A stretch of DNA of 64,000 nucleotides, from the IMG/VR virus record IMGVR_UViG_3300032038_000023. One strand, written 5' to 3'. The position numbers were made by a program, and so were the translations under genes. This document shows, piece by piece, positions 1 through 64,000 of the stretch. Position 1 is the stretch's first letter. Each line of letters starts with the position of its first letter. The notes below the pieces were generated by a model. The model was not told the DNA's origin, ran no database searches, and saw only the letters and a program-made list of their open reading frames with translations. Source of the stretch: an uncultured virus (IMG/VR IMGVR_UViG_3300032038_000023). Taxonomy: Duplodnaviria > Heunggongvirae > Uroviricota > Caudoviricetes.

Positions 1-79
1 ACCGCTGATAATCGTTCATTAGCTTCTAAAGAATATAAAGTCCCCGTTTTTGATGTAATAAATGACGAGGTACTTGAAG

Positions 80-349
80 ATGAAGCTTAAAGTTGATTTT
101 GAAGAAGTTGATGAAGAATTAAAAGTTCAATTTATTTAGACTGGATGTACGTTTAATGTTGACTTTGGTGAAGTCGTATTCGTTAGGACTGATGAAAGAT
201 ATGAAGGGGATTATGATGTTATACCAAGAGTTTATTAGTAGGTATTACCTACGAAGGATAAACTTATGGTTGATGATGTGACTATAGAGATAATCCCTTT
301 AGAGAAGACTTTGAATATAAGTAATGGTTATACTGCAACCATTGGATAA
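80..349 (+). CDS. Hypothetical virion/tail-region protein (code 15)
   Basis: ATG 80 overlaps the upstream gene end; open to TAA 349 when TAG is read as Gln. Confidence 0.7.
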
Positions 350-360
350 GGAGTAAAGAT

Positions 361-972
361 ATGGCTGAAGAATATATCTCAAAGGTAGTATTCGGCAATT
401 AGGTTTTAATTGATCTGACTGCTGATACAGTAGTGGCCAATAAGCTGCTGTCTGGTTATACTGCGCATGGTGCTGATGGTGCTCCAATTACTGGTAGTTG
501 CACGTTTGATGCGGATACGTCCGATGCGACGGCGAATGCATCTGAGATTTTAGCCACTAAAACCGCATATAAGAATGGGTCGAAACTTACTGGTACGATG
601 CCGAATATCGGCGCGCAGACTGGATCGATTACGACTAAAGCTGGTACAGTAAGTATCTCACAAGGTTATCACGATGGATCTGGCGCGATTGGAATTGATT
701 CAACCGAGCAAGCAAAGATTATTGGTGATAATATCCGTGAAGGCGTAACGATCTTGGGCGTGCTTGGTACAATGAGTGGAACTGAAGATGTTAAGGCCAC
801 TACACTTAGTGCAACGCCTTATACAACTTCGAAGACTTATTTACCGACTGACCTTGGAGATTATAATTATTTCTCGCAAGTTACAGTTGCGGCGATTGCA
901 TATACTGAGACCGAGAATCCAGGCGGCGCGGGTAAGTGTGCAACAATCGGTACTGTGGCTCCTGCTGCATAA
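361..972 (+). CDS. Tail-fibre-associated repeat protein (code 15)
   Basis: GGAG RBS, ATG 361, MAEEYISKVVFGN[TAG]VLIDLT; extends ORF 433..972; Thr/Gly/Ala-rich. Confidence 0.75.
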
Positions 973-1131
973 GGAGGCATAAATGGAAGAATATAAGTAG
1001 GCTTTAATTGAAAAGATTGAAGCATTGAAAGATTAGAAGACTCCGTTAGCTAAATCTCGTCTGATAGTTTTACTGAGATTATTAGGGGAACTTTAGAATT
1101 AGGAAGCCTAAGCCGCTGAAGGAGTGGTGAT

Positions 1132-1377
1132 ATGGCGATTAGTAAGGTAGTCTTTGGTGATTAGACTTTAATTGACTTAACAAGTGATACTATTGAGAGT
1201 TCAAAGATGGTCAGTGGACGGACTGCTCATAACGCGGCCGGGGAGTTGATCCAAGGGTCGCTCCCTTGGCGATTTATGGTGCAGAATACACTGGTGACGC
1301 TGGATAAGACTGAGTTGCATGGTGCAACCGCGGTTTTTGCTGAAGGAAGTTTCAATGGTAATACTGTGATACTTTAA
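1132..1377 (+). CDS. Short paralog of the 361..972 N-terminus (code 15)
   Basis: MAISKVVFGD[TAG]TLIDLTSDT; TAG at the same aligned position as in the paralog. Confidence 0.75.
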
Positions 1378-1388
1378 GGAGGGTTGGC

Positions 1389-1580
1389 ATGGCGACACCT
1401 GCAACAGCTGACTATTTGATGATTGACGGCGTAGCACATCCAATAAGGGATCCAAATGCCGTACCTCAAGAGAGATTAATAAATGGAAAAATGTTAAATC
1501 AAGATATATAGTTGACTCTATTTGATTTGGGAGTGACGATTACTACCAATGAAGAGATAGATGAGATTGTAGATTCTTAA
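1389..1580 (+). CDS. Hypothetical protein (code 15)
   Basis: GGAGG RBS, ATG 1389, one TAG, TAA 1580. Confidence 0.6.
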
Positions 1581-1592
1581 TGGAGGCATACA

Positions 1593-3212
1593 GTGAGTTT
1601 AGTTAATAATATTGGTCTGAAACATTTTTATGATCGGATCAAAGCGAAGTTTATACAAAGCGTAAACTCATAGACGCCTGATCAGAGTGGTAATGTTAAT
1701 ATTACGACTGTTGCAACTGCGGAAAACTTAGTTAGTCCGGATGCGTAGACCAGTTATGATACGTATATTTATAGAACGTCTAGTGGATCTGCGAGTTTAA
1801 GTAGCGGCGAAGCTGAGTTGATGTATATTGATGGTAATATTGAAGTTGTTGGAAGAGTTATTGAGAACTTTTAGATTATCGCAACGAATAATATTAATGT
1901 TCTTTACAATGCTGATACTTGGCGTAGTTAGATAAGCACTGACGGAAGTTATGTGTTTAGTTATTTGAGACCAACTTCTAGCGCGGCCGCCGCATCTTGG
2001 ACTGCGTCTGGAACTTGGAGCTATAGTGGATCGACTGTACAGTTAAGTACTTATGGTCTGACTGTGACTAATATAGTTGATCCGAGTATTAATGTGAATA
2101 TTAGTGGTGCTGGTATTGAGAGCGCTACTGTTGTGCCGTCTACGTTTGGCTCTCAGCTTCCTTTAGATGGAACGTATATGTTTACATTCAGTAATGAAGC
2201 TACGAGTTGGCAGTATAATGGGCAGAATGTGACGCTTAGTACGTATGGACTGGCTACCACTGGAACACCGCAAGATGGCGATACGATTTATGTAAACTAT
2301 ATTGCGGGTACTGCGAATAGTACGATTACTGTGAATTATACCGCGCCGCAGTAGGGCACAATTTACGTGGCTACTCCGGATAAGTTTAGTGCGACTGGAT
2401 TTAACCAGTTTGATAAAGATACGATGTATCTGTAGAACGCATCGGTTAGCGGCGGAAAGATCGTGCAGAATAGTGGCACGAATGTGTGCTATTGTAGAGC
2501 AAAAGGCGGAGTAACGAATGGTTATGTAGCGTATAGTTCTGGTGGCTATATTGTTGATATTGGTTGGTGCGCGGACGTGCCTGCGCTCGGTAGCGACGTT
2601 GTGAGCACTGGAGCAAGTGTAACAAATGAGCTTGCGTCGATTCCTTTTGATGATGATGGGTATGTGATTGTTGTTGCAAATTCGATGACGGATCTGTGCA
2701 TCCACCCGAAGTGGAGTGGTGCGGCAGATAATGATTATGCTGCATATGTAGAACCAAGTTAGATTACAATTCCCACTACAGATGTTGAAGGTAATAATTT
2801 ACCAACAGCAATCTATGGCATGCCACGTGTTCAAGGATTTTCAGATAGGTTAAATCTTGAATCTGGGACTTATATCCAAAAGATTGGTAGAATGGAGAAT
2901 ACATCTACTGCAATGTCTTATGTTGTTGGATTAAATGTTCTATATGATTATGATGCGAATTATATCTATTATGTTTTACCTGAATAGATTGTTTATACTG
3001 TATTAGTAGATCCAATGTATGTGGTAAATGATTATGGTACTGAAGAATTTATAGGTACAACTGTTGCAGTTGGTGCTTAGACACTTTACGGTTAGAATTT
3101 AAGAGACAAACTGAGAACTGATGTGTTAACAATTAGCGCTCAAATATTAAATAATAATCAAAAGCTTCAAGTATTATTGAATCAAGGTTGGACCGAAGCA
3201 AATTCTTGGTAA
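1593..3212 (+). CDS. Tail fibre/baseplate-like protein, 539 aa (code 15)
   Basis: GGAGG RBS and GTG start; ORFs 1953..2354 and 2463..2762 join in one frame through TAGs; internal repeat (SYSGSTVQLSTYGL / QYNGQNVTLSTYGL). Confidence 0.75.
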
Positions 3213-3253
3213 AATTTTAATAGGAGAAAAGATTATATCTTTAAAATAAATAT

Positions 3254-4012
3254 ATGGGTAAATCATATAATCCCCCAGTGATAATAGATTTTGATGCAAT
3301 TCATGTTGCTAGAAATGCTGGGGCACATAACTCTTTTTATAGAGGCAAAAATTTAGGTACATCAGTAAGTGCTGCGCAACAAGCAGAAATTACTAATGGT
3401 ACTTTTGAAGATTTATTTATAGGTGATTATTGGTAGATAAATAGTCATACATGGCGTATTGCTGCGTTTGATTATTTTTGGAATAATGGTGATGATGGTG
3501 GAAGTATTCCACATTGTACAACTCATCATATTGTACTTGTTCCAGATCAAAGTTTGGGTAATGCTTAGCATCAAACTACTAATGTAACCACTGGTGGTTA
3601 TGTTAATTCGCTTATATTTAAAAATGGTTTTGCTGCATTAACTAGTACTTATAATGCAGTATTTAACACTGACTTTGGATAGAACCATCATTTAGCACGG
3701 CGAGAATTATTAACTAATGCTGACGCTGGTAATGGATGGGCTTGGACTAGTGTAGTTGGTGGAAACTTAATGAACGAAAATATGGTATATGGTGGGCAAG
3801 TTTGGGGAGTAAAAGGCTATGATGTTGGAGATAGAAAGACAATTTTGCCTTTATTTGCTTTAGCACCGAACTTAATTTGTTCTTGTTTCGACTGGTGGTT
3901 GAGTTCTATTTACTCTTCTACGACCTTTTGTTTTGTCAGCGTCTACGGGGGTGCCGGTTCCAACGACGCTTCGGCCTCTAGTGCGGTCCGCCCCTATTTC
4001 GTTTATAAATAA
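3254..4012 (+). CDS. DGR target protein, probable receptor-binding (DUF6273/C-type-lectin-like), 252 aa (code 15)
   Basis: ORFs 3254..3436 and 3770..4012 join via 3 TAGs; IGDYW and WWL...VRP motifs; C-terminus carries the VR. Confidence 0.85.
3885..3993 (+). repeat. DGR variable repeat (VR)
   Basis: 109-nt ungapped match to 4577..4685 with 20 mismatches, all at TR adenines. Confidence 0.95.
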
Positions 4013-4032
4013 CGTAGGAAGGTGTACGTTTT

Positions 4033-4539
4033 ATGTCTGTACCGCTTACTAAAAGAAAAACAAGCGAGACAGAATACTATCATACGGCACTCAAAATACG
4101 TAAAGAATTTACTTTGCTACTCTTTCGTGATTTTGGAATAAAACCAACTAAAAAAGAAATTAAGTTTCAAATAAACTATACTAATAAATTTTAGTTGGTT
4201 TTATTTCGTTTATATATTAAATTCTTTTATTTACTTTTCAATAAAAATATTATCCTACCTAAGATCAATATAAAATATCCAATATGGTTTATCAATCAAG
4301 AACAATGTTTAATTAATCAAAAAACGTCTGCATTAATGGATGTAGTAGAATTAATTTATCGACATCGTTCAAATCATCAGATTATAAAATAGAATCAAAT
4401 AATTGCTATAGATATTTGTTATTCAATATTAAGTGAATTATAGTTAATTTTGACTGTTTGCAAACTTAATATTGAAAAATATAAGCAATATATTGATTTA
4501 ATATATAAAGAAATAAATTTATTAGAAGGTTTGTTTTAA
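4033..4539 (+). CDS. avd: DGR accessory protein, Avd-like (code 15)
   Basis: Lies between VR and TR; MSVPLTKRK...LLFRDFG; basic and helical; 3 in-frame TAG. Confidence 0.7.
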
Positions 4540-4576
4540 TTTCTCAAACGGTGTATCTTGTACTTACCAAAAAAAC

Positions 4577-4685
4577 GTTTCAACTGGTGGTTGAGTTCTA
4601 TTAACTCTTCTACGAACTTTTGTAATGTCAACAACAACGGGAATGCCAATAACAACAACGCTTCGAACTCTAATGCGGTCCGACC
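4577..4685 (+). ncRNA. DGR template repeat (TR)
   Basis: AAC/AAT-rich copy of the VR (14 AAY triplets) between avd and RT. Confidence 0.95.
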
Positions 4686-4801
4686 TATACGTTTACCAGA
4701 ACTCAGATCATTATTTAAAAACTGTAAACGAGATAGGGGAAGATACATCGGTCGTTTTTAAAACGTAAATTAAAATCTTCATATCATTAGTTACGACTAG
4801 T

Positions 4802-6010
4802 ATGATTAGTTAGAAGGTTAATGTAACCATTAATGATCTGAGTGATGGTAACGTATTGGTTGATGCTTTTAATAAATCAAAAATTGATAGTGATTGGAAG
4901 CAATCTGTATAGAAATTTGAAGCAAATCTTCTAATAAATATTTTAAATATACAGAAAGATCTTAGGAATGGTACTTATAAACAAAAACCATTTTACGAAT
5001 TTATACTTAATGAACGTGGAAAAACACGTTATATTAAATCACTTCATATTAGAGATCGAGTAGTACAAAGAGCGTTGTGTGACTGTGTTCTTACTCCATT
5101 AATACAAAATAAATTAATATATGATAATGGAGCAAGTGTTGTCAAAAAAGGCATTACTTTTTCTCGAAATCGTTTATAGACTCATTTAGAAAAGTTTATT
5201 CGAAAATATGGGACAGATGGTTATATATTATTAATTGATTTTTCTAAATTTTTTGATAATATACCACATGATCTTTTTCTTAAGTAGCTAAAACCGTTAA
5301 TTATAGACGAGCAAGTATATAAATTAATTGTAGATTTAGTCAATTCTTTTAAAATAGATGTTTCTTATTTAACAGAAGAAGAATATAATGATATATTAGA
5401 TTAGCCATTTAATATGTTAGAGCACAACGAAACACATCTTGGTGAAAAATATCTATACCGTTCAATGGGTATCGGCTCACAAATTTCTTAGTTAGCCGGT
5501 ATTTATTATTTAACGCCAATTGATAATTATTGTAAAATTAAAAAATAGTGTAAATATTATGGACGATATATGGATGATATATATATTATTTCTAATTCAA
5601 AAGAATTTTTATAGAATTTATTAATTGAAATAATTAATATATCTAAATAGTTAAAAATTTTTATTAATGTAAATAAAACATAGATAATTAAATTATCACA
5701 TGGTTTTACATATTTACAAATTAAATATAAAATCACAAAGACTGGGAAAATTATTAAAACATTATCCCCAAAAGCTATTACTAGATAGCGTAGACGAATT
5801 AAAAAATATAAAAATATGTTATTAAATAATAAATTATAGTATACTTTAATAGAAAATGCTTATAAATCTTGGCGTGGTAATGTAATTCATTATAAATGTT
5901 ATAATTCATTAACAAAAATAGATAATTTATATGTTAATTTATTTTCAGAATATATGTCTAAAGATTTAAAATAGACGATTAATAAATATTAGCATAGAAA
6001 AAATTTGTAA
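4802..6010 (+). CDS. DGR reverse transcriptase, 402 aa (code 15)
   Basis: RDRVVQ, DFSKFFDNI, GIGSQIS[TAG] (TAG 5489-5491), YMDD at 5567-5578; about 14 in-frame TAG; absent from the ORF track. Confidence 0.93.
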
Positions 6011-6286
6011 TTAATAGAATTTCATATTTGCGCGGCCGAGTCATATATCATGACATATAGACTCGCCGCTGAATAAATTTTAATAAATGTAATGTGGTGG
6101 ATTAGTTGTTTTAATCGCACCACGTTTTATAATTATATTGGTAGATCAATAATTTTTATAAGATACAAAATTATATAATTTTTATTCAATAATTCTACTT
6201 ATAAATGTAAGATAATGATAACGATTATCTTACCAAAATCAGATCTGATCTACAATTAAATAATTTTATGCTAAAGGAGACTTAAA

Positions 6287-6415
6287 ATGGCATATGATTT
6301 AAACATATTATAGTCTTAGCTACAAGACTTGACGCGTCAATATCAACAGTTAGCTAATGGACAATAGATTCAACCTTTTCAAACTCAGTAGCCTTAGATG
6401 TATTTAGAAAAATAA
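6287..6415 (+). CDS. Gln-rich 42-aa ORF (code 15)
   Basis: AAGGAG RBS; 13 Gln codons, 5 of them TAG. Confidence 0.5.
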
Positions 6416-6506
6416 AAAATTTTGATTTTTCTTAAATTTTATGCTATACTATCCTTATAGTAGGAAAGGAACTACTAAATTTCACTTACAAAAAGGAGTG
6501 TACAGC

Positions 6507-6800
6507 ATGAAATTCTATAGCGAATATACAAAGCGTCTCTACGATTCTCCTGAAGACTGCGAGAAGGCTGAATCCGTCATTAAAGACGCCGAACTTAAAA
6601 AGGAAAAAGAAAAAGCCCAGCGTGCCGCAGAACGCAAATCCAAAGCAGACGAAGTCTCGAAAGCATATGAATCCTACGTATCTGCGCGGCGGGCCTATGA
6701 AAAAGTACTTACGGAGTTCTGTGAGAAGTATGGAGCATATCACACTTCCATCGACTCTTCAACTCTAAAGGATCTTATGAAATACTTTGACCTTAATTAA
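6507..6800 (+). CDS. Hypothetical coiled-coil protein
   Basis: AAGGAG RBS, ATG 6507 within ORF 6441..6800. Confidence 0.7.
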   Translation: MKFYSEYTKRLYDSPEDCEKAESVIKDAELKKEKEKAQRAAERKSKADEVSKAYESYVSARRAYEKVLTEFCEKYGAYHTSIDSSTLKDLMKYFDLN

Positions 6801-6804
6801 AACG

Positions 6805-6842
6805 AAAACCCGAAAGATCTAATCTTTCGGGTCTTTTTATTT
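6805..6842. terminator. Bidirectional intrinsic terminator
   Basis: ACCCGAAAGAT/ATCTTTCGGGT stem between convergent genes, with flanking A and T tracts. Confidence 0.75.
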
Positions 6843-6843
6843 A

Positions 6844-7182
6844 TTACACAATCTCAGTGTAACTAAGCATGATCCAATTTCCATCTTCGAGGCGACCCCA
6901 ACCGTTGACCGTCTCAAAAATCTCGTACACACCCTAATCACTTATAATTCCAGCAACATATGCACTGAGATTAGGTTTTTCGCGTTTACGAAGCGAAGGA
7001 TGAGTTACATGCACTTTATAGGTCTTTTGTACTTCCGCGGCAGGTTCATCAAACTTAACTTCTTCGATGACGTCTTCCTATGGCACGACCGCGCTAATAA
7101 GTTCTTCGACTGGAGCAACTACTTCTTCAGTCTTTACGACTTCTTCGGCTTTATTTTGAGCCGGTGTACGTTTTCTACCCAA
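6844..7182 (-). CDS. SH3b-domain protein with acidic N-terminus (code 15)
   Basis: TTG start after GAGGTG; C-terminus D[TAG]GVYEIFETVNGWGRLEDGNWIML resembles SH3b. Confidence 0.7.
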
Positions 7183-7293
7183 TATTATCACCTCACATAG
7201 ATATGTAGTGGAAACTAATAAATACTCTAAAAAGTTGACTAAAATAAAGTTTTATGGTATACTATAGATATAATAGGATTAGGAGAAACTAAT

Positions 7294-7674
7294 ATGGATA
7301 TTGAAAAATTACAATTATATGATAATATGAATAGCTTGGCTGTTCGTTGGCTGAAACACAACGCTGACTTACATCAAAAGCCGCTTGGAATTAAAAACTT
7401 TGGACGCCATAATTACTACCATATGTGGCTACTTCGTATGCTTCAAAACTATAACGTATTCACTGGATATAAATCTAACTACTATATTGATGGTTCCTTT
7501 ATTGATTATCTCTATCTGCGCTTTATTAAAGGTTTTAAGCATCTCCGCTATAAAACTGCACGTACTGACGCACTCATGATTGAAGTCTCAGTCTTCTGCG
7601 ATGAGCTGGCCGCCGCGTTCCAACAGCCAACCAGTATTATCGAAGACATTTATAAAGAGTATTATAATAAATGA
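7294..7674 (+). CDS. Hypothetical protein
   Basis: TTGACT...TATACT promoter and AGGAG RBS. Confidence 0.65.
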   Translation: MDIEKLQLYDNMNSLAVRWLKHNADLHQKPLGIKNFGRHNYYHMWLLRMLQNYNVFTGYKSNYYIDGSFIDYLYLRFIKGFKHLRYKTARTDALMIEVSVFCDELAAAFQQPTSIIEDIYKEYYNK

Positions 7675-8672
7675 GTACAGTAGAGATAGGAATTCCAGTC
7701 TATAAAGCCAGAGATACTCTTCCCGCTTTATTTGACTCTTTAATCTCCCAAACAGACCACAATTTCACAATTACGATGTGCGCTGATGGGGAGAAAGACA
7801 TATACACAGACATTTATAATACCTATACAGCGCGCGGGTTAAAGATTAAATACCTTTCTCTAACTGAGAATCGCGGCCCTGGCATGGCGCGACAGTGTAT
7901 ACTTGATAACACAACCGCTGACTACATAATCTTCTGTGACGCAGACGACATCGCAATGCCGCGCATGGTCGAAGTTCTTCATCGTGAGATCGAACGTGGA
8001 GACTATGACCTTTTTGCTGGCTCCTTTATTAAAGAAGGGCCAGATGGACAAGATATACTCATGTCAACTACTGACAACGTAGTTACGTGGTTTCATGCAA
8101 AAATCTATCGCGTCCAATATCTCCGTGACGCAAAAATTTTCTTCCTTCCAGAACTCCGGATTGATGAAGATTCTTATTTTAATTTGCTTGCATGGAATAT
8201 GACAAGTAATAAAGGGATAACTGGGGAAGTATTATATCTTTGGCGTGACAACAAGAACTCACTAACTCGCCGCGTAACACTTGATAAATACACTGCCGCA
8301 AATGTAGGTTGGTACATCTACGGCCAAATTATAGGCTTAATACGCCTTATTGATGAAGCAGATATAGAAGATAGTAGCATTACAAAAATAATGCTTCAAA
8401 TCTACTACCAATATATGAACGCGTGCGGGTGTGGTGCAGATATGACACAAGTTGATTCTTTATTTGAAGCACTTCGAACGCATCCGCGCATTAAAGATTG
8501 GGTAATGAAAGGCACTACTTGGGTGGATATTGTCCAGCAAGTCAAAGGCGGTGCAATTATATATGATAAGATTATCTTCTATAAAGATACATTTGATTTA
8601 TGGGCGAAAAGACTTTTAAAGGAGAAGGAAAAGAATGAAAACATCATCTGGACTCAGAGTAGTAATAGTTAA
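7671..8672 (+). CDS. Glycosyltransferase family 2
   Basis: IGIPVY, NRGPGMAR, FCDADD, EDSYFN motifs. Confidence 0.85.
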   Translation: MSTVEIGIPVYKARDTLPALFDSLISQTDHNFTITMCADGEKDIYTDIYNTYTARGLKIKYLSLTENRGPGMARQCILDNTTADYIIFCDADDIAMPRMVEVLHREIERGDYDLFAGSFIKEGPDGQDILMSTTDNVVTWFHAKIYRVQYLRDAKIFFLPELRIDEDSYFNLLAWNMTSNKGITGEVLYLWRDNKNSLTRRVTLDKYTAANVGWYIYGQIIGLIRLIDEADIEDSSITKIMLQIYYQYMNACGCGADMTQVDSLFEALRTHPRIKDWVMKGTTWVDIVQQVKGGAIIYDKIIFYKDTFDLWAKRLLKEKEKNENIIWTQSSNS

Positions 8673-9201
8673 TGGGAAGCCTGGATGCGGGAAGACAACG
8701 TTTGAGAGTTGCTGTGAAGAGATTTTAGGCCCGGCCTATTGTGAACGGCGTTCAACAGTTGATAAAGTAAAAGAGATCGCATGTGAAGCTGGTTGGGACG
8801 GACGAAAAACACCAGAAGCCCGCAAGCTCTTAAGTGATCTTAAAGATCTTTTTACTAAATATAATGATATGCCAAAGAATGATATTGTGGCATATCTTAA
8901 AGGATGGGAAGAAGACCTTAAGTATTTTGGTGTAGGTAATTTACCACACGTATTATTCGTTGATGATCGTGAGCCAGAGCATATAGATAGATTAAAGAAA
9001 GAATTAAATGCTATTACTTTACTTATACGGCGGCCGGGTGATGAATTAGTTGAAACTTCTAATCATGCGGACGAGAATGTGTTTGAGTATGAGTATGATT
9101 ATGTGATTGATAATAATGAAGATATTGAGAATCTTAAGCACCACGCCGAGATATTTTTAAATTCGATTTTTAGTAAAAATAGTGATATAATAGATATATA
9201 A
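8635..9201 (+). CDS. P-loop nucleotide kinase-like protein
   Basis: GKPGCGKT Walker A; FVDDRE. Confidence 0.7.
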   Translation: MKTSSGLRVVIVNGKPGCGKTTFESCCEEILGPAYCERRSTVDKVKEIACEAGWDGRKTPEARKLLSDLKDLFTKYNDMPKNDIVAYLKGWEEDLKYFGVGNLPHVLFVDDREPEHIDRLKKELNAITLLIRRPGDELVETSNHADENVFEYEYDYVIDNNEDIENLKHHAEIFLNSIFSKNSDIIDI

Positions 9202-9355
9202 TGAAAGAAATAGTATTAGGAATAATAATTGGAATCGTTGCTTTTATACTTATTTCACCTTATTTTTCTTTATGGAATTTAAAGGATTTAAATAAGTTAG
9301 ATGATATTAAAACGGAATTAGAAGGAATTAAAAAAGAATTAAGGAAGTTGAACGA

Positions 9356-10477
9356 ATGGAAGGATATGTAAACGGAATAGATTGGATTAATGCGGAGGCA
9401 ATGAAGTATTGGAGTTTTCCTTCATCTACTCCAATTGATAAGCGGCGCGCGGAAACACATAACATGGTATTCTCCGGAGACTTCATAGGTGCCATTAAGG
9501 TAGACGGATATTATGAACGTCTGATTAAAGATGAAGATGGAAACTGCTTTATGGTCGCCCGTTCTAAAAATGTTAAAGGTGAAGCGACTGAAAAGCTTGC
9601 ATGGGTTCCTCAAATTCATGACTTTATGGAGAGTCTTCCAAATGGAACTGTTCTTCTTTCTGAGTGTTGGCTCCCCGGAAATGAGGGTTCCAAGAAAATA
9701 ACTTCTCTCCTGGGTTGCCTCAAAGATAAATGTATCGCGCGGCAGGCCGCAGATCAGAAACTTCACTTCTATATTTTTGATGTGATGTGCTGGAAAGGTA
9801 AAGATCTCACTAAGACCCCATTCGAAGAGCGTGTTAAATATCTCGAACGTAATGTTTCTCTTTATGCAAATGACTACGTCGAATGGGCAATCTACTACGA
9901 AGGAGAAGAACTCTGGCGGCATCTCCAGTCTGCGCTGGCGGACGGCCGCGAAGGTATGGTCATCATGCGTAAAGATGCGCCTGTCTATTTTAAACGGACG
10001 CCCGCGCATGTAAGTCTTAAAATAAAGAAGGAACTTCAAGAGACACTCGATTGTTATTTGACTGGCCGCGCAACTGCACCAACTAAAGCCTATACTGGAA
10101 AGAATCCAGAGAGTTGGACTTACTGGGTTAATGTAGTTACAAATGAAAGACTTCCAGAAGGTGAGTATTATTACGATCTTAACTTTAATAGTAAGCCTAT
10201 TATCCCTGTAACCAAACCATATTACTACGGTTGGGCTGGATCACTTGAAATCGCTGTGCTTGATGGTGATAAAGAAGTCTCTCTTGGATATGTCAGCGGC
10301 CTTCCCGATGAAGTCAAAATGAATTATAAAGACTATATCCATTCTGTAGTTGAAATCGGTGGTATGGAGTTTGATCCGGAGACGAATCGACTGCGACATG
10401 GTAAAGTTCTTCGCTTTAGAACTCCAGAAGAAAAAACATGGCGCGAATGTACATACGATCAAATTAAGAACATGTAA
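9356..10477 (+). CDS. ATP-dependent DNA ligase
   Basis: KVDG, YIFD, EGMV, KIK motifs; OB-like C-terminus. Confidence 0.85.
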   Translation: MEGYVNGIDWINAEAMKYWSFPSSTPIDKRRAETHNMVFSGDFIGAIKVDGYYERLIKDEDGNCFMVARSKNVKGEATEKLAWVPQIHDFMESLPNGTVLLSECWLPGNEGSKKITSLLGCLKDKCIARQAADQKLHFYIFDVMCWKGKDLTKTPFEERVKYLERNVSLYANDYVEWAIYYEGEELWRHLQSALADGREGMVIMRKDAPVYFKRTPAHVSLKIKKELQETLDCYLTGRATAPTKAYTGKNPESWTYWVNVVTNERLPEGEYYYDLNFNSKPIIPVTKPYYYGWAGSLEIAVLDGDKEVSLGYVSGLPDEVKMNYKDYIHSVVEIGGMEFDPETNRLRHGKVLRFRTPEEKTWRECTYDQIKNM

Positions 10478-10535
10478 GAGAAGATTAATTTCTTCTCTTT
10501 TTTGTACCCTACGTTCAAAATCTCTACATATATTT

Positions 10536-10931
10536 ATGAGTAAGATAGAAGAAAAATTTGCTCGTTTATTCACGTCTGCCGACATTGCATATGTAAGAGA
10601 AAAAACTTTTCCCGATTTAAAAAATGGGATGTTACGTTATGACTTTTATCTTCCGAAAGCGAACGTACTCGTTGAAATAGATTCTATGCTTCATTTTAAA
10701 ATGGTTCCCAAGTACCATAAAGATGAGCACGAATTTAAACACGCTCAGCAAAATGATCGACTAAAGAATAGTTATGCACTCTCACATAAAATCCAATTAT
10801 ATCGTATACCAGAATGGGATTTCACAAATATCCACAGGGCGGCCGATGTGTTTAAACCGCAATATCTTGTGCTTGATAAATGGCACAATGACAGAGTATA
10901 CCGAGAGTATCTTAAAGGACAAGAGTCCTAA
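10536..10931 (+). CDS. DUF559/Vsr-like endonuclease
   Basis: LRYDFYLP...VEID...H...ND..K. Confidence 0.65.
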   Translation: MSKIEEKFARLFTSADIAYVREKTFPDLKNGMLRYDFYLPKANVLVEIDSMLHFKMVPKYHKDEHEFKHAQQNDRLKNSYALSHKIQLYRIPEWDFTNIHRAADVFKPQYLVLDKWHNDRVYREYLKGQES

Positions 10932-10952
10932 TTTTATGTGGAGGCCGTGACA

Positions 10953-11525
10953 ATGTTTTCTGGAATAAATTTATAGGAGGTCTGCAATTTAATTATACTG
11001 ATTAGTGCAGTAATAATTGCGGGAAAAAACATTTACGGGTTTTTAAAGAAACCTGTTGGTGACCTCCATAACTACGCTCTTACAAATGAAGAGAAGCGTA
11101 TTAAACGAGTAATTGAAAACTCGATGCCGGAGTTACTTAGTAAGCATAGTGAGTCAGTTAAATCAGAACGTAAAACAGAAATAAAGCAAATGGTTACTGA
11201 GATTAATTCTTAGATTACTGAACCTATAGATGATAAGATTGAAGAATTAAAGGAAATAACCTTAGATCAAGGTGTGGATATAAAACGCATTCAAGATAAA
11301 GTAAATCTTATAAACGACGCGCAAATGGACGTTATGCGATTTAATATGAATTAGATCTATTATAGGTATCGTCCATATAAAAAGATTTTAGATTGTGATA
11401 AGAAAGCCTTTATGAAGTTCTATAATGATTATCATTCTATGGGTGGTAATACTTGGATTGATTCATTATATAATGAACTTAAAGAATGGGATATAGTTGA
11501 AGATGAGTCGGAACTTATTCCGTAA
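10953..11525 (+). CDS. Membrane-anchored coiled-coil protein, holin/antiholin-like (code 15)
   Basis: N-terminal TM segment; C-terminal YxxYxxxGGN; 3 TAG. Confidence 0.6.
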
Positions 11526-11590
11526 TAAAGGAAAACTTGATTTTTAATTAAATATATGTTATAATAGATACATAAACTGGAGGTAGTTTT

Positions 11591-12547
11591 ATGTATCTAT
11601 TTTTATTTTTTGGAATTTTACTTGCCGGCGTGGGAGTTTTTATGTACTTGCGCGGCCAAGCGTACACAAAGCAAACGATTTAGTAGATTGAGACTCGATA
11701 TAAAGAATAGATTGAAGAAGATATAGAGTAGAATCAAAAAGAATGTGATGAAGCAATACGTTAGCGACTTTACGAACAAGAACGCGCGCAGTAGGCTAAG
11801 TACGTCACAGAGTAGCTGCTCCAATCCGAACAAGAGCGAATGGCCGCAGAACTTAAACGTAGAAAAGAATTAGATGAAATAAAATACGAGCAAGAAAAAG
11901 AAAAGAAATAGAAAGAAATGGATCTCTATTTCTTTAATTTAAACTAGCAGGCTACGGAAGCTTTTGAAGAAAAAGCAAATCTTATATCTTCTGAGATTGA
12001 GTATTTAGAATCCAAATTAAATGACTTTAAAGCGAAGTAGGATGCTATTAATGAAGCGATCAGACGAGCAGAAGAACTTTAGAATGAGATGGATATGCAT
12101 CGTATTATCTTAACTGATAATAACAAGGAAGATATATCATATTTAGTCTCTATTGAATAGAACATTCATAATAAAGATTTGTTATATAAATTAATTTGGT
12201 CAGAATATATTTAGAAGCCATTTAATTAGATGACAAAAAATATCTTTGGAAATCGAAGTCCAAAGAATGTTATTTATTGCATTGAAAATATAACTACTCA
12301 TAAAAAATACATCGGGAAGACTTCAGCAGAAGTTACAAAAAGATGGACGGATCACTTGAAAAATTCACTTAATATTGGAGGGATAAAACGTTAGCCAATA
12401 CACGATGCCTTATTTGGGCATTGGGATGAATTTACTTTTAGTGTCGTTGAAGAAGTAAAGGATGATAAATTAAGTGAAAGAGAAAAATATTATATTAGTT
12501 TCTTTGAAACTGATAAATATGGTTATAATGTAAAAGGTGGAGGATAA
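11591..12547 (+). CDS. TM + coiled-coil + C-terminal GIY-YIG nuclease (code 15)
   Basis: MYLFLFFGILLAGVGVF; VIYCI...YIGKT...R...E...GYN; many in-frame TAG. Confidence 0.75.
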
Positions 12548-13521
12548 TGGGTAGTATTTATATTATTAAAAACAAAGCCAATGATAAAGTATATATAGGC
12601 CAGACAATTTAGGATTTAAATGTTCGTTTTTTAAATCATAAAATGGCTAGTAGAAATGAGGATACTAAATTTTATCGAGCCATTCGTAAATATGGTGAAG
12701 ATGTTTTTTATATAGAATTGTTAGAAGAAGTGCCAGATGAACTATTAGATGAACGTGAGTAGTATTGGATCAAAGAATATGATTCGTATTATCATGGATA
12801 TAATTCTACTCTTGGTGGCAATGGTGTGCCAAGAATAGATTATAATTTAATTAAAAATAAATGGGATGAAGGTAACTCTGTGGGTGAAATTTCTTCATTG
12901 TTAAAATTGTATCGAGATACAATTTCACGTGTATTAAAAACGAAATTTAATATATCCGAAGAAGATATTAAATTGCGTGGAAATAAAACTAAGAGAAAAT
13001 TACCAGAAGACTTTATATTATTACAATGGAACAATGGTTTGACACCACATTAGATTAGTAAAAACTATGGTGGTGATACTAACACAATTAAGCAAGTATT
13101 AAAAGAACATGGTTTTACTGAGCAGGATTTTAAGGCAAGAGCAGATGAACACCAACGGATTTTAACTGATGATTAGGTTATTAAGTTGTGGGCTTAGGGA
13201 CTAAGTATAAATTAGATAAATAAAATAGGTGGTAATCGTTCAACTATAAGAAAAATTTTAGCTGATAATGGCATTACTGATGAACAAATAGATCAGCGCA
13301 GAAGAGAAACATGTAATCAAAATGCTAAGCCCGTTGTACAATTAACGCAAGATGATTTATATATAGCTACTTATCCAAGTGCTTTTCAAGCCGGTAAAGC
13401 TTTAAACAAACCAAGTACATCAATTTCTGCTTGTTGTAATCATAAACCTAAATATAGAACTGCCTATGGATTTAAATGGCAGTTTTTAGAAGAGTATTTA
13501 AAGACAAGGAAAGAAGTATAA
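12547..13521 (+). CDS. GIY-YIG homing endonuclease with NUMOD1-like tail (code 15)
   Basis: GSIYII...VYIGQT...GYNSTLGG; KPVVQ...TAYGFKW. Confidence 0.85.
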
Positions 13522-13523
13522 GA

Positions 13524-14561
13524 ATGGAACTTAGTGAATTACAAGAACGAATCGTCACAGCACCAGACGATAAAATGGTGGTAATATCACGTGCCGCAAC
13601 TGGTAAGACTCGATGCCTAACCGAGCGTGTGCGTTACTGGCTTAAAAACGGCGTAGATCCATCTCAGATCTGTGCTATCACATTCACGAACCTTGCCGCA
13701 AATGAAATGCAAGTGCGGCTTGGCGACGACTATAAAGAAGGAATGTTCATTGGTACAATTCATTCACTGGCCGCGCGATTTCTCAGAATTGGTGGATATG
13801 GCGCGAAAGTCGGTGCAGCAATCAATGAAGACAAATTTGATCTTTTCTTTACTTACATCAAAAAAGATCCTTCATGTGTTCAGCACTTCTCATACGTACT
13901 CGTTGACGAAGCCCAAGATTTAGCCTATGATGAATATCACTTTATTTTCAATATGATTAACCCTGAACATTTCTTTGTTGTAGGTGATCCATTCCAGTGC
14001 ATCTACGAAGGTATGAAAAAAGCTTCCGCTAAGTATATGAACCAGCTTTTGGAAGATCCAACGGTTGGCAAATATGACTTAAACGAAAACTATAGAAATA
14101 AAGCAAACATATTAAAATATGCCCAAAAATCTCTCAAACCAATTAATCTTGTAGATAACTCTATCCCAATGTCAATCGGCGGCAAGATCTATGAATGTAA
14201 ATTTAATGGCTTTAGTCAAATCATTAACTGGATAAAAGCTGCTGATGACTATCGAGACTGGGCAATTCTTTGTTATACAAATAACGATGTTGACTACATA
14301 ATGGAACATCTTGAAGACAATGATATTCCAACTCTTAATTTTAACCAGCGTAAGAAAACTAAAGAAGAAATAGATAAACTCATGGCTCAAGATAAAGTAA
14401 AAGTCTTAACCGTATGGGGCGCAAAAGGGCTTGGATTTAAAAATGTAATTGTCTTTGGTCACAACTGGTTGGCAGGCCGCAAGAATATGAAAATTGAACG
14501 CTATCGAGTAGACTATGTGGCTTACACACGCGCGATGGACTCCTTAATGGTATGTAAATAA
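13524..14561 (+). CDS. UvrD/PcrA-like SF1 helicase (compact)
   Basis: AATGKT, ITFTN, VDEAQD, VGDPFQCIY, NYR, KGLGF, YVAYTRA. Confidence 0.9.
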   Translation: MELSELQERIVTAPDDKMVVISRAATGKTRCLTERVRYWLKNGVDPSQICAITFTNLAANEMQVRLGDDYKEGMFIGTIHSLAARFLRIGGYGAKVGAAINEDKFDLFFTYIKKDPSCVQHFSYVLVDEAQDLAYDEYHFIFNMINPEHFFVVGDPFQCIYEGMKKASAKYMNQLLEDPTVGKYDLNENYRNKANILKYAQKSLKPINLVDNSIPMSIGGKIYECKFNGFSQIINWIKAADDYRDWAILCYTNNDVDYIMEHLEDNDIPTLNFNQRKKTKEEIDKLMAQDKVKVLTVWGAKGLGFKNVIVFGHNWLAGRKNMKIERYRVDYVAYTRAMDSLMVCK

Positions 14562-14581
14562 AAAAGAGTAAGTAAAACTAC

Positions 14582-15580
14582 TTACTCTTTCTTTATAGAA
14601 TCTGCATCTACCCATCCATATACATTTGAAGTACTATCAGTATGGATAATATGATACGGATGCTTTGTATTCGCATTCTTACTTATAAGTGTAACTTTTG
14701 CTTTGCCTGCGGTAGCTGGTGTCCCTTCTTTGGCAGTCGCAGTTTTATACTGCGTGCCGCCTTGGAAGTTCACGATGTCTCCGCGTTTAAAACCGGTTGT
14801 AGGTGCGGGCGGCTCTTTTTCTGCTAAAGCTTTATTGATTGCCTTCCAAGTGTCCGGCCCGACTTCACCATCTACTGGCTATACATTATGTTCTTTCTGA
14901 AATTGCATAACGGCCTATTTTGTGCCGCTTCCGAAATCTCCATCCGCCCCATATGAGCCGCAACTATAGCCTAACTTAATAAGCTTTTCTTGAAGATTTC
15001 TTACATCCTCCCCTTCACAACCAACACGTAAAATACGTGTTAAATCGCCACTTGGCGATGGCATTGGATCATCGGGTACATCAATCGATCCTTCTGTAAC
15101 AAGGTTCCAACGCGGCCGGCCGTAACCAGCAATTTGGGAACTACCCAAACTATAGGTCCGCCGCGCAACTGAATCGCTGGTATTTCCTTCAATAGTTACT
15201 ACCTATGATCCACTAACTGATTCTACAATTCCAGTGTGGTTAATACCGCCACTTACATAAAAGAAAACCTAATCTCCGGCTTTAGGCGTTTTAGTAAAAG
15301 CGCCGGCGGCCTAATAATATGACGCGCTCGTGCTACAAGCCGCGCTTCCGCTACCCACGGTTTGGTAGGTCATCGCGGCGCCCTTACTAATACCAAACGC
15401 CTAGCAAAAACACCAATCAACAAAAACATCGCACCATGGCTGGTTCTAAAGTTCCCAGCCATAGAACTAGTTATCCCAGTTACCAGAAGCATATTTAATC
15501 CAGTTATTGCCTTGTTCGTGATAGCCAATCTCGGCTCGTGCAATATTCAATAACTTCTCTACTGCTTCATTAGTTGTCAT
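14582..15580 (-). CDS. Endolysin: CHAP + peptidoglycan-binding + SH3-like (code 15)
   Basis: QPWCDVFV, GD[TAG]VFF, HTGIV, TIEGN; GADGDFG; YGWVD. Confidence 0.88.
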
Positions 15581-15921
15581 TTCTATTCGTCTTCCTTGGT
15601 TTCTGGCGGGTTAACTTCTTTAGTCACATCGCAAATCTTGTCGATCATTTCACTCACAACGTTCCAATCAATTTCATAATTGAGCGTGTGCGCCATTGCA
15701 TGAAGTTCGGCAAGAACCCACTCTTTCTTATCTGCGCCTTTATCAAACATCTCTTCTGCTTTAGCCATGAGATTCATAACGAGAACCATAAGCTGGCTCC
15801 AGTTCTTCTCTTGAGTATTCTTTTTCACATACTCAATTAATTTAACGGCAAGTGGAATAAGAACTGCGATACCACTAAGAATAGAAATGATAGCTTGAAT
15901 CCAAAAACTAAACTGTTCCAT
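15577..15921 (-). CDS. Holin
   Basis: N-terminal TM, GADKKEWV; reading through TAG ends at a TGA overlapping the endolysin ATG (ATGA). Confidence 0.75.
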
Positions 15922-15922
15922 C

Positions 15923-16186
15923 TTAATCCTCCATCTGTTTCATTGCTTCTTTCATTTTTTCTTCGTCTTGTTGCTTCCATCGACGTTCTGTGTAGCGAGT
16001 CTTGGCTGTTTTAATCCAGCCCATAAAGCCACACTCACCGGTGACTGCAACATAGAAGCAAGTGCATAAAGTATCTGGTATGCCACCAGTTATTAAATAT
16101 AGATAAATCATAGTAATAGTAAAGACCAAGACAGTAAGCCCTAAAATTATTAAGATTTTATCCATAGTTTTTGTGTCTTTATCCAT
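15923..16186 (-). CDS. Two-TM lysis-cassette membrane protein
   Basis: Hydrophobic ORF directly upstream of the holin. Confidence 0.65.
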   Translation of the reverse strand: MDKDTKTMDKILIILGLTVLVFTITMIYLYLITGGIPDTLCTCFYVAVTGECGFMGWIKTAKTRYTERRWKQQDEEKMKEAMKQMED

Positions 16187-16313
16187 ATTATCTCACCTTC
16201 TACTATTAAGTAACTCTTACATAAATTGACTCTACGATTCAAAAGAAGATAGTAATAATAATAGAATTCTACTTATATATATCGGAAATTATAACTATAG
16301 GAGGTACATACCA

Positions 16314-16934
16314 ATGAGTACCGAATTTATTTTTGACATTCCGGCACAGTTAATCGACACACGATTACCAGATTCTGACGTGCTTAAGTATTATCAAGAT
16401 CTAGAACATCGTACTGTTTGGATCAATGATGAAGTAAATAGTTACGTTTTAAATGAGCTTGAGCACTATATTGTGAAATGGAATCGTGAAGATAAAGATA
16501 TTCCAGAAATCGACCGCAAACCAATTAAAATTCTGTTTGATAGCCCTGGCGGCGATTTAGATGCCCAGGCCGCGATTTGTAGTCTCATTGAACTCTCCAA
16601 GACTCCAATCGTAGGTATTGCTATTGGTTTGGTTGCGAGTGCCGCGTCATTAATTTATCTTAGTTGTCATGTGCGTCTTGCACTTAAATCAAGCTATTTT
16701 ATACTTCATAAAGGTAGTGCTAGTATTAGTGGTGACTTTGAAAACATCATGAACTCTATTGATGATTATAAAAAAGAAGTAGACAAAATGGTAAAAGTTG
16801 TAATTGACCATTCTAATTATACCCAAGAAGAAGTCGAAGAACACATTAAAAAGGACTGGTATGTTCGCGCACAAGAAGCTAAAGAGAAAGGATTGGTTGA
16901 CGAAATTATAACTGACATAAACGTTTTGTTTTAA
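16314..16934 (+). CDS. ClpP-like protease
   Basis: DSPGGD, ASAAS (catalytic Ser), ILH, EAKEKGLVDEI. Confidence 0.85.
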   Translation: MSTEFIFDIPAQLIDTRLPDSDVLKYYQDLEHRTVWINDEVNSYVLNELEHYIVKWNREDKDIPEIDRKPIKILFDSPGGDLDAQAAICSLIELSKTPIVGIAIGLVASAASLIYLSCHVRLALKSSYFILHKGSASISGDFENIMNSIDDYKKEVDKMVKVVIDHSNYTQEEVEEHIKKDWYVRAQEAKEKGLVDEIITDINVLF

Positions 16935-16946
16935 GGAGGTCTTTAT

Positions 16947-17771
16947 ATGTATACTGGATATAAAGAACTTAGCTATTCTGATAAAGGAATGGATAAATTC
17001 TATACAGATCCAGTTATAATTGCCGATCAGTTTATTGAGAATGAATACTTAGTTATTAAAGATGATAGTGGTGAAGTAGTAGATAGATATTGCTTTTAGG
17101 ATGGATAGTTTAGAAAAGTAATGTATCCAACTATTAATAACGCATATCAAAAAACCATCAAGCCGCGCAACAACGAACAAATTTTAGCTATGGATTTACT
17201 CCAAGATCGTCGCTCTAAAGTAAAGTTAATTCGTGGTGTGTATGGAAGTGGCAAGGATATGCTAATGCTTAATCAAGCATTAGAATATGTAGAGCATGGT
17301 TTGTTTCAAAAGATCGTGTTCGTGCGGCCGAACGTAACGGTCGCAAATGTACCAGACATAGGATACCTTAAAGGAAGTGCCGAAGAGAAACTTGAATGGA
17401 CTTTAGCTCCTTTATATGATAAAGTTGGGGGTCATGAAGGAGTTGAGATGTTGATTGATTCGAATCAACTCGAAATGGTGCCGCTGCTTCATATACGCGG
17501 CCGCAGTTTTGATAATAGTATCATATATGTCTGTGAAGCGCAAAATATCACTACTGAAATTGCTAAGTTAATTATTAGTCGTGTTGGTGAGAACTCAGAA
17601 ATATGGCTGAACTCTGATACTCACCAAGTAGATAATAAAGTCTATGAAAAAGATAACGGTATCATCAAAATGATTGATCGGCTCAGTGGAAACAAACTGT
17701 TCGGTTATGTTTTCCTACCAAAAACTGAACGTGGTGAAGTGGCTGAATTAGCTACTTTATTGGATGATTAA
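16947..17771 (+). CDS. phoH: PhoH-family ATPase (code 15)
   Basis: AAGGAGG RBS at ATG 16947, two TAGs before ORF 17121; GxxGSGK, RGRSF, EAQN, SRVG. Confidence 0.85.
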
Positions 17772-17772
17772 T

Positions 17773-17803
17773 TAATAGAGAAGCTTCGGCTTCTCTATTT
17801 TAT
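17773..17803 (+). terminator. Intrinsic terminator
   Basis: AATAGAGAAGC-TTCG-GCTTCTCTATT followed by a T tract. Confidence 0.8.
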
Positions 17804-18004
17804 TGCTTTAATTTGAATTATTTGGAATTTTGTGGTATACTATTAGTATAATAGTAAAGGAGACAAAGCCATGACAAATATTCAATACTTTAAGAATATG
17901 GATTTATATAGAGTGTGGCAATGGCATGAGCGCACTGGTACAGTTACAGTGACGTATATGACGCTTGAAGAAGTTTTGGTATTGCTTTCAACGAAGGAGA
18001 CACT

Positions 18005-18841
18005 ATGATTAAAAACTGGCTTGTAAGGGGAGATACACATGGAAATTTCCTCTGGATGGAACATAGCCTTGACAATTATATTCCCGAAGAGACGGCTATC
18101 ATTATTTTAGGAGATGCCGGGTTTGATTTTTGGCTTAATAAATCTGATCTAAAGAAAAAGAAAGATGTAAATAATAGGGGTTATCATATCTACTGGCTTC
18201 GTGGCAACCATGAAGCACGGCCGAGTGATGTAGAAGGATATGAAGTTGTGCATGATCAAAACGTACATGGCGCCGTATATTATGATCCACGTTTTCCAAA
18301 CTTAAGAGCCTTTGATAATTTTGGTCTCTATGGTATTGGTGGATATAATTGTTTGGTAATCGGCGGCGCATATAGCGTTGATAAGTATTGGCGGCTTAAG
18401 CGTGCTGGTATGACGGAAGAGACAAATGACCCTAAAAAGACCGGATGGTTTAGTAATGAACAGCTCACTAAAGAAGAAATGGATGAATGTGAGAAGTTAA
18501 TTACTTTATATAATCAAATGGATAAGAAGATTGATTTTGTATTTTCTCATACTTGTCCACTGAGTTGGCAACCAAAAGATCTATTTTTAAACCAAGTAGA
18601 CCAGTCTACAGTTGATAGTTCAATGGAGATCTGGATGGACGGACTTAAAGATAAGTTCGATTGGAATGTATGGTGTTTTGGCCACTACCATCAAGATCGT
18701 ATTGAGCGGCCGCACGTAGAAATGTATTATAATGATATAGAAGAACTCAATACCATCTATAATCGGTGGAAAGAATATGACAAGGGCGGCACTCTACTTT
18801 GGTATCTTGTTAAGTCTCCTAACTTTGACAAAGGCCGTTAA
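18005..18841 (+). CDS. Calcineurin-like metallophosphoesterase
   Basis: GDTHG, LGD, GNHE, SHT, GHYH. Confidence 0.85.
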   Translation: MIKNWLVRGDTHGNFLWMEHSLDNYIPEETAIIILGDAGFDFWLNKSDLKKKKDVNNRGYHIYWLRGNHEARPSDVEGYEVVHDQNVHGAVYYDPRFPNLRAFDNFGLYGIGGYNCLVIGGAYSVDKYWRLKRAGMTEETNDPKKTGWFSNEQLTKEEMDECEKLITLYNQMDKKIDFVFSHTCPLSWQPKDLFLNQVDQSTVDSSMEIWMDGLKDKFDWNVWCFGHYHQDRIERPHVEMYYNDIEELNTIYNRWKEYDKGGTLLWYLVKSPNFDKGR

Positions 18842-18904
18842 TAATTTGATTTTCTTTTAATTTTATAGTATAATAGTTATAGAAAATGTGAAGGAGATAA
18901 ATGA

Positions 18905-20209
18905 ATGAGAGATCCTAAACGTATCCCTAATATACTTCATGAGATTGGGCGCGTGTGGGAAGCGTTTCCTGATCTTCGACTTGGACAACTTTTGTTAAAT
19001 GTTGTTCCAGATCCTGCACTGTATTACATTGAAGATGAAGAACTTGTTCATCGACTTTTGGAAATGGGTTATAATACCGCAAAGGAGATTTTTAAAGACA
19101 ATGGCAAAGCGTGATAAGAATCGTTCTTATATGGATTGGGAGTATGAATGGGCAGAGAGTGCCCATGAAGAAGAAAGCCGCAAGATGCGTGAGAAAGAGC
19201 GGCGCGCACAGAAACTTCAGAATCATAAGTATGATAATAGTGAATGGGATGATGAAGATTAATGGCACGTAGGGTAGATAATCAAGCAATTATTGAGATA
19301 AATGAAGCGTACTTGGCGACCGGCACATATTCTGGTGCTGCGGCCGCCACGGGTTGGAGCGCATCAACGGTCAAGAAATATATCATTCCAGATTATAAAA
19401 GTGAGCAAAAAATTGAAGCGGTAGATATAGAACTTCCACCTTTAAGTGAAATAGCCAATAAGCTGCCGCCTTGGTATGATATAACTTGTTTGACGCCAGA
19501 AGAAGAACGTGAGATTAAACAACTCTGGAAGGAAATGATTGTTTAAATGAAAACCTATTTTAAATTTAAAGAGACCAGTAATAATGGATGGACACTTTGT
19601 CCAGAATGGGATATGTTTTGGATTGAAGGTCAACCTATTAATGGTAGCTTTAATTTAATTCCTTGTAGGGTATCTGGCTTAAGCTGGTCGCAATGGTTAA
19701 GATTTTGTCGCCAGCATGGAGCAACTCTTTATGGGAAAGGTCATACATATGTTGTTGCTGTATGGAAGGAACCCAATAAAGAATTTGAAAATATGATGAA
19801 CCAGCGCGCAAATGAATTGGCTAAGATTATCAATTTAAAGGAGTTACATCTATGAATAAAGAAGTATTTAAAAAGACTGGTGATGAACTCCAAGAGTTTC
19901 TGGCCTTTAGAAAGCGCGCCAGCCGTATCAAAAGTAAGAAAGGGAAAGGTAGCTATAATAGGTCAGAGTGGAGGAAGGAGAAATAGAATGGATCTGAAAC
20001 TTTGTCCGAAGTGCAATAAGTTACCTTCGGTAAGAATTAAACATAAGCATTTAATTTATGAGTGTGCGATCTCATGTAAAGAGATTGGTTGTAAGTTGTA
20101 TTGGCCTATAGTAGAGATTGGATTTACTGAGCAGAAGGCTATGGACAAGGCGGCCGCCGCATGGAACAAGGCCGTAGAATAGTATGATGAGTCAAGGAGT
20201 ATAAAATGA
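18905..20209 (+). CDS. Run of small hypothetical genes (18905, 19101, 19262, 19547, 19988)
   Basis: Abutting ORFs; the last reads through TAG to a TGA overlapping the next ATG (20206). Confidence 0.55.
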
Positions 20210-20664
20210 AGCTTATCTTCCTCGATGTTGATGGAGTATTAAATAACAATAAAACACGCACCGTCACATTCGATGGATGGTGTTTTGTAGACGACTATCT
20301 TGTTAAGCGTCTGAAACGTATAGTTGATGCCACGGGCGCGCGAATAGTTTTGAGTTCAACATGGCGTGACGGGTGGAATCGTGAAGATGAGTCTAAGAAC
20401 GAACCTTTCTTTAATCAACTCCGTGATAAGCTTAAAGAGTATGGAATGGAGATTTGGGATGCTCTTCCTTTACCTTTACGACCTCATCGTCATTATTCTA
20501 TATCTCTATGGTTTGAACAGCATAAAGATATAGATGTGGAGTCGTTTGTAATATTAGATGATTGGAATGATATGGGAATATATCGAGATCATTTACTTTG
20601 GATTAATAGTATAGATGGTCTAACTGATCAAGATGTAGAAGATGCTATAAAAATGTTGGAGTGA
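20206..20664 (+). CDS. HAD-family phosphatase (RNA-repair HAD-like)
   Basis: FLDVDGVLN, LSSTWR, VILDD. Confidence 0.8.
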   Translation: MKLIFLDVDGVLNNNKTRTVTFDGWCFVDDYLVKRLKRIVDATGARIVLSSTWRDGWNREDESKNEPFFNQLRDKLKEYGMEIWDALPLPLRPHRHYSISLWFEQHKDIDVESFVILDDWNDMGIYRDHLLWINSIDGLTDQDVEDAIKMLE

Positions 20665-20668
20665 TAAT

Positions 20669-20851
20669 ATGACTATTATTGTTGAAGGCGATTTGAATCG
20701 TCTGAATAAAGTTAAACGTTTTTCATGCCGTGAATGTGGGTGTGTTTTTGATGCTGATAAGACGGAGTATACTGCGGAGAGTCAGTATAATGATACTTAT
20801 TATAAATGTACTTGCCCGACTTGTGGTAATACAGTTTATATCCCACATTAA
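20669..20851 (+). CDS. Small zinc-ribbon protein
   Basis: CxxC...CxxC. Confidence 0.65.
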   Translation: MTIIVEGDLNRLNKVKRFSCRECGCVFDADKTEYTAESQYNDTYYKCTCPTCGNTVYIPH

Positions 20852-21099
20852 AATTTGATTTTCTTTGAAATTTATAGTATAATATATATGTAAGATAAAG
20901 AAAGGGGTTAAATAAAAATGTTTGATGATTTTGACACTCAGATTCAGTCTGATGAACTTGCTGGTTATGAAGAGTGGCCTACGCCGCCTGAAAAAATTAG
21001 CCCCGACGAATATGATGATTGGCTGTCATATGTATATGCCACTCATACTGGAGAATAATAGGCTTAACCTATTGCCATCGCGCTACGCCATTAGCGCTA

Positions 21100-21950
21100 C
21101 ATTACAAACAAAGTATTTATACAGTGGTCGGTTGGTTTTGAAGTCCTCCCGTAATTGTGATAGAGGGAACCCGCCATGGAAAAACACATCCGAAAGTGGC
21201 ACATATGGTTAATGTGCAAAAAATATAGTCAAGTATGGAAGCAATGACTTAAAATAAGACCCTATCCAATGGTGATGCCGCGCGACCATGCCAAACAGCG
21301 CCGCGCCGCCTTAAATGGCTTTTGCTGGCAGTTAGTCAGGATCTTTCCTAAGTGGTGCGTGATAAACTTAGGTAGTTATTATGATGCCATCTATTTCTTT
21401 GCCGAGAATAGTGAGGAAGCGGCAACTTCCAAAAAGTGGGCAACGACTTACAGAGAGCGCCGGACATCTCGCCCGTCGAGGAGAGAAGAATTGGGTAAAT
21501 GTCACTAATTCCCAATCACCAGAACATAAGGGCATATGGAATGGTAAATGTGATTGGACGCAATAGCAGAGCCTCCATGTGGCGCGTCTGGACGGAATTA
21601 GGGAACGCAAACCTAATAAACCGAGAACCAATCTGCGAGATAGTAAAGGTGTAATATAGCGTAAAAAGCCTATGTTATTACTCCTCAAGTAAGAGGATGG
21701 GTTTAGCTACCCAATACAACAGTACCGAGGATGTGCACAAAATTTCGGCTATAATAGAGACGGGAGCCGTGGAAGTAATAACAACTATCGACTTATTAAA
21801 AAATGCTTTTATTGGAGGTAAGGTCTATGATGAAACGCAAAGAAACTCCAAGCGAGGATACTCCAATTGGCTAATTGCGAGTCCTAAGGCATGACTCCCT
21901 AAACTGCCTTTTGATATACTGGGGTAGCGGGCAGTATAATCACTCCGCTT
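21100..21950 (+). ncRNA. Large structured ncRNA candidate (GOLLD-like by size and context)
   Basis: About 850 nt with no RBS-supported ORF, many hairpins, pseudoknot-like 3' end, directly before a tRNA; boundaries approximate. Confidence 0.55.
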
Positions 21951-21956
21951 ATATAT

Positions 21957-22033
21957 TGCGGTATGGAGAAGCTAGTCATCTCGTCAGTCTCATAAACTGA
22001 AGTTCGTCGGGGCAGAACCGACTACCGCTACCA
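21957..22033 (+). tRNA. tRNA-Met (CAT), possibly initiator
   Basis: TCAGT-CTCATAA-ACTGA arm, 1:72 mismatch, encoded CCA. Confidence 0.85.
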
Positions 22034-22175
22034 CTTTGTGATTGCCCTCCTTCTTTCAACTTTAGACTCACCACGGGGAACCATTCAACTGAAGAAGTAA
22101 GAATGAACTGAAACTTCGGGGGCGAGAATGGCTGTGAGAATAGACGCTACCCTTTTAAATTTAGGAGACTTTATT

Positions 22176-22556
22176 GTGAAAGTATTTAGCTTTGATAATT
22201 TTGATTCGAATATTGCTAAAATTATAGAGCAATATCATTCAATGGAAGAGTATGTTAAAGAAATGCGGCAGACTCTCGATGAATGGAATAAAGATAAAGA
22301 GATTCAAGAGTTGGAAAAGCGCATAAAATGGATTTATGGTCATTCGCTTGTGACTAATCTTAGTAATAAAGAAATAGCTGATATAAAAGAGTTTAAAGAG
22401 CAGCATTATAAGACGTGTTGCGGCAATGGGAAGTATAAGTCTAAAGGGAATAAATGGATTTATACAATTAGCAGCACTGGTATTGGGCATATGATTGAAA
22501 TTACTTGTCCAGAGTGCGGGCAGTCTGTTGATGTGACAGATATAGATAATTGGTAA
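22176..22556 (+). CDS. Hypothetical protein with Zn-ribbon-like C-terminus
   Basis: AGGAG RBS before GTG; CPECG. Confidence 0.6.
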   Translation: MKVFSFDNFDSNIAKIIEQYHSMEEYVKEMRQTLDEWNKDKEIQELEKRIKWIYGHSLVTNLSNKEIADIKEFKEQHYKTCCGNGKYKSKGNKWIYTISSTGIGHMIEITCPECGQSVDVTDIDNW

Positions 22557-22801
22557 TTATTACGGCTGGGGAGGGAGCGTGCATGCCCTCGCTGGGAAAA
22601 AGCTTCATGAAGTAAAATAACCAGAATCGCTATGAGGAGTAATAGCCACCGTGTAATTAATATATGACCGCAGAGAAAGGATGGATTCCCACTAACCTAC
22701 TACTGGCAGTCCAAGACTGATAGGTAGCTTGTCATTTAGGTGCGCGGTATAGAAATGGCTAACAACGAAAGTAAGTGGATTCTATTTTAATGGTGAATAA
22801 T

Positions 22802-22996
22802 ATGACAAGTATTGACGAAAATGAACTGAGAGAAGTAACTGGCGGGACTAAGATTCCATATATTGTTAAACGTGGAGATACTCTTAGTAAACTTGCCGAA
22901 AAATTTCATTGTACTGTAGAACAAGCATGCAAATGGAATAAGATCGAAGATCCTAATAAGATCGACGAAGGACAAAAACTCATTTTTCTGTTTTAA
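22802..22996 (+). CDS. LysM mini-protein with double-glycine leader
   Basis: MTSIDENELREVTGG then YIVKRGDTLSKLA...N.I..G.KL. Confidence 0.8.
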   Translation: MTSIDENELREVTGGTKIPYIVKRGDTLSKLAEKFHCTVEQACKWNKIEDPNKIDEGQKLIFLF

Positions 22997-23001
22997 AATT
23001 T

Positions 23002-23072
23002 AAGGCACACGCAGCAAATATTTACAAGATATAACTGATAACTGCTAATTGTCATACTTATAATTGTGCCTT
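23002..23072 (+). ncRNA. ACAGCAA-bulge stem element E1 (Ser-GCT anticodon hairpin)
   Basis: AAGGCACA/TGTGCCTT stem, GCAGCAA, internal TGATAA-CTGCTAA-TTGTCA. Confidence 0.65.
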
Positions 23073-23337
23073 GCCTTTAGAAAGATAGACTGCTATGACT
23101 TTCTATCTTTGCGTTGAAGTAGCCTACCGGGTTAGCTTCGGTAGCCTGCGGAGCATGTCCAAGGTTTAGTAGTACCCATAGGCTAACTAGAGAAATCGAA
23201 AGAAAACTACTTGCGGGGTCGGCGCTAAAATGATCCCACCACCAGATTCGTAGTAACTGTGCCCGTGGCCAGGGCCGCGCTGAAAGATTTGGGAACTCTA
23301 GTAGGAATCCTACTACGAGTACGGGTTGTGCCGTACT

Positions 23338-23370
23338 AATCGGAGTATAGAAATATACTCCGATTTTTTT
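23338..23370 (+). terminator. Intrinsic terminator
   Basis: AATCGGAGTATA/TATACTCCGATT followed by a T tract. Confidence 0.8.
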
Positions 23371-23435
23371 ATATTTGATTTATTAGAAAATTTGTGATAT
23401 AATATATATATAAAATAAAGGAAGTAATTATAAAT

Positions 23436-25358
23436 ATGAGTATTTATATTAAAGATGTAGAATTGCCAACAGATACTATAAAGAATATTATGATTTTTTC
23501 GGATGGGCAGATCTTCCAATTTTCTGGATACGGAAATCCAAAACCACTCGGAACCGCCATCTCAGTTCCGCTACATGGGCGGCTTGGAGATCTGGATGTG
23601 TTGTATGAAAAGTTTGCCCGATTGGAGAGCGAAGCTATGAACGCACTGAAAACCACAACTATAGGGAGCACCGAATGGATTAAATGGTCTGCTATTCTAA
23701 CAGAGAGAACAGGCTATAAACATGACATAGCAGATGCTTTAACTATCATTCCGGTAGATAAACCAAAGGAGGAATAAGTATGATTTGGTTACAAATAGTC
23801 ACTACTGTAGTTGTTTGTGGTGCAATCATAACAGATGTAGTCAAGAATAATCATCAAGACGATAAATGCAAAACAGACTGTGATTCTTGCGCCTTTTTGA
23901 GACAGAAGAATCGCCGTTTTGGTGAATATAAGTACCGTTGCAGGGAGCATGGTGGCTTTGATAAACCGCCCCTATTCTGTGCTGACTATAAAAAAAGAAA
24001 CGAGGAGAAATAAGCATGAGCTGCGAATACTGCCATGAAGACAGAGATGGATGCGTTGTTTGCTTAGATCACAGAGGGCATTTGTGGTTTAAGTACCCTG
24101 ATAAACTGGTCTTGGCATTTGACAAAAGTCGGCAAGAGTTTGAGATTCGTTATTGTCCAATGTGTGGAAGGGAGTTAAAGAAATGAGTATTTTAGTCAAG
24201 GGCGTTAGAATGCCGAAAGATCATAATCATGTTACAATCACAATTTGGTCTAATGGGGCTGCAAGCTATGCACTACATGATCGAGGAGAATCCCTTGTTG
24301 ACTTTAGAAATGTAGAAGTCATCTCCGTTCCGCCTCATGGGAGACTGGGCGATCTTGATAGTTTTGCTTTGCTTGTGCTGAATTGGATATCCACGCAAGA
24401 AAAATCATATCCGTATGAAGATAGCAACGCTTTGGCTTGGAGACTTGGCGCAAAAGCTATGGCTAATCAAATCTACAGAGATGTCAAGGCATACCCAACT
24501 ATCATTACGGCAGAGGAGGGTGAGTGATGCTGGTATCGGATTTATATTGTCAGTCTTGCCGAAATGCGAAAGACCATAAGCCGCAAGATAATGAAGTTTG
24601 TTTGTCGTGCGTGGCAATGGGCGGCGCAGGAAACTACAAGGAATCTAAAACCAATATAGATCGAATTCGTACTATGAGCGTTGAAGAGCTGGCAGATTAT
24701 CTTCGGTGGCACAATGATCTTTATTCTCGTAATGGATTAGACTGGCTTGATTGGTTAAAAGAAGAAGCTGAATGATGGTTAATATTTAAAAAGGAAAGGA
24801 TATTTAAAAGGGATAAAAATGAAACGCTATACTATTGAATTTGGCGGCGGCGAGATTGAAATTAATGCTGAATCTGAACGTGATGCAATGGAGAAATTTC
24901 GTGTTTGGATTGCTAATGCGCCTGGCGCCGTGTGGATAGCTGGATATAATTGTATTAAAGTAGAAGAAATAGACTAAAAGGAGAGCTGCGGCATGTCTCG
25001 TTCATATAAAAAACATCCATATTGTACAGACGGCCGCAGTCCTACACCGCGGCAGATGAAGTCTATTGCTAATCGGTCTGTGCGGCGGCGCAATAAACGT
25101 ATTGTTGATGCGTGGTTGCTCGAAGATGATCGTTATGAGAATTGTCTTACTTTAGATGGGAAGAGTTATAAGAAGTGGTTTTGTTCATATGACATTCATG
25201 ATTATATAAGTCGTTGGACATTTACGGAAGCAATGTATGAGTATACCCATCCACGCTGGTTTTATCATTTCTCTACTGACTCTTGGTGGTCAGCTTGGGA
25301 TGATTATAATGAGAAGCAGTTTATTAATCATTGGGCGAAGTATTATAGGAGAAAATAA
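23436..25358 (+). CDS. Operon of small hypothetical genes
   Basis: ORFs 23436, 23780, ~24183, 24524, 24993; 23436 and 24183 share SVPxHGRLGDLD; 23780 is paralogous to 28866 (GGFDKPP). Confidence 0.6.
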
Positions 25359-25508
25359 AAATGAAGTTTTTGTTATATATTAGTTTATTGCTTAGCCTAC
25401 TTTTAATTGTGATGGGTACTGTTTTAGCAATATATAATCATTTCATTTTTGCAATTTATATTGTTTTTGGTTTAATATTTTTTATTTTTATATTAATGGT
25501 AATTATAA

Positions 25509-26081
25509 ATGATTGAAGGACTTTATAAATGTTTTGAACATTGGGGCCAACGCGGCGGAGTATGGGTAATTTCAGATACTCATTTTGGTGAAGATGATTT
25601 AAAAAAAGCTTTTCCTGCGCGGCCGAGTGATGAACAACTTTTAAAACAGATTAATTCAAAGGTTGGAAAAAACGGTGTGCTTATTCACCTAGGTGATGTT
25701 GGAGATTTGGATTACGCGCGGCGGCTTAAAGGATATAAGATTCTTATTATGGGGAACCATGATCAGTCTACTACTAAGTTTCAAGGGGTTTTTGATGAAA
25801 TTTATCGAGGCCCGCTTATGATAAACGAAAGACTTCTATTATCTCATGAGCCAGTAGATATAGATTGGGCTTTTTGTCTGCACGGGCATACGCATCATTT
25901 ATATGTTCGCCGTCCTGGTCATTTGTGTGTTTGTGCAGATGTAGTAGATTATATGCCCATTAATTTTAATGGTTTCATGAAAAGTGGTTTATTAAATGAA
26001 ATTGTTCCCTTACATAGAACAACTATTGATAAGGCAACTTTCAATAAACATGGACATAAATTTGTATATTCTCTTAATTGA
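25509..26081 (+). CDS. Metallophosphoesterase
   Basis: SDTHFG, HLGDVG, GNHD, SHEP, HGHTH. Confidence 0.85.
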   Translation: MIEGLYKCFEHWGQRGGVWVISDTHFGEDDLKKAFPARPSDEQLLKQINSKVGKNGVLIHLGDVGDLDYARRLKGYKILIMGNHDQSTTKFQGVFDEIYRGPLMINERLLLSHEPVDIDWAFCLHGHTHHLYVRRPGHLCVCADVVDYMPINFNGFMKSGLLNEIVPLHRTTIDKATFNKHGHKFVYSLN

Positions 26082-26111
26082 AATGTTACTTTATATTAGG
26101 AGATGATAGAA

Positions 26112-26894
26112 ATGGAATATAAACAAATACCAGTTGGTCAAGCTAAAGATTTAACTGGTCAAAAATTTGGCAGGTTAACCGTATTATATCGCACTGAAAA
26201 TAAAAGTAAGATGACTCGTTGGGTTTGTGAATGTGAATGTGGAGATATTCATGATTATAATGCATAGTCATTAGTTAATGGTACTTCAAAATCGTGTGGG
26301 TGTTTAAATAGAGAAAAAGCAAGTGAAAGAATGTTGTCGTATAACTTACAACAATAGTCTATCCATATTGGTGACCGTTTTGGTAAATTAACTGTTATAG
26401 ATTATTTAGGATGCCGAAAGTAGAAATCACGTGATAAAAAAGCTGCATGGTATTTATGTCAATGTGATTGTGGTAGTTAGCCAATAGAAGTTATGGGTAA
26501 TTTATTAGTCACTGGTTCAAAAAAATCATGTGGATGTTTGGTATCAGCCGGTGAATTAAAAATTCGTAATATACTTGATGAGCATCAAATAAAATATAAA
26601 ACATAGTATACATTTAATGATTTAATTAGTGCTACTGGTAACGTATTGCGTTTTGATTTTGCCGTCTTTGATAATGATAATTTACTATTTTTAATTGAGT
26701 ATGATGGTAGATAGCATTATACTGGACCAGAAGCAAAATGGTCAAATAGTGATTCATTAGAAGCTATTTAGTAGCGAGATGAATAGAAAAATAATTATTG
26801 TAAACAACATAATATTATCTTAAAGCGAATACCATATTATGATTATTTAAATGTTACTTACGAAAAGATTATGGGTAAAGAATACGATATTTGA
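26112..26894 (+). CDS. Free-standing homing endonuclease (Zn-binding repeats + DUF559-like nuclease) (code 15)
   Basis: Two KFGRLTV...CxCxCG...SCGC repeats; LRFDF...EYDGR[TAG]HY. Confidence 0.8.
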
Positions 26895-26950
26895 CTTATT
26901 TTAAAATTTATAGTATAATATATATAGAATAAAGGAAAGGAGAAAGTAAA

Positions 26951-28162
26951 ATGCTGAATGCGAAAGGTGAGCGCGAACTGGCGTACGTCGTAATTGTAGA
27001 TGGAATTGAGGAACTGCCGGGTTACGATCGAGTTGAGTCCGCGCGCATTGGCGGATGGCGTTGTATTGTGCCGAAAGGACAATTTAAAGTAGGAGACCCT
27101 GGGATTTATTTTGAGATTGATAGCCGCGTTCCGTCTGATCGTGAATGCTTTGCTTTCTTGGAGAAGCGGAACTATAAAGTAAAGACTCAGAAGATGTGTA
27201 AGTCTATCTCTCAGGGACTTCTTATGCACGCTGAAGATTTTGGATGGACTATCAATGAGTGGGGCGACGCGATTGTCGATGAAAATGGTGATCGTCATTA
27301 TTCTGTAGATGAATCTCGTTTCCTTACTCAGAAACTTGGTGTGACTTATGCAGATGACGAAGACAATAAGCGCAAGGCCCCTTCGTCTGATAAGTATAAG
27401 AAAATGGCTCAGCGTCATCCTGAAATTTTCCGTCAGAGCTGGGCGCGCTGGATGATGAAGCGCGACTGGGGCAAGAAGCTTATGTTTTTCTTCTTTGGTA
27501 AAGCAAAGGATAAGAAGAATGGCTGGCCTGCGTGGGTACAGAAAACTGATGAGGAACGTATCCAGAATATGCCTTGGATTCTTAATGATGAAGGTAAATG
27601 GATCGCAACTGAAAAGATTGATGGTAGTTCTACTACTTTTACTATGCGTCGTAAGCGTCGTAAGAAAGAGTTTTATGTGTGCTCCCGCAATGTGTGCTTT
27701 GACAGTGTAGATAAGCCGTGTTATTACGACACGAATATCTACTGGGAAATGGCGCAGAAGTACAATATGTATAATGTGCTGTCCGATATTCTCGATCATT
27801 TTCCCGAAGCAGAATGGGTAACTATCCAAGGCGAGACCTATGGTGAAGGTGTACAGAAGAGAGACTACTCTATTAAGGGTCATGACTTTAAGGCGTTTAA
27901 CCTTATTACTTCCAATAAAGGCCGCTGGAATAGTTGCGCGATGCAGAATCTGCTTGAGTACGGGTATAATGTACCTTGTGTTCCTATTATAGATCCGCAT
28001 TTTTACTTTAACGGCATGAATGTAGACCAGATCCTTGAGTATGCCGAAGGTAACTCCAAGGTTGATGGTAAGGCCCGCGAGGGGATTGTGTTTAGATCTG
28101 AAGACGGTACTCAGTCCTTTAAAGCGGTTAGTAATAGCTTTTTGGTGAAATATCATGGTTAA
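26951..28162 (+). CDS. RNA ligase (Rnl2/DRB0094-like)
   Basis: EKIDGSS, QGETYG, REGIV, SFKAVS; N-terminal OB-like part with SQGLL. Confidence 0.85.
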   Translation: MLNAKGERELAYVVIVDGIEELPGYDRVESARIGGWRCIVPKGQFKVGDPGIYFEIDSRVPSDRECFAFLEKRNYKVKTQKMCKSISQGLLMHAEDFGWTINEWGDAIVDENGDRHYSVDESRFLTQKLGVTYADDEDNKRKAPSSDKYKKMAQRHPEIFRQSWARWMMKRDWGKKLMFFFFGKAKDKKNGWPAWVQKTDEERIQNMPWILNDEGKWIATEKIDGSSTTFTMRRKRRKKEFYVCSRNVCFDSVDKPCYYDTNIYWEMAQKYNMYNVLSDILDHFPEAEWVTIQGETYGEGVQKRDYSIKGHDFKAFNLITSNKGRWNSCAMQNLLEYGYNVPCVPIIDPHFYFNGMNVDQILEYAEGNSKVDGKAREGIVFRSEDGTQSFKAVSNSFLVKYHG

Positions 28163-28468
28163 TTTTCTTTATGGTTTTAGTGTGATCTTTTGGATTAGTT
28201 TGACCACAATGGTAATAGCATATAGGGATAAAGACAATGTTTAATTCTCATATATTAGGTTGGGTATGTCTGGGATTAAGCGTAGTTAATATATTCTACG
28301 CCGTAAAGAAAAATAATTGGATTAACCTATTGATCGCGGCATTACTTATAGCTGCCGCATGGATAAATTTATCATTGTAATTAAGAGTAGCAAAAGCTAC
28401 TCTTAATTTGCTTTTTCTTTATTTTTATGTTATAATATATATGTAAAATAAAGAAAGGAGTAATAAAA

Positions 28469-28672
28469 ATGCCAGTCGATTTAAAAGCTATTAAATTATT
28501 AAAAGAAGAAACTGGGTGTTCTTTGCGAGATTGTAAAAAAGCTTTTGAATATGCAGAGACACATGAAGGTGTTACTCCTTTGGGGTATTTGAAAGCTCAG
28601 TGCTTTGCTGTTAAAATTGAACCTTTTGAAAGAAAAGTAAAATTATTTTCAAAAGAAAGGGAAGATCGATGA
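28469..28672 (+). CDS. Small protein resembling the EF-Ts N-terminal UBA-like domain
   Basis: IKLLKEETGCSLRDCKKA resembles EF-Ts VKELRExTGxGxxDCKKAL. Confidence 0.6.
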   Translation: MPVDLKAIKLLKEETGCSLRDCKKAFEYAETHEGVTPLGYLKAQCFAVKIEPFERKVKLFSKEREDR

Positions 28673-29095
28673 TGACCACCTATGAAAAAATTGATTGTTG
28701 GATTACTCAGCATGAGAATTTTAAGTATACTGAGAGAACGATTGATCAGATTGCGGATTATATTGATTGGGCATGGAAATGGCGCAAGATCAGTAAAGAG
28801 CAGATGGAAGAGACAGCAGACAGAGTTTGTAACCTCCTTGAAGATGAAAGGTTGGGATTTAGATAATGATATTAGAAGCAATAGCTACTGCGGTCGTGTG
28901 TGGTGCGATTATTTATGATGTAACACATAACCAAGATAATTCGTGTTGTCAATGTGAGAGTTGTAAGTATTTAAAGCGTAAGAATAATGTGAGTCGCTTT
29001 TCTGACATTTGGATTTATAATTGTGATAAGTTTGGTGGGTTTGATAAACCGCCTAAGTATTGTCGTGAGTATAAATCACGGGAAGGAGTAAAGTA

Positions 29096-29611
29096 ATGAG
29101 CGATAAGACTTTATGGATCATGAGTGGGATTCCTGGCTGCGGGAAGTCCCACGTAGCGAAGAACGAACTTATGCATGGGAGTGGTTGGAGATATATTTCA
29201 CGGGATGAAATTCGTCTTAACTATCTCGATGAAAACGATGAACACTTCGCGCATGAAGGCGCGGTCTATGATGAATTTATCTATAGGATTCGTGAAGCAC
29301 TTAACTCCGAAGGCGTGTTTGATGTGATTGCAGATGCAACGCATCTGAATTGGGCTAGCCGCCGTAAACTTCTGACTGCGCTTGGACGCGAGATTGATCT
29401 GACGAAGATCAATATTGTGGCTGTTGTTGTGAAAGCTGATTATCGGACGTGTCTTATGCGGAATAAAGCACGTACTGGGCGCGCGTGCGTTCCGGAGAAT
29501 ATTATTAATAATATGTATAAACATTATCGCCATCCGAATAAAGATCCGTTTAACTATAATGGGATTATGGAGTGGGATAATGAGACTGAAGACTGGAGTG
29601 ATGTATCGTGA
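29096..29611 (+). CDS. Polynucleotide kinase-like (AAA_33)
   Basis: GIPGCGKS, SRDEIR, DAT, RNxxR. Confidence 0.8.
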   Translation: MSDKTLWIMSGIPGCGKSHVAKNELMHGSGWRYISRDEIRLNYLDENDEHFAHEGAVYDEFIYRIREALNSEGVFDVIADATHLNWASRRKLLTALGREIDLTKINIVAVVVKADYRTCLMRNKARTGRACVPENIINNMYKHYRHPNKDPFNYNGIMEWDNETEDWSDVS

Positions 29612-30209
29612 TATGGATAACATCAGACTTTCATTTCCTATAAAAAAGTGAAAGAAGGTGATAATATGAAAATCTGGATTACGTCAGATTTTCACTGACT
29701 ATTTTGGACATAATAAAGATTTTATCTACAGGCCGCGCGGATACACAAACATCTACGAAGAAGCAGAAGACTTAATTAGTAAGTATAACTCGGTTGTAAA
29801 TTGGGACGATACGGTCTATATTCTTGGTGATTGTATGCTCAATGATAATAAATTCGGTCTTTCTTGTTTACGGCGGCTTGCGGGTGAAAAGTATTTAATC
29901 CCTGGAAATCATGATAGTGATGATCGTATTCAACTATATGAAGATAATGGTATCTTTATGGATATTCAGTTTGGGTATCGTTTAAAGTATAATCATTGGA
30001 CTTTTCTACTTAATCATTATCCTATACTTACTGAGAACTATCAAGATCGCCATAAAGTGATTTCTCTGTGCGGCCATTCACATACTACTGATCCATTTTT
30101 GCACTGGCCGCACGGACTCATATATCACTGCGAAGTAGATGCCCATGACGGCTACCCAGTAAGTATGGATCAGATTGTTTCGGACATTAAATCTCAACTT
30201 AATACTTGA
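29608..30209 (+). pseudogene. Split metallophosphoesterase with duplicated N-terminus
   Basis: Two IWITSDFH segments, each followed by a stop; remainder (FGH...LGD...GNHD...GHSH) in another frame from 29703. Confidence 0.6.
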
Positions 30210-30267
30210 TTTTTCTTTAATTTTATAGTATAATATATATGTAAGATGAAGAAAGGAGATAGAAACA

Positions 30268-31780
30268 ATGTTTGAAGATGAACTCAAGAACTGGCTTGAT
30301 AAGAATGGTTTTGGTGAGATCGAAGTTTTTGATGATGATGAGTTTATGTTTGACATTGCTACTAATGAGATTCACTTCGGTGTAGTTTCTACCTCCGAAG
30401 GCATCTGGTTTGCTCAGTTCGCTTATGAGTATGGTATGAAGCACGATAATATTGTTCCTGAAGTGCTTGCTTTTCTCCATGAGATTGGTCACTATAAGAC
30501 CATTAAGTGCTTTGACAATACCGATCTTGAGAATGATACTGCCGCTAAGTTTGTTCTTGGTATGAATGGTTATTCCCAGGATACGATGGTTGCTTATTGG
30601 GAACTGCCGATGGAGTTTGCCGCTAATGTGTGGGCTATTGATTTTGTTAATAATAATATTGACGCTGTTGAAGAGCTTTGCGGCATCTACCGCAAGTATT
30701 ATGAAGAGTAAAGGAGTGTAAAAAATGGGACTGCGTGAACTTAAAAGCCTTAATCGTAAGAAGTATCAGCGTGCGCTTAATAAAGAAGTGTGCAAGCTGA
30801 ATAAGAGTATTAAAGAAGATTGGCTGTGGAACGGCCGGTTTGTTATGCGGCAGGCCGCCGCATGGTTTAAACCGTTTGAAGACCATAGTGGCGCAGAGTT
30901 TGAAGTAACTCTTGTCTTTATTGATACTAAGACCGGCCGCAAAGAAGCTAAAGTTTTTGACAACTATAGTGTTAGTTGGAAGATGTGGGAGTGGGCTAAT
31001 TTCTGTATCACTGAAATTTGGGATGTATGGTCTGAAGATCCGAATCCTAACGAACAAGCGCGGCTTGAAGGCCGCACTCCTCCAGAATTTTTCTAATTTG
31101 ACTTTTCTCTATTTTTATGATATAATATATATGTAAAATGAAAGAAGAGAAAGGAGATTTTGAAATGGGTCTTGATAATGGAGTTGTAATTAAAGATGTT
31201 ACTCGTGCAGATCTGCCGAAACTGATGCGGTTCCCCAGTGATTGTGACTATATTAAAGGTGAAGTTGAGATTTGCTACTGGCGTAAGTGCTGGGGTCTTC
31301 GTAATGCTTTTCTCCATCATCGTTTTTTGAATAGTGATCCCGACCAGTGGCAGTTTAAACTGAGTATTGACGATGTAGATTATCTGCGCGCTCTCATCGT
31401 TACGTATCTGAAGCATCCGAATGATTGGGATGGCTCTATTTGGGAGTTCTCAGAGATCAAACATAATCTGCGCGCGCAGCGTTGGAATCTTTTGCTTCTT
31501 CGGTTTTGGATGGAGAAGCACCCCGATAAAGAGGTATATTTCTATGACAGTTACTAAAAGTAATAAAATCTATCCTAAGCTTTATCATTATGCGATTCGT
31601 TATTTTGATGATTCAATTGATGAGTTTGTTGAAACTGAAGGCATTACTGCTGGTGTAAATTATGCCACGGCCGCCAAAAACGTAGAAAAAATATATGATA
31701 GTGATATTGTATATATGAATCTGTATGAGACTTTTCCTGTAATTAGTGTAGACGAACTTGATGGGATTTTAAATTCTTAA
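30268..31780 (+). CDS. Hypothetical genes (30268 with HExxH motif, 30725, 31165, 31544)
   Basis: Promoter- and RBS-supported ORFs; LHEIGH in 30268. Confidence 0.6.
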
Positions 31781-31819
31781 TATTTGCAATTATACTAAAT
31801 TTATAGTATAATATATATG

Positions 31820-32325
31820 TAAGGTTGAGAGAGACGCGGAGTCATGACCGAAGAATTTTCAATCTGTACCGACAGAATTTACCAGATACCAAGGATCGTT
31901 AAATAGGAACTGGTTGACTTTTCAGATGGTATCTCATATACCGCAAGGGTTTCAACAAGAAAACTCAAGTTGATCTATGAGCGCGGCGATTCAGAGGATG
32001 TTCAGACAGCGAGAGTGTAGCATGAACAACTACGTGAAAGTTTCGCTTAACTGCTACCTCGGCAGGAATAAGCAATTTAGTTCTTACTTTAAGACTCTAT
32101 GGAGCTTAAAGATTAAATGATGTAGGATGTATGGGCCTACGGTCTGCCATAGACGATAAACTTGGCGGATGGGTAGCCAAGAATTAAAAGGTACTAAGAC
32201 AATAGGTGCGTAGAAAAGGAACACATTGAGGACCAACTCAACAGAGGACTTCGTTGTGACTCAGTACCAAGGTTGTGAAATCCTGATACGCTGCGCGTGA
32301 TTGAAACTGCACGCCCCATCCATTA
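31820..32325 (+). ncRNA. Large structured ncRNA candidate (ROOL-like by size and context)
   Basis: Own TTGCAA/TATAAT promoter; TTTCAATC 31857 pairs with GATTGAAA 32299; loop GGATGGG 32167 pairs with CCCATCC 32315; directly before a tRNA. Confidence 0.6.
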
Positions 32326-32330
32326 GATTT

Positions 32331-32406
32331 AGGAAGTTGAGTCAAATGGTTAGCCTAGAGGACTTATAATCCTCCTATCTGGGTTCAAGTCCCAGACTTC
32401 CTACCA
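32331..32406 (+). tRNA. tRNA-Ile (TAT)
   Basis: GAGGA-CTTATAA-TCCTC; acceptor AGGAAGT/ACTTCCT; CCA. Confidence 0.85.
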
Positions 32407-32428
32407 ATACCTTTCCATGCGAATTTTA

Positions 32429-32517
32429 AAGACGGTTACAGCAACTTTTTTATGGATTAAGGATAAATTCGTTATTTATATCGAGAAGGTTCAATTCCTT
32501 CAAATTTTCTCCGTCTT
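32429..32517 (+). ncRNA. ACAGCAA element E2 (anticodon-like CGT hairpin + T-arm)
   Basis: AAGACGG/CCGTCTT stem; ATAAA-TTCGTTA-TTTAT; GAAGG-TTCAATT-CCTTC. Confidence 0.65.
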
Positions 32518-32525
32518 GTTTTTAT

Positions 32526-32612
32526 GCGGGCGTGGCGGAATTGGCAGACGCATTGGACTTAAAATCCACTGGTCTTAAGGCCGTGTGGGTTCGAATCCCA
32601 CCGCCCGCACCA
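32526..32612 (+). tRNA. tRNA-Leu (TAA)
   Basis: Cloverleaf with long variable arm, CCA. Confidence 0.92.
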
Positions 32613-32613
32613 A

Positions 32614-32674
32614 TAGACTCATACAGCAAATATTCTTGGAATAGTCTGCTAAACTATAATTTAAAAAGAGTCTA
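32614..32674 (+). ncRNA. ACAGCAA element E3 (Ser-GCT anticodon hairpin)
   Basis: TAGACTC/GAGTCTA stem; ATAGT-CTGCTAA-ACTAT. Confidence 0.65.
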
Positions 32675-32686
32675 GTAATTAAATAT

Positions 32687-32772
32687 GGGTCGGTATTCCG
32701 TAGAAGGTAGCGGGGGAGTCTGTAAAACTCTTGGCTCAGCCTCGGTTGGTTCGATCCCAACCCGGCCCACCA
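32687..32772 (+). tRNA. tRNA-Tyr (GTA)
   Basis: GGAGT-CTGTAAA-ACTCT; CCA. Confidence 0.9.
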
Positions 32773-32812
32773 AAGCGGTTTATGCCTACAACCGCGAGGA
32801 TAATTGTTAATA

Positions 32813-32920
32813 AAGACAGATACAGCAATTTTTTTGAAATCATTTGAGTCTGCAAAACTTAGGGTCTGGGTTCGATTCCCAGCTTTGTGGTGTAATGGTA
32901 GCATTTTGATTTTCTGTCTT
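32813..32920 (+). ncRNA. ACAGCAA element E4 with circularly permuted tRNA-Cys-like module
   Basis: AAGACAGA/TCTGTCTT stem enclosing anticodon arm (GCA), T-arm, then D-arm. Confidence 0.7.
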
Positions 32921-32927
32921 GTAATAT

Positions 32928-33002
32928 TGCTCAGTAGCTCAGAGGCAGAGCGCGCGGCCGTTAACCGCGAGGTCGAGATATCGTAATTCTCCTGAGCAGC
33001 CA
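32928..33002 (+). tRNA. tRNA-Asn (GTT)
   Basis: CGCGG-CCGTTAA-CCGCG; atypical T loop; CCA. Confidence 0.85.
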
Positions 33003-33120
33003 ATGTAAGTGATTCTTAAATTATGCTTGAAAAGGATAGCCTCTCGCGGAACGATCTCTATGGTTGTTCCAACAGTAGCGGTGATGATGCCAAAGGCCAC
33101 GGTGCATATGCCGCCATTTT

Positions 33121-33196
33121 GCGCCTGTAGCTCAGTTGGTAGAGCAGAGCACTTTTAATGCTAAGGTCGGCAGTTCAAGTCTGCCTAGGCGCACCA
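33121..33196 (+). tRNA. tRNA-Lys (TTT)
   Basis: Canonical cloverleaf, CCA. Confidence 0.92.
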
Positions 33197-33393
33197 TTAT
33201 AAGTGTGTTTGTTAATGCCATAAGCATTTACTATCATAAACTGTAGTGCGGCTCAGTTCAAATCGACCGTTTCCACGGTGACAATTTACAACCGCTTAGG
33301 ATACAGATTAAAGATCACAGTCTTGTGTAAAATTCTTTAGTCGCTAGTTCGGAGGTTTCCAGTCCTCAATTTTGAATGAAGAAAAACTGGAGA

Positions 33394-33504
33394 AACTGCG
33401 TGGCGGAATAGGTAGACGCTTATAAGGTAAGGGCCGCTTGATCCGATACTTGCGCCGGTATATGGCCGGTTGCCCATGCAAGGTGCAAATCCTTGCCGCA
33501 GTTT
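33394..33504 (+). ncRNA. tRNA-like RNA with the anticodon arm replaced by a long stem
   Basis: AACTGCG/CGCAGTT acceptor, GGCGGAATAGGTAGACGC D-arm, CAAGG-TGCAAAT-CCTTG T-arm; no CCA. Confidence 0.65.
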
Positions 33505-33515
33505 TAAATATTAAT

Positions 33516-33602
33516 GCCAGTTTAGTGTAACGGTAACACAGCGGCCTTGAAAGCCGTCGGGTTTTATCACCCTTGCGGGTTCAAATCCTGCAGCTGGCGC
33601 CA
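33516..33602 (+). tRNA. tRNA-Ser (TGA)
   Basis: GCGGC-CTTGAAA-GCCGT, long variable arm, CCA. Confidence 0.88.
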
Positions 33603-33611
33603 TATAAATAA

Positions 33612-33686
33612 GCTGGTGTAGCACAAAGGTAGTGCAATCGCCTTGTAAGCGATAGGTTGTGGGTTCAACTCCCTCCGCTAGCTCCA
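33612..33686 (+). tRNA. tRNA-Thr (TGT)
   Basis: ATCGC-CTTGTAA-GCGAT; CCA. Confidence 0.9.
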
Positions 33687-33746
33687 TCATTTAAATTTTG
33701 ACTTTTGTAAAAATTTATGGTATAATAAATATACAAAATAAGATAT

Positions 33747-33821
33747 TGAGATGTAAGTCAGAGGAAGACGGCGACATTTGGGTTGTCGAAGCCGTGGGTT
33801 CGAATCCCGCCATCTCAGCCA
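33747..33821 (+). tRNA. tRNA-Pro (TGG)
   Basis: CGACA-TTTGGGT-TGTCG; CCA. Confidence 0.85.
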
Positions 33822-33824
33822 CAT

Positions 33825-33942
33825 AAGACGCAGACAGCAATTACATATATATTTAAGGAATTATTTATTTTACTTTCTTTCTTTTCTTTCCCCTCTTTAT
33901 GGTGTTATGCCGGCATATCCCTTTTAATTATTGATGCGTCTT
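33825..33942 (+). ncRNA. ACAGCAA element E5
   Basis: AAGACGCA/TGCGTCTT stem with pyrimidine-rich interior. Confidence 0.6.
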
Positions 33943-33957
33943 GGTTTTAAATTAATT

Positions 33958-34016
33958 TAGACACGAACAGCAAACTTTGGTACTGCTATTGGAGATAGGA
34001 ATAATACTTGTGTCTA
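33958..34016 (+). ncRNA. ACAGCAA element E6
   Basis: TAGACACG/TGTGTCTA stem; interior contains CTGCTA. Confidence 0.6.
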
Positions 34017-34274
34017 GTAACTAAATAGGTGAGTTATGGATAGGACATGTACTTATATTCCTGGTTGCACATATATCGTTTATGATAAAGAAACGTTTAA
34101 AGAAATGCTTGCAACTGGGAATTTTCATTGTATAGATATTACTTATGAATATAAATCGAAATGGCAATTTTGGAAGCGTAAGAAGATTGGGTACTATACA
34201 TTAATGTGTATTAAACTTTTACCAGCATTAACAACTGAAGACTGTAAAAAATTTAGCGGATTAGTATAATATAA

Positions 34275-34349
34275 ACCCGAGTAGTCTAACGGCTTGGATG
34301 TCAGGCTTTGAACCTGAAGGTGGACGGTCGGCACGTCCCTCGGGTGCCA
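34275..34349 (+). tRNA. tRNA-Gln (TTG)
   Basis: TCAGG-CTTTGAA-CCTGA; atypical T loop; CCA. Confidence 0.8.
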
Positions 34350-34378
34350 ATATGATTTCAATAAAGGAGAAGATAAGA

Positions 34379-35902
34379 ATGAATAAATTTATGAATGGGC
34401 TTAAAGAGACTGATAACTATACTCTTACCGAGAATGGTGCAGTTACTCATAAAAGTACGCTCAATGGTCTGCTTGATCTTTTTGGGCTTGGCGCGGCTTA
34501 CCGTACCAGAGATGACTCGGATTGTATCGTTCTTTTCCAGAAAGCTTGGAAGGAAGATCCGGTCTATGCGCTGAAGTGTCTGTTCTATTTGCGCGATGTG
34601 CGTGGTGGACAGGGCGAAAGACGTTTCTTCAGAGTTGTTTGCCATTGGCTGGCAGATAATGAGACCGAAGCAATGCGCCGCAATCTCGTGTATGTACCAG
34701 AGTTTGGACGTTGGGATGATCTCTATACGTTCGTTGGTACTAGACTGGAGAACGATGCGTTTAAGCTGATGCGCGATCAATTTGCGCTTGATTTAAGGTC
34801 TAAGACTCCTTCTTTGCTTGCAAAGTGGTTGAAGTCTGAGAATACTTCAAGTAAAGCCACCAAAGAGCTGGGTAAACTCACGCGCATATACTTTGGTCTT
34901 ACGCCTCGGTCGTATCGCAAAGGACTTAGTATCCTTCGTGAGCGGATCAATGTGGTGGAGCGGCTTATGTCTGCGGGTGAATGGGATAAGATCGAGTTTG
35001 ATAAGATCCCTTCGAAGGCTGGCTTCATCTATCGGAATGCGTTCGCGCGTCATGACATTGAGCGCATGAAGAACGATCCGAATGTGCGGTCGTATGAAGA
35101 CTTCATTCAGGACGAAGAGACTACGGTTAACGCCAAGGATCTCTATCCGTATGAAGTTGTGGCTAAGGCCTATGCTCTGACGAGTAGGGGTGGCTCTTGG
35201 TGGAACAAACCCACTATTAATGTTGATCCCACTGAGCGCGCGGCGATCAATAAGTACTGGGACAACCTTAAAGATTACTTTAATGGTTGTAGCCTTGATG
35301 CATTGTGTGTCATTGATACCAGTGGATCTATGTGGGGACCTAATGCAAGTGCACCTATTAATGTCGCAATCTCCATTGGACTTTACGCGGCAGAGCGTGC
35401 GCGCGGTCCGTTTGCTGGACACTATGTGTCTTTCTCTAGTCGTCCGCAGTTGATCGAGACGAATGGTGTGGATTTCGTTGATAAGGTGCGCCGCATCTAT
35501 GAAACGAATCTTTGCGAGAATACGAATATCGAAGCTACTTTTGATATGCTTCTCGACACCGCAATCCGTAATCGTTGTTCGCAGAAAGACCTTCCGAATA
35601 CCATTATCGTGGTAAGCGATATGGAGTTCGATAGTGCGCGCGATTACTGGGATCGTCACAACAACAATACTCTTATGGAGAATATCCGTAAGAAGTGGGA
35701 CGATGAAGGATATAGGATGCCAAATCTTGTATTCTGGAATGTCGAAGCGCGCCACGACAACATCCCCATGAGAGTGGAAAACGGCATCACCATGGTAAGT
35801 GGTTTTAGCCCTGTTCTCTTTGAGCAGATCATGAAGGGTCTTTCCGCAGAAGATCTGATGTATGACAAACTCAATAGCGAGCGTTACGCTTGCATTAAGT
35901 AA
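34379..35902 (+). CDS. DUF2828-family protein (TROVE/Ro60-like N-domain + vWA)
   Basis: TENGA, RDVRGGQGER, GRWDDL, AKWL; vWA MIDAS DTSGSM...T...SDMEFD; start at ATG 34379 after AAGGAG. Confidence 0.8.
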   Translation: MNKFMNGLKETDNYTLTENGAVTHKSTLNGLLDLFGLGAAYRTRDDSDCIVLFQKAWKEDPVYALKCLFYLRDVRGGQGERRFFRVVCHWLADNETEAMRRNLVYVPEFGRWDDLYTFVGTRLENDAFKLMRDQFALDLRSKTPSLLAKWLKSENTSSKATKELGKLTRIYFGLTPRSYRKGLSILRERINVVERLMSAGEWDKIEFDKIPSKAGFIYRNAFARHDIERMKNDPNVRSYEDFIQDEETTVNAKDLYPYEVVAKAYALTSRGGSWWNKPTINVDPTERAAINKYWDNLKDYFNGCSLDALCVIDTSGSMWGPNASAPINVAISIGLYAAERARGPFAGHYVSFSSRPQLIETNGVDFVDKVRRIYETNLCENTNIEATFDMLLDTAIRNRCSQKDLPNTIIVVSDMEFDSARDYWDRHNNNTLMENIRKKWDDEGYRMPNLVFWNVEARHDNIPMRVENGITMVSGFSPVLFEQIMKGLSAEDLMYDKLNSERYACIK

Positions 35903-35950
35903 GTTACGGGCAGAGATTACTCTGCCCAAAATTGTTTTAAGGAGTTACAT

Positions 35951-37162
35951 ATGAAAAAATTTATTTCTCTCGTTCTTGCTTGTTTGATGGTATTTGTTTT
36001 GTGTGCTTGTGGTGAGAGTGCCGCGCCTGCTCCAGAACCTGGCCCCGCACCTGATGCTCTCTCTACAGTAAAAGTTGGTTTTATTTATCTCCATGATGAG
36101 CAGTCTACTTATGACCTTAACTTCTTGAATGCTGCTAAAGAAGCATGTGAGAAACTTGGTGTAGAGTACATTAATAAGACTGGCATCCCCGAAGGTAATG
36201 AGTGTTATGAGGCGGCCGCCGAATTAGTAGATTCTGGTTGCAATATTATTTTTGCTGATAGTTTTGGTCATGAAGATTATATGGTACAGGCCGCGAAAGA
36301 CTATCCTAACGTTCAGTTCTGCCATGCTACTGGTGTAAAGGCTCATACTGAAAACCTTCCTAACTACCATAATGCTTTTGCTTCTATTTACGAAGGGCGC
36401 TTCCTTGCGGGAATTGCGGCCGGCATGAAACTCAATGAGATGATCGAAAGTGGGAAAATTACAGAAGATCAGGCTTTAATTGGTTATGTTGGTGCTTATC
36501 CTTACGCTGAAGTTATTTCTGGTTATACGTCTTTTTTCCTTGGCGTGCGGTACGTTTGCCCGTCCGTAACTATGAAAGTCCAGTTCACTGGGTCTTGGTA
36601 TGATGAAGCTGTAGAGAAAGAAGTAGCAAACCATTTGATTGATGCTGGTTGTGTGTTAATCTCTCAGCATGCTGACTCTATGGGTGCGCCCGGTGCTTGT
36701 GAAATTGCTGGTGTTCCTAATGTTTCCTATAATGGAAGCACTCTGAGTGCTGCTCCTAATACCTTTATTGTGTCTAGTCGCATTAACTGGGCGCCGTATT
36801 TCACTTACATGATTGAGTGTGTTCAGAAGGGTGAACCTATTGCGGCAGATTGGACTGGTACTATTGATACGAATTCTGTTGAACTGACGGAAGTTAATAC
36901 TGCGGTTGCCGCAGCCGGTACCACGGAGAAGATGAATGAAATTAAAGCTATGCTTACTAGCGGCCAGCTTCATGTTTTTGATACTAATACCTTTACTGTT
37001 AATGGTGAGAAGGTTGAGAGTTATATGGCTGATGTAGACTTCGATGCTAATTACGAAGCCGATACGGAAGTAGTAAAGGATGGATACTTCCATGAATCTG
37101 AAATGAGATCTGCGCCTTACTTTGACTTAACGATTGATGGGATCTCTATTCTTGGTGAGTAA
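35951..37162 (+). CDS. BMP-family ABC substrate-binding lipoprotein
   Basis: Lipobox LCAC; SFGH, YEGRFLAG, GSWYD, SQHADS. Confidence 0.85.
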   Translation: MKKFISLVLACLMVFVLCACGESAAPAPEPGPAPDALSTVKVGFIYLHDEQSTYDLNFLNAAKEACEKLGVEYINKTGIPEGNECYEAAAELVDSGCNIIFADSFGHEDYMVQAAKDYPNVQFCHATGVKAHTENLPNYHNAFASIYEGRFLAGIAAGMKLNEMIESGKITEDQALIGYVGAYPYAEVISGYTSFFLGVRYVCPSVTMKVQFTGSWYDEAVEKEVANHLIDAGCVLISQHADSMGAPGACEIAGVPNVSYNGSTLSAAPNTFIVSSRINWAPYFTYMIECVQKGEPIAADWTGTIDTNSVELTEVNTAVAAAGTTEKMNEIKAMLTSGQLHVFDTNTFTVNGEKVESYMADVDFDANYEADTEVVKDGYFHESEMRSAPYFDLTIDGISILGE

Positions 37163-37212
37163 TTAAAGAAAGGAAAGAACCAGAAGTCTTATTCTGGTTC
37201 TTTTTTATTTAT

Positions 37213-37971
37213 ATGAAAAGATTAATATGTATAGTGGTTCTAGTGTTGATGTGTTTTTATGCACCGGCCGCGCAAGCAGATACAGAGATTACAGTTGAAG
37301 AGCATTCTAAAGAGAATGATTACTTCGATGGAAGTTATGTATACGTTGATGTGTGGTTTGATGATATTCATGACTTTAAAACCTATATTGACGATAAAGA
37401 CACAATAGGAAATTTAATAGAGAAAGTAAAAGATGAAGAACCTTTATTGGCTTTAAATGGTGACTTTTGGAATTATCAATTAGAGCAGAAAGTTATAGTG
37501 CGTAATGGAGAGGTTTTATCGGATGTTGTGAGCGTACCAGTACGTGATTATTGCGTCATATACGGCGGCGGGACGATGGTTACGTATCACCATGATGCTA
37601 TCGAAGATGTAAGTTTACTTACGAAAAATGCATGGCAAATATTTTCATTCGGCCCGCAACTCGTCCATAAAGGTGAACCAATTTTAGATTATAGTGACAT
37701 CTATGATACTGATCTCTCTAGTCATTCCCATCCGCGTACAGCAATCGGATATTTTGAGCCAAACCATTATTGCTTCTTAGTAGTGGCTGGCCGCAATAGT
37801 GTCGATCATGGATGTTATCTTGAAGACATGGCACGATTCTTTAGTGATATAGGATGTAAAGAAGCTTATAACTTAGACGGCGGCGGATCAAGCCATATAT
37901 GGTATAAAGGAGAAGAACTTGGTGTACCATCAGAAGACCGCCCAATACCAGACATTATCTATATAACTTAA
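37213..37971 (+). CDS. Secreted phosphodiester glycosidase (NAGPA-like)
   Basis: Signal peptide; NGDF, FGP, HPRTAIG, NLDGGGS. Confidence 0.85.
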   Translation: MKRLICIVVLVLMCFYAPAAQADTEITVEEHSKENDYFDGSYVYVDVWFDDIHDFKTYIDDKDTIGNLIEKVKDEEPLLALNGDFWNYQLEQKVIVRNGEVLSDVVSVPVRDYCVIYGGGTMVTYHHDAIEDVSLLTKNAWQIFSFGPQLVHKGEPILDYSDIYDTDLSSHSHPRTAIGYFEPNHYCFLVVAGRNSVDHGCYLEDMARFFSDIGCKEAYNLDGGGSSHIWYKGEELGVPSEDRPIPDIIYIT

Positions 37972-38035
37972 TTTTGACTTTATTATAATTCTATGTTATA
38001 ATATATATATAGAAAATGGAGAAAGGAGAATATAA

Positions 38036-38899
38036 ATGAATATTCAATCTCTTAGTATCGTTGTACCATGCGGCCCGCACTGTATAAATAATTGTAAGTT
38101 CTGCGTGTCGAGAATGCACTGGGAAGACTATGGTAAAGATATAGTTGGTATGGTAGGTAAGGAGATCCCGCAATCTTATCTGGATCGCATGGCTTTTGTT
38201 AGAGAAGAAGGTTGCAATGCGTTGATTCTTACGGGGACAACTGAACCGCAGCAGAATTTGCCCTTTATTTTTCAATTACTCAAGAAGAATCGTGAATTGC
38301 CTAAGCCTTTCTATAATATTACTATTCAGACGACTGGTGCGAATATGACAGAAGATATTATTTATGCACTTGCTAATGCGGGTGTGACTACGCTTGCGTT
38401 GTCTGTATCTTCTTTCTGTAATGCAACTAACTGGAATATCATCCAGACTCCAAAGGGAGCACGTAAATCTTCGATTGGAGATCTGATTAAATATGCAAAG
38501 CGTGCTGGTATGAATGTGAGAATGTGCTTGAATCTTACTAGCGAGTTTAGTGGGCTTGAGCCAGAGACGATGTTTAGTGTTGCTCACTATAGTAAAGTAG
38601 ACCAATTGACTTTTCGGAAGATCTATGCAGATGGTGATAATGAGAAGTCTGATTGGATCCATGAGCATGAATATCCAGAAGAAGAGTTTGAAGCAATTCG
38701 TGAATATATTAAAGCGAATGGTACTCCAATTGCGCGCCTGCCCTATGGTTTTATCCAGTATTCTGTTCATGGTATCTCTACTGTGATTGATGATAACTGC
38801 ATGAGTAAAGATAATATTGATGAAATGAAGTATGCAATTCTGCGACCGAATGGAAAATTATATAGTCGCTGGGACGATACTGGAAGCCTCATTTTTTGA
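38036..38899 (+). CDS. Radical SAM protein
   Basis: CINNCKFC motif; LTGxxEP. Confidence 0.8.
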   Translation: MNIQSLSIVVPCGPHCINNCKFCVSRMHWEDYGKDIVGMVGKEIPQSYLDRMAFVREEGCNALILTGTTEPQQNLPFIFQLLKKNRELPKPFYNITIQTTGANMTEDIIYALANAGVTTLALSVSSFCNATNWNIIQTPKGARKSSIGDLIKYAKRAGMNVRMCLNLTSEFSGLEPETMFSVAHYSKVDQLTFRKIYADGDNEKSDWIHEHEYPEEEFEAIREYIKANGTPIARLPYGFIQYSVHGISTVIDDNCMSKDNIDEMKYAILRPNGKLYSRWDDTGSLIF

Positions 38900-38976
38900 A
38901 CAGTTGATATAATATATTTGCTTTCTATAAAAATTTATGTTATAATATATATAGAAAATGAGAAAGGGGCAAGAAA

Positions 38977-39833
38977 CATGATCCATTATGGTAAGGTTAG
39001 TACTCGTGCTGGTAGCTGGAGCCATTACGCTCGGAAGCTTGCGGATCGTTTGATTGAAAGTGCGACGTATGAGATTGAATCTGGCCGTAGTACTCCCGAA
39101 GAAGTCCGTATTTTTGTAACGGAGACTCTTCAGAACACCCGCCGCAATCCTCTGATTGTTAAGCGTGCCGCGAAGCGTCTGCATAGAAAGGGGTGGCTGT
39201 AATGGAATGGATTGAACAGATGAAAGAAGCTATGCGTGCTGTCTCTGATGCGTGTTATGCTAATAAAGACTTTTTTGGCTGTAAAAAATGTCCGTTTAAA
39301 GATTATTGTAAAGTAATTACTCACATTGGTTATGATATTCCCGAAGCTTGGGATACAGTACATTTTGAGGTGAATTAATATGATTAACTATAAATCGTTT
39401 AAGCTCCCCGGTAATGCAAAACTTAGGGTTCGCGCGGACAAGATCGTTGCAACTGTGAGTTCTAAATCTAATAATTCTGTTGATGTGTTCGTTGAAGGTG
39501 TAGCTAATCCTTGGCATATTGTACTAGGTGATGAGAAGTCATCAAAAGTGATTGATTATGTATGGGAACGTCATAATATAGAAATTGAAAATGAAGAGGA
39601 GGAAGACAATGTACTTTGCTAAAGTTAACTGGTATAATGATTACGATGAAAGAGATGTCATCTCGTGCATGATTATTTGTGCGAGGGATTGGAACGAAGC
39701 AATAGAAAAGATCTCCAAGCAATTTACTTGGATCAATTCCATTCAGATGGATCAGCTTGATTCTGACGAGTGCGATGTGGTTTATATCACTGAAGATATG
39801 CTCGATGGAATCCTTAAAGAAAACTCTTATTAA
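38977..39833 (+). CDS. Small hypothetical genes (38977, 39202, 39380, 39609)
   Basis: Abutting ORFs after a sigma70 promoter. Confidence 0.55.
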
Positions 39834-39939
39834 TATGGTGAAATAGAGAGAAGATGTACTTACATCTTCTCTTTTAAATTTGTAATTTTCTCTAATTTAT
39901 GATATAATATATATAGAAAGTGAGAAAGGGGACAATGAG

Positions 39940-40635
39940 ATGTTTGAATTGAAAGATATAAAGCGCGCAATGGAAATTGTTAAGAATCTTGATCTGCCGC
40001 GTGACTTCGGTATTGACGCGGATGATGACTTTGATACTTACAATATTGAAGAACAGATTGGTGACGTGATGAATGATAGTTTCTTTGTAACTAATGGCGT
40101 CTCTAAAATGGTAATTGTCCCCAATGAACTTCCTTTTGTCATCAAGATCCCGTTTAATGGTCGGTGGGTTTCGAATTTTGATTGTGCGGAAGAAGAAGAA
40201 TGCGAAGAGTTCTGGTACTTTATGATGGCAGAAAGCAAAATGAGCGGCGATGACTATTGTGCTAGAGAACTTGAACTGACTGCTGAAATTAAAGCAGAAG
40301 GTTTTGGCGATTTTGTTCCCGATATGATGTATGTTGGTAGATGTTGTGGACATAATGTCTACATTCAAGAGAAGGTAAAACCTATGAGTGAATGCAGCAA
40401 AACGATTCACCCGACTGAAGACTCTTTAAATAAATCCAGACAAATTAATGCACCGTTTCTTGATGCCTGGGCTGCGCTTGTAATTGATACTTATGGTGAA
40501 GACAATTACAATAAGTTTCTTGAGTGGGCGCGTGAGAATGAACCCGATGTTTTGTCCGATATGCATACAGGTAATTACGGCATTAATATGAATGGGAATC
40601 CAATCCTTCTCGACATTTGCGGTTTCCGTGATTAA
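39940..40635 (+). CDS. Protein-kinase-like fold protein
   Basis: GVSKMV, VIKIP, DMHTGN...LLD. Confidence 0.65.
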   Translation: MFELKDIKRAMEIVKNLDLPRDFGIDADDDFDTYNIEEQIGDVMNDSFFVTNGVSKMVIVPNELPFVIKIPFNGRWVSNFDCAEEEECEEFWYFMMAESKMSGDDYCARELELTAEIKAEGFGDFVPDMMYVGRCCGHNVYIQEKVKPMSECSKTIHPTEDSLNKSRQINAPFLDAWAALVIDTYGEDNYNKFLEWARENEPDVLSDMHTGNYGINMNGNPILLDICGFRD

Positions 40636-40717
40636 GGAGAGTGAAAATGAAATTAGCAATAGCAATAGTATTTATAATGATGATTATTACAGCAAGTGAG
40701 AACTGGAGGCATTATCG

Positions 40718-41314
40718 CTGAGTAAGTAGATAATTGCTCTTCTTTTAATCATCACAACTTTATTTATTTGTATTCCGAGTGTATAGGCCGAGATGCGGCC
40801 GTTTGAAGAACCGTAGTTAATATGGGATTAGCTTTATGAGTTAATCCCATCGAAAGAAATAGTCGCTGGAATCATGGGATACTTTATGCGTGAAAGCGGC
40901 TTTAAGGCAGACGCGATTGCCGGTTGGTACTTGACCCCAAATACAGATAGATGCGGCAAGTTCGTTAAAGAGATCAATAAAGGTCTTAAAGATAAATCAA
41001 CAAAAGATCAATTTGTTAAAGACTCGCATAATGCGGGTGGTTATGGGATAGGTTAGTGGTATACTGAGAAGTACCTTGAAGACCTATATGATTTTTTGAG
41101 CGAAAATTCCAAGTCGATTGGTGATTTAGAAGCTCAATGTAAATTTACTGTAGAGAGTATGAAAGCTAACGAAAAGCTATGGAAGCTTTTAGAAGAAGCA
41201 AAAACCACAGAGTAGTGTGCGAAGTGGATTGGAATTTATTATGATGGAGCATCTGAAGTGGGTATCGCTGTGATGGAAGAATACGCAAAGGAGTTCTATC
41301 GAGATCTAGCTTGA
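40718..41314 (+). CDS. Signal peptide + phage-tail-lysozyme-like domain (code 15)
   Basis: AGIMG...ESG, GYGIG[TAG]W; apparent CTG start after GGAGG (start uncertain). Confidence 0.7.
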
Positions 41315-41402
41315 TGGCTCGGCCGCGAAAGTAAAAGTTTGACTTCTGTTGGATTCTATGCTATAATAAGTTTAGAAAATAAAACTTAGGTAGGAAAGGA
41401 GA

Positions 41403-42502
41403 ATGTTAGGACAATTAGTTGATGTTTGGTATCCTGGCCCAACAGAAGTCAGATTTAAAATTGATGGGACTAGTAATTTAGGAATTGCGTTTGAAGATCG
41501 TATAATTAACTTAGAGAATGGAGAAGTATTCCATATTCAAGATATACTTTATAGTGCGCTTGAAGCTGGAGAAGATCCAGATGATGTGATTGTAGAGTGG
41601 TGTGAGTGGATCCCCATAAAGGAACTTTAAATACTGGGGTGTAGCGTAACGGTAGCGCGGCGGTCTCTAAAACCGTTGTGAGTGGGTCCGAATCCCACCG
41701 CCCCCGCCATCCAATTAAAACTGATCGAAGGAGAAAGAATGAAGTACATTAGGTTTACTGGTTCAGCTGGATATGCTGGTACTGATTACGAAGAGTATGT
41801 AGCTTTTCCAGATGATGTAACTGAAAAAGAAATTGATGAGTATTCTTATGAGCAGGCCGCAGAAAACGCAGAAACTTTTGAGTATGTAGTGCGCGGTTTA
41901 GAAGAGTGGGAAGATGAAGATGATCGTACCACTTATTATGATAACGCAATGGATTATTGCTATTGGGAAGAAGTAACGAAGGAAGAGTATGAAGAAAATG
42001 AGTGAGTTTAAAAATTACAGATATGTAAAGCATGGAAATGAAGTAATTGCGATTAGTACATTCGCAGGCCGCACTGTAAAGGGAAAAGCTAAGTGTCATC
42101 CAAATGATACATTTGATTTCGAGTATGGATGTAAACTCGCGGCGGCCCGTTGTAACCAAAAGATTGCTTTCCTTAGATGGAAACGGGCGTGTAAAAAGTA
42201 TCTTGATGCCAAGGCCGCGAGACTACGTGTTCAACGTGAGTTTAACGATTGTTGTGATTATCTTACGAACTCGTGTAAACAGCTTGAGAAAGCGTATCTT
42301 GAAGTGGGGGAATTAGAAAATGACAGCTAAGAGACTTCGTGAACTTTTAGAGTATGCCTATGATGATGCGGTTGTCTATATAAGTCTTGAAGATGAAGAT
42401 GGAAATGCAATTGATAAGCTCGCTAAATCAGTGAGAACGGAAGTCTATGACATGGGAGAAGATATTCCAGATCTCATCTGTATGGTAATTTCAAACGTAT
42501 AA
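41403..42502 (+). CDS. Small TAG-free hypothetical genes around the suppressor tRNA (41403, 41739, 41998, 42320)
   Basis: RBS-supported ORFs after a TTGACT/TATAAT promoter (~41339-41368). Confidence 0.6.
41635..41709 (+). tRNA. Amber suppressor tRNA (CTA), Gln-type
   Basis: GCGGT-CTCTAAA-ACCGT, anticodon 41667-41669; U1 mismatch, G2-C71, G3-C70, G73; CCA. Confidence 0.93.
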
Positions 42503-42749
42503 ATTTTGGGCGACTGAGTCAGAACTAATGACTCGGCCGCCCATTTCGTATTTAAATTTTTCAAAAATTTCGGAGAGAAAATTCGGTAAAAAATTGGAAT
42601 GACTACCTAATAAATTCTACATAAAGACAAAAGATAGGAAATTAAAAGTATTAAATATAGGTTTAACGAATCCAATTTAAATTCCCCAAAAAGAGAAAAG
42701 GAACCGAGCGCAAATGGAGCGTCACGCGAAGCGTGACGTGAAGGTTGCA

Positions 42750-43110
42750 GCGAGACGTATAAGTACAAACGTATAAGTATAAACGTATAAGTAATACGTA
42801 TATTAAATACGGAGACGAGCGCGAACGTATAAGTGGAACCGTATAAGTAATACGTATACGTAATATGTATACGTAATACGTATATTACTTAGAGATAGCA
42901 CGAACGAAAATTAAACGGGTTCTAGCCGAGCGTGAAAAACGTATAAGTAATACGTATAAATAAATGGGTACGGCGTAAACGTAAACGAACCGGGGCGTAT
43001 ACGAAGGAATAAATACGATAGACGTATAAGTAATACTTATATGTATTCGTATACTTCTAATACGTGGATCGCGTACGTAAATACGTATACGAAAAACTTA
43101 TACGTTTGAT
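42750..43110. repeat. ACGTATAAGTA repeat cluster
   Basis: Copies at about 42755, 42769, 42784, 42826, 42840, 42940 and 43022, plus inverted copies. Confidence 0.8.
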
Positions 43111-43472
43111 ACGGGTCTTGTGTCCCGGACGAGGTCGGACACGTCCCGAAGGGATTTTTAGTATGTAAATTGTCTCTTAATGGGATAAATTGTCTCTGGC
43201 CCCAAAAATTCAATCTTTTCAAATTTTTATTTTGGGAAAATTTTTGAACTTTTTCCAGCTTTTTCGGACGCGAACTCTATATTTTTTGAAAAAATTCGAA
43301 CTTTCGTAAAAATACGTAGAAAAAATTTGACACGTTATTTAGACGTATCAATCAAAATCCGCTTATTAAAATTTGATGGGTCGGCCGCGCGAAAACGTAG
43401 GCTCAAAACTAAAGACGTATACGAAAAGAACCTACTCAACTGAGTAGGTTCTCTTTCTTTATTGGATACGGC

Positions 43473-43844
43473 TTACGCCTTGACGTAGCCGCGCTGGGTA
43501 CCCTTGCCGGTGATCTTCACATCGACCTTAAGGACGATACCGGACTCAACGAGCGGACGAAGCAGAGACGGAACGGAAGCGGGCTTCACGGTCTCTTCCA
43601 GACCAGCATCGGCAATAAGCATCGAAGCGGTCTTCGGGTTCTCAGCGAAATCCATCGCCATCAGCAGAGCATCGCGGATCGGAGCCTTCTCGGCCTGCTT
43701 CGCAGCAGACTTCTCAGCGGCCTTAGCCTTGCGGGCGTCAGCCTGGGCATCCATCTTAGCAAGGGCGTCAGTGGCGAACTCGACGAGAGCGGAGTCAACG
43801 TTGGTGAGATTGGCGATCTGGTTGTAGAATTCACGAGTAGTCAT
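43473..43844 (-). CDS. MTTREFY-family protein 1 (coiled coil + winged-HTH-like)
   Basis: Paralog of 48635 and 49179. Confidence 0.7.
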   Translation of the reverse strand: MTTREFYNQIANLTNVDSALVEFATDALAKMDAQADARKAKAAEKSAAKQAEKAPIRDALLMAMDFAENPKTASMLIADAGLEETVKPASVPSLLRPLVESGIVLKVDVKITGKGTQRGYVKA

Positions 43845-44088
43845 AGGGCAATACCTCTTTCTCGCTATTAGGTTGCGACCCGTTTAATTAAATTATTTAT
43901 TAGGGAGAGAGTTTATTTTTTCTTTCTCTCTCACTTTCTATATATATTATACTATAGATTTTATGTTTTTTCAAGATTTAAGTGGAGAATTTTAAAGTTT
44001 TTGGGGTTTGAAGGGGAAATTTCGCGCTTTATTTATATTTCCCCTTTAATTTTACCATAAATTTAAGGTTTTTTCAAGTTTTTCGTGT

Positions 44089-44436
44089 TTATTTCTGGAT
44101 TTTTTCGGACTTTTTCTGCGCCCGAGCGGCTGCTTTTTCAGCACGGGCCGCAGCTTCGGATTCTTTACGGGCCTTGCGCTCGGCCGCAGCGTCCAGTTTC
44201 AGCTGGTACTCACGAGCAAGAGAGTAACCATCGTTGCCGTTTTCTTCGTCGGCTTCTTTAGGGATGATGACGGAAAATTTTACCCAGCGGCCTTCGCCTT
44301 CGGAATCAACGGTAGGAATCATGAGAGTGCCGGCCGCAGTCTGGCAAACATCCACGTCGTACTTCTGGCTCAGGAAATCCGCAAGATCAGCAGTGAAATT
44401 GGCACGCAGTTCATCGGTGATATTTTTCTTTGCCAT
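44089..44436 (-). CDS. Hypothetical protein with Ala/Lys-rich tail
   Basis: Paralog of 46319. Confidence 0.7.
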   Translation of the reverse strand: MAKKNITDELRANFTADLADFLSQKYDVDVCQTAAGTLMIPTVDSEGEGRWVKFSVIIPKEADEENGNDGYSLAREYQLKLDAAAERKARKESEAAARAEKAAARAQKKSEKIQK

Positions 44437-45103
44437 TTTAATTTCTCCTTCTTTATTTTTTCTAATAATATTATATCATAAAATTTTAATTTTGTCAAGA
44501 CTTTTTACGTATGGCAAAATATCAAAATTTTCTGTCAAATTTTTAAATATTTTTGTGCAATTTGCCAGCCGTACGAACCGGCGCGGCCGTGTCAAATTTT
44601 TGGGCGCTCGTCCAGCTCCCAGCTGCATGGAATTTCCCAGCTCCCAGCTTTTGCAGCTTTTTGCAGCTGCACAGAAAATGAAAATTTGACACGGATGAAA
44701 TTTGGAAGTACCGACGTAAGAGACGAAAATTGACGCGAGACAAAATTTGCAAAAAGTGGAATTTAGACGTCATACGTCTAAATAAAATTTGAAAAAATAA
44801 AGAGGATTATTCATCCTCTGTATTAAAAATATTATAATCAATTTGCCAATCACCATATTTTGAAGGCGTGTTAGTGATTGTTAAACTTTTAATTTCACAG
44901 TCAAAAGCAGACAAAAGATGAATAGCCTCAAGTTTTGCTTCTTCATAAGAGTTTACATAGATCATTGTATCTGGTCTCCTTTCTTTTTGTGATTATAATA
45001 TATCATATTTTCCGGAGAAAGTCAACTACTATATTTAGACGTGACACGTCTAAATCCGATTTCGTAAAAAGTAACGGAGTGGTTACACTCCGTTACAATC
45101 TGT

Positions 45104-45772
45104 TTACTTCTCAAACGCTCCCTTCCTCATTTTTTTGTGCTGTTTCATGCACCGCACGAAAATTTCTTTTTCGATAAGTACATCTTCGAGGCCTGTGTGG
45201 TCTTCGATAAAGTCCACGTTTTGTGTGATGTACCGATAAAGAATCTCAGCAGTCGCGCGCGGTGTTCCGTTCTGCTTGGTGTATCCGTTGCGCTCGCAGA
45301 AGCGGATGTAGGTCGGTTGTTTGCAGATGGTATCCTGCGCCATCTTTAAGGTGTCCCACATCGGGACACCGTAGGGGAGGAAGTATCGCGTTTTTGATTT
45401 GGTTACATAGCGCAGGGTGTAGTTGGTAGAGCGATAGTCAAAGCGTGCATTATGAGCGATAATTGCCTTGACGTTGTACTTTTTACAGAGGTCGGCAACG
45501 TGGCGGCGCGCCGTGTAGATGGAAACAATCTTGCGCAGGCCCGCGGCGATCTGGGCCTCGTACATGGGCCGCTTCTCGGCGTAGTACGCTGTATCAAACA
45601 GCTGGCGATCAGCGCAAAAGATGTCGTAGATAACGAAGCTGAAGGTCTCGTATACGTTGCCCTGGCGGTCATGGATAGCTCCGCCCAGGTCGTACATCAT
45701 GGGATCATCCAGTCCGTTGGCGGTCTCGGTGTCGATGGTCAAGTAGTAGTTGCGGCGGCGGTCGATGGTCAT
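45104..45772 (-). CDS. DEDDh 3'-5' exonuclease 1
   Basis: IDTET, HNARFD, HTGLED. Confidence 0.8.
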   Translation of the reverse strand: MTIDRRRNYYLTIDTETANGLDDPMMYDLGGAIHDRQGNVYETFSFVIYDIFCADRQLFDTAYYAEKRPMYEAQIAAGLRKIVSIYTARRHVADLCKKYNVKAIIAHNARFDYRSTNYTLRYVTKSKTRYFLPYGVPMWDTLKMAQDTICKQPTYIRFCERNGYTKQNGTPRATAEILYRYITQNVDFIEDHTGLEDVLIEKEIFVRCMKQHKKMRKGAFEK

Positions 45773-46318
45773 AATATGCACCTCATTTAATAGTGTCAAG
45801 TAGGTTGGCGTCCCTTCCTCACTTGCAAGACTATAATACCACATAATCATGGAAAAGTCAATACAAAGTTGGAGTGGTTTTTAGACGTCATACGTCTAAA
45901 TAGGAACGCAGCGCTGAATAAAAATACACCCTTTCGGGTGTATTAGGTATAATTTTCAACAGAAATTTCAGACAATTCTACTTGCCAAGCAGGGATACCT
46001 GTGTTTAATTCAATAAACTTTGCCAAGCTCAATTCTTCCAAAATATTCCAGTCTGAATCAGTGAGATCATATTCATTTTTTTCCCACGCTTTGAAAAATT
46101 TATACCATTTTCCAGACTGAGGAATTTTAAAAGTTTCAGTAACAGGTTTTGAATAGCTAAGTTTAATTGTTTTCATTTTTTTACTTCCTTTCTTTATTGT
46201 GTCTATAATATACCACAAATTTAGGAATCTGTCAACATTTACTTTTAGACGTAATACGTCTAAATCCAGAAAATATGAAAAAACGGTTACATTTCTGTAA
46301 CCGTTCTTTCGGGATTTG

Positions 46319-46663
46319 TTACTCCTCGGCGGAGTCCTTTTCGGCCGCCTTCTTTGCTTTTTCGGCGGCCTTTGCCTCGGCCTTTGCTTTCTTCTCAGCG
46401 GCGGCCCGCTCACGCTCGGCGGCTTTTTCGGCCTTTTCGGCAACCTTGGCCTGATAGTCGGTGCGCTCCTGATAGCACTCGTCAGAATCTTTCTTGACGA
46501 CCTTGGCGACTACCTCAACAAAGCACTCCTCGCCCTCATAGACAGCGGGAAAGTTGAAGCTGTTGGAGGTAATCATGCCCACGTCCTCGCCGCAGTCGGC
46601 GAGATAGGCAAACAGGCGGTTGATGACGGCAGTACGAACGGCATTAGCAAGAGCAAGTTTCAT
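46319..46663 (-). CDS. Hypothetical protein with Ala/Lys-rich tail
   Basis: Paralog of 44089. Confidence 0.7.
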   Translation of the reverse strand: MKLALANAVRTAVINRLFAYLADCGEDVGMITSNSFNFPAVYEGEECFVEVVAKVVKKDSDECYQERTDYQAKVAEKAEKAAERERAAAEKKAKAEAKAAEKAKKAAEKDSAEE

Positions 46664-47136
46664 GTGACTCCTCACTTTCTGGTTTTGTCGGTTTTCCTTC
46701 CCTTATTTACAAGTAGAGTATACACCAAAATCGGGAAATTGTCAACACTTGGTTTTAGACGTCATACGTCTAAAATATAAAAAGCAGAGAATTAATCTCT
46801 GCCTTCAAATTTTTTGAACCAGTCTTCAACCGGAGTATCAATATCGGGGATTTCACTAATAGACCAGTCTTCGCCCTCTTCCATGTCCCAATCATTTTCT
46901 ACGATGTAGTGTTTCCACGCTTTTCTAAATTGCATTGCTTTTTCTTCAGTAGAGAAAATAGCATAACTACCTGACCAAGAATCGTGAAATAAGTACATTT
47001 GATTTACTCCCTTCTTTATTGTGTCTATAATATACCACAAAATAACATGAAAGTCAATACTCCAATTTAGACGTAAAACGTCTAAATACGTGGTAACGAA
47101 AAGTGTTACATTTCTGTAACACTTCTCTTTATTTTG

Positions 47137-47883
47137 TTACCGGAGTGTAATCTCAGTCTTTCCCTTGTTGATTCTGATCTTTCGATAGTCAAAGTAATAA
47201 TCAACTTGCTCGGCAGTCTTGATATGTAAAGTCTTTTCTTCTTCTCTTTCGATAGACCGTAATGCTTTATACTCTTCCCGAAGATTTGCGCCCTGTGCAA
47301 CGCATTGCCGCAGAATCTCGGCCTCAATCTTTGCATCGCTAAGTGCCGTATGATCTTCCGTAAAGTCATCATTAAAAAGATACTTGTAAACGGTTTCGGC
47401 AGTGGTGGAATAATTACCGCTATCGGTAAAAAGGGAAAATCTTTCGCAATACGCTTTATAATCATCATTGACGATGAAAGAATGCACAAAACCTCTGATA
47501 TCCTTTATGGGAATGGTATCAAAAGGATTATTGCACTTGTACCAATCGCAATTAAAATTGAAAACTTTTTCATCAAAAGAAGAATTGAAAGCAAAAGCAA
47601 TTTCAACATCAAAATTGCGAAAATCCCTTGCCATCTGGCGGCAGATATAACCGAACTTGTCCATTGTAGTAGTGCGGGCGCGCATTGCGGCAACGTACAG
47701 AGGGCGCTTTTCGGCATAATAGGCCGACTGGAAGAGCGGCAGATTGTGCCATACTTGCTCCACGACATACGAGCGGGCGCAGAGGGTAGACCAGTCCTCA
47801 GTATCAATGACGACATAGCCGACATTATAGCAGAAGGGCTTGTCGAGGGACGTAGTTTCAGTATCGAATACACAGATTTTCAT
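47137..47883 (-). CDS. DEDDh 3'-5' exonuclease 2
   Basis: FDTET, FNSSFD, HTALSD; shares AYYAEKRPxY with 45104. Confidence 0.8.
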   Translation of the reverse strand: MKICVFDTETTSLDKPFCYNVGYVVIDTEDWSTLCARSYVVEQVWHNLPLFQSAYYAEKRPLYVAAMRARTTTMDKFGYICRQMARDFRNFDVEIAFAFNSSFDEKVFNFNCDWYKCNNPFDTIPIKDIRGFVHSFIVNDDYKAYCERFSLFTDSGNYSTTAETVYKYLFNDDFTEDHTALSDAKIEAEILRQCVAQGANLREEYKALRSIEREEEKTLHIKTAEQVDYYFDYRKIRINKGKTEITLR

Positions 47884-48049
47884 TAGGGGATACCTCTTTC
47901 ATATAGTGTTCAGTGGGTTTGGCTTCCCTTCCCAACTGACAAGTAGAGTATACCACATAATTGCGGGAAAGTCAATCCTATGTTTTAGACGTAACACGTC
48001 TAAATATAGGAAAAGTTACAAAAGGGTAACATTTCTGTTACCCTTTAGT

Positions 48050-48475
48050 TTAAAGATTCTTCAAAATTTCGAAAATTTCTTTTTCCGTATATGCTCCCTC
48101 GCCCCAGGCCGTTCTGTTGTGTTCTTCATCATCAAAGAGGATACCATCAGAAAAAAGCTCTTTCGGCGTGCCGTAGGGAATAATAATAATTTCAGAAAAC
48201 TGAACGCTTGCGAGATGCTGGCGTAGCCACTTGATTTTGGCTTGCCGGACTGCTTCGTTGTACTCTTCTGAGCCATTGCGGCTTGTCCATGAAATAATAT
48301 TCACTTCGTAGCCTGCCCGAATCAGCCGATTGAGCACACGAGCGAGGGCTTGCAGATTGACCAGCGGCCGAGCTTCCACATATGGCCGCACATCTTCGTG
48401 CAGTAAGTCCTCAAGCCAATTAGATACGCCGTACAGATCGGCAATAGTGCCGTCCATATCGAAATTGATTTTCAT
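48050..48475 (-). CDS. HAD 5'(3')-nucleotidase-like protein
   Basis: FDMDGTIAD, LFDD. Confidence 0.75.
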   Translation of the reverse strand: MKINFDMDGTIADLYGVSNWLEDLLHEDVRPYVEARPLVNLQALARVLNRLIRAGYEVNIISWTSRNGSEEYNEAVRQAKIKWLRQHLASVQFSEIIIIPYGTPKELFSDGILFDDEEHNRTAWGEGAYTEKEIFEILKNL

Positions 48476-48634
48476 GATTTTTGCTCCCTTCCTTTATCTT
48501 GTGATTATATGATACCACAAAATCCTAAAAATTGCAAGTCTTTTTTCGGAGTGGTTTTAGACGTAACACGTCTAAATTTTATTTTTGAAAAAAATTACAG
48601 AGTCGTTACCGACTCTGTAACTCTTTTGTAAGGA

Positions 48635-48988
48635 TTACTCCTCACGGGGCATCGTGTAGACGATGCGGCGAGATTTGCCGATTTTCGCCTCGGCCCGGAC
48701 GATTGTACCCTCGGCCACGAACGGCTTGCAAGCGGCAGTCACCTGCGCCGGAGACATATCGAGAGCGGCGGCGATCTCGTCCCGGGTCATCGGGTGCTCC
48801 TGATTGGAGTAGAAGAAGCTGAGGACAGCGTCCTTCCGAGCGGCGGCCTCCTTCTGATCCTTCGTCAGCGTAGCCTTGCGCTGGAGGTTCTTCTTGTCCA
48901 GCTTGCCGATGAGGATGCGGCTTGCTTCGTCCATTTCGTCAGAAATGTGAGCGTCAAGAACGGCCTGGAAATATTCACGAGTAGTCAT
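48635..48988 (-). CDS. MTTREFY-family protein 2
   Basis: MTTREYF...MTRDEIAAALDMSPAQVTAACK HTH. Confidence 0.75.
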   Translation of the reverse strand: MTTREYFQAVLDAHISDEMDEASRILIGKLDKKNLQRKATLTKDQKEAAARKDAVLSFFYSNQEHPMTRDEIAAALDMSPAQVTAACKPFVAEGTIVRAEAKIGKSRRIVYTMPREE

Positions 48989-49178
48989 GGGAACATCCTT
49001 TCTGCGCTTCATGCGCTTTAGCGGTCGGTCGCTACCCTATTATTTTTTTTGTTCCTTCCCTTGGAACGATTATAATATACCACAAATTCCGGAAAATTGC
49101 AATACCCCTATTTAGACGTGATACGTCTAAATCATATTTTAGGGAAAAGGTTACATTTCTGTAACCTTTTCCTTTTGC

Positions 49179-49517
49179 TCACTCAGAAATCTGGTAAGCG
49201 ATCTTTTTTGACTTCTCGACTTTGACTTCGGTTTTCGTGATCGCATCACCGAGTGCCTTGCACGCGGCGGTCGCCTGCGCGGGAGAGATGCCGAGGACGC
49301 CGGCGATGGTGTCGCGGGTGACCGGTTCGGTCTGCTCCTTGAGGAAAGCCAGCACAGCTTCGCGGCGGGCGGCGGCTTCTTTCTGCTCTTTGGTGGGCGT
49401 AGTCTTCCGCTTGGCGTTCTTCGCGTCCAGCGCGTCAATCAGCTCCTGCGCCTTGCTCAGCACGTCAGCATCAATCTTGTTGTCAGCAACAGCCTGATAG
49501 AATTCGCGTGTGGTCAT
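49179..49517 (-). CDS. MTTREFY-family protein 3
   Basis: MTTREFY...VTRDTIAGVLGISPAQATAACK HTH. Confidence 0.75.
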   Translation of the reverse strand: MTTREFYQAVADNKIDADVLSKAQELIDALDAKNAKRKTTPTKEQKEAAARREAVLAFLKEQTEPVTRDTIAGVLGISPAQATAACKALGDAITKTEVKVEKSKKIAYQISE

Positions 49518-49795
49518 GGTACGTTCCTTTCTACGCGTGCGCGTAACGATGTCGGTCATCACCCTTGATTGTGATTTAATTATATTACACTTTGTGTGGT
49601 TTGTCAAGAGGGTTTTTCCTCAAAGCGCTTACATTGGAATTTTTTTATGATGGCGGCGTTATTTCGCCCTTCTCCATCTCCCTCTTGGCAAGTATAATAT
49701 ATCACATATTGGGAGAAAAGTCAACAGTGGTTTTTAGACGTGACACGTCTAAATTAGATTTTAGGAGAAGTTACATTTTGTAACTTCTCCTTTCT

Positions 49796-52741
49796 TTACT
49801 CTCGACCGATTTTTCCTTTTCTCACATAGAGAAGAGTTTCGTAACCGTCATATTCTTCGATTTCCCAGTCGGTCACATCATCAGGGATTTCGTAGACTTC
49901 TAAGTTGGCAAACTCGTCATTGAGCCGCGCGCCGAATGCTTCCACCAGAGCGGCCAGCGTTTCATGCATGGTGTTACCCTGTTCAAAAAACATTTCCCGC
50001 TCAGGATAGTGCGTACCGAGTATTTCAGCACCGAAATCAGAGAGACCGAAACCGCCATAGCATTTGTTGAGAACAATTTTCATTTTAGGAACCTCCTTCA
50101 TTTGATGGTTAAAGTATATCACACTTTCTGGAAAATTGCAAGAGTCGTTTTTAGACGTAAGACGTCTAAATAAAGAATACTGGAGTATTACTCCAGTATT
50201 TTCGCCTCATGAATGCTTATCACTCCATCAAAGTCTGCTCGACGATAAAGGTCTTCTATATCACATTCGCCGAGGCAATCCCTTGCACTTTCTTCTGTAC
50301 CATCAAAGTCCCAATCATCGGGGAAAGTCGCAGTATCAATAATAAAACAATAAGCGCGCTTGTATTCAACTAACATTTTTATCTCTCCTTTCTTTACTGT
50401 GACTATATAATATTACAAAATCCTTTAATTGTCAATCTTCTTCTTTAGACGTAATACGTCTAAATTCTCCTATAATAAAATGGCGGCGACTCCGGAGGGA
50501 AGAGTCGGCCGCCCCATCGTATCAAATTTAGTCTTCGTAGTCTCCGCCAGCGCAGCCGTAGCAGAAGATTTCATCGGTGTCGAAATCTACGAACGCACTG
50601 GGGAGCGCCATTGTCATGTTGCAGCAGGTGCAGCGGACGATCATCGGCAGGCCGTTCTCGCTAAACCACGAGCCGGGGATGTTGTCCCAGGGCATCTCAA
50701 TGCTCATCTTCTGGAGCAGATAATTTCTAACAGATGTGAGTTTTCTCATTTGGTTTTACCCCCTTCTTTATTGTGACTACATGATACCACATAATCCTCG
50801 AAAAGTCAACTACCTATTTTAGACGTGATACGTCTAAATATGGGAAGGGGAATCATTTCCCCATGAGATCCCGATAAACATTCAGAAAATATTCTGTAGA
50901 TCTTTTTGCGAAAACATAGGAAATATATCCCGCTTCGAAACTGTCTTCGCCATATTTTGCAACAACCTCATTCTTCATGTTGATAAGTGCCATTGTTTTT
51001 TCCTCCTTCTTTATTGTGACTATAATATACCATAAAGAAAGAGAATTGTCAATCCTTCTGTTTAGACGTAACACGTCTAAAAATCCGCCTAAAAAAAATG
51101 CGGCTGTGTCCGGAGGTAAGACACAGCCGCCCAGCGTATCAAGTGTAAGTATCGAAGCCCCACATCTCAGCTTCTTCCTCGGTCATAGTGCCGAGGCATT
51201 CGATTTCATTCTCATCAAAGCCATTCTCGGCGGCGATTCGCCACGCGCTCGGCGTGCTGTCGGCTTCCACGAAGAACTCTTCGCCCGAATCATTATCAAA
51301 GAAGTAGTAAGTTTTCATTTTTTGTTCTCCCTTCCTTTACTGTGTCTATAATATACCACATAAACCCGAATCTGTCAATACTGGTTTTTAGACGTGATAC
51401 GTCTAAATACCCACGCTGGGGAAGAGGGGGAATTACTTCCCCTCCTTCGCCTCGTAGTACCGAATCCAGCGGCCGACAGCTTCGGCGGCGTAGGCGCGGG
51501 CTTCCTCGTAGCTGTCGAACGAGGCCAGCTCCTTCTTGCCCTTGAGCACGGTGAAACCACGGGTAACGTCAACATTGATGCCATAGATCTTCATAGTAGA
51601 ACCTCCATATCGGGCGGCGGCCCTTTATCGTCCGCTCCGTCCCCTTCAGTGTCTATATGATACCACAGAAAGCCCGATTTGTCAACACCTAATTTAGACG
51701 TGATACGTCTAAATCGGTTGGGTCATGCGACCCGCCCGCAGTATCGTGTACTTAGAATCAAATCGTCATAGATTGTAACCGTCCCGTTACTATCTATCAC
51801 CATCGCGCACACATCGTCAATCATCCAATCTTCAATTCCGGAAAACTCCCACAAGTTTCCTGTATAGTCTTCCACAGTAACGGTATTTTTCTCTAAATTT
51901 ATTTCCTTTACTATCCCACAATTGGGATAAATTTCGGAAAAATTGTCGGCATATGCGGGTATTGGGGAAGAAATTTTGGAAAATATCAGAACGGCGGCGA
52001 TCAACCACAAAATTCCACAAAGTTTTTTCATAATTTCGGAAAACTCCTTTACTTTTCTGTTTTACAAGTAAAGTATAACCGATTTTCGGGAAAAAGTCAA
52101 GAGACTATTTAGACGTAAGACGTCTAAACCCAAAAAAGGACGGGATTTTCTCCCGTCCGGTTCTTACCCGAGACTCACCGGAGTCAGGAAGTACTCACGG
52201 AGGATCTCACCCGTTTCCCGATCTGTTGCGATGTAGCACCGCCCATAGTTAGTGTAGTTCATGCGGAAGTCTGCAACGTCTTCGATTTCAGCCATGTGGG
52301 CGCACGCCAGCTCACGGGCTTCCTCCCAGGACTTGCACGGCGAACCGATATACCGCTCACGGAAGTCCTCCGGCAGTTTGTAGTTACGTTCGATCACAGA
52401 GATAATCATTTTTGTTGCCTCCTAAAAAGTTTTTTTGTTTTTGTCCTTTGGACAAGTCCATTATAACAAATCAAAACCCAAAAGTCAAGACTCTATTTAG
52501 ACGTGATACGTCTAAATAGTCGTCACTTCCGAAGAAGTGACTTTCGGGATTACCAACCGAAATCAAAACGGTCATCCCAATCGCAGATAATAAATTTTCC
52601 GAGTTCTTCGATCCACGCGCCGACCCAGACGTCGTCTCCAAAGTCCGCATTCAGATCGACATAGAGTTCGACTTCTTCTTTCGTCTCGAAGACGATGGAG
52701 TCGATGCGGCCATCTACATGTTTGATTTCAAGTTTGAACAT
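49796..52741 (-). CDS. Series of single-gene cassettes with small hypothetical proteins (49796, 50188, 50528, 50853, 51723, 52164, 52550 and others)
   Basis: Each ORF has its own RBS, promoter and palindrome. Confidence 0.7.
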
Positions 52742-53539
52742 TTTGGGTACCTCCGTTTTCTTTATTTAACTTACGAGTATAATATACACTATTTCCGGAG
52801 AATTGTCAAGACCTCGGTTTAGACGTAAGACGTCTAAATCAAGTTTTGGGAAAAAGTTACACAAGTTTTACCTTGTGTAACTCTTTCGTCAGATTTCGTC
52901 CCACCAGATTTTCATGTGGACTTCGTAAGTTTTTCCGTCCTTTTCGACGACGCATCAGTCTTCCATGCCGCGCGCATCGGGGACATTTGACACCGTGTCG
53001 ATATACATATTGAAGAGATCGTGCGCGAGATCGAGAATTGCTTTTGCGAAATTTTTCATTTTTGTTTCCTCCTTTGTTTTATGTACCCATTATACACGAG
53101 TTTCGGGAATCCGTCAAGTCTCTATTTAGACGTGATACGTCTAAAAAGAAAATTGGGAGTCAATTCTCCCAACTATCCCAAAACTTTTCTTGTTCTTTCT
53201 GATTTCGGGAAAGTTCTTCTTCACATTTCCCGACAAACCAAACGATCCCCATAATTGCCAGAATTACAAGAATCCCCCAACTGAGCGGATTATCCATTGC
53301 AGCTCCTCCTTTTATTTTTCTATAAATATTATACCACGAATTTACGGAAAATTCAAGTCACAGCTTCCAGCTCCAGCTTTCGCAGCTGCCAAATTCGGAA
53401 GAATTCGGGGAGAATTGGCCACGGTCGGGCACGCGCTGGCGTGGCGTGGCGGAATTTCGGGCGGGCTGGCGGCTGGTCGGTGGCTCTCTTTTCACTGTCT
53501 ACATTATACCACAAAACCTCGGTTAGTTACAACTAACTA

Positions 53540-53875
53540 TTTAGACGCTATCCGTCTAAAGTGTACATGTATACATGTATACAATTGATACGTCTAAATT
53601 TTAGGAAGTGTATAATTGTATACAATTATACAAAACAATACGTCTAAATTTTCTGATAATTATTTCACAAACTTTTTAGACATGATACGTCTAAATTTTC
53701 GCCGTGGTTAGATATGACTAACTATAGTTAGAGATCTCTAACTATCGGTAAAGATGTCTAATTATGGTTAGAGACCTCTAACTGTGGTTAGAATTATCTA
53801 ACTTGCGATACGTCTAAATTTTTTGGTGAATGATACGTCTAAATAATCGGACCACGGTTAGACGCCTCTAACTGC
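53540..53875. repeat. Iteron-like block: 20-bp-period GTTAG-N6-CTAAC palindromes plus operator half-sites
   Basis: Units at ~53706, 53726, 53746 (degenerate), 53766, 53786 and 53857; repeated ATACGTCTAAA half-sites. Confidence 0.8.
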
Positions 53876-53918
53876 CGTTCAAAAAAATTCCCTGCATCAA
53901 GTAGATGCAGGGGAAGTT

Positions 53919-54421
53919 TTATGCCCAGTGAAAGAAAGTATCAAAGTACTCGCAAGAGGACTTGACCCGCTCAAGAGGGATACGGCCGTCAAGCCTCTTG
54001 TAAATCGGATACACGCCAAGCCCGGCCGCCCTGTAAAGCTCGACCGCAAAGCGCAAGCCTGCATGCCGGACCTCGCCAGCAACGGCCATGTCGGCGGCCG
54101 TGATTGCCTCCTCGGCCGTATCGACAACAAGCCCGGCCTTCTCGAGGATATAGACGGTGCGGATAGTAAAGTCTTTATACATTGTAAAACCTCCTTAAAA
54201 TGTGGGAGGGCTTTTCGCCCTCCCTTGTGTTTTTACTTCAGGATGCCGTCATTCTCGAGGCAATCATAGTGCCAAGCGAGGTCCCTGAGCTTTTCGGCCA
54301 AGCCCTTGAAATAATCCACGTCCTGAAAATCTTTGAGGGCCCCTGTGGCCTCGGCCCTGGCCTCCGCCTCCTCGGCGAGCGCCTCCATGCGCTTAATCTC
54401 GGCAGTAAAATCAATCTTCAT
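53919..54421 (-). CDS. Two small hypothetical genes
   Basis: AAGGAGG RBS; ORFs 53919..54182 and 54233..54421. Confidence 0.65.
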
Positions 54422-54452
54422 TTTTAAAACCTCCTTTATTTGGTGAGGGGCT

Positions 54453-54977
54453 TTATTCAAGCCCCTCAAAGTCTTCCTCGGTGTACACCGTGCCAGGAGT
54501 GTAGGGAATCGGCCAGTCTAACAGCCATTCGAAAAACTTTTTGCTTGACGGCTGGATTGCTTCCTCGGGGTTTTTTCCGTTCGTGCTTTTTGTAGCTCCG
54601 AAACGATCAAGCGCCGCCAGGAAAACCTCGGTCGGAATTAAAACCGGGTCAATCTCTCTCAGCTCTTCCCAGGCCTCGGTGGTCTTCCCTGCCTTGTGCT
54701 TCTGAACAAACCGGAGGCGATAGATAACAAACCTCGGTGCGCCCGGCTTGCGCAGGCTCTCAATACGGCCGCCGTTGGTCTTACACTCGGCCTTGACGTG
54801 GCCTCGGCCGAGGTTGATGTACACATCAGCCTCGCCCTGTTTGGAAACACGCACTTTCCTGCTGTTCTCAGGGGCGCAGGTCAGCTCAAAGATACGGCCC
54901 TCAGCGCCCTGATCATGGGCCTTGTTCATGGTATGCCGCAGGACTTCCTCAGCCCTCATAGCCTGATATTTATTCAT
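54453..54977 (-). CDS. Possible PD-(D/E)xK nuclease-fold protein
   Basis: E...ADVYI...AECKT. Confidence 0.55.
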   Translation of the reverse strand: MNKYQAMRAEEVLRHTMNKAHDQGAEGRIFELTCAPENSRKVRVSKQGEADVYINLGRGHVKAECKTNGGRIESLRKPGAPRFVIYRLRFVQKHKAGKTTEAWEELREIDPVLIPTEVFLAALDRFGATKSTNGKNPEEAIQPSSKKFFEWLLDWPIPYTPGTVYTEEDFEGLE

Positions 54978-55451
54978 TGTATAGCCCTCCTAAAAAATAA
55001 ATTTGATTTCGCTTGTGCGCTTGTAAGTTTCAACACGGCGTTGCAATACTGCCAACTTATCACCGCTTGCCAACTGTCGCCTCATATGATTCTTTCCGCC
55101 TTGCGAGGCCCTTGCTTGTGTTCTTTTGTGCCTTGCGAGTATAAGATAGCACAAACGAAAACAGATTGCAAGCCCTATTTTACATTTTTAGACGCTTTGC
55201 GGTCTGTTCTACGTTTTGTACAATTTGGTCTGCCTGTTTTTGTGCATCATGCACAGATCCGAGGGCGGGGTTGTTACGGGATTGTAACCGTTTTGTAACT
55301 TTTCAGACCGGGACCGCTGGCTACAAAATCTACTGAACTAAAATTCTCAAATTCATATACTTCCCACACTTACCCCCTACTTCTATATAAAGAAATCTAC
55401 GTTTTCACGTATACGTAAACGTATACGTAAACGTATACGTTGGAGGTTACG

Positions 55452-57242
55452 ATGTCACGATCTTATTACGAATGGATAGAAGCAAAACGTTAGTGGTGGA
55501 ACAAATAGGCAGGCGCCATCGCTTCAATCCCCTATCCATCCGAATCCATTACTTATCCCGTCGTCTACAAACGTGAATCCACAAACCCATACTGGGAACG
55601 TCGTCGCTCCGACGCCGCCGACCTCATTCCCGACTCCCTAAACTTCAACTTTTAGCTTGAAGATATTGAAAATTTTATACGCACGGCCGCAGATTTCGAA
55701 CGCGCAAAAGAAGATGACTTCCTCGCCAAATTCTACAAGGTATCAGGCACCGAATTCCAAAACGAAACCCGCACAGACAAATTCAACATCCTATTCCAAT
55801 CCCGTGATCTTTATAACGAATTTAATTCCAAAATCAAAAATATTTTAAATAATAAGTAGTTTCAAAAGAATAAAACGTACGGAAAGTCTTTGAAAACGAC
55901 TCATGAAAATTATACGGGTCTCGCGCCAAATCTTAGCGCGGTCTTTATAACCTACTTTATGGATGACTTCGAAAAAGTTACGCTTCCAAACGTCTACAAA
56001 CAGATTAAAGCTGAGACTCCAGTACCTGAAATCGAAGATATGGTGAACACCGCGATTGAATAGTCAGTTTATAATGCAAGCGAACGTATGGCCCAAATCG
56101 CCCAAGAAAACGATAACGGCCAAGGTTGGGGTAACCAATGGAAACCAATTTTTGATATGTTAGACCATAACGATAAAGCAACTAAAATGTTGAGTGAAAC
56201 AGTTAAAAACGCAATCGGCGCGAATTTATTTGAATCTCTTTAGATAGAGTTATAGAATTAGCGTTAGAATAAAACGCGTTTGAGTAAAGGAATGATAAAG
56301 GAAATTACGAAAAGTTCACTTGGAAACGTGCGCGGCCGCACCGCTTCGATTGGCGGTTCCGTATTAGAGCCAGTTATTGCTTTATTTGCTAACTACTTTA
56401 ATGGTCACGCGCCAAATGCAAATGGCGGCCTTGGGTATTAGATGGAAGCTATAAACTTCGGCGGCAATAAAATGGTTACTGACGTTATGATGCTGTTTTC
56501 GACGAATATGGAGTTGGATTTAGGAAGATTAGAGTTAGAATTATTTAATGCGATGTCTTCTGGTAGTTCGGATACGATCAGAGAAGTTTATAGGAAGATT
56601 GAAGAGTTTAATAGTAATTAGAAACTTTAGGGTGCGCTTGATGAGCTATATTAGGTTTATGTTAATGCGAAAAACTATTAGTTAGGTGCAGACGGAAGAA
56701 ATTATACGAAAGCTTATGAGGGGTAGTTAGAGGAATTACCAGAATTTTTGAGAGCGAATGGAGTTTCAATTGACTCTACTTGGAACTTTTTAAGATTTGC
56801 TTATAATACGGCGGCCGGTGCAATCAGAGAAGGCGAACGTTTTGCGCTCGAAGAACAAACTTGTAATGCGCTTAAGGCGGTTGCAGCGAATATAATGTTT
56901 GATGACTATACGGAAATTGGACATGGGAATACTCACTCTATTCATATGTATTATTTAAGTGGAAAATATATACCAGCTTCGGAAGTTTTAACTGCAATGG
57001 CTAATGCGGTCGCTGATGCGAAAAGTATGTCGAAGGCCACAGTTACGTTGCCTGGCCCGATAAAAGATTTGTATAAAGAAGACGCGCCTCCCGATTATGG
57101 ATATGGTGGTAATACCAATGCAGATATTAAATAGAATATTTATCGTCATTGGGAAGAAGAATCATAGGAAGCAAAACTAGCTTCTCATTGGAGTGTGAGT
57201 TTTACACTTCGTATTAAAGACTTACTCGGCGGCGTGATCTAA
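55452..57242 (+). CDS. Large hypothetical protein, 596 aa (code 15)
   Basis: GGAGG RBS; open to TAA 57242 with TAG read as Gln; includes ORFs 55657 and 56748. Confidence 0.7.
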
Positions 57243-57349
57243 AATTTGACATTCACTCCCATCTATGGTATACTATATATAGATGGGAGAAATTTATATG
57301 GAGAAACGTATGCGCCCTCCCGCATATCGTATACGTTTAACGTGTAACC

Positions 57350-58669
57350 TTGGCTTTTAATCGTTTAAAACTAGATTTTTCACTTGACTCTACGGAAGAA
57401 CGCTTAAACTTCGTTGAGTCTTATCTCCCTACAATTGATTTCGAACTAACACCCCATGAGTCCGAAACACTTTCGGACTATATTTTATGGGGCAAAAACT
57501 CCACTACTGGGCTGAACGCCCAACAAGAAGGTATCGTCAAACTCAAAGAATGGGCGCCCGCTCAAGTAGATTCTATTGAAGGTCTTATTGAAACTCCTGG
57601 CTTTCAAGAATCAAGACTTCAGCCACTTAACACGACCCATTACCACGTAAAACGTACAGTCTTTGACCGCAAAGAAGCACTTAAAAACGCGCCGCCGTAT
57701 TACCAAGATTTACTTTCTACTTTATTTAATGAAATAGATCATACGGAATTACTTATTAATTATTATGATTTACTTCATGGGAAACGAAAAACTCTTCCGC
57801 GCGCCTCGTTACTCGCGCGGTTTTCGTATGATGATTTGGAGAGTTTTAAGGAATAGGCGACGAAGTTAAATTAGAAGAAATATATATAGTTAAAACATTA
57901 TTTAGTTGAATTAAGAAACGAGCAATATACATATAAAGATTGTTTCTCTACTCCAGTTGCGCGGCACACCGAATCCCAGCAAGCTCAACTTGAACAAGAA
58001 ACGCCGCGCTTCGACTCAGATATAATGGTCTTTCCTTTCGGCCTCTTTAATAAGTCAGATCTCGCGCAAAAGATTTTTAAGTTCCCACCAGATCCTTCAA
58101 TCTTTAGTGAGTAGGATTTAGACTAGGTTAGTAAGTTAATTTGGAATAGAGAAAAGAAAGATAAGATTTTAGATTTTGAAAATGTGGATCATTTACTTGC
58201 GATTTATAAGAATTATTATATTCTTGAAGAGTAGAGTGAAAGAGATCCTAATGAATTTTATAGCGCGGCCGCGAGTATAGTTAGGACGCTTAAGTTTTAT
58301 GAATCCATGGCGGACTTGAGTGAGATTCAATAGGAAGTTCTTTAGATGAAGATTGATGAAAGGTCGAATTTAGTTATTTAGTTATATATAAATGGGAAGT
58401 ATGGAACTACGTATAATGAGAACTATATTTCTACGATTTATAGAAAAAAAATACTCCCCGCTATTGCGGGCGCGGCGACCCAACACAAACACATCATGGA
58501 GAATATATTCTATCCAGAGAATTTCAAAGTATGTAAAGACTGCGGCCGATTATTATTGATCTCTACTGACTTCTTTATGAAAGAAAAGAAAAACGTGACC
58601 GGATTCGCGCCACGGTGTAAGAGATGTTAGAAGTTAAAGAGATAGGAGAAGAAGAATGAAGAATACTGA
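57350..58669 (+). CDS. Hypothetical DNA-binding protein with HTH-like region and C-terminal Zn finger (code 15)
   Basis: Extends ORF 57350..57856; CKDC...CKRC. Confidence 0.65.
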
Positions 58670-58931
58670 AAAATTAATGCATCTGATCGCAGATATGCGG
58701 CCAGTTGAGTTTCTAGGACTTGCGAATTTACTCGGCGCGCCGGTTATGGAAGAAGTTAATCCAGACGCTACAGATCCTAAAGAACGTTATAAACCTAAAT
58801 CCTTTACAGACGTCTTCGAAGATGTTCTGCGGCGGTTCGATAAACTTAATCGCTCTAAGAAACGTGAAATTTTAAGATTAGTAGAGAAATCTAATAAAAC
58901 AAAAGGTGATGTCGATGCCGGTGATTCCTAA
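58656..58931 (+). CDS. Hypothetical protein
   Basis: AGGAG RBS. Confidence 0.65.
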   Translation: MKNTEKLMHLIADMRPVEFLGLANLLGAPVMEEVNPDATDPKERYKPKSFTDVFEDVLRRFDKLNRSKKREILRLVEKSNKTKGDVDAGDS

Positions 58932-59919
58932 AATTCCGCGGCCCGATGATTCATCCAAGACTAAGAAATGTGAGAAGTGCGGCCGGGTCAAACCGATGAC
59001 GCAATTCTCACAAACTCATAGTATTTTTTATGCGGACGGCCGCCTTCCGATTTGCAACGAATGCATAGCCGAATACATAAACGCTGGGGATGGTAATTGG
59101 GAACGCGTCAACAAAGTTTGTCAATGGGCTGATATTCCCTTTATTGTGCGCGAGTGGGATCGAGTCAGTGGAATAACTATCCCCACAGAAACTTGGGGTA
59201 CTTATGCTAAGATTTTCTCTACACAAGATTATGAGACTCTTGGATGGGGTGACTACTACAGATAGTATAAGCGCCTTAAAGAAGTTGGACTTATAGAAGA
59301 AGAAATACCCGAAGTCCGCGAAAAACGTTATAACGATTTGCGACGTAAATGGGGTGAGAACTATGATGATGACGAGTTAAATCACCTTGAAGACCTTTAC
59401 CGCGGCCTCATGAACACGCAGAACATAAACGGCGCGCTTCAAATAGATCAAGCGCAAAAGCTTTGTAAGCTTTCTTTAGAGATTGATAATAGGATTCGCG
59501 CCGGAGATAAAGAAGTCGATAAATTTATGTCGTCATACGACAAAATCATCAAAAGTGCGGAGTTTACACCTAAAAACGCGAAAAATGCAACAGATTTCGA
59601 CAGTTTTGCGGAAGTGGCATACTGGCTCGAAAAGCACGGCAAGATCAACAAATTCTACGATGATGTTACGCGCGATGTTATAGATGAAGCAATAAAGAAT
59701 ATTGAAAATTATAACCAACGTCTTTACGTTAATGAAGGTGGTATCGGTGAAGAAATCTCCCAACGTTTGCGGCTTCTCAATAGTGCAAACCAACTGGAGC
59801 AAAATAGTGGAGTTTATGATATACAACCCGACTTTGATCCAGATGAATATGATAACGAAGGTTATGTGCTTGATGGCGAAGACGAAGAATTTGAACCAAT
59901 CGGTGGTGAGACTGTGTAA
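58915..59919 (+). CDS. Putative terminase small subunit, Zn-finger N-terminus (code 15)
   Basis: ORFs 58906 and 59338 joined by one TAG; directly upstream of TerL. Confidence 0.6.
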
Positions 59920-62526
59920 TGGCCGCAATACAACTTATAAATCCTGAAAGTTTATAGTTTAATACTCAAGATAGAATTTATCATGATGGGATTGAGTTAG
60001 AAAAGGGTGTGGTAATCACGCCTTATTTCTTAGAGAAGAATTAGGATTTCTTATTGGAGTGCTTTGAAATCTTTACGGTTTATCCGGATGTATTTTTGGA
60101 CTTGATAACTCCAGTTGATTCTAACTTTACTTTATTTCCTTATCAAAGGATATTCTTACGAGCGTGCATGAGGTATACGTCACTATATATTACCGCGGCC
60201 CGTGCAACTTCGAAGACTTTTCTCTCTATTTTAGCTAAGTATTTATAGTGTGTGTTTCTTCCGAACCACGTTGGGTCTATTGTTGCTCCGAATAAGTCCC
60301 AGGCCGCGAAAATTACCCGCCAGAAAATCCAAGAGATTTGGAGAATTTGGCCTTTACTTAAAAATGAGCTGGAACCTGGCATGACCGAAGGAGTACACGC
60401 CAATTTTGGTAAGGATTATGTTGAATTGTTCTTTAAGAACGGCGCGCGACTTGTGGTCGTTGGTGCACTTGATTCTGATCGTGGTATTCGTACTCATGCG
60501 ACCTTAATTGATGAGGTCCGTGACCAAGACGGCGACGCGATAGCGGAGATCGTCTTGCCGCAGATGAACGTTTCGCGGCGTATGGTTAATGGACTTGTGA
60601 ATACAAGAGAGAAGATTAATACGTAGGTTATATATGCAACAAGTGCAGGAACGAAGGCCTCCTTCGCTTAATCAATATAGATTCATAGGCGAAGTAAAAC
60701 CTGGTGAACCCAAAAATGGGGTGTGGTAGTTTTAACTACTGCTAATAGTGAAGCTTAATTGTAACGCTATGCCAAGCCACTTTATGTGGAAGGTTCAGAG
60801 ACTATCGAAAACACTATTTTAAATAGGAAGTGAGTAGAGTAGGTATGAGTGAGACTCTCATATCGAAGCGCCAGGATTCAATTTATTAGAGTGACATATT
60901 AATATTTTCTACTTAATAGCGTAAGGCAAATTAGTAGAATTGGAGGTTAGTATGGAACTCTGGAAAGATATAAATAATGCAAGTAATTATGAAGTATCTA
61001 ATTATGGTTAGGTACGTAATAAGACTACTAAATATATATTAAAATAGCGCGTATGTAAAACTGGTTATTATCAAGTAAGTATTAAGTTAGATGATACTGG
61101 TAAATTTCAAAATTAGTATATACATAGATTAGTTGCAATGGCTTGGCTTCCAAATGAAGATAATAAGCCTAGTGTGAATCACAAAGATGGTGATAAAACT
61201 AATAATCATGTAGATAATTTGGAATGGATGACATATGCAGAATAGCAGGCACATCGTACTGAAGTGCTGGGGAAAAAGAACATTGGTTCTCCAAAAAAGG
61301 TCGGACAATATAGTAAAGATGGTGAATTAATACAAATATTTAAGTCGGTTGAAGAGGCCGCGGCATTTTTTGGTAAAGCACGAACTAATATAGATAATGC
61401 TATTCATCATAAGAAAAATTAGTAGACAGCATATGGTTATATTTGGAAATATATTGAATAAGAAATAGTCCAAGAAGAGTATGAAGCTTTGATTGATACG
61501 TTTGAGAAAGCAATAATTGATCCAAAGAATGCTTTTGCGATTGGTTTAGACTATCGAATCCCAGCAATGCATGGTCTAATCGACCCAACTTATGTTCGTA
61601 ACTTAAAACTTTCTCCGTCTTATAATGAAACTACATTCGCGGCCGAGTATATGGGTACATGGCTCGGCGGCAGTGATGAATCTTGGTTTAATTATGAAAA
61701 ACTAACAAAATATAGAAAAATTAAAAATCCAGAATGGACGCAAAAATATAGAGCCGAACAAAACATATTCTACTTAATATCAGTAGACGTAGGTAGATTA
61801 CACGACTAGACAGTTGCTTGTATATGGCGTGTGAATGTTCGTGATAATAAATACTATGCGACGCTTGTAAATTTATTTGTCCTTGGCCGCTAGGCTGAAT
61901 CGAAAACATTTACGTAGTAGGCGGCTGACCTAAAGAAGCTTATAGAGATTTATCGACCACGTGAAGTGGTGATAGATTGCAATGGCTTAGGTGTTGGCTT
62001 AGCAGACGAAATGATAAAAACCTAGTTAGACGAGAACGGTAACGAACTGGAAGCTTATGGTTTCTTTAATAATGATGATTATAAAAAGATCCAGCCTAAA
62101 GACGCACCGCAAATTCTCTACTCTTTAAAGGCTAATGGCCCCTTAAATTCAAAAATCCATGGTAATGCCTATGCTCGTATTAATAGTGGTATGGTTCGTT
62201 TTTTGATTAGTGAGCAAGAAGCTCGCACTGATCTTCTGGCAACGAAGGTAGGCCAAAAGATGTCAACAGAAGAGCGCATAAAACGTCTAATGCCACATGA
62301 ACTTACCACAAAACTATTCGAAGAAATGTCTAATTTGCGTCTCCGTAAAACGGGACTTGATATAGTCTTAGAGCAAATTAATCCGCGCTTTCCAAAAGAT
62401 AAATATTCAGCATTTGCTTATGGTTTGTGGCGAATTAAAGAACTCGAAGAAGAAAACTATAAGAAAGTCGTTCGTAGAAATGGCGGCAAGGCGCGTTAGT
62501 TAATTTTCTTTACTGGAGGACAATAA
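59919..62526 (+). CDS. terL: Terminase large subunit, exons 59919-60668 and 61480-62526 (code 15)
   Basis: FPYQ, ARATSKT, LIDE, ATSA, SVDVG, IDCNGLG, KDKYSA motifs. Confidence 0.88.
60669..61479 (+). mobile_element. Group I intron in terL
   Basis: P1 CTTCGCT/GGCGAAG with U-G at the splice site; P10 TTCATA/TATGAA; P7 GACTA/TAGTC; ends in G; removal restores SFA|YEAL. Confidence 0.9.
60952..61461 (+). CDS. Intron-encoded NUMOD4-HNH-NUMOD1 homing endonuclease (code 15)
   Basis: YEVSNYG[TAG][18 protein letters not shown]...NLEW, TAYGYIW. Confidence 0.9.
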
Positions 62527-62530
62527 ATAA

Positions 62531-64000
62531 ATGGGAGAAGCTGTTGATTTAACTACTTTTAAGAAAGCCTTTGAAGGTATGATAGTTAAAAGCGAAAGCT
62601 CTTGGAATGAATCTTTAGGTACTATTACTTTTAAGCGTAAGCTGAAAGATTTTAGTAAAGAAGAAGTAGAAAAAATCATTAATAGTGGTTCTGTAGAAGC
62701 ACACCAATAGCTCTCTCGCAATTACTTTTATAAAGATAGTTTTTATAAGCGTATTTTAATTTACTATGCTACACTTTTGAAGTATATAGGTATATTGATC
62801 CCCAATCCAAGTGCGGGCAATAAACTCTCCACCCCCTATGTATAGAAAAAGTATGAATAGGCGCTGGACTATCTTGATAAAATGAATATTCCAGAGTTAT
62901 TGACTAGGTTTTCTTTACGTGCTCTCATTGATGGTTGTCATTATGGTGTACTCCAGAATGTTAATAAGACAGAATTTGCTGTTTTAGATTTGCCTGCTGA
63001 ATATTGTCGTTCCAATTATCGTGATTTTCATGGTAATGATGTGATAGAGTTTAATGTGCTTTATTTTAATACAATTCTTGATGAAGATGTACGAAAGTAG
63101 GTACTGAAAATCTATCCAAAAGTAATTGCAGATCATTATCGTAGATATAAGAAAGGTCAAGTAAAGTCATATTGGGTAAAGATTCCAACTGATATTGGTT
63201 TTTGTTTTTCCTTTACTGACGATGCGCGGCCTTTGTTCTTGGATTTAATTCCAGCTACGATTGATTATGATGAAGCAGTTGAAATTAATAAAGAACGCGA
63301 TTTAGAAGAGATCCGAAAAATTATAGTTCAGAAGATTCCTCATTTGACTGATGGCGCGCTTCTGTTTGAACCAAACGAAGCTGAAGTGATGCATGATGGC
63401 GCTGTCAATATGATGAAAGGGAACAAAAATATAAGTGTTTTAACTACATATGCTGATGTTGACTCTGTAGTGTCAAATACGGCTTCAGAAGCTTCTACAA
63501 ATGCGCTTGAGAAAAGTTTATAGAATGTGTATGCAAAGGGCGGCGTGAGTGGACAACTGTTTGCGCCGACTGGTAGCCAAGCACTTATGACGTCTATTAG
63601 AAATGATATTTCCTTGATGATGATTCTTGGGAATAAGTATTCGAGACTTTTTACTTTTATTATTAATAGTCTTTATGCAAATTCGAATGTGAATTTTAAG
63701 TATTAGTTAATGCCGATTTCGTATTATGATACGAGCGACTATATTACTGATTCCTTTAAGCTTGCATAGAGTGGTTATAGTTTCTTATTACCGAGTCTTG
63801 CGCTTGGTATTACTCAAAAAGATCTTATTAACCTTAAGAGTCTTGAGAATGATACATTAAAGATGTTAGAAGATGTACTTCTTCCATTATCTTCTGCCTA
63901 TACCTAGGGTTCGGGTACTGGTAAGGTTGGACGTCCGGAGTTAAGTCCGGAACAAAAGTCTATAAAGACAATCCAAAATGAACAATCATTAGACAATGGA
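62531..64000 (+). CDS. Probable portal protein (partial, code 15)
   Basis: Follows terL; ORFs 62882 and 63233 join through TAGs; open to the window end. Confidence 0.65.

What the first reader, a model, noticed from the sequence alone, without database searches (positions are those of the whole stretch)
32813..32920. Circularly permuted, acceptor-less tRNA-Cys mimic
Seen: inside stems AAGACAGA/TCTGTCTT and AAATCA/TGATTT the order is anticodon arm (TGAGT-CTGCAAA-ACTTA), T-arm (CTGGG-TTCGATT-CCCAG), a 5-nt linker in place of the acceptor stem, then D-arm (TGGTGTAATGGTAGCAT). T-before-D order recalls YrlA, but YrlA lacks the anticodon arm, and here it is retained. Inference: an unchargeable tRNA-shaped decoy.
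Basis: partly seen in the sequence, partly recalled or inferred. Interest (0 to 1): 0.82.

Follow-up and report, generated by a model that had tools for sequence, protein, structure and literature searches.

The report
Acceptor-less tRNA mimic on ACAGCAA handle
A gut phage's tRNA gene array carries a small RNA gene shaped like a tRNA with its arms in swapped order and no amino-acid-accepting stem, clamped by a conserved stem that marks a widespread, undescribed viral RNA family found beside genes for a Ro60-like ring protein, so it is most likely that protein's partner RNA and not a working tRNA.

Summary
At 32813-32920 (+) an 8-bp outer stem and a 6-bp inner stem enclose, in this order, an anticodon-like hairpin, a canonical T arm, a 5-nt linker and a canonical U8-G9-D arm. 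No acceptor stem can form.

It is not a one-off remnant. A covariance model built from 22 relatives in other viral contigs, with the window left out, finds exactly 32813-32920 at 68.2 bits (E 1e-12). Family helices covary, and so does the tertiary 15:48 pair.

The defining part is the handle: (A/U)AG, a covarying stem, single-stranded (A/U)CAGCAA, and a 3' strand ending CUUG or CCUG. The window has five such units between its tRNA genes. The handle has the design of dictyostelid Class I RNAs but scores below Rfam's cut-off.

The gene 1.4 kb downstream (Pfam DUF2828+DUF7788) folds like Ro60. A homolog is present in 28 of 30 handle-bearing contigs and in 6 of 29 comparison contigs.

Best reading: a Y-RNA/YrlA-like, unchargeable tRNA mimic that docks on a Ro60-like protein. 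Binding is inferred, not shown. The Cys anticodon is not conserved in the nearest variants. The decoy function remains possible and untested.

This scan noted the same handle family earlier in giant-virus DNA.

The parts
32813..32820 (+). Handle, 5' strand of the terminal stem (AAGACAGA)
   Evidence: Pairs with 32913-32920. ViennaRNA pair probabilities are 0.79-1.0. The family stem covaries at positions 4-8.
32822..32828 (+). Conserved single-stranded motif ACAGCAA, directly 3' of the 5' strand after one U
   Evidence: CAGCAA is invariant in 23 of 23 aligned relatives. ACAGCAA occurs 126 times on the gene strand and 26 times on the other strand in the protein-anchored loci.
32829..32836 (+). 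U-rich spacer (TTTTTTTG); with 32821-32828 it forms a 16-nt one-sided bulge
   Evidence: Read from the sequence.
32837..32842 (+). Inner stem, 5' strand (AAATCA)
   Evidence: Pairs with 32907-32912. Pair probabilities are 0.71-0.86.
32845..32861 (+). Anticodon-like arm: TGAGT / CTGCAAA / ACTTA (5 bp, 7-nt loop, GCA at positions 34-36)
   Evidence: This helix has changes on both sides in 4 of 5 pairs across relatives. In variant contigs the stem is kept by compensatory changes while the loop drifts. ViennaRNA probability is about 0.
32862..32865 (+). Variable-loop equivalent GGGT; its last U is the partner of A15 (Levitt-type pair)
   Evidence: Positions 15 and 48 covary: A with U in 15 of 23 sequences, G with G in 5, other combinations in 3.
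32866..32882 (+). T arm CTGGG / TTCGATT / CCCAG
   Evidence: Matches the Rfam tRNA model consensus. Pair probabilities are 0.97-0.99. G32868A together with C32880T is a compensatory pair in one variant contig.
32883..32887 (+). 5-nt linker CTTTG in the place of the whole acceptor stem
   Evidence: Read from the sequence. The family model aligns it with 15 acceptor-hairpin positions deleted. L188, L189 and L203 have 3-nt linkers at the same place.
32888..32904 (+). U8-G9 plus D arm GTGT / AATGGTA / GCAT
   Evidence: TGGTGTA(A/G)TGGTAGCA was required by the search pattern that collected 21 of the 22 relatives, and L102 carries it too, so its invariance there says nothing. The window's copy was not selected by that pattern. 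ViennaRNA probability is about 0.01.
32907..32912 (+). Inner stem, 3' strand (TGATTT)
   Evidence: Pairs with 32837-32842.
32913..32921 (+). Handle, 3' strand TCTGTCTT plus the conserved unpaired G. tRNA-Asn begins 7 nt later, at 32928.
   Evidence: A CT(T/A)G tail is present in 49 of 104 distinct stem pairs; CCTG tails were also seen among the rest.
32429..32518 (+). Sister handle unit 1: AAGACGG..ACAGCAA..CCGTCTT-G. Its cargo includes a T arm, GAAGG-TTCAATT-CCTTC.
32614..32675 (+). Sister handle unit 2 (61 nt): TAGACTCAT-ACAGCAA...AAGAGTCTA-G. Its cargo is one anticodon-like hairpin, TAGT-CTGCTAA-ACTA.
   Evidence: One RNA-library contig with 17 differences spans 32542-32681 (record 19).
33824..33943 (+). 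Sister handle unit 3 (120 nt); cargo is not tRNA-like
   Evidence: An RNA-library contig covers 33837-34000 (record 24).
33958..34017 (+). Sister handle unit 4 (59 nt + G); cargo is not tRNA-like
34298..35902 (+). Gene for the Ro60-like ring protein (Pfam DUF2828 + DUF7788). The ORF's first ATG overlaps tRNA-Gln; homologs align from residue 28, at 34379.
   Evidence: Pfam E-values are 4e-29 and 6e-39; phrog_850 'RNA-binding protein' scores 5e-131. The AF2 model has pLDDT 78. All 11 Foldseek PDB hits listed above rank 13 are Ro60, Rsr or TROVE, with E from 8e-7 to 2e-5.

Best explanation
The stretch is a gene for a roughly 108-nt non-coding RNA. It belongs to an undescribed viral family that I call 'handle RNAs'.

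The family's constant part is a terminal clamp. It consists of (A/U)AG, 5-6 covarying base pairs, single-stranded (A/U)CAGCAA just after the 5' strand, and a 3' strand ending CU(U/A)G or CCUG. The variable part is the cargo held inside the clamp.

In this copy the cargo is a tRNA body entered at the junction of positions 26 and 27. The order is anticodon-like arm, 4-nt variable loop, T arm, a 5-nt linker where the acceptor stem should be, then U8-G9 and the D arm. It can form the tRNA elbow (T loop with D loop, and the 15:48 pair), but it has no acceptor end. It therefore cannot be charged or decode.

Inferred steps:
- The RNA is cut out of the tRNA-array transcript by the enzymes that mature the flanking tRNAs. 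RNase P at tRNA-Asn, 7 nt downstream, would set its 3' end.
- The handle docks on the Ro60-like ring protein encoded 1.4 kb downstream, as Y RNAs dock on Ro60.
- The tRNA-shaped cargo gives that particle an interface for tRNA-binding proteins. These could be host nucleases or modification enzymes, or the phage's own RNA ligase and kinase encoded about 4-6 kb upstream.

Shown: the structure, family membership, conservation and covariation, gene linkage, and the Ro60 fold of the protein. Inferred: expression, RNA ends, binding, and biological role.
For: (1) Family membership. Model R1, built without the window, hits 32813-32920 at 68.2 bits, E 1.1e-12.

(2) Structure conservation. On 23 sequences, 90.1% of cells pair against 75.5% in shuffles. 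The covariation score is 0.366 against 0.138, reached by 0 of 500 shuffles. The anticodon-like, T and acceptor helices all show changes on both sides. The tertiary 15:48 pair covaries, A:U in 15 and G:G in 5 of 23. Variant contigs show compensatory changes in the T stem and the anticodon-like stem of this very element.

(3) The handle.
- ACAGCAA occurs 126 times on the gene strand and 26 times on the other strand of the protein-anchored loci. Thirty permuted 7-mers average 35 occurrences.
- 60 of 126 ACAGCAA sites have a perfect 8-bp closure, against 105 of 1037 for the permuted words.
- Among 24 distinct stems with one internal mismatch, 10 are G.U and 2 are A.C, which points to pairing in the RNA of this strand.

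(4) Linkage to the Ro60-like gene.
- 38 of 41 loci fetched through the protein, with at least 2 kb upstream, carry a closed handle upstream on the gene strand. That is 99 units in 216 kb upstream against 9 in 261 kb downstream.
- Of 30 contigs chosen only by an RNA pattern, 28 encode a homolog, including 7 of 7 contigs at least 90% complete. Of 29 comparison contigs, 6 do (Fisher p 7.5e-9).
- 4 of 5 unexpected positives in the comparison set had a closed [AT]CAGCAA unit on the gene strand near the gene. In 3 of them the unit ends with the family's CT(T/A)G or CCTG tail.
- 19 of 238 short loci showed the gene's start, or in one case its end, within 400 nt of the RNA.

(5) The protein folds like Ro60. 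All 11 Foldseek PDB hits listed above rank 13 are Ro60, Rsr or TROVE, including a phage Ro60.

(6) Precedent. YrlA Y RNAs lie within 4 kb of Ro60, on the same strand, in 254 bacteria and 22 phages, and they mimic tRNA (PMC4201824, passages read). The Ro60 of Thermus phage phiLo binds two phage Y-like RNAs (PMC12135203, passages read).

(7) Tie to tRNA processing. 29 of 66 distinct units abut a tRNA within 15 nt on at least one side.
Against: - There is no direct evidence of transcription for this unit. The one clear RNA library laid had no contig over 32797-32867, and contigs cannot show RNA ends.
- No binding evidence exists; linkage is genomic only.
- Both the handle units and the gene sit in or beside tRNA arrays. 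Part of the linkage could reflect a shared lineage of phages rather than function, since the 30 contigs are not phylogenetically independent.
- The handle lacks the GNCGAA/CGAA motif that Ro60 contacts in known Y RNAs.
- Pfam does not call a TROVE domain in the protein. A profile search of PDB sequences found nothing relevant.
- Dictyostelid Class I RNAs, which share the handle design, are reported to bind an RRM protein, Rnp1A, not Ro60 (PMC7919456, passages read).
- Nearest-neighbour folding disfavours the anticodon-like and D hairpins by 8 kcal/mol.
- The D arm and part of the T arm were fixed by my search pattern, so their invariance among relatives carries no weight.
Confidence: 0.6

Rival explanations
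1. Decoy or bait for host tRNA-targeting nucleases. The tRNA-shaped, unchargeable RNA soaks up or mis-directs anticodon nucleases that the host uses against phage, with or without the Ro60-like protein. This can coexist with the best explanation as the role of the cargo.
For: An anticodon-like 7-nt loop with U33 is present. On the sister scaffold, C32-U33 and A37-A38 stay fixed while positions 34-36 differ among copies (ACG, GAA, GUA, GGA, GCA), as if the triplet were what is selected. The phage carries an RNA ligase (26951-28162) and a polynucleotide-kinase-like gene (29096-29611), the classic tRNA-repair pair, within 6 kb. It also carries its own tRNA array.
Against: In the two nearest variant contigs the loop has a pyrimidine at position 37, and in one an A at position 32, so the canonical loop frame is not kept in this lineage. 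Only 21 of 81 distinct handle units near the protein gene have a T-loop motif at all. So most family members are not tRNA-like, and a decoy role cannot explain the family. No nuclease target is known for this host.
Confidence: 0.17
2. A circularly permuted tRNA gene whose transcript is rearranged (cut at the clamp, ligated, opened at the acceptor end) into a working tRNA-Cys, as in red and green algae and Thermofilum.
For: The 3' part of the tRNA body precedes the 5' part. The flanks pair like the leader-trailer helix of permuted pre-tRNAs. A phage RNA ligase and kinase are encoded nearby. Some relatives do carry a 7-bp acceptor hairpin whose loop reads N-CCA, for example the Tyr-like L015 3491-3626 with ACCA and L037 4112-4230 with GCCA. 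No other tRNA-Cys is called in the window.
Against: This copy has 5 nt where 14 acceptor nucleotides plus a discriminator are needed, so no mature tRNA can be made from it. There is no bulge-helix-bulge motif: the clamp is 8 + 6 bp with a 16-nt bulge on one side only. The anticodon is not kept in near relatives. In the sister group the acceptor hairpin is sealed by a conserved loop, UUGGUC, without CCA.
Confidence: 0.03
3. A decaying or rearranged tRNA remnant with no function of its own, kept only because tRNA arrays of phages turn over quickly.
For: Arrays differ greatly even between phages whose Ro60-like proteins are 74-76% identical. L008 and L300 have other units at the matching places. 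The loop of the anticodon-like hairpin drifts. The window holds another uncalled tRNA-like stretch at 33395-33501. This copy lacks the acceptor hairpin that most relatives have.
Against: The acceptor-less layout recurs in three other viral contigs with different stems (L188, L189, L203). The stems of this element are kept by compensatory changes in variants. The family-wide covariation and the 68-bit match are hard to square with decay.
Confidence: 0.12
4. A DNA-level element. The inverted repeats would be recombination or cassette boundaries that shuffle tRNA-like modules within arrays, not an RNA structure.
For: Units bracket cargoes of very different content and order. Arrays are mosaic.
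Against: Strand bias is strong, 126 against 26. G.U outnumbers A.C 10 to 2 in stems. The single-stranded motif is conserved on one side only. Relatives give full-length sub-threshold matches to an expressed RNA family, RF01414. No recombinase is linked.
Confidence: 0.05

Closest known systems
YrlA-type bacterial and phage Y RNAs (Rfam RF02553; Chen et al. 2014, PMC4201824; phiLo Yrl1/Yrl2, PMC12135203)
   Same: The 5' and 3' ends pair in a terminal stem. Inside, the T arm precedes the D arm, giving a tRNA-like elbow that cannot be charged. The gene lies within 4 kb of, and on the same strand as, a gene for a Ro60-fold ring protein. Several copies per genome are known in both cases.
   Different: The RF02553 score is 16.4 bits against a cut-off of 69, and that alignment borrows the D arm of the next tRNA. 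There is no GNCGAA/CGAA motif; the conserved motif is ACAGCAA. An anticodon-like arm is present. The 'AS' hairpin between T and D is absent. The protein is Pfam DUF2828+DUF7788, not a recognised TROVE domain. The gene is embedded in a tRNA array.
Class I RNAs of dictyostelid social amoebae (Rfam RF01414; Kjellin et al. 2021, PMC7919456)
   Same: The clamp has the same design. The Rfam consensus reads a 6-bp terminal stem starting with G, then CUUACAGCAA, a variable middle, and a 3' strand followed by UG. The paper gives the start as AAG and the end as CUGU, with a covarying stem (passages read). Sister units in the window are 59-61 nt, within the Class I size range.
   Different: No RF01414 match at E up to 10 was found in the stretches searched. 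The best viral relative scores 31.6 bits against a cut-off of 41.5, and 0 of 20 contigs pass the cut-off. This unit is 108 nt and has a tRNA-like cargo. Class I RNAs have a DUSE promoter, are reported only from Dictyostelia, and bind the RRM protein Rnp1A.
Circularly permuted tRNA genes of Cyanidioschyzon merolae, other algae and Thermofilum pendens (recalled; no paper on them was read here)
   Same: The 3' part of the tRNA lies upstream of the 5' part. The flanking sequences pair with each other.
   Different: Those genes keep both acceptor strands and mature into working tRNAs through a bulge-helix-bulge cut and a circular intermediate. Here there is no acceptor stem, no bulge-helix-bulge motif and no splicing endonuclease context.
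Two-piece (permuted) tmRNA (Rfam RF04321 tmRNA_permuted)
   Same: A bacterial or phage-world RNA whose tRNA-like domain is encoded in permuted order.
   Different: tmRNA keeps an acceptor stem and is charged. The only RF04321 match in the array scores 13.1 bits at 32585-32717, E 8, and is not at this element.

Membership tests
Viral ACAGCAA-handle RNAs with permuted tRNA-like cargo (unnamed; defined here by model R1) | Significant end-to-end match to a covariance model built from other members | tested here: met
   R1 was built from 22 relatives with the window left out. It matches 32813-32920 at 68.2 bits, E 1.1e-12, over model positions 1-116. Caveat: at lower scores R1 also picks up pairs of ordinary adjacent tRNAs, for example L338 at 35.7 bits.
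Viral ACAGCAA-handle RNAs with permuted tRNA-like cargo (unnamed; defined here by model R1) | Terminal stem with (A/U)AG start, (A/U)CAGCAA after the 5' strand, and a CU(U/A)G or CCUG end | tested here: met
   AAGACAGA-U-ACAGCAA ... UCUGUCUU-G.
YrlA (RF02553) | Rfam gathering score of 69 bits | tested here: not met
   16.4 bits at 32862-32951. The alignment uses the D arm of tRNA-Asn.
YrlA (RF02553) | GNCGAAN0-1G motif near the 5' end (the Ro60 contact; PMC4201824) | tested here: not met
   Read from the sequence: the only CGA in 32813-32920 is in the T loop.
YrlA (RF02553) | tRNA-like domain with T arm before D arm inside a stem formed by the two ends | tested here: met
   The stem-loop between T and D ('AS') is missing.
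YrlA (RF02553) | Encoded within about 4 kb of a Ro60 (TROVE) gene, on the same strand | tested here: inconclusive
   The gene at 34298-35902 is on the same strand, 1.4 kb away, and has the Ro60 fold by Foldseek. Pfam reports DUF2828 and DUF7788, not TROVE.
YrlA (RF02553) | Bound by Ro60/Rsr in cells | not testable with these tools
   Needs immunoprecipitation or a gel-shift assay.
Dicty_Class_I_RNA (RF01414) | Rfam gathering score of 41.5 bits | tested here: not met
   No match at E up to 10 in 32200-34500, 32780-32960 or 33815-34025. Relatives in other contigs reach 31.6 bits at best, and 0 of 20 contigs pass the cut-off.
Dicty_Class_I_RNA (RF01414) | Short stem joining the ends, with the conserved motif (consensus CUUACAGCAA) next to its 5' strand | tested here: met
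   The consensus was seen. The window has the stem, then U, then ACAGCAA.
Dicty_Class_I_RNA (RF01414) | Length of 42-65 nt and a DUSE promoter about 60 nt upstream (PMC7919456) | tested here: not met
   This unit is 108 nt. DUSE was not searched for, because it is a eukaryotic promoter element.
tRNA (RF00005) | Rfam gathering score of 29 bits, or an ARAGORN call | tested here: not met
   22.9 bits, reading AATAAAG/CTTTGTG as an acceptor with 24 unaligned nt in place of a D arm. ARAGORN makes no call.
tRNA (RF00005) | 7-bp acceptor stem with a free 3' end | tested here: not met
   Five nucleotides, CTTTG, join the T arm to U8.
Permuted tRNA genes (algal and archaeal type) | Both acceptor strands present, and a bulge-helix-bulge motif at the junction of the flanks | tested here: not met
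   Read from the sequence: there are no acceptor strands. The clamp is 8 + 6 bp with a 16-nt bulge on the 5' side only.

The most novel reading that the evidence does not exclude
The ACAGCAA handle is the docking site of a second, so far unrecognised branch of Ro60-like ring proteins (DUF2828/DUF7788). Together they form a widespread viral ribonucleoprotein. Its interchangeable cargoes include tRNA bodies entered at four different points, of which this acceptor-less one is the most stripped-down. These cargoes aim the particle at host or phage tRNA-handling enzymes during the conflict over tRNA cleavage and repair. The same handle in dictyostelid Class I RNAs would then be homologous rather than convergent, which would link an amoebal developmental RNA class to a viral RNP.
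Probability: 0.25. Interest if true: 0.85.

Novelty: new variant of a known kind. Interest (0 to 1): 0.7.

Why it matters
Y RNAs and Ro60 are known from animals, about 5% of bacteria and a few phages, and what the tRNA-like module of bacterial Y RNAs does is still open.

Here a different protein family with the Ro60 fold is tied, across many uncultured phages, to a different and very simple RNA handle. The handle carries cargoes that range from nothing tRNA-like to complete permuted tRNA bodies. That gives a natural series of variants for asking what the tRNA mimicry is for: with or without an acceptor hairpin, with or without an anticodon arm, and with different triplets in the loop. It also assigns a likely role to two Pfam domains of unknown function.

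The handle also extends the design of dictyostelid Class I RNAs beyond amoebae. The literature I read says this design is found nowhere else (PMC7919456).

Searches of the held library found no paper describing this family: 'DUF2828'; 'YrlA' with 'phage' and 'tRNA-like'; 'permuted tRNA' with 'phage'; 'Ro60' with 'phage', 'Y RNA' and 'tRNA-like'; and 'Class I RNA' with 'Dictyostelium' and 'CIBP'. Subscription-only papers and bioRxiv supplements were not visible.

Tried and rejected
- An IUPAC pattern taken from the window's T-to-D junction found 0 matches in viral contigs. The spacing was too specific; a looser pattern worked.
- blastn of the element against the 49 protein-anchored loci gave only short tRNA-like matches. 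Homology is visible only through structure.
- blastn of the whole array against named phages gave only tRNA matches, with no record covering 80%.
- No whole genome is held for the window.
- Expression: the clear RNA library (X18) has no contig over 32797-32867 and depth 0.4 over 32868-32938. Only assembled contigs were laid. So nothing can be said about expression, ends or circular forms of this unit. The listed joints have short sides and look like other organisms' tRNAs.
- A profile search of PDB sequences with the protein alignment found nothing useful, only 1mjh at E 0.5. Only the fold comparison showed the Ro60 likeness.
- The protein atlas returned only DUF2828 clusters, mostly viral.
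- My comparison set was not clean. L227 and L176 carry handle units and should not have been in it, and L200 was not held. I kept the counts as they came out.
- The automatic count of anticodon-like hairpins also picked up T loops, seen as the triplets CGA and CAA. Those rows must be discounted.
- A full-text search for 'ACAGCAA' returned 13,217 papers, essentially primer lists.
- The idea that the clamp is a known self-cleaving ribozyme or another Rfam family was rejected. No family reaches its cut-off at any handle unit, and the E-value scans list only chance-level matches.
Full report
**Where it lies.** The window looks like part of a large tailed phage of animal-gut microbes.
- No host genome is held for it.
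- ARAGORN finds nine tRNA genes on the + strand between 32331 and 34349, and a CUA-anticodon suppressor tRNA at 41635.
- Pieces of the array occur in bovine and sheep gut metagenome runs. One DNA contig is identical over 32741-32886.
- The closest relatives of the neighbouring protein sit on rumen MAG contigs.
- The finding lies between tRNA-Tyr, which ends at 32772, and tRNA-Asn, which starts at 32928.

**The observation.**
- outer stem 32813-32820 / 32913-32920 (8 bp)
- a one-sided 16-nt bulge that contains ACAGCAA (32822-32828)
- inner stem 32837-32842 / 32907-32912 (6 bp)
- a 5-bp hairpin with the 7-nt loop CUGCAAA (32845-32861)
- GGGU
- a T arm with the canonical loop UUCGAUU (32866-32882)
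- the 5-nt linker CUUUG
- U8-G9 and a D arm with A14, G18-G19 and A21 (32888-32904)

No acceptor stem can be formed. ARAGORN does not call it. The Rfam tRNA model gives 22.9 bits, below the cut-off of 29. It gets that score by reading AAUAAAG/CUUUGUG as an acceptor stem and leaving 24 nt unaligned where the D arm should be. The YrlA model gives 16.4 bits against a cut-off of 69, and only by borrowing the D arm of tRNA-Asn.

Energy-based folding is not persuasive on its own. The z-score is -1.70, and 14 of 200 shuffles fold as well. The opposite strand gives z -1.40. The outer, inner and T helices have probabilities of 0.71-1.0. The anticodon-like and D hairpins have about 0, because an extended alternative helix is 8 kcal/mol better.

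**It is one member of a family.** Reading the spacers of this array and of 49 loci fetched through the downstream protein showed the same clamp again and again. It consists of (A/U)AG, a few covarying pairs, then (A/U)CAGCAA, a cargo, then the complementary strand ending CU(U/A)G or CCUG.

The window has five such units: 32429-32518, 32614-32675, the finding itself, 33824-33943 and 33958-34017.

In the protein-anchored loci, ACAGCAA occurs 126 times on the gene strand and 26 times on the other. Thirty permuted 7-mers average 35 occurrences. 60 of 126 ACAGCAA sites have a perfect 8-bp closure within 320 nt, against 105 of 1037 for the permuted words.

Among stems with the CU(U/A)G tail, positions 4-8 take three to five pair types each. 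My finder required pairing, so the closure rate, and not that table, is the real test.

Where a stem has a single internal mismatch, it is G.U in 10, A.C in 2 and another combination in 12 of 24 cases. That fits pairing in the RNA of this strand.

29 of 66 distinct units lie within 15 nt of a tRNA gene on at least one side. So the enzymes that mature tRNAs would also free these RNAs. That step is inferred.

**Cargoes.** The clamp holds very different contents:
- nothing tRNA-like
- a single anticodon-like hairpin
- canonical order, with a D-loop-like segment, an anticodon arm and a T arm, and the clamp in the acceptor position
- a YrlA-like layout, with a hairpin, a T arm, an acceptor hairpin whose loop often reads G-CCA, U-A and a D arm
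- bodies entered after the anticodon arm (L008 2077-2203, L300 179-281)
- bodies entered at the 26/27 junction, as here

Of 81 distinct units near the protein gene, 21 have a T-loop motif. The hairpin count in that call also picked up T loops and should be discounted.

**Relatives of this layout.** A pattern joining a T loop to the D-arm word TGGTGTA(A/G)TGGTAGCA found 120 places, or 98 distinct sequences, in viral contigs. Most are ordinary neighbouring tRNAs. About two dozen are clamped, permuted bodies.

One tight group comprises L102, L172, L178, L182, L187, L210, L212, L215, L225, L245, L256, L263, L264 and L277. It has the window's order of arms plus a 7-bp acceptor hairpin, which covaries and is sealed by the conserved loop UUGGUC. 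Its anticodon stem is constant (UCUUU/AAAGA). C32-U33 and A37-A38 are also constant, while positions 34-36 read ACG, GAA, GUA, GGA or GCA.

Three contigs (L188, L189, L203) lack the acceptor hairpin as the window does, with 3-nt linkers. So the acceptor-less form recurs.

**Covariation on the alignment.** On the alignment of 23 such sequences, 90.1% of cells pair against 75.5% in shuffles. 13 of 21 pairs change on both sides. The covariation score is 0.366 against 0.138, reached by 0 of 500 shuffles. Sliding the partners by 1-3 columns drops pairing to 46-59%.

The D stem and two T-stem pairs were fixed by the search pattern and carry no weight.

The nucleotide before the T stem covaries with D-loop position 15: A with U in 15, G with G in 5, and other combinations in 3 of 23. 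This is the behaviour expected of the tRNA 15:48 tertiary pair. The tRNA rule itself is recalled knowledge, not a tool result.

**Independent test.** A covariance model built from the 22 relatives without the window finds 32813-32920 at 68.2 bits, E 1.1e-12, full length, with the acceptor positions deleted. The same model finds further units beside homologs of the protein on MAG contigs, for example L341 at 53.8 bits and L300 at 40.9 bits. At lower scores it also picks up pairs of ordinary tRNAs such as L338.

**Near variants of this very element.** Two assembled contigs from other runs span it at 85% likeness or more (records 12 and 28).
- One has G32868A together with C32880U, a compensatory change in the T stem. 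In the anticodon-like hairpin it has changes plus a one-base shift that keep five pairs.
- The other turns the G.U pair at 32846 into A-U.
- Both change the loop, to AUUCAUA and CUGUUCA.

So the hairpin is kept, but the Cys triplet and the purine at position 37 are not.

**The neighbouring protein.** The ORF at 34298-35902 matches phrog_850 'RNA-binding protein' (5e-131) and Pfam DUF7788 and DUF2828. Homologs align from residue 28.

An AlphaFold2 model made from 19 homologs has mean pLDDT 78.2 and pTM 0.77. All 11 Foldseek PDB hits listed above rank 13 are Ro60, Rsr or TROVE structures, with E from 8e-7 to 2e-5 and TM 0.43-0.51 over the full length. They include the Ro60 of Thermus phage phiLo. 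Isolated vWA domains follow. Sequence profiles alone do not see this relationship.

**Linkage of the RNA and the protein.**
- 38 of 41 protein-anchored loci with at least 2 kb upstream have a closed handle unit upstream on the gene strand. That is 99 units in 216 kb upstream against 9 in 261 kb downstream.
- Conversely, of 30 contigs of 60 kb or more chosen only because an RNA pattern had found a handle unit in them, 28 encode a homolog. This includes 7 of 7 contigs at least 90% complete. The two misses are 67% and 39% complete.
- Of 29 comparison contigs from the T-D pattern search, 6 encode one (Fisher p 7.5e-9). I had wrongly included L227 and L176, which carry handle units, in that set.
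- 4 of the other 5 positives had a closed [AT]CAGCAA unit on the gene strand near the gene, upstream within about 1 kb in each. In 3 of them the unit ends with the family's CT(T/A)G or CCTG tail.
- In 19 of 238 short loci the gene lies within 400 nt of the RNA. In 18 it is the gene's start, and in one (L052) its end.
- The contigs are related to one another to an unknown degree, so these counts overstate independence.

**Comparison with known systems.**
- YrlA. These RNAs lie within 4 kb of Ro60 on the same strand in 254 bacteria and 22 phages. They carry a GNCGAAN0-1G motif and mimic the T arm, D arm and acceptor stem. The M. smegmatis RNA is cut by RNase P and receives CCA (PMC4201824, passages read). 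Phage phiLo Ro60 binds two Y-like RNAs found through a CGAA motif, and assembles with host PNPase (PMC12135203, passages read). A survey of jumbo phages notes a TROVE protein in a few phages, beside RNA ligases and kinases, as part of RNA repair (PMC7824862, passage read). The present RNA shares the layout and the gene neighbourhood, but not the motif, the Rfam model or the Pfam family.
- Class I RNAs. The clamp matches the design of dictyostelid Class I RNAs instead. The paper describes a 6-bp covarying stem joining the ends, an 11-nt motif next to the 5' strand, a start AAG and an end CUGU, and says no such RNA was found outside Dictyostelia (PMC7919456, passages read). The Rfam consensus printed reads stem, then CUUACAGCAA, a variable middle, then stem and UG.
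- RF01414 scores. The model gives full-length but sub-threshold hits in 14 of 20 handle-bearing contigs at E up to 1. The best is 31.6 bits, and 0 of 20 pass the 41.5-bit cut-off. 7 of 14 control genomes also have hits at E up to 1. Two of the viral hits lie 25 nt upstream of the Ro60-like gene. The window itself gives no RF01414 match.
- Verdict on Class I. It works like, or is built like, a Class I clamp, but membership is not met.

**What it most likely is.** It is a Y-RNA-like partner RNA of a Ro60-fold protein. Its cargo is a tRNA body stripped of its acceptor stem.
- Shown: the structure, conservation, family membership, gene linkage and protein fold.
- Inferred: transcription, ends, binding and role.

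It gains a little from the variable triplets on a fixed loop frame in the sister group, and from the RNA ligase (26951-28162) and kinase (29096-29611) nearby. It loses from the drifting loop in the nearest variants, and from the many family members that are not tRNA-like.

A working permuted tRNA is excluded for this copy by the missing acceptor strands. It stays open for relatives with N-CCA in a 7-bp acceptor hairpin.

**Earlier notes of this scan.** Four notes on other genomes, all giant viruses, describe the same ACAGCAA stem. One reads it as a Y-RNA-like mimic next to Ro60-like genes in phages. Two liken it to Class I RNAs. One describes a clamped permuted tRNA-Leu. I had reached the Ro60 reading before seeing them. 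The Class I lead came from them, and I checked it myself.

Noticed in passing
window 4769-6007 (+) and 41635-41709 (+): TAG appears to be read as an amino acid in part of this phage. A frame with 14 in-frame TAG codons gives a full-length reverse transcriptase (phrog_1423, E 2.9e-66) when TAG is read as Q. A frame at 57341-58666 with 11 TAGs then matches a sigma factor (E 5.7e-12). A suppressor tRNA with anticodon CUA lies at 41635-41709. The RT region is also the lowest-GC part of the window, at 0.245.
   Followed up: partly
window 23109-23215 (+): A drum RNA (Rfam RF02958) scores 64.4 bits, above its cut-off of 43.
   Followed up: no
window 33395-33501 (+): A tRNA-like stretch is called by neither ARAGORN nor Rfam. 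It has a 7-bp acceptor AACTGCG/CGCAGTT, a Leu-like D arm and a T arm with the odd loop TGCAAAT, but about 55 nt of non-canonical sequence lie between them. Contigs of other organisms match only its two ends.
   Followed up: no
L178, L182, L187, L212, L215, L245, L256, L263, L264, L277, L172, L210, L225, L102 (coordinates): One clamped, permuted tRNA-like scaffold occurs with five different triplets at the anticodon position (ACG, GAA, GUA, GGA, GCA), on a constant stem and loop frame. Its acceptor hairpin covaries and is sealed by the conserved loop UUGGUC.
   Followed up: partly
L015 3491-3626 (also L004, L010, L040); L037 4112-4230; L013 3702-3821; L026 1922-2040: Clamped permuted tRNA bodies have acceptor hairpin loops that begin N-CCA. 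The Tyr-like one has anticodon GUA, a long variable arm and ACCA. These could be opened by RNase P into two-piece, possibly chargeable molecules, which is worth testing for true permuted tRNA genes in phages.
   Followed up: partly
G028:C1:59887-59938 and G029:C1:76919-76970: Sub-threshold but full-length matches to the Dictyostelium Class I RNA model (20.6 bits each) lie 25 nt upstream of the start of the Ro60-like gene in two viral contigs.
   Followed up: partly
window 26951-28162 (+) and 29096-29611 (+): An RNA ligase (PF09414 with a PHA02142 OB fold) and a polynucleotide-kinase-like P-loop protein, a tRNA-repair type pair, lie a few kb upstream of the tRNA array.
   Followed up: no
L299-L342: Homologs of the Ro60-like protein sit on contigs binned into MAGs of many unrelated taxa, including Clostridia, Bacteroidales, Mollicutes, Methanobrevibacter and Heimdallarchaeota. 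Several of these contigs are 130-176 kb long and are probably phage contigs mis-binned with cellular genomes.
   Followed up: no
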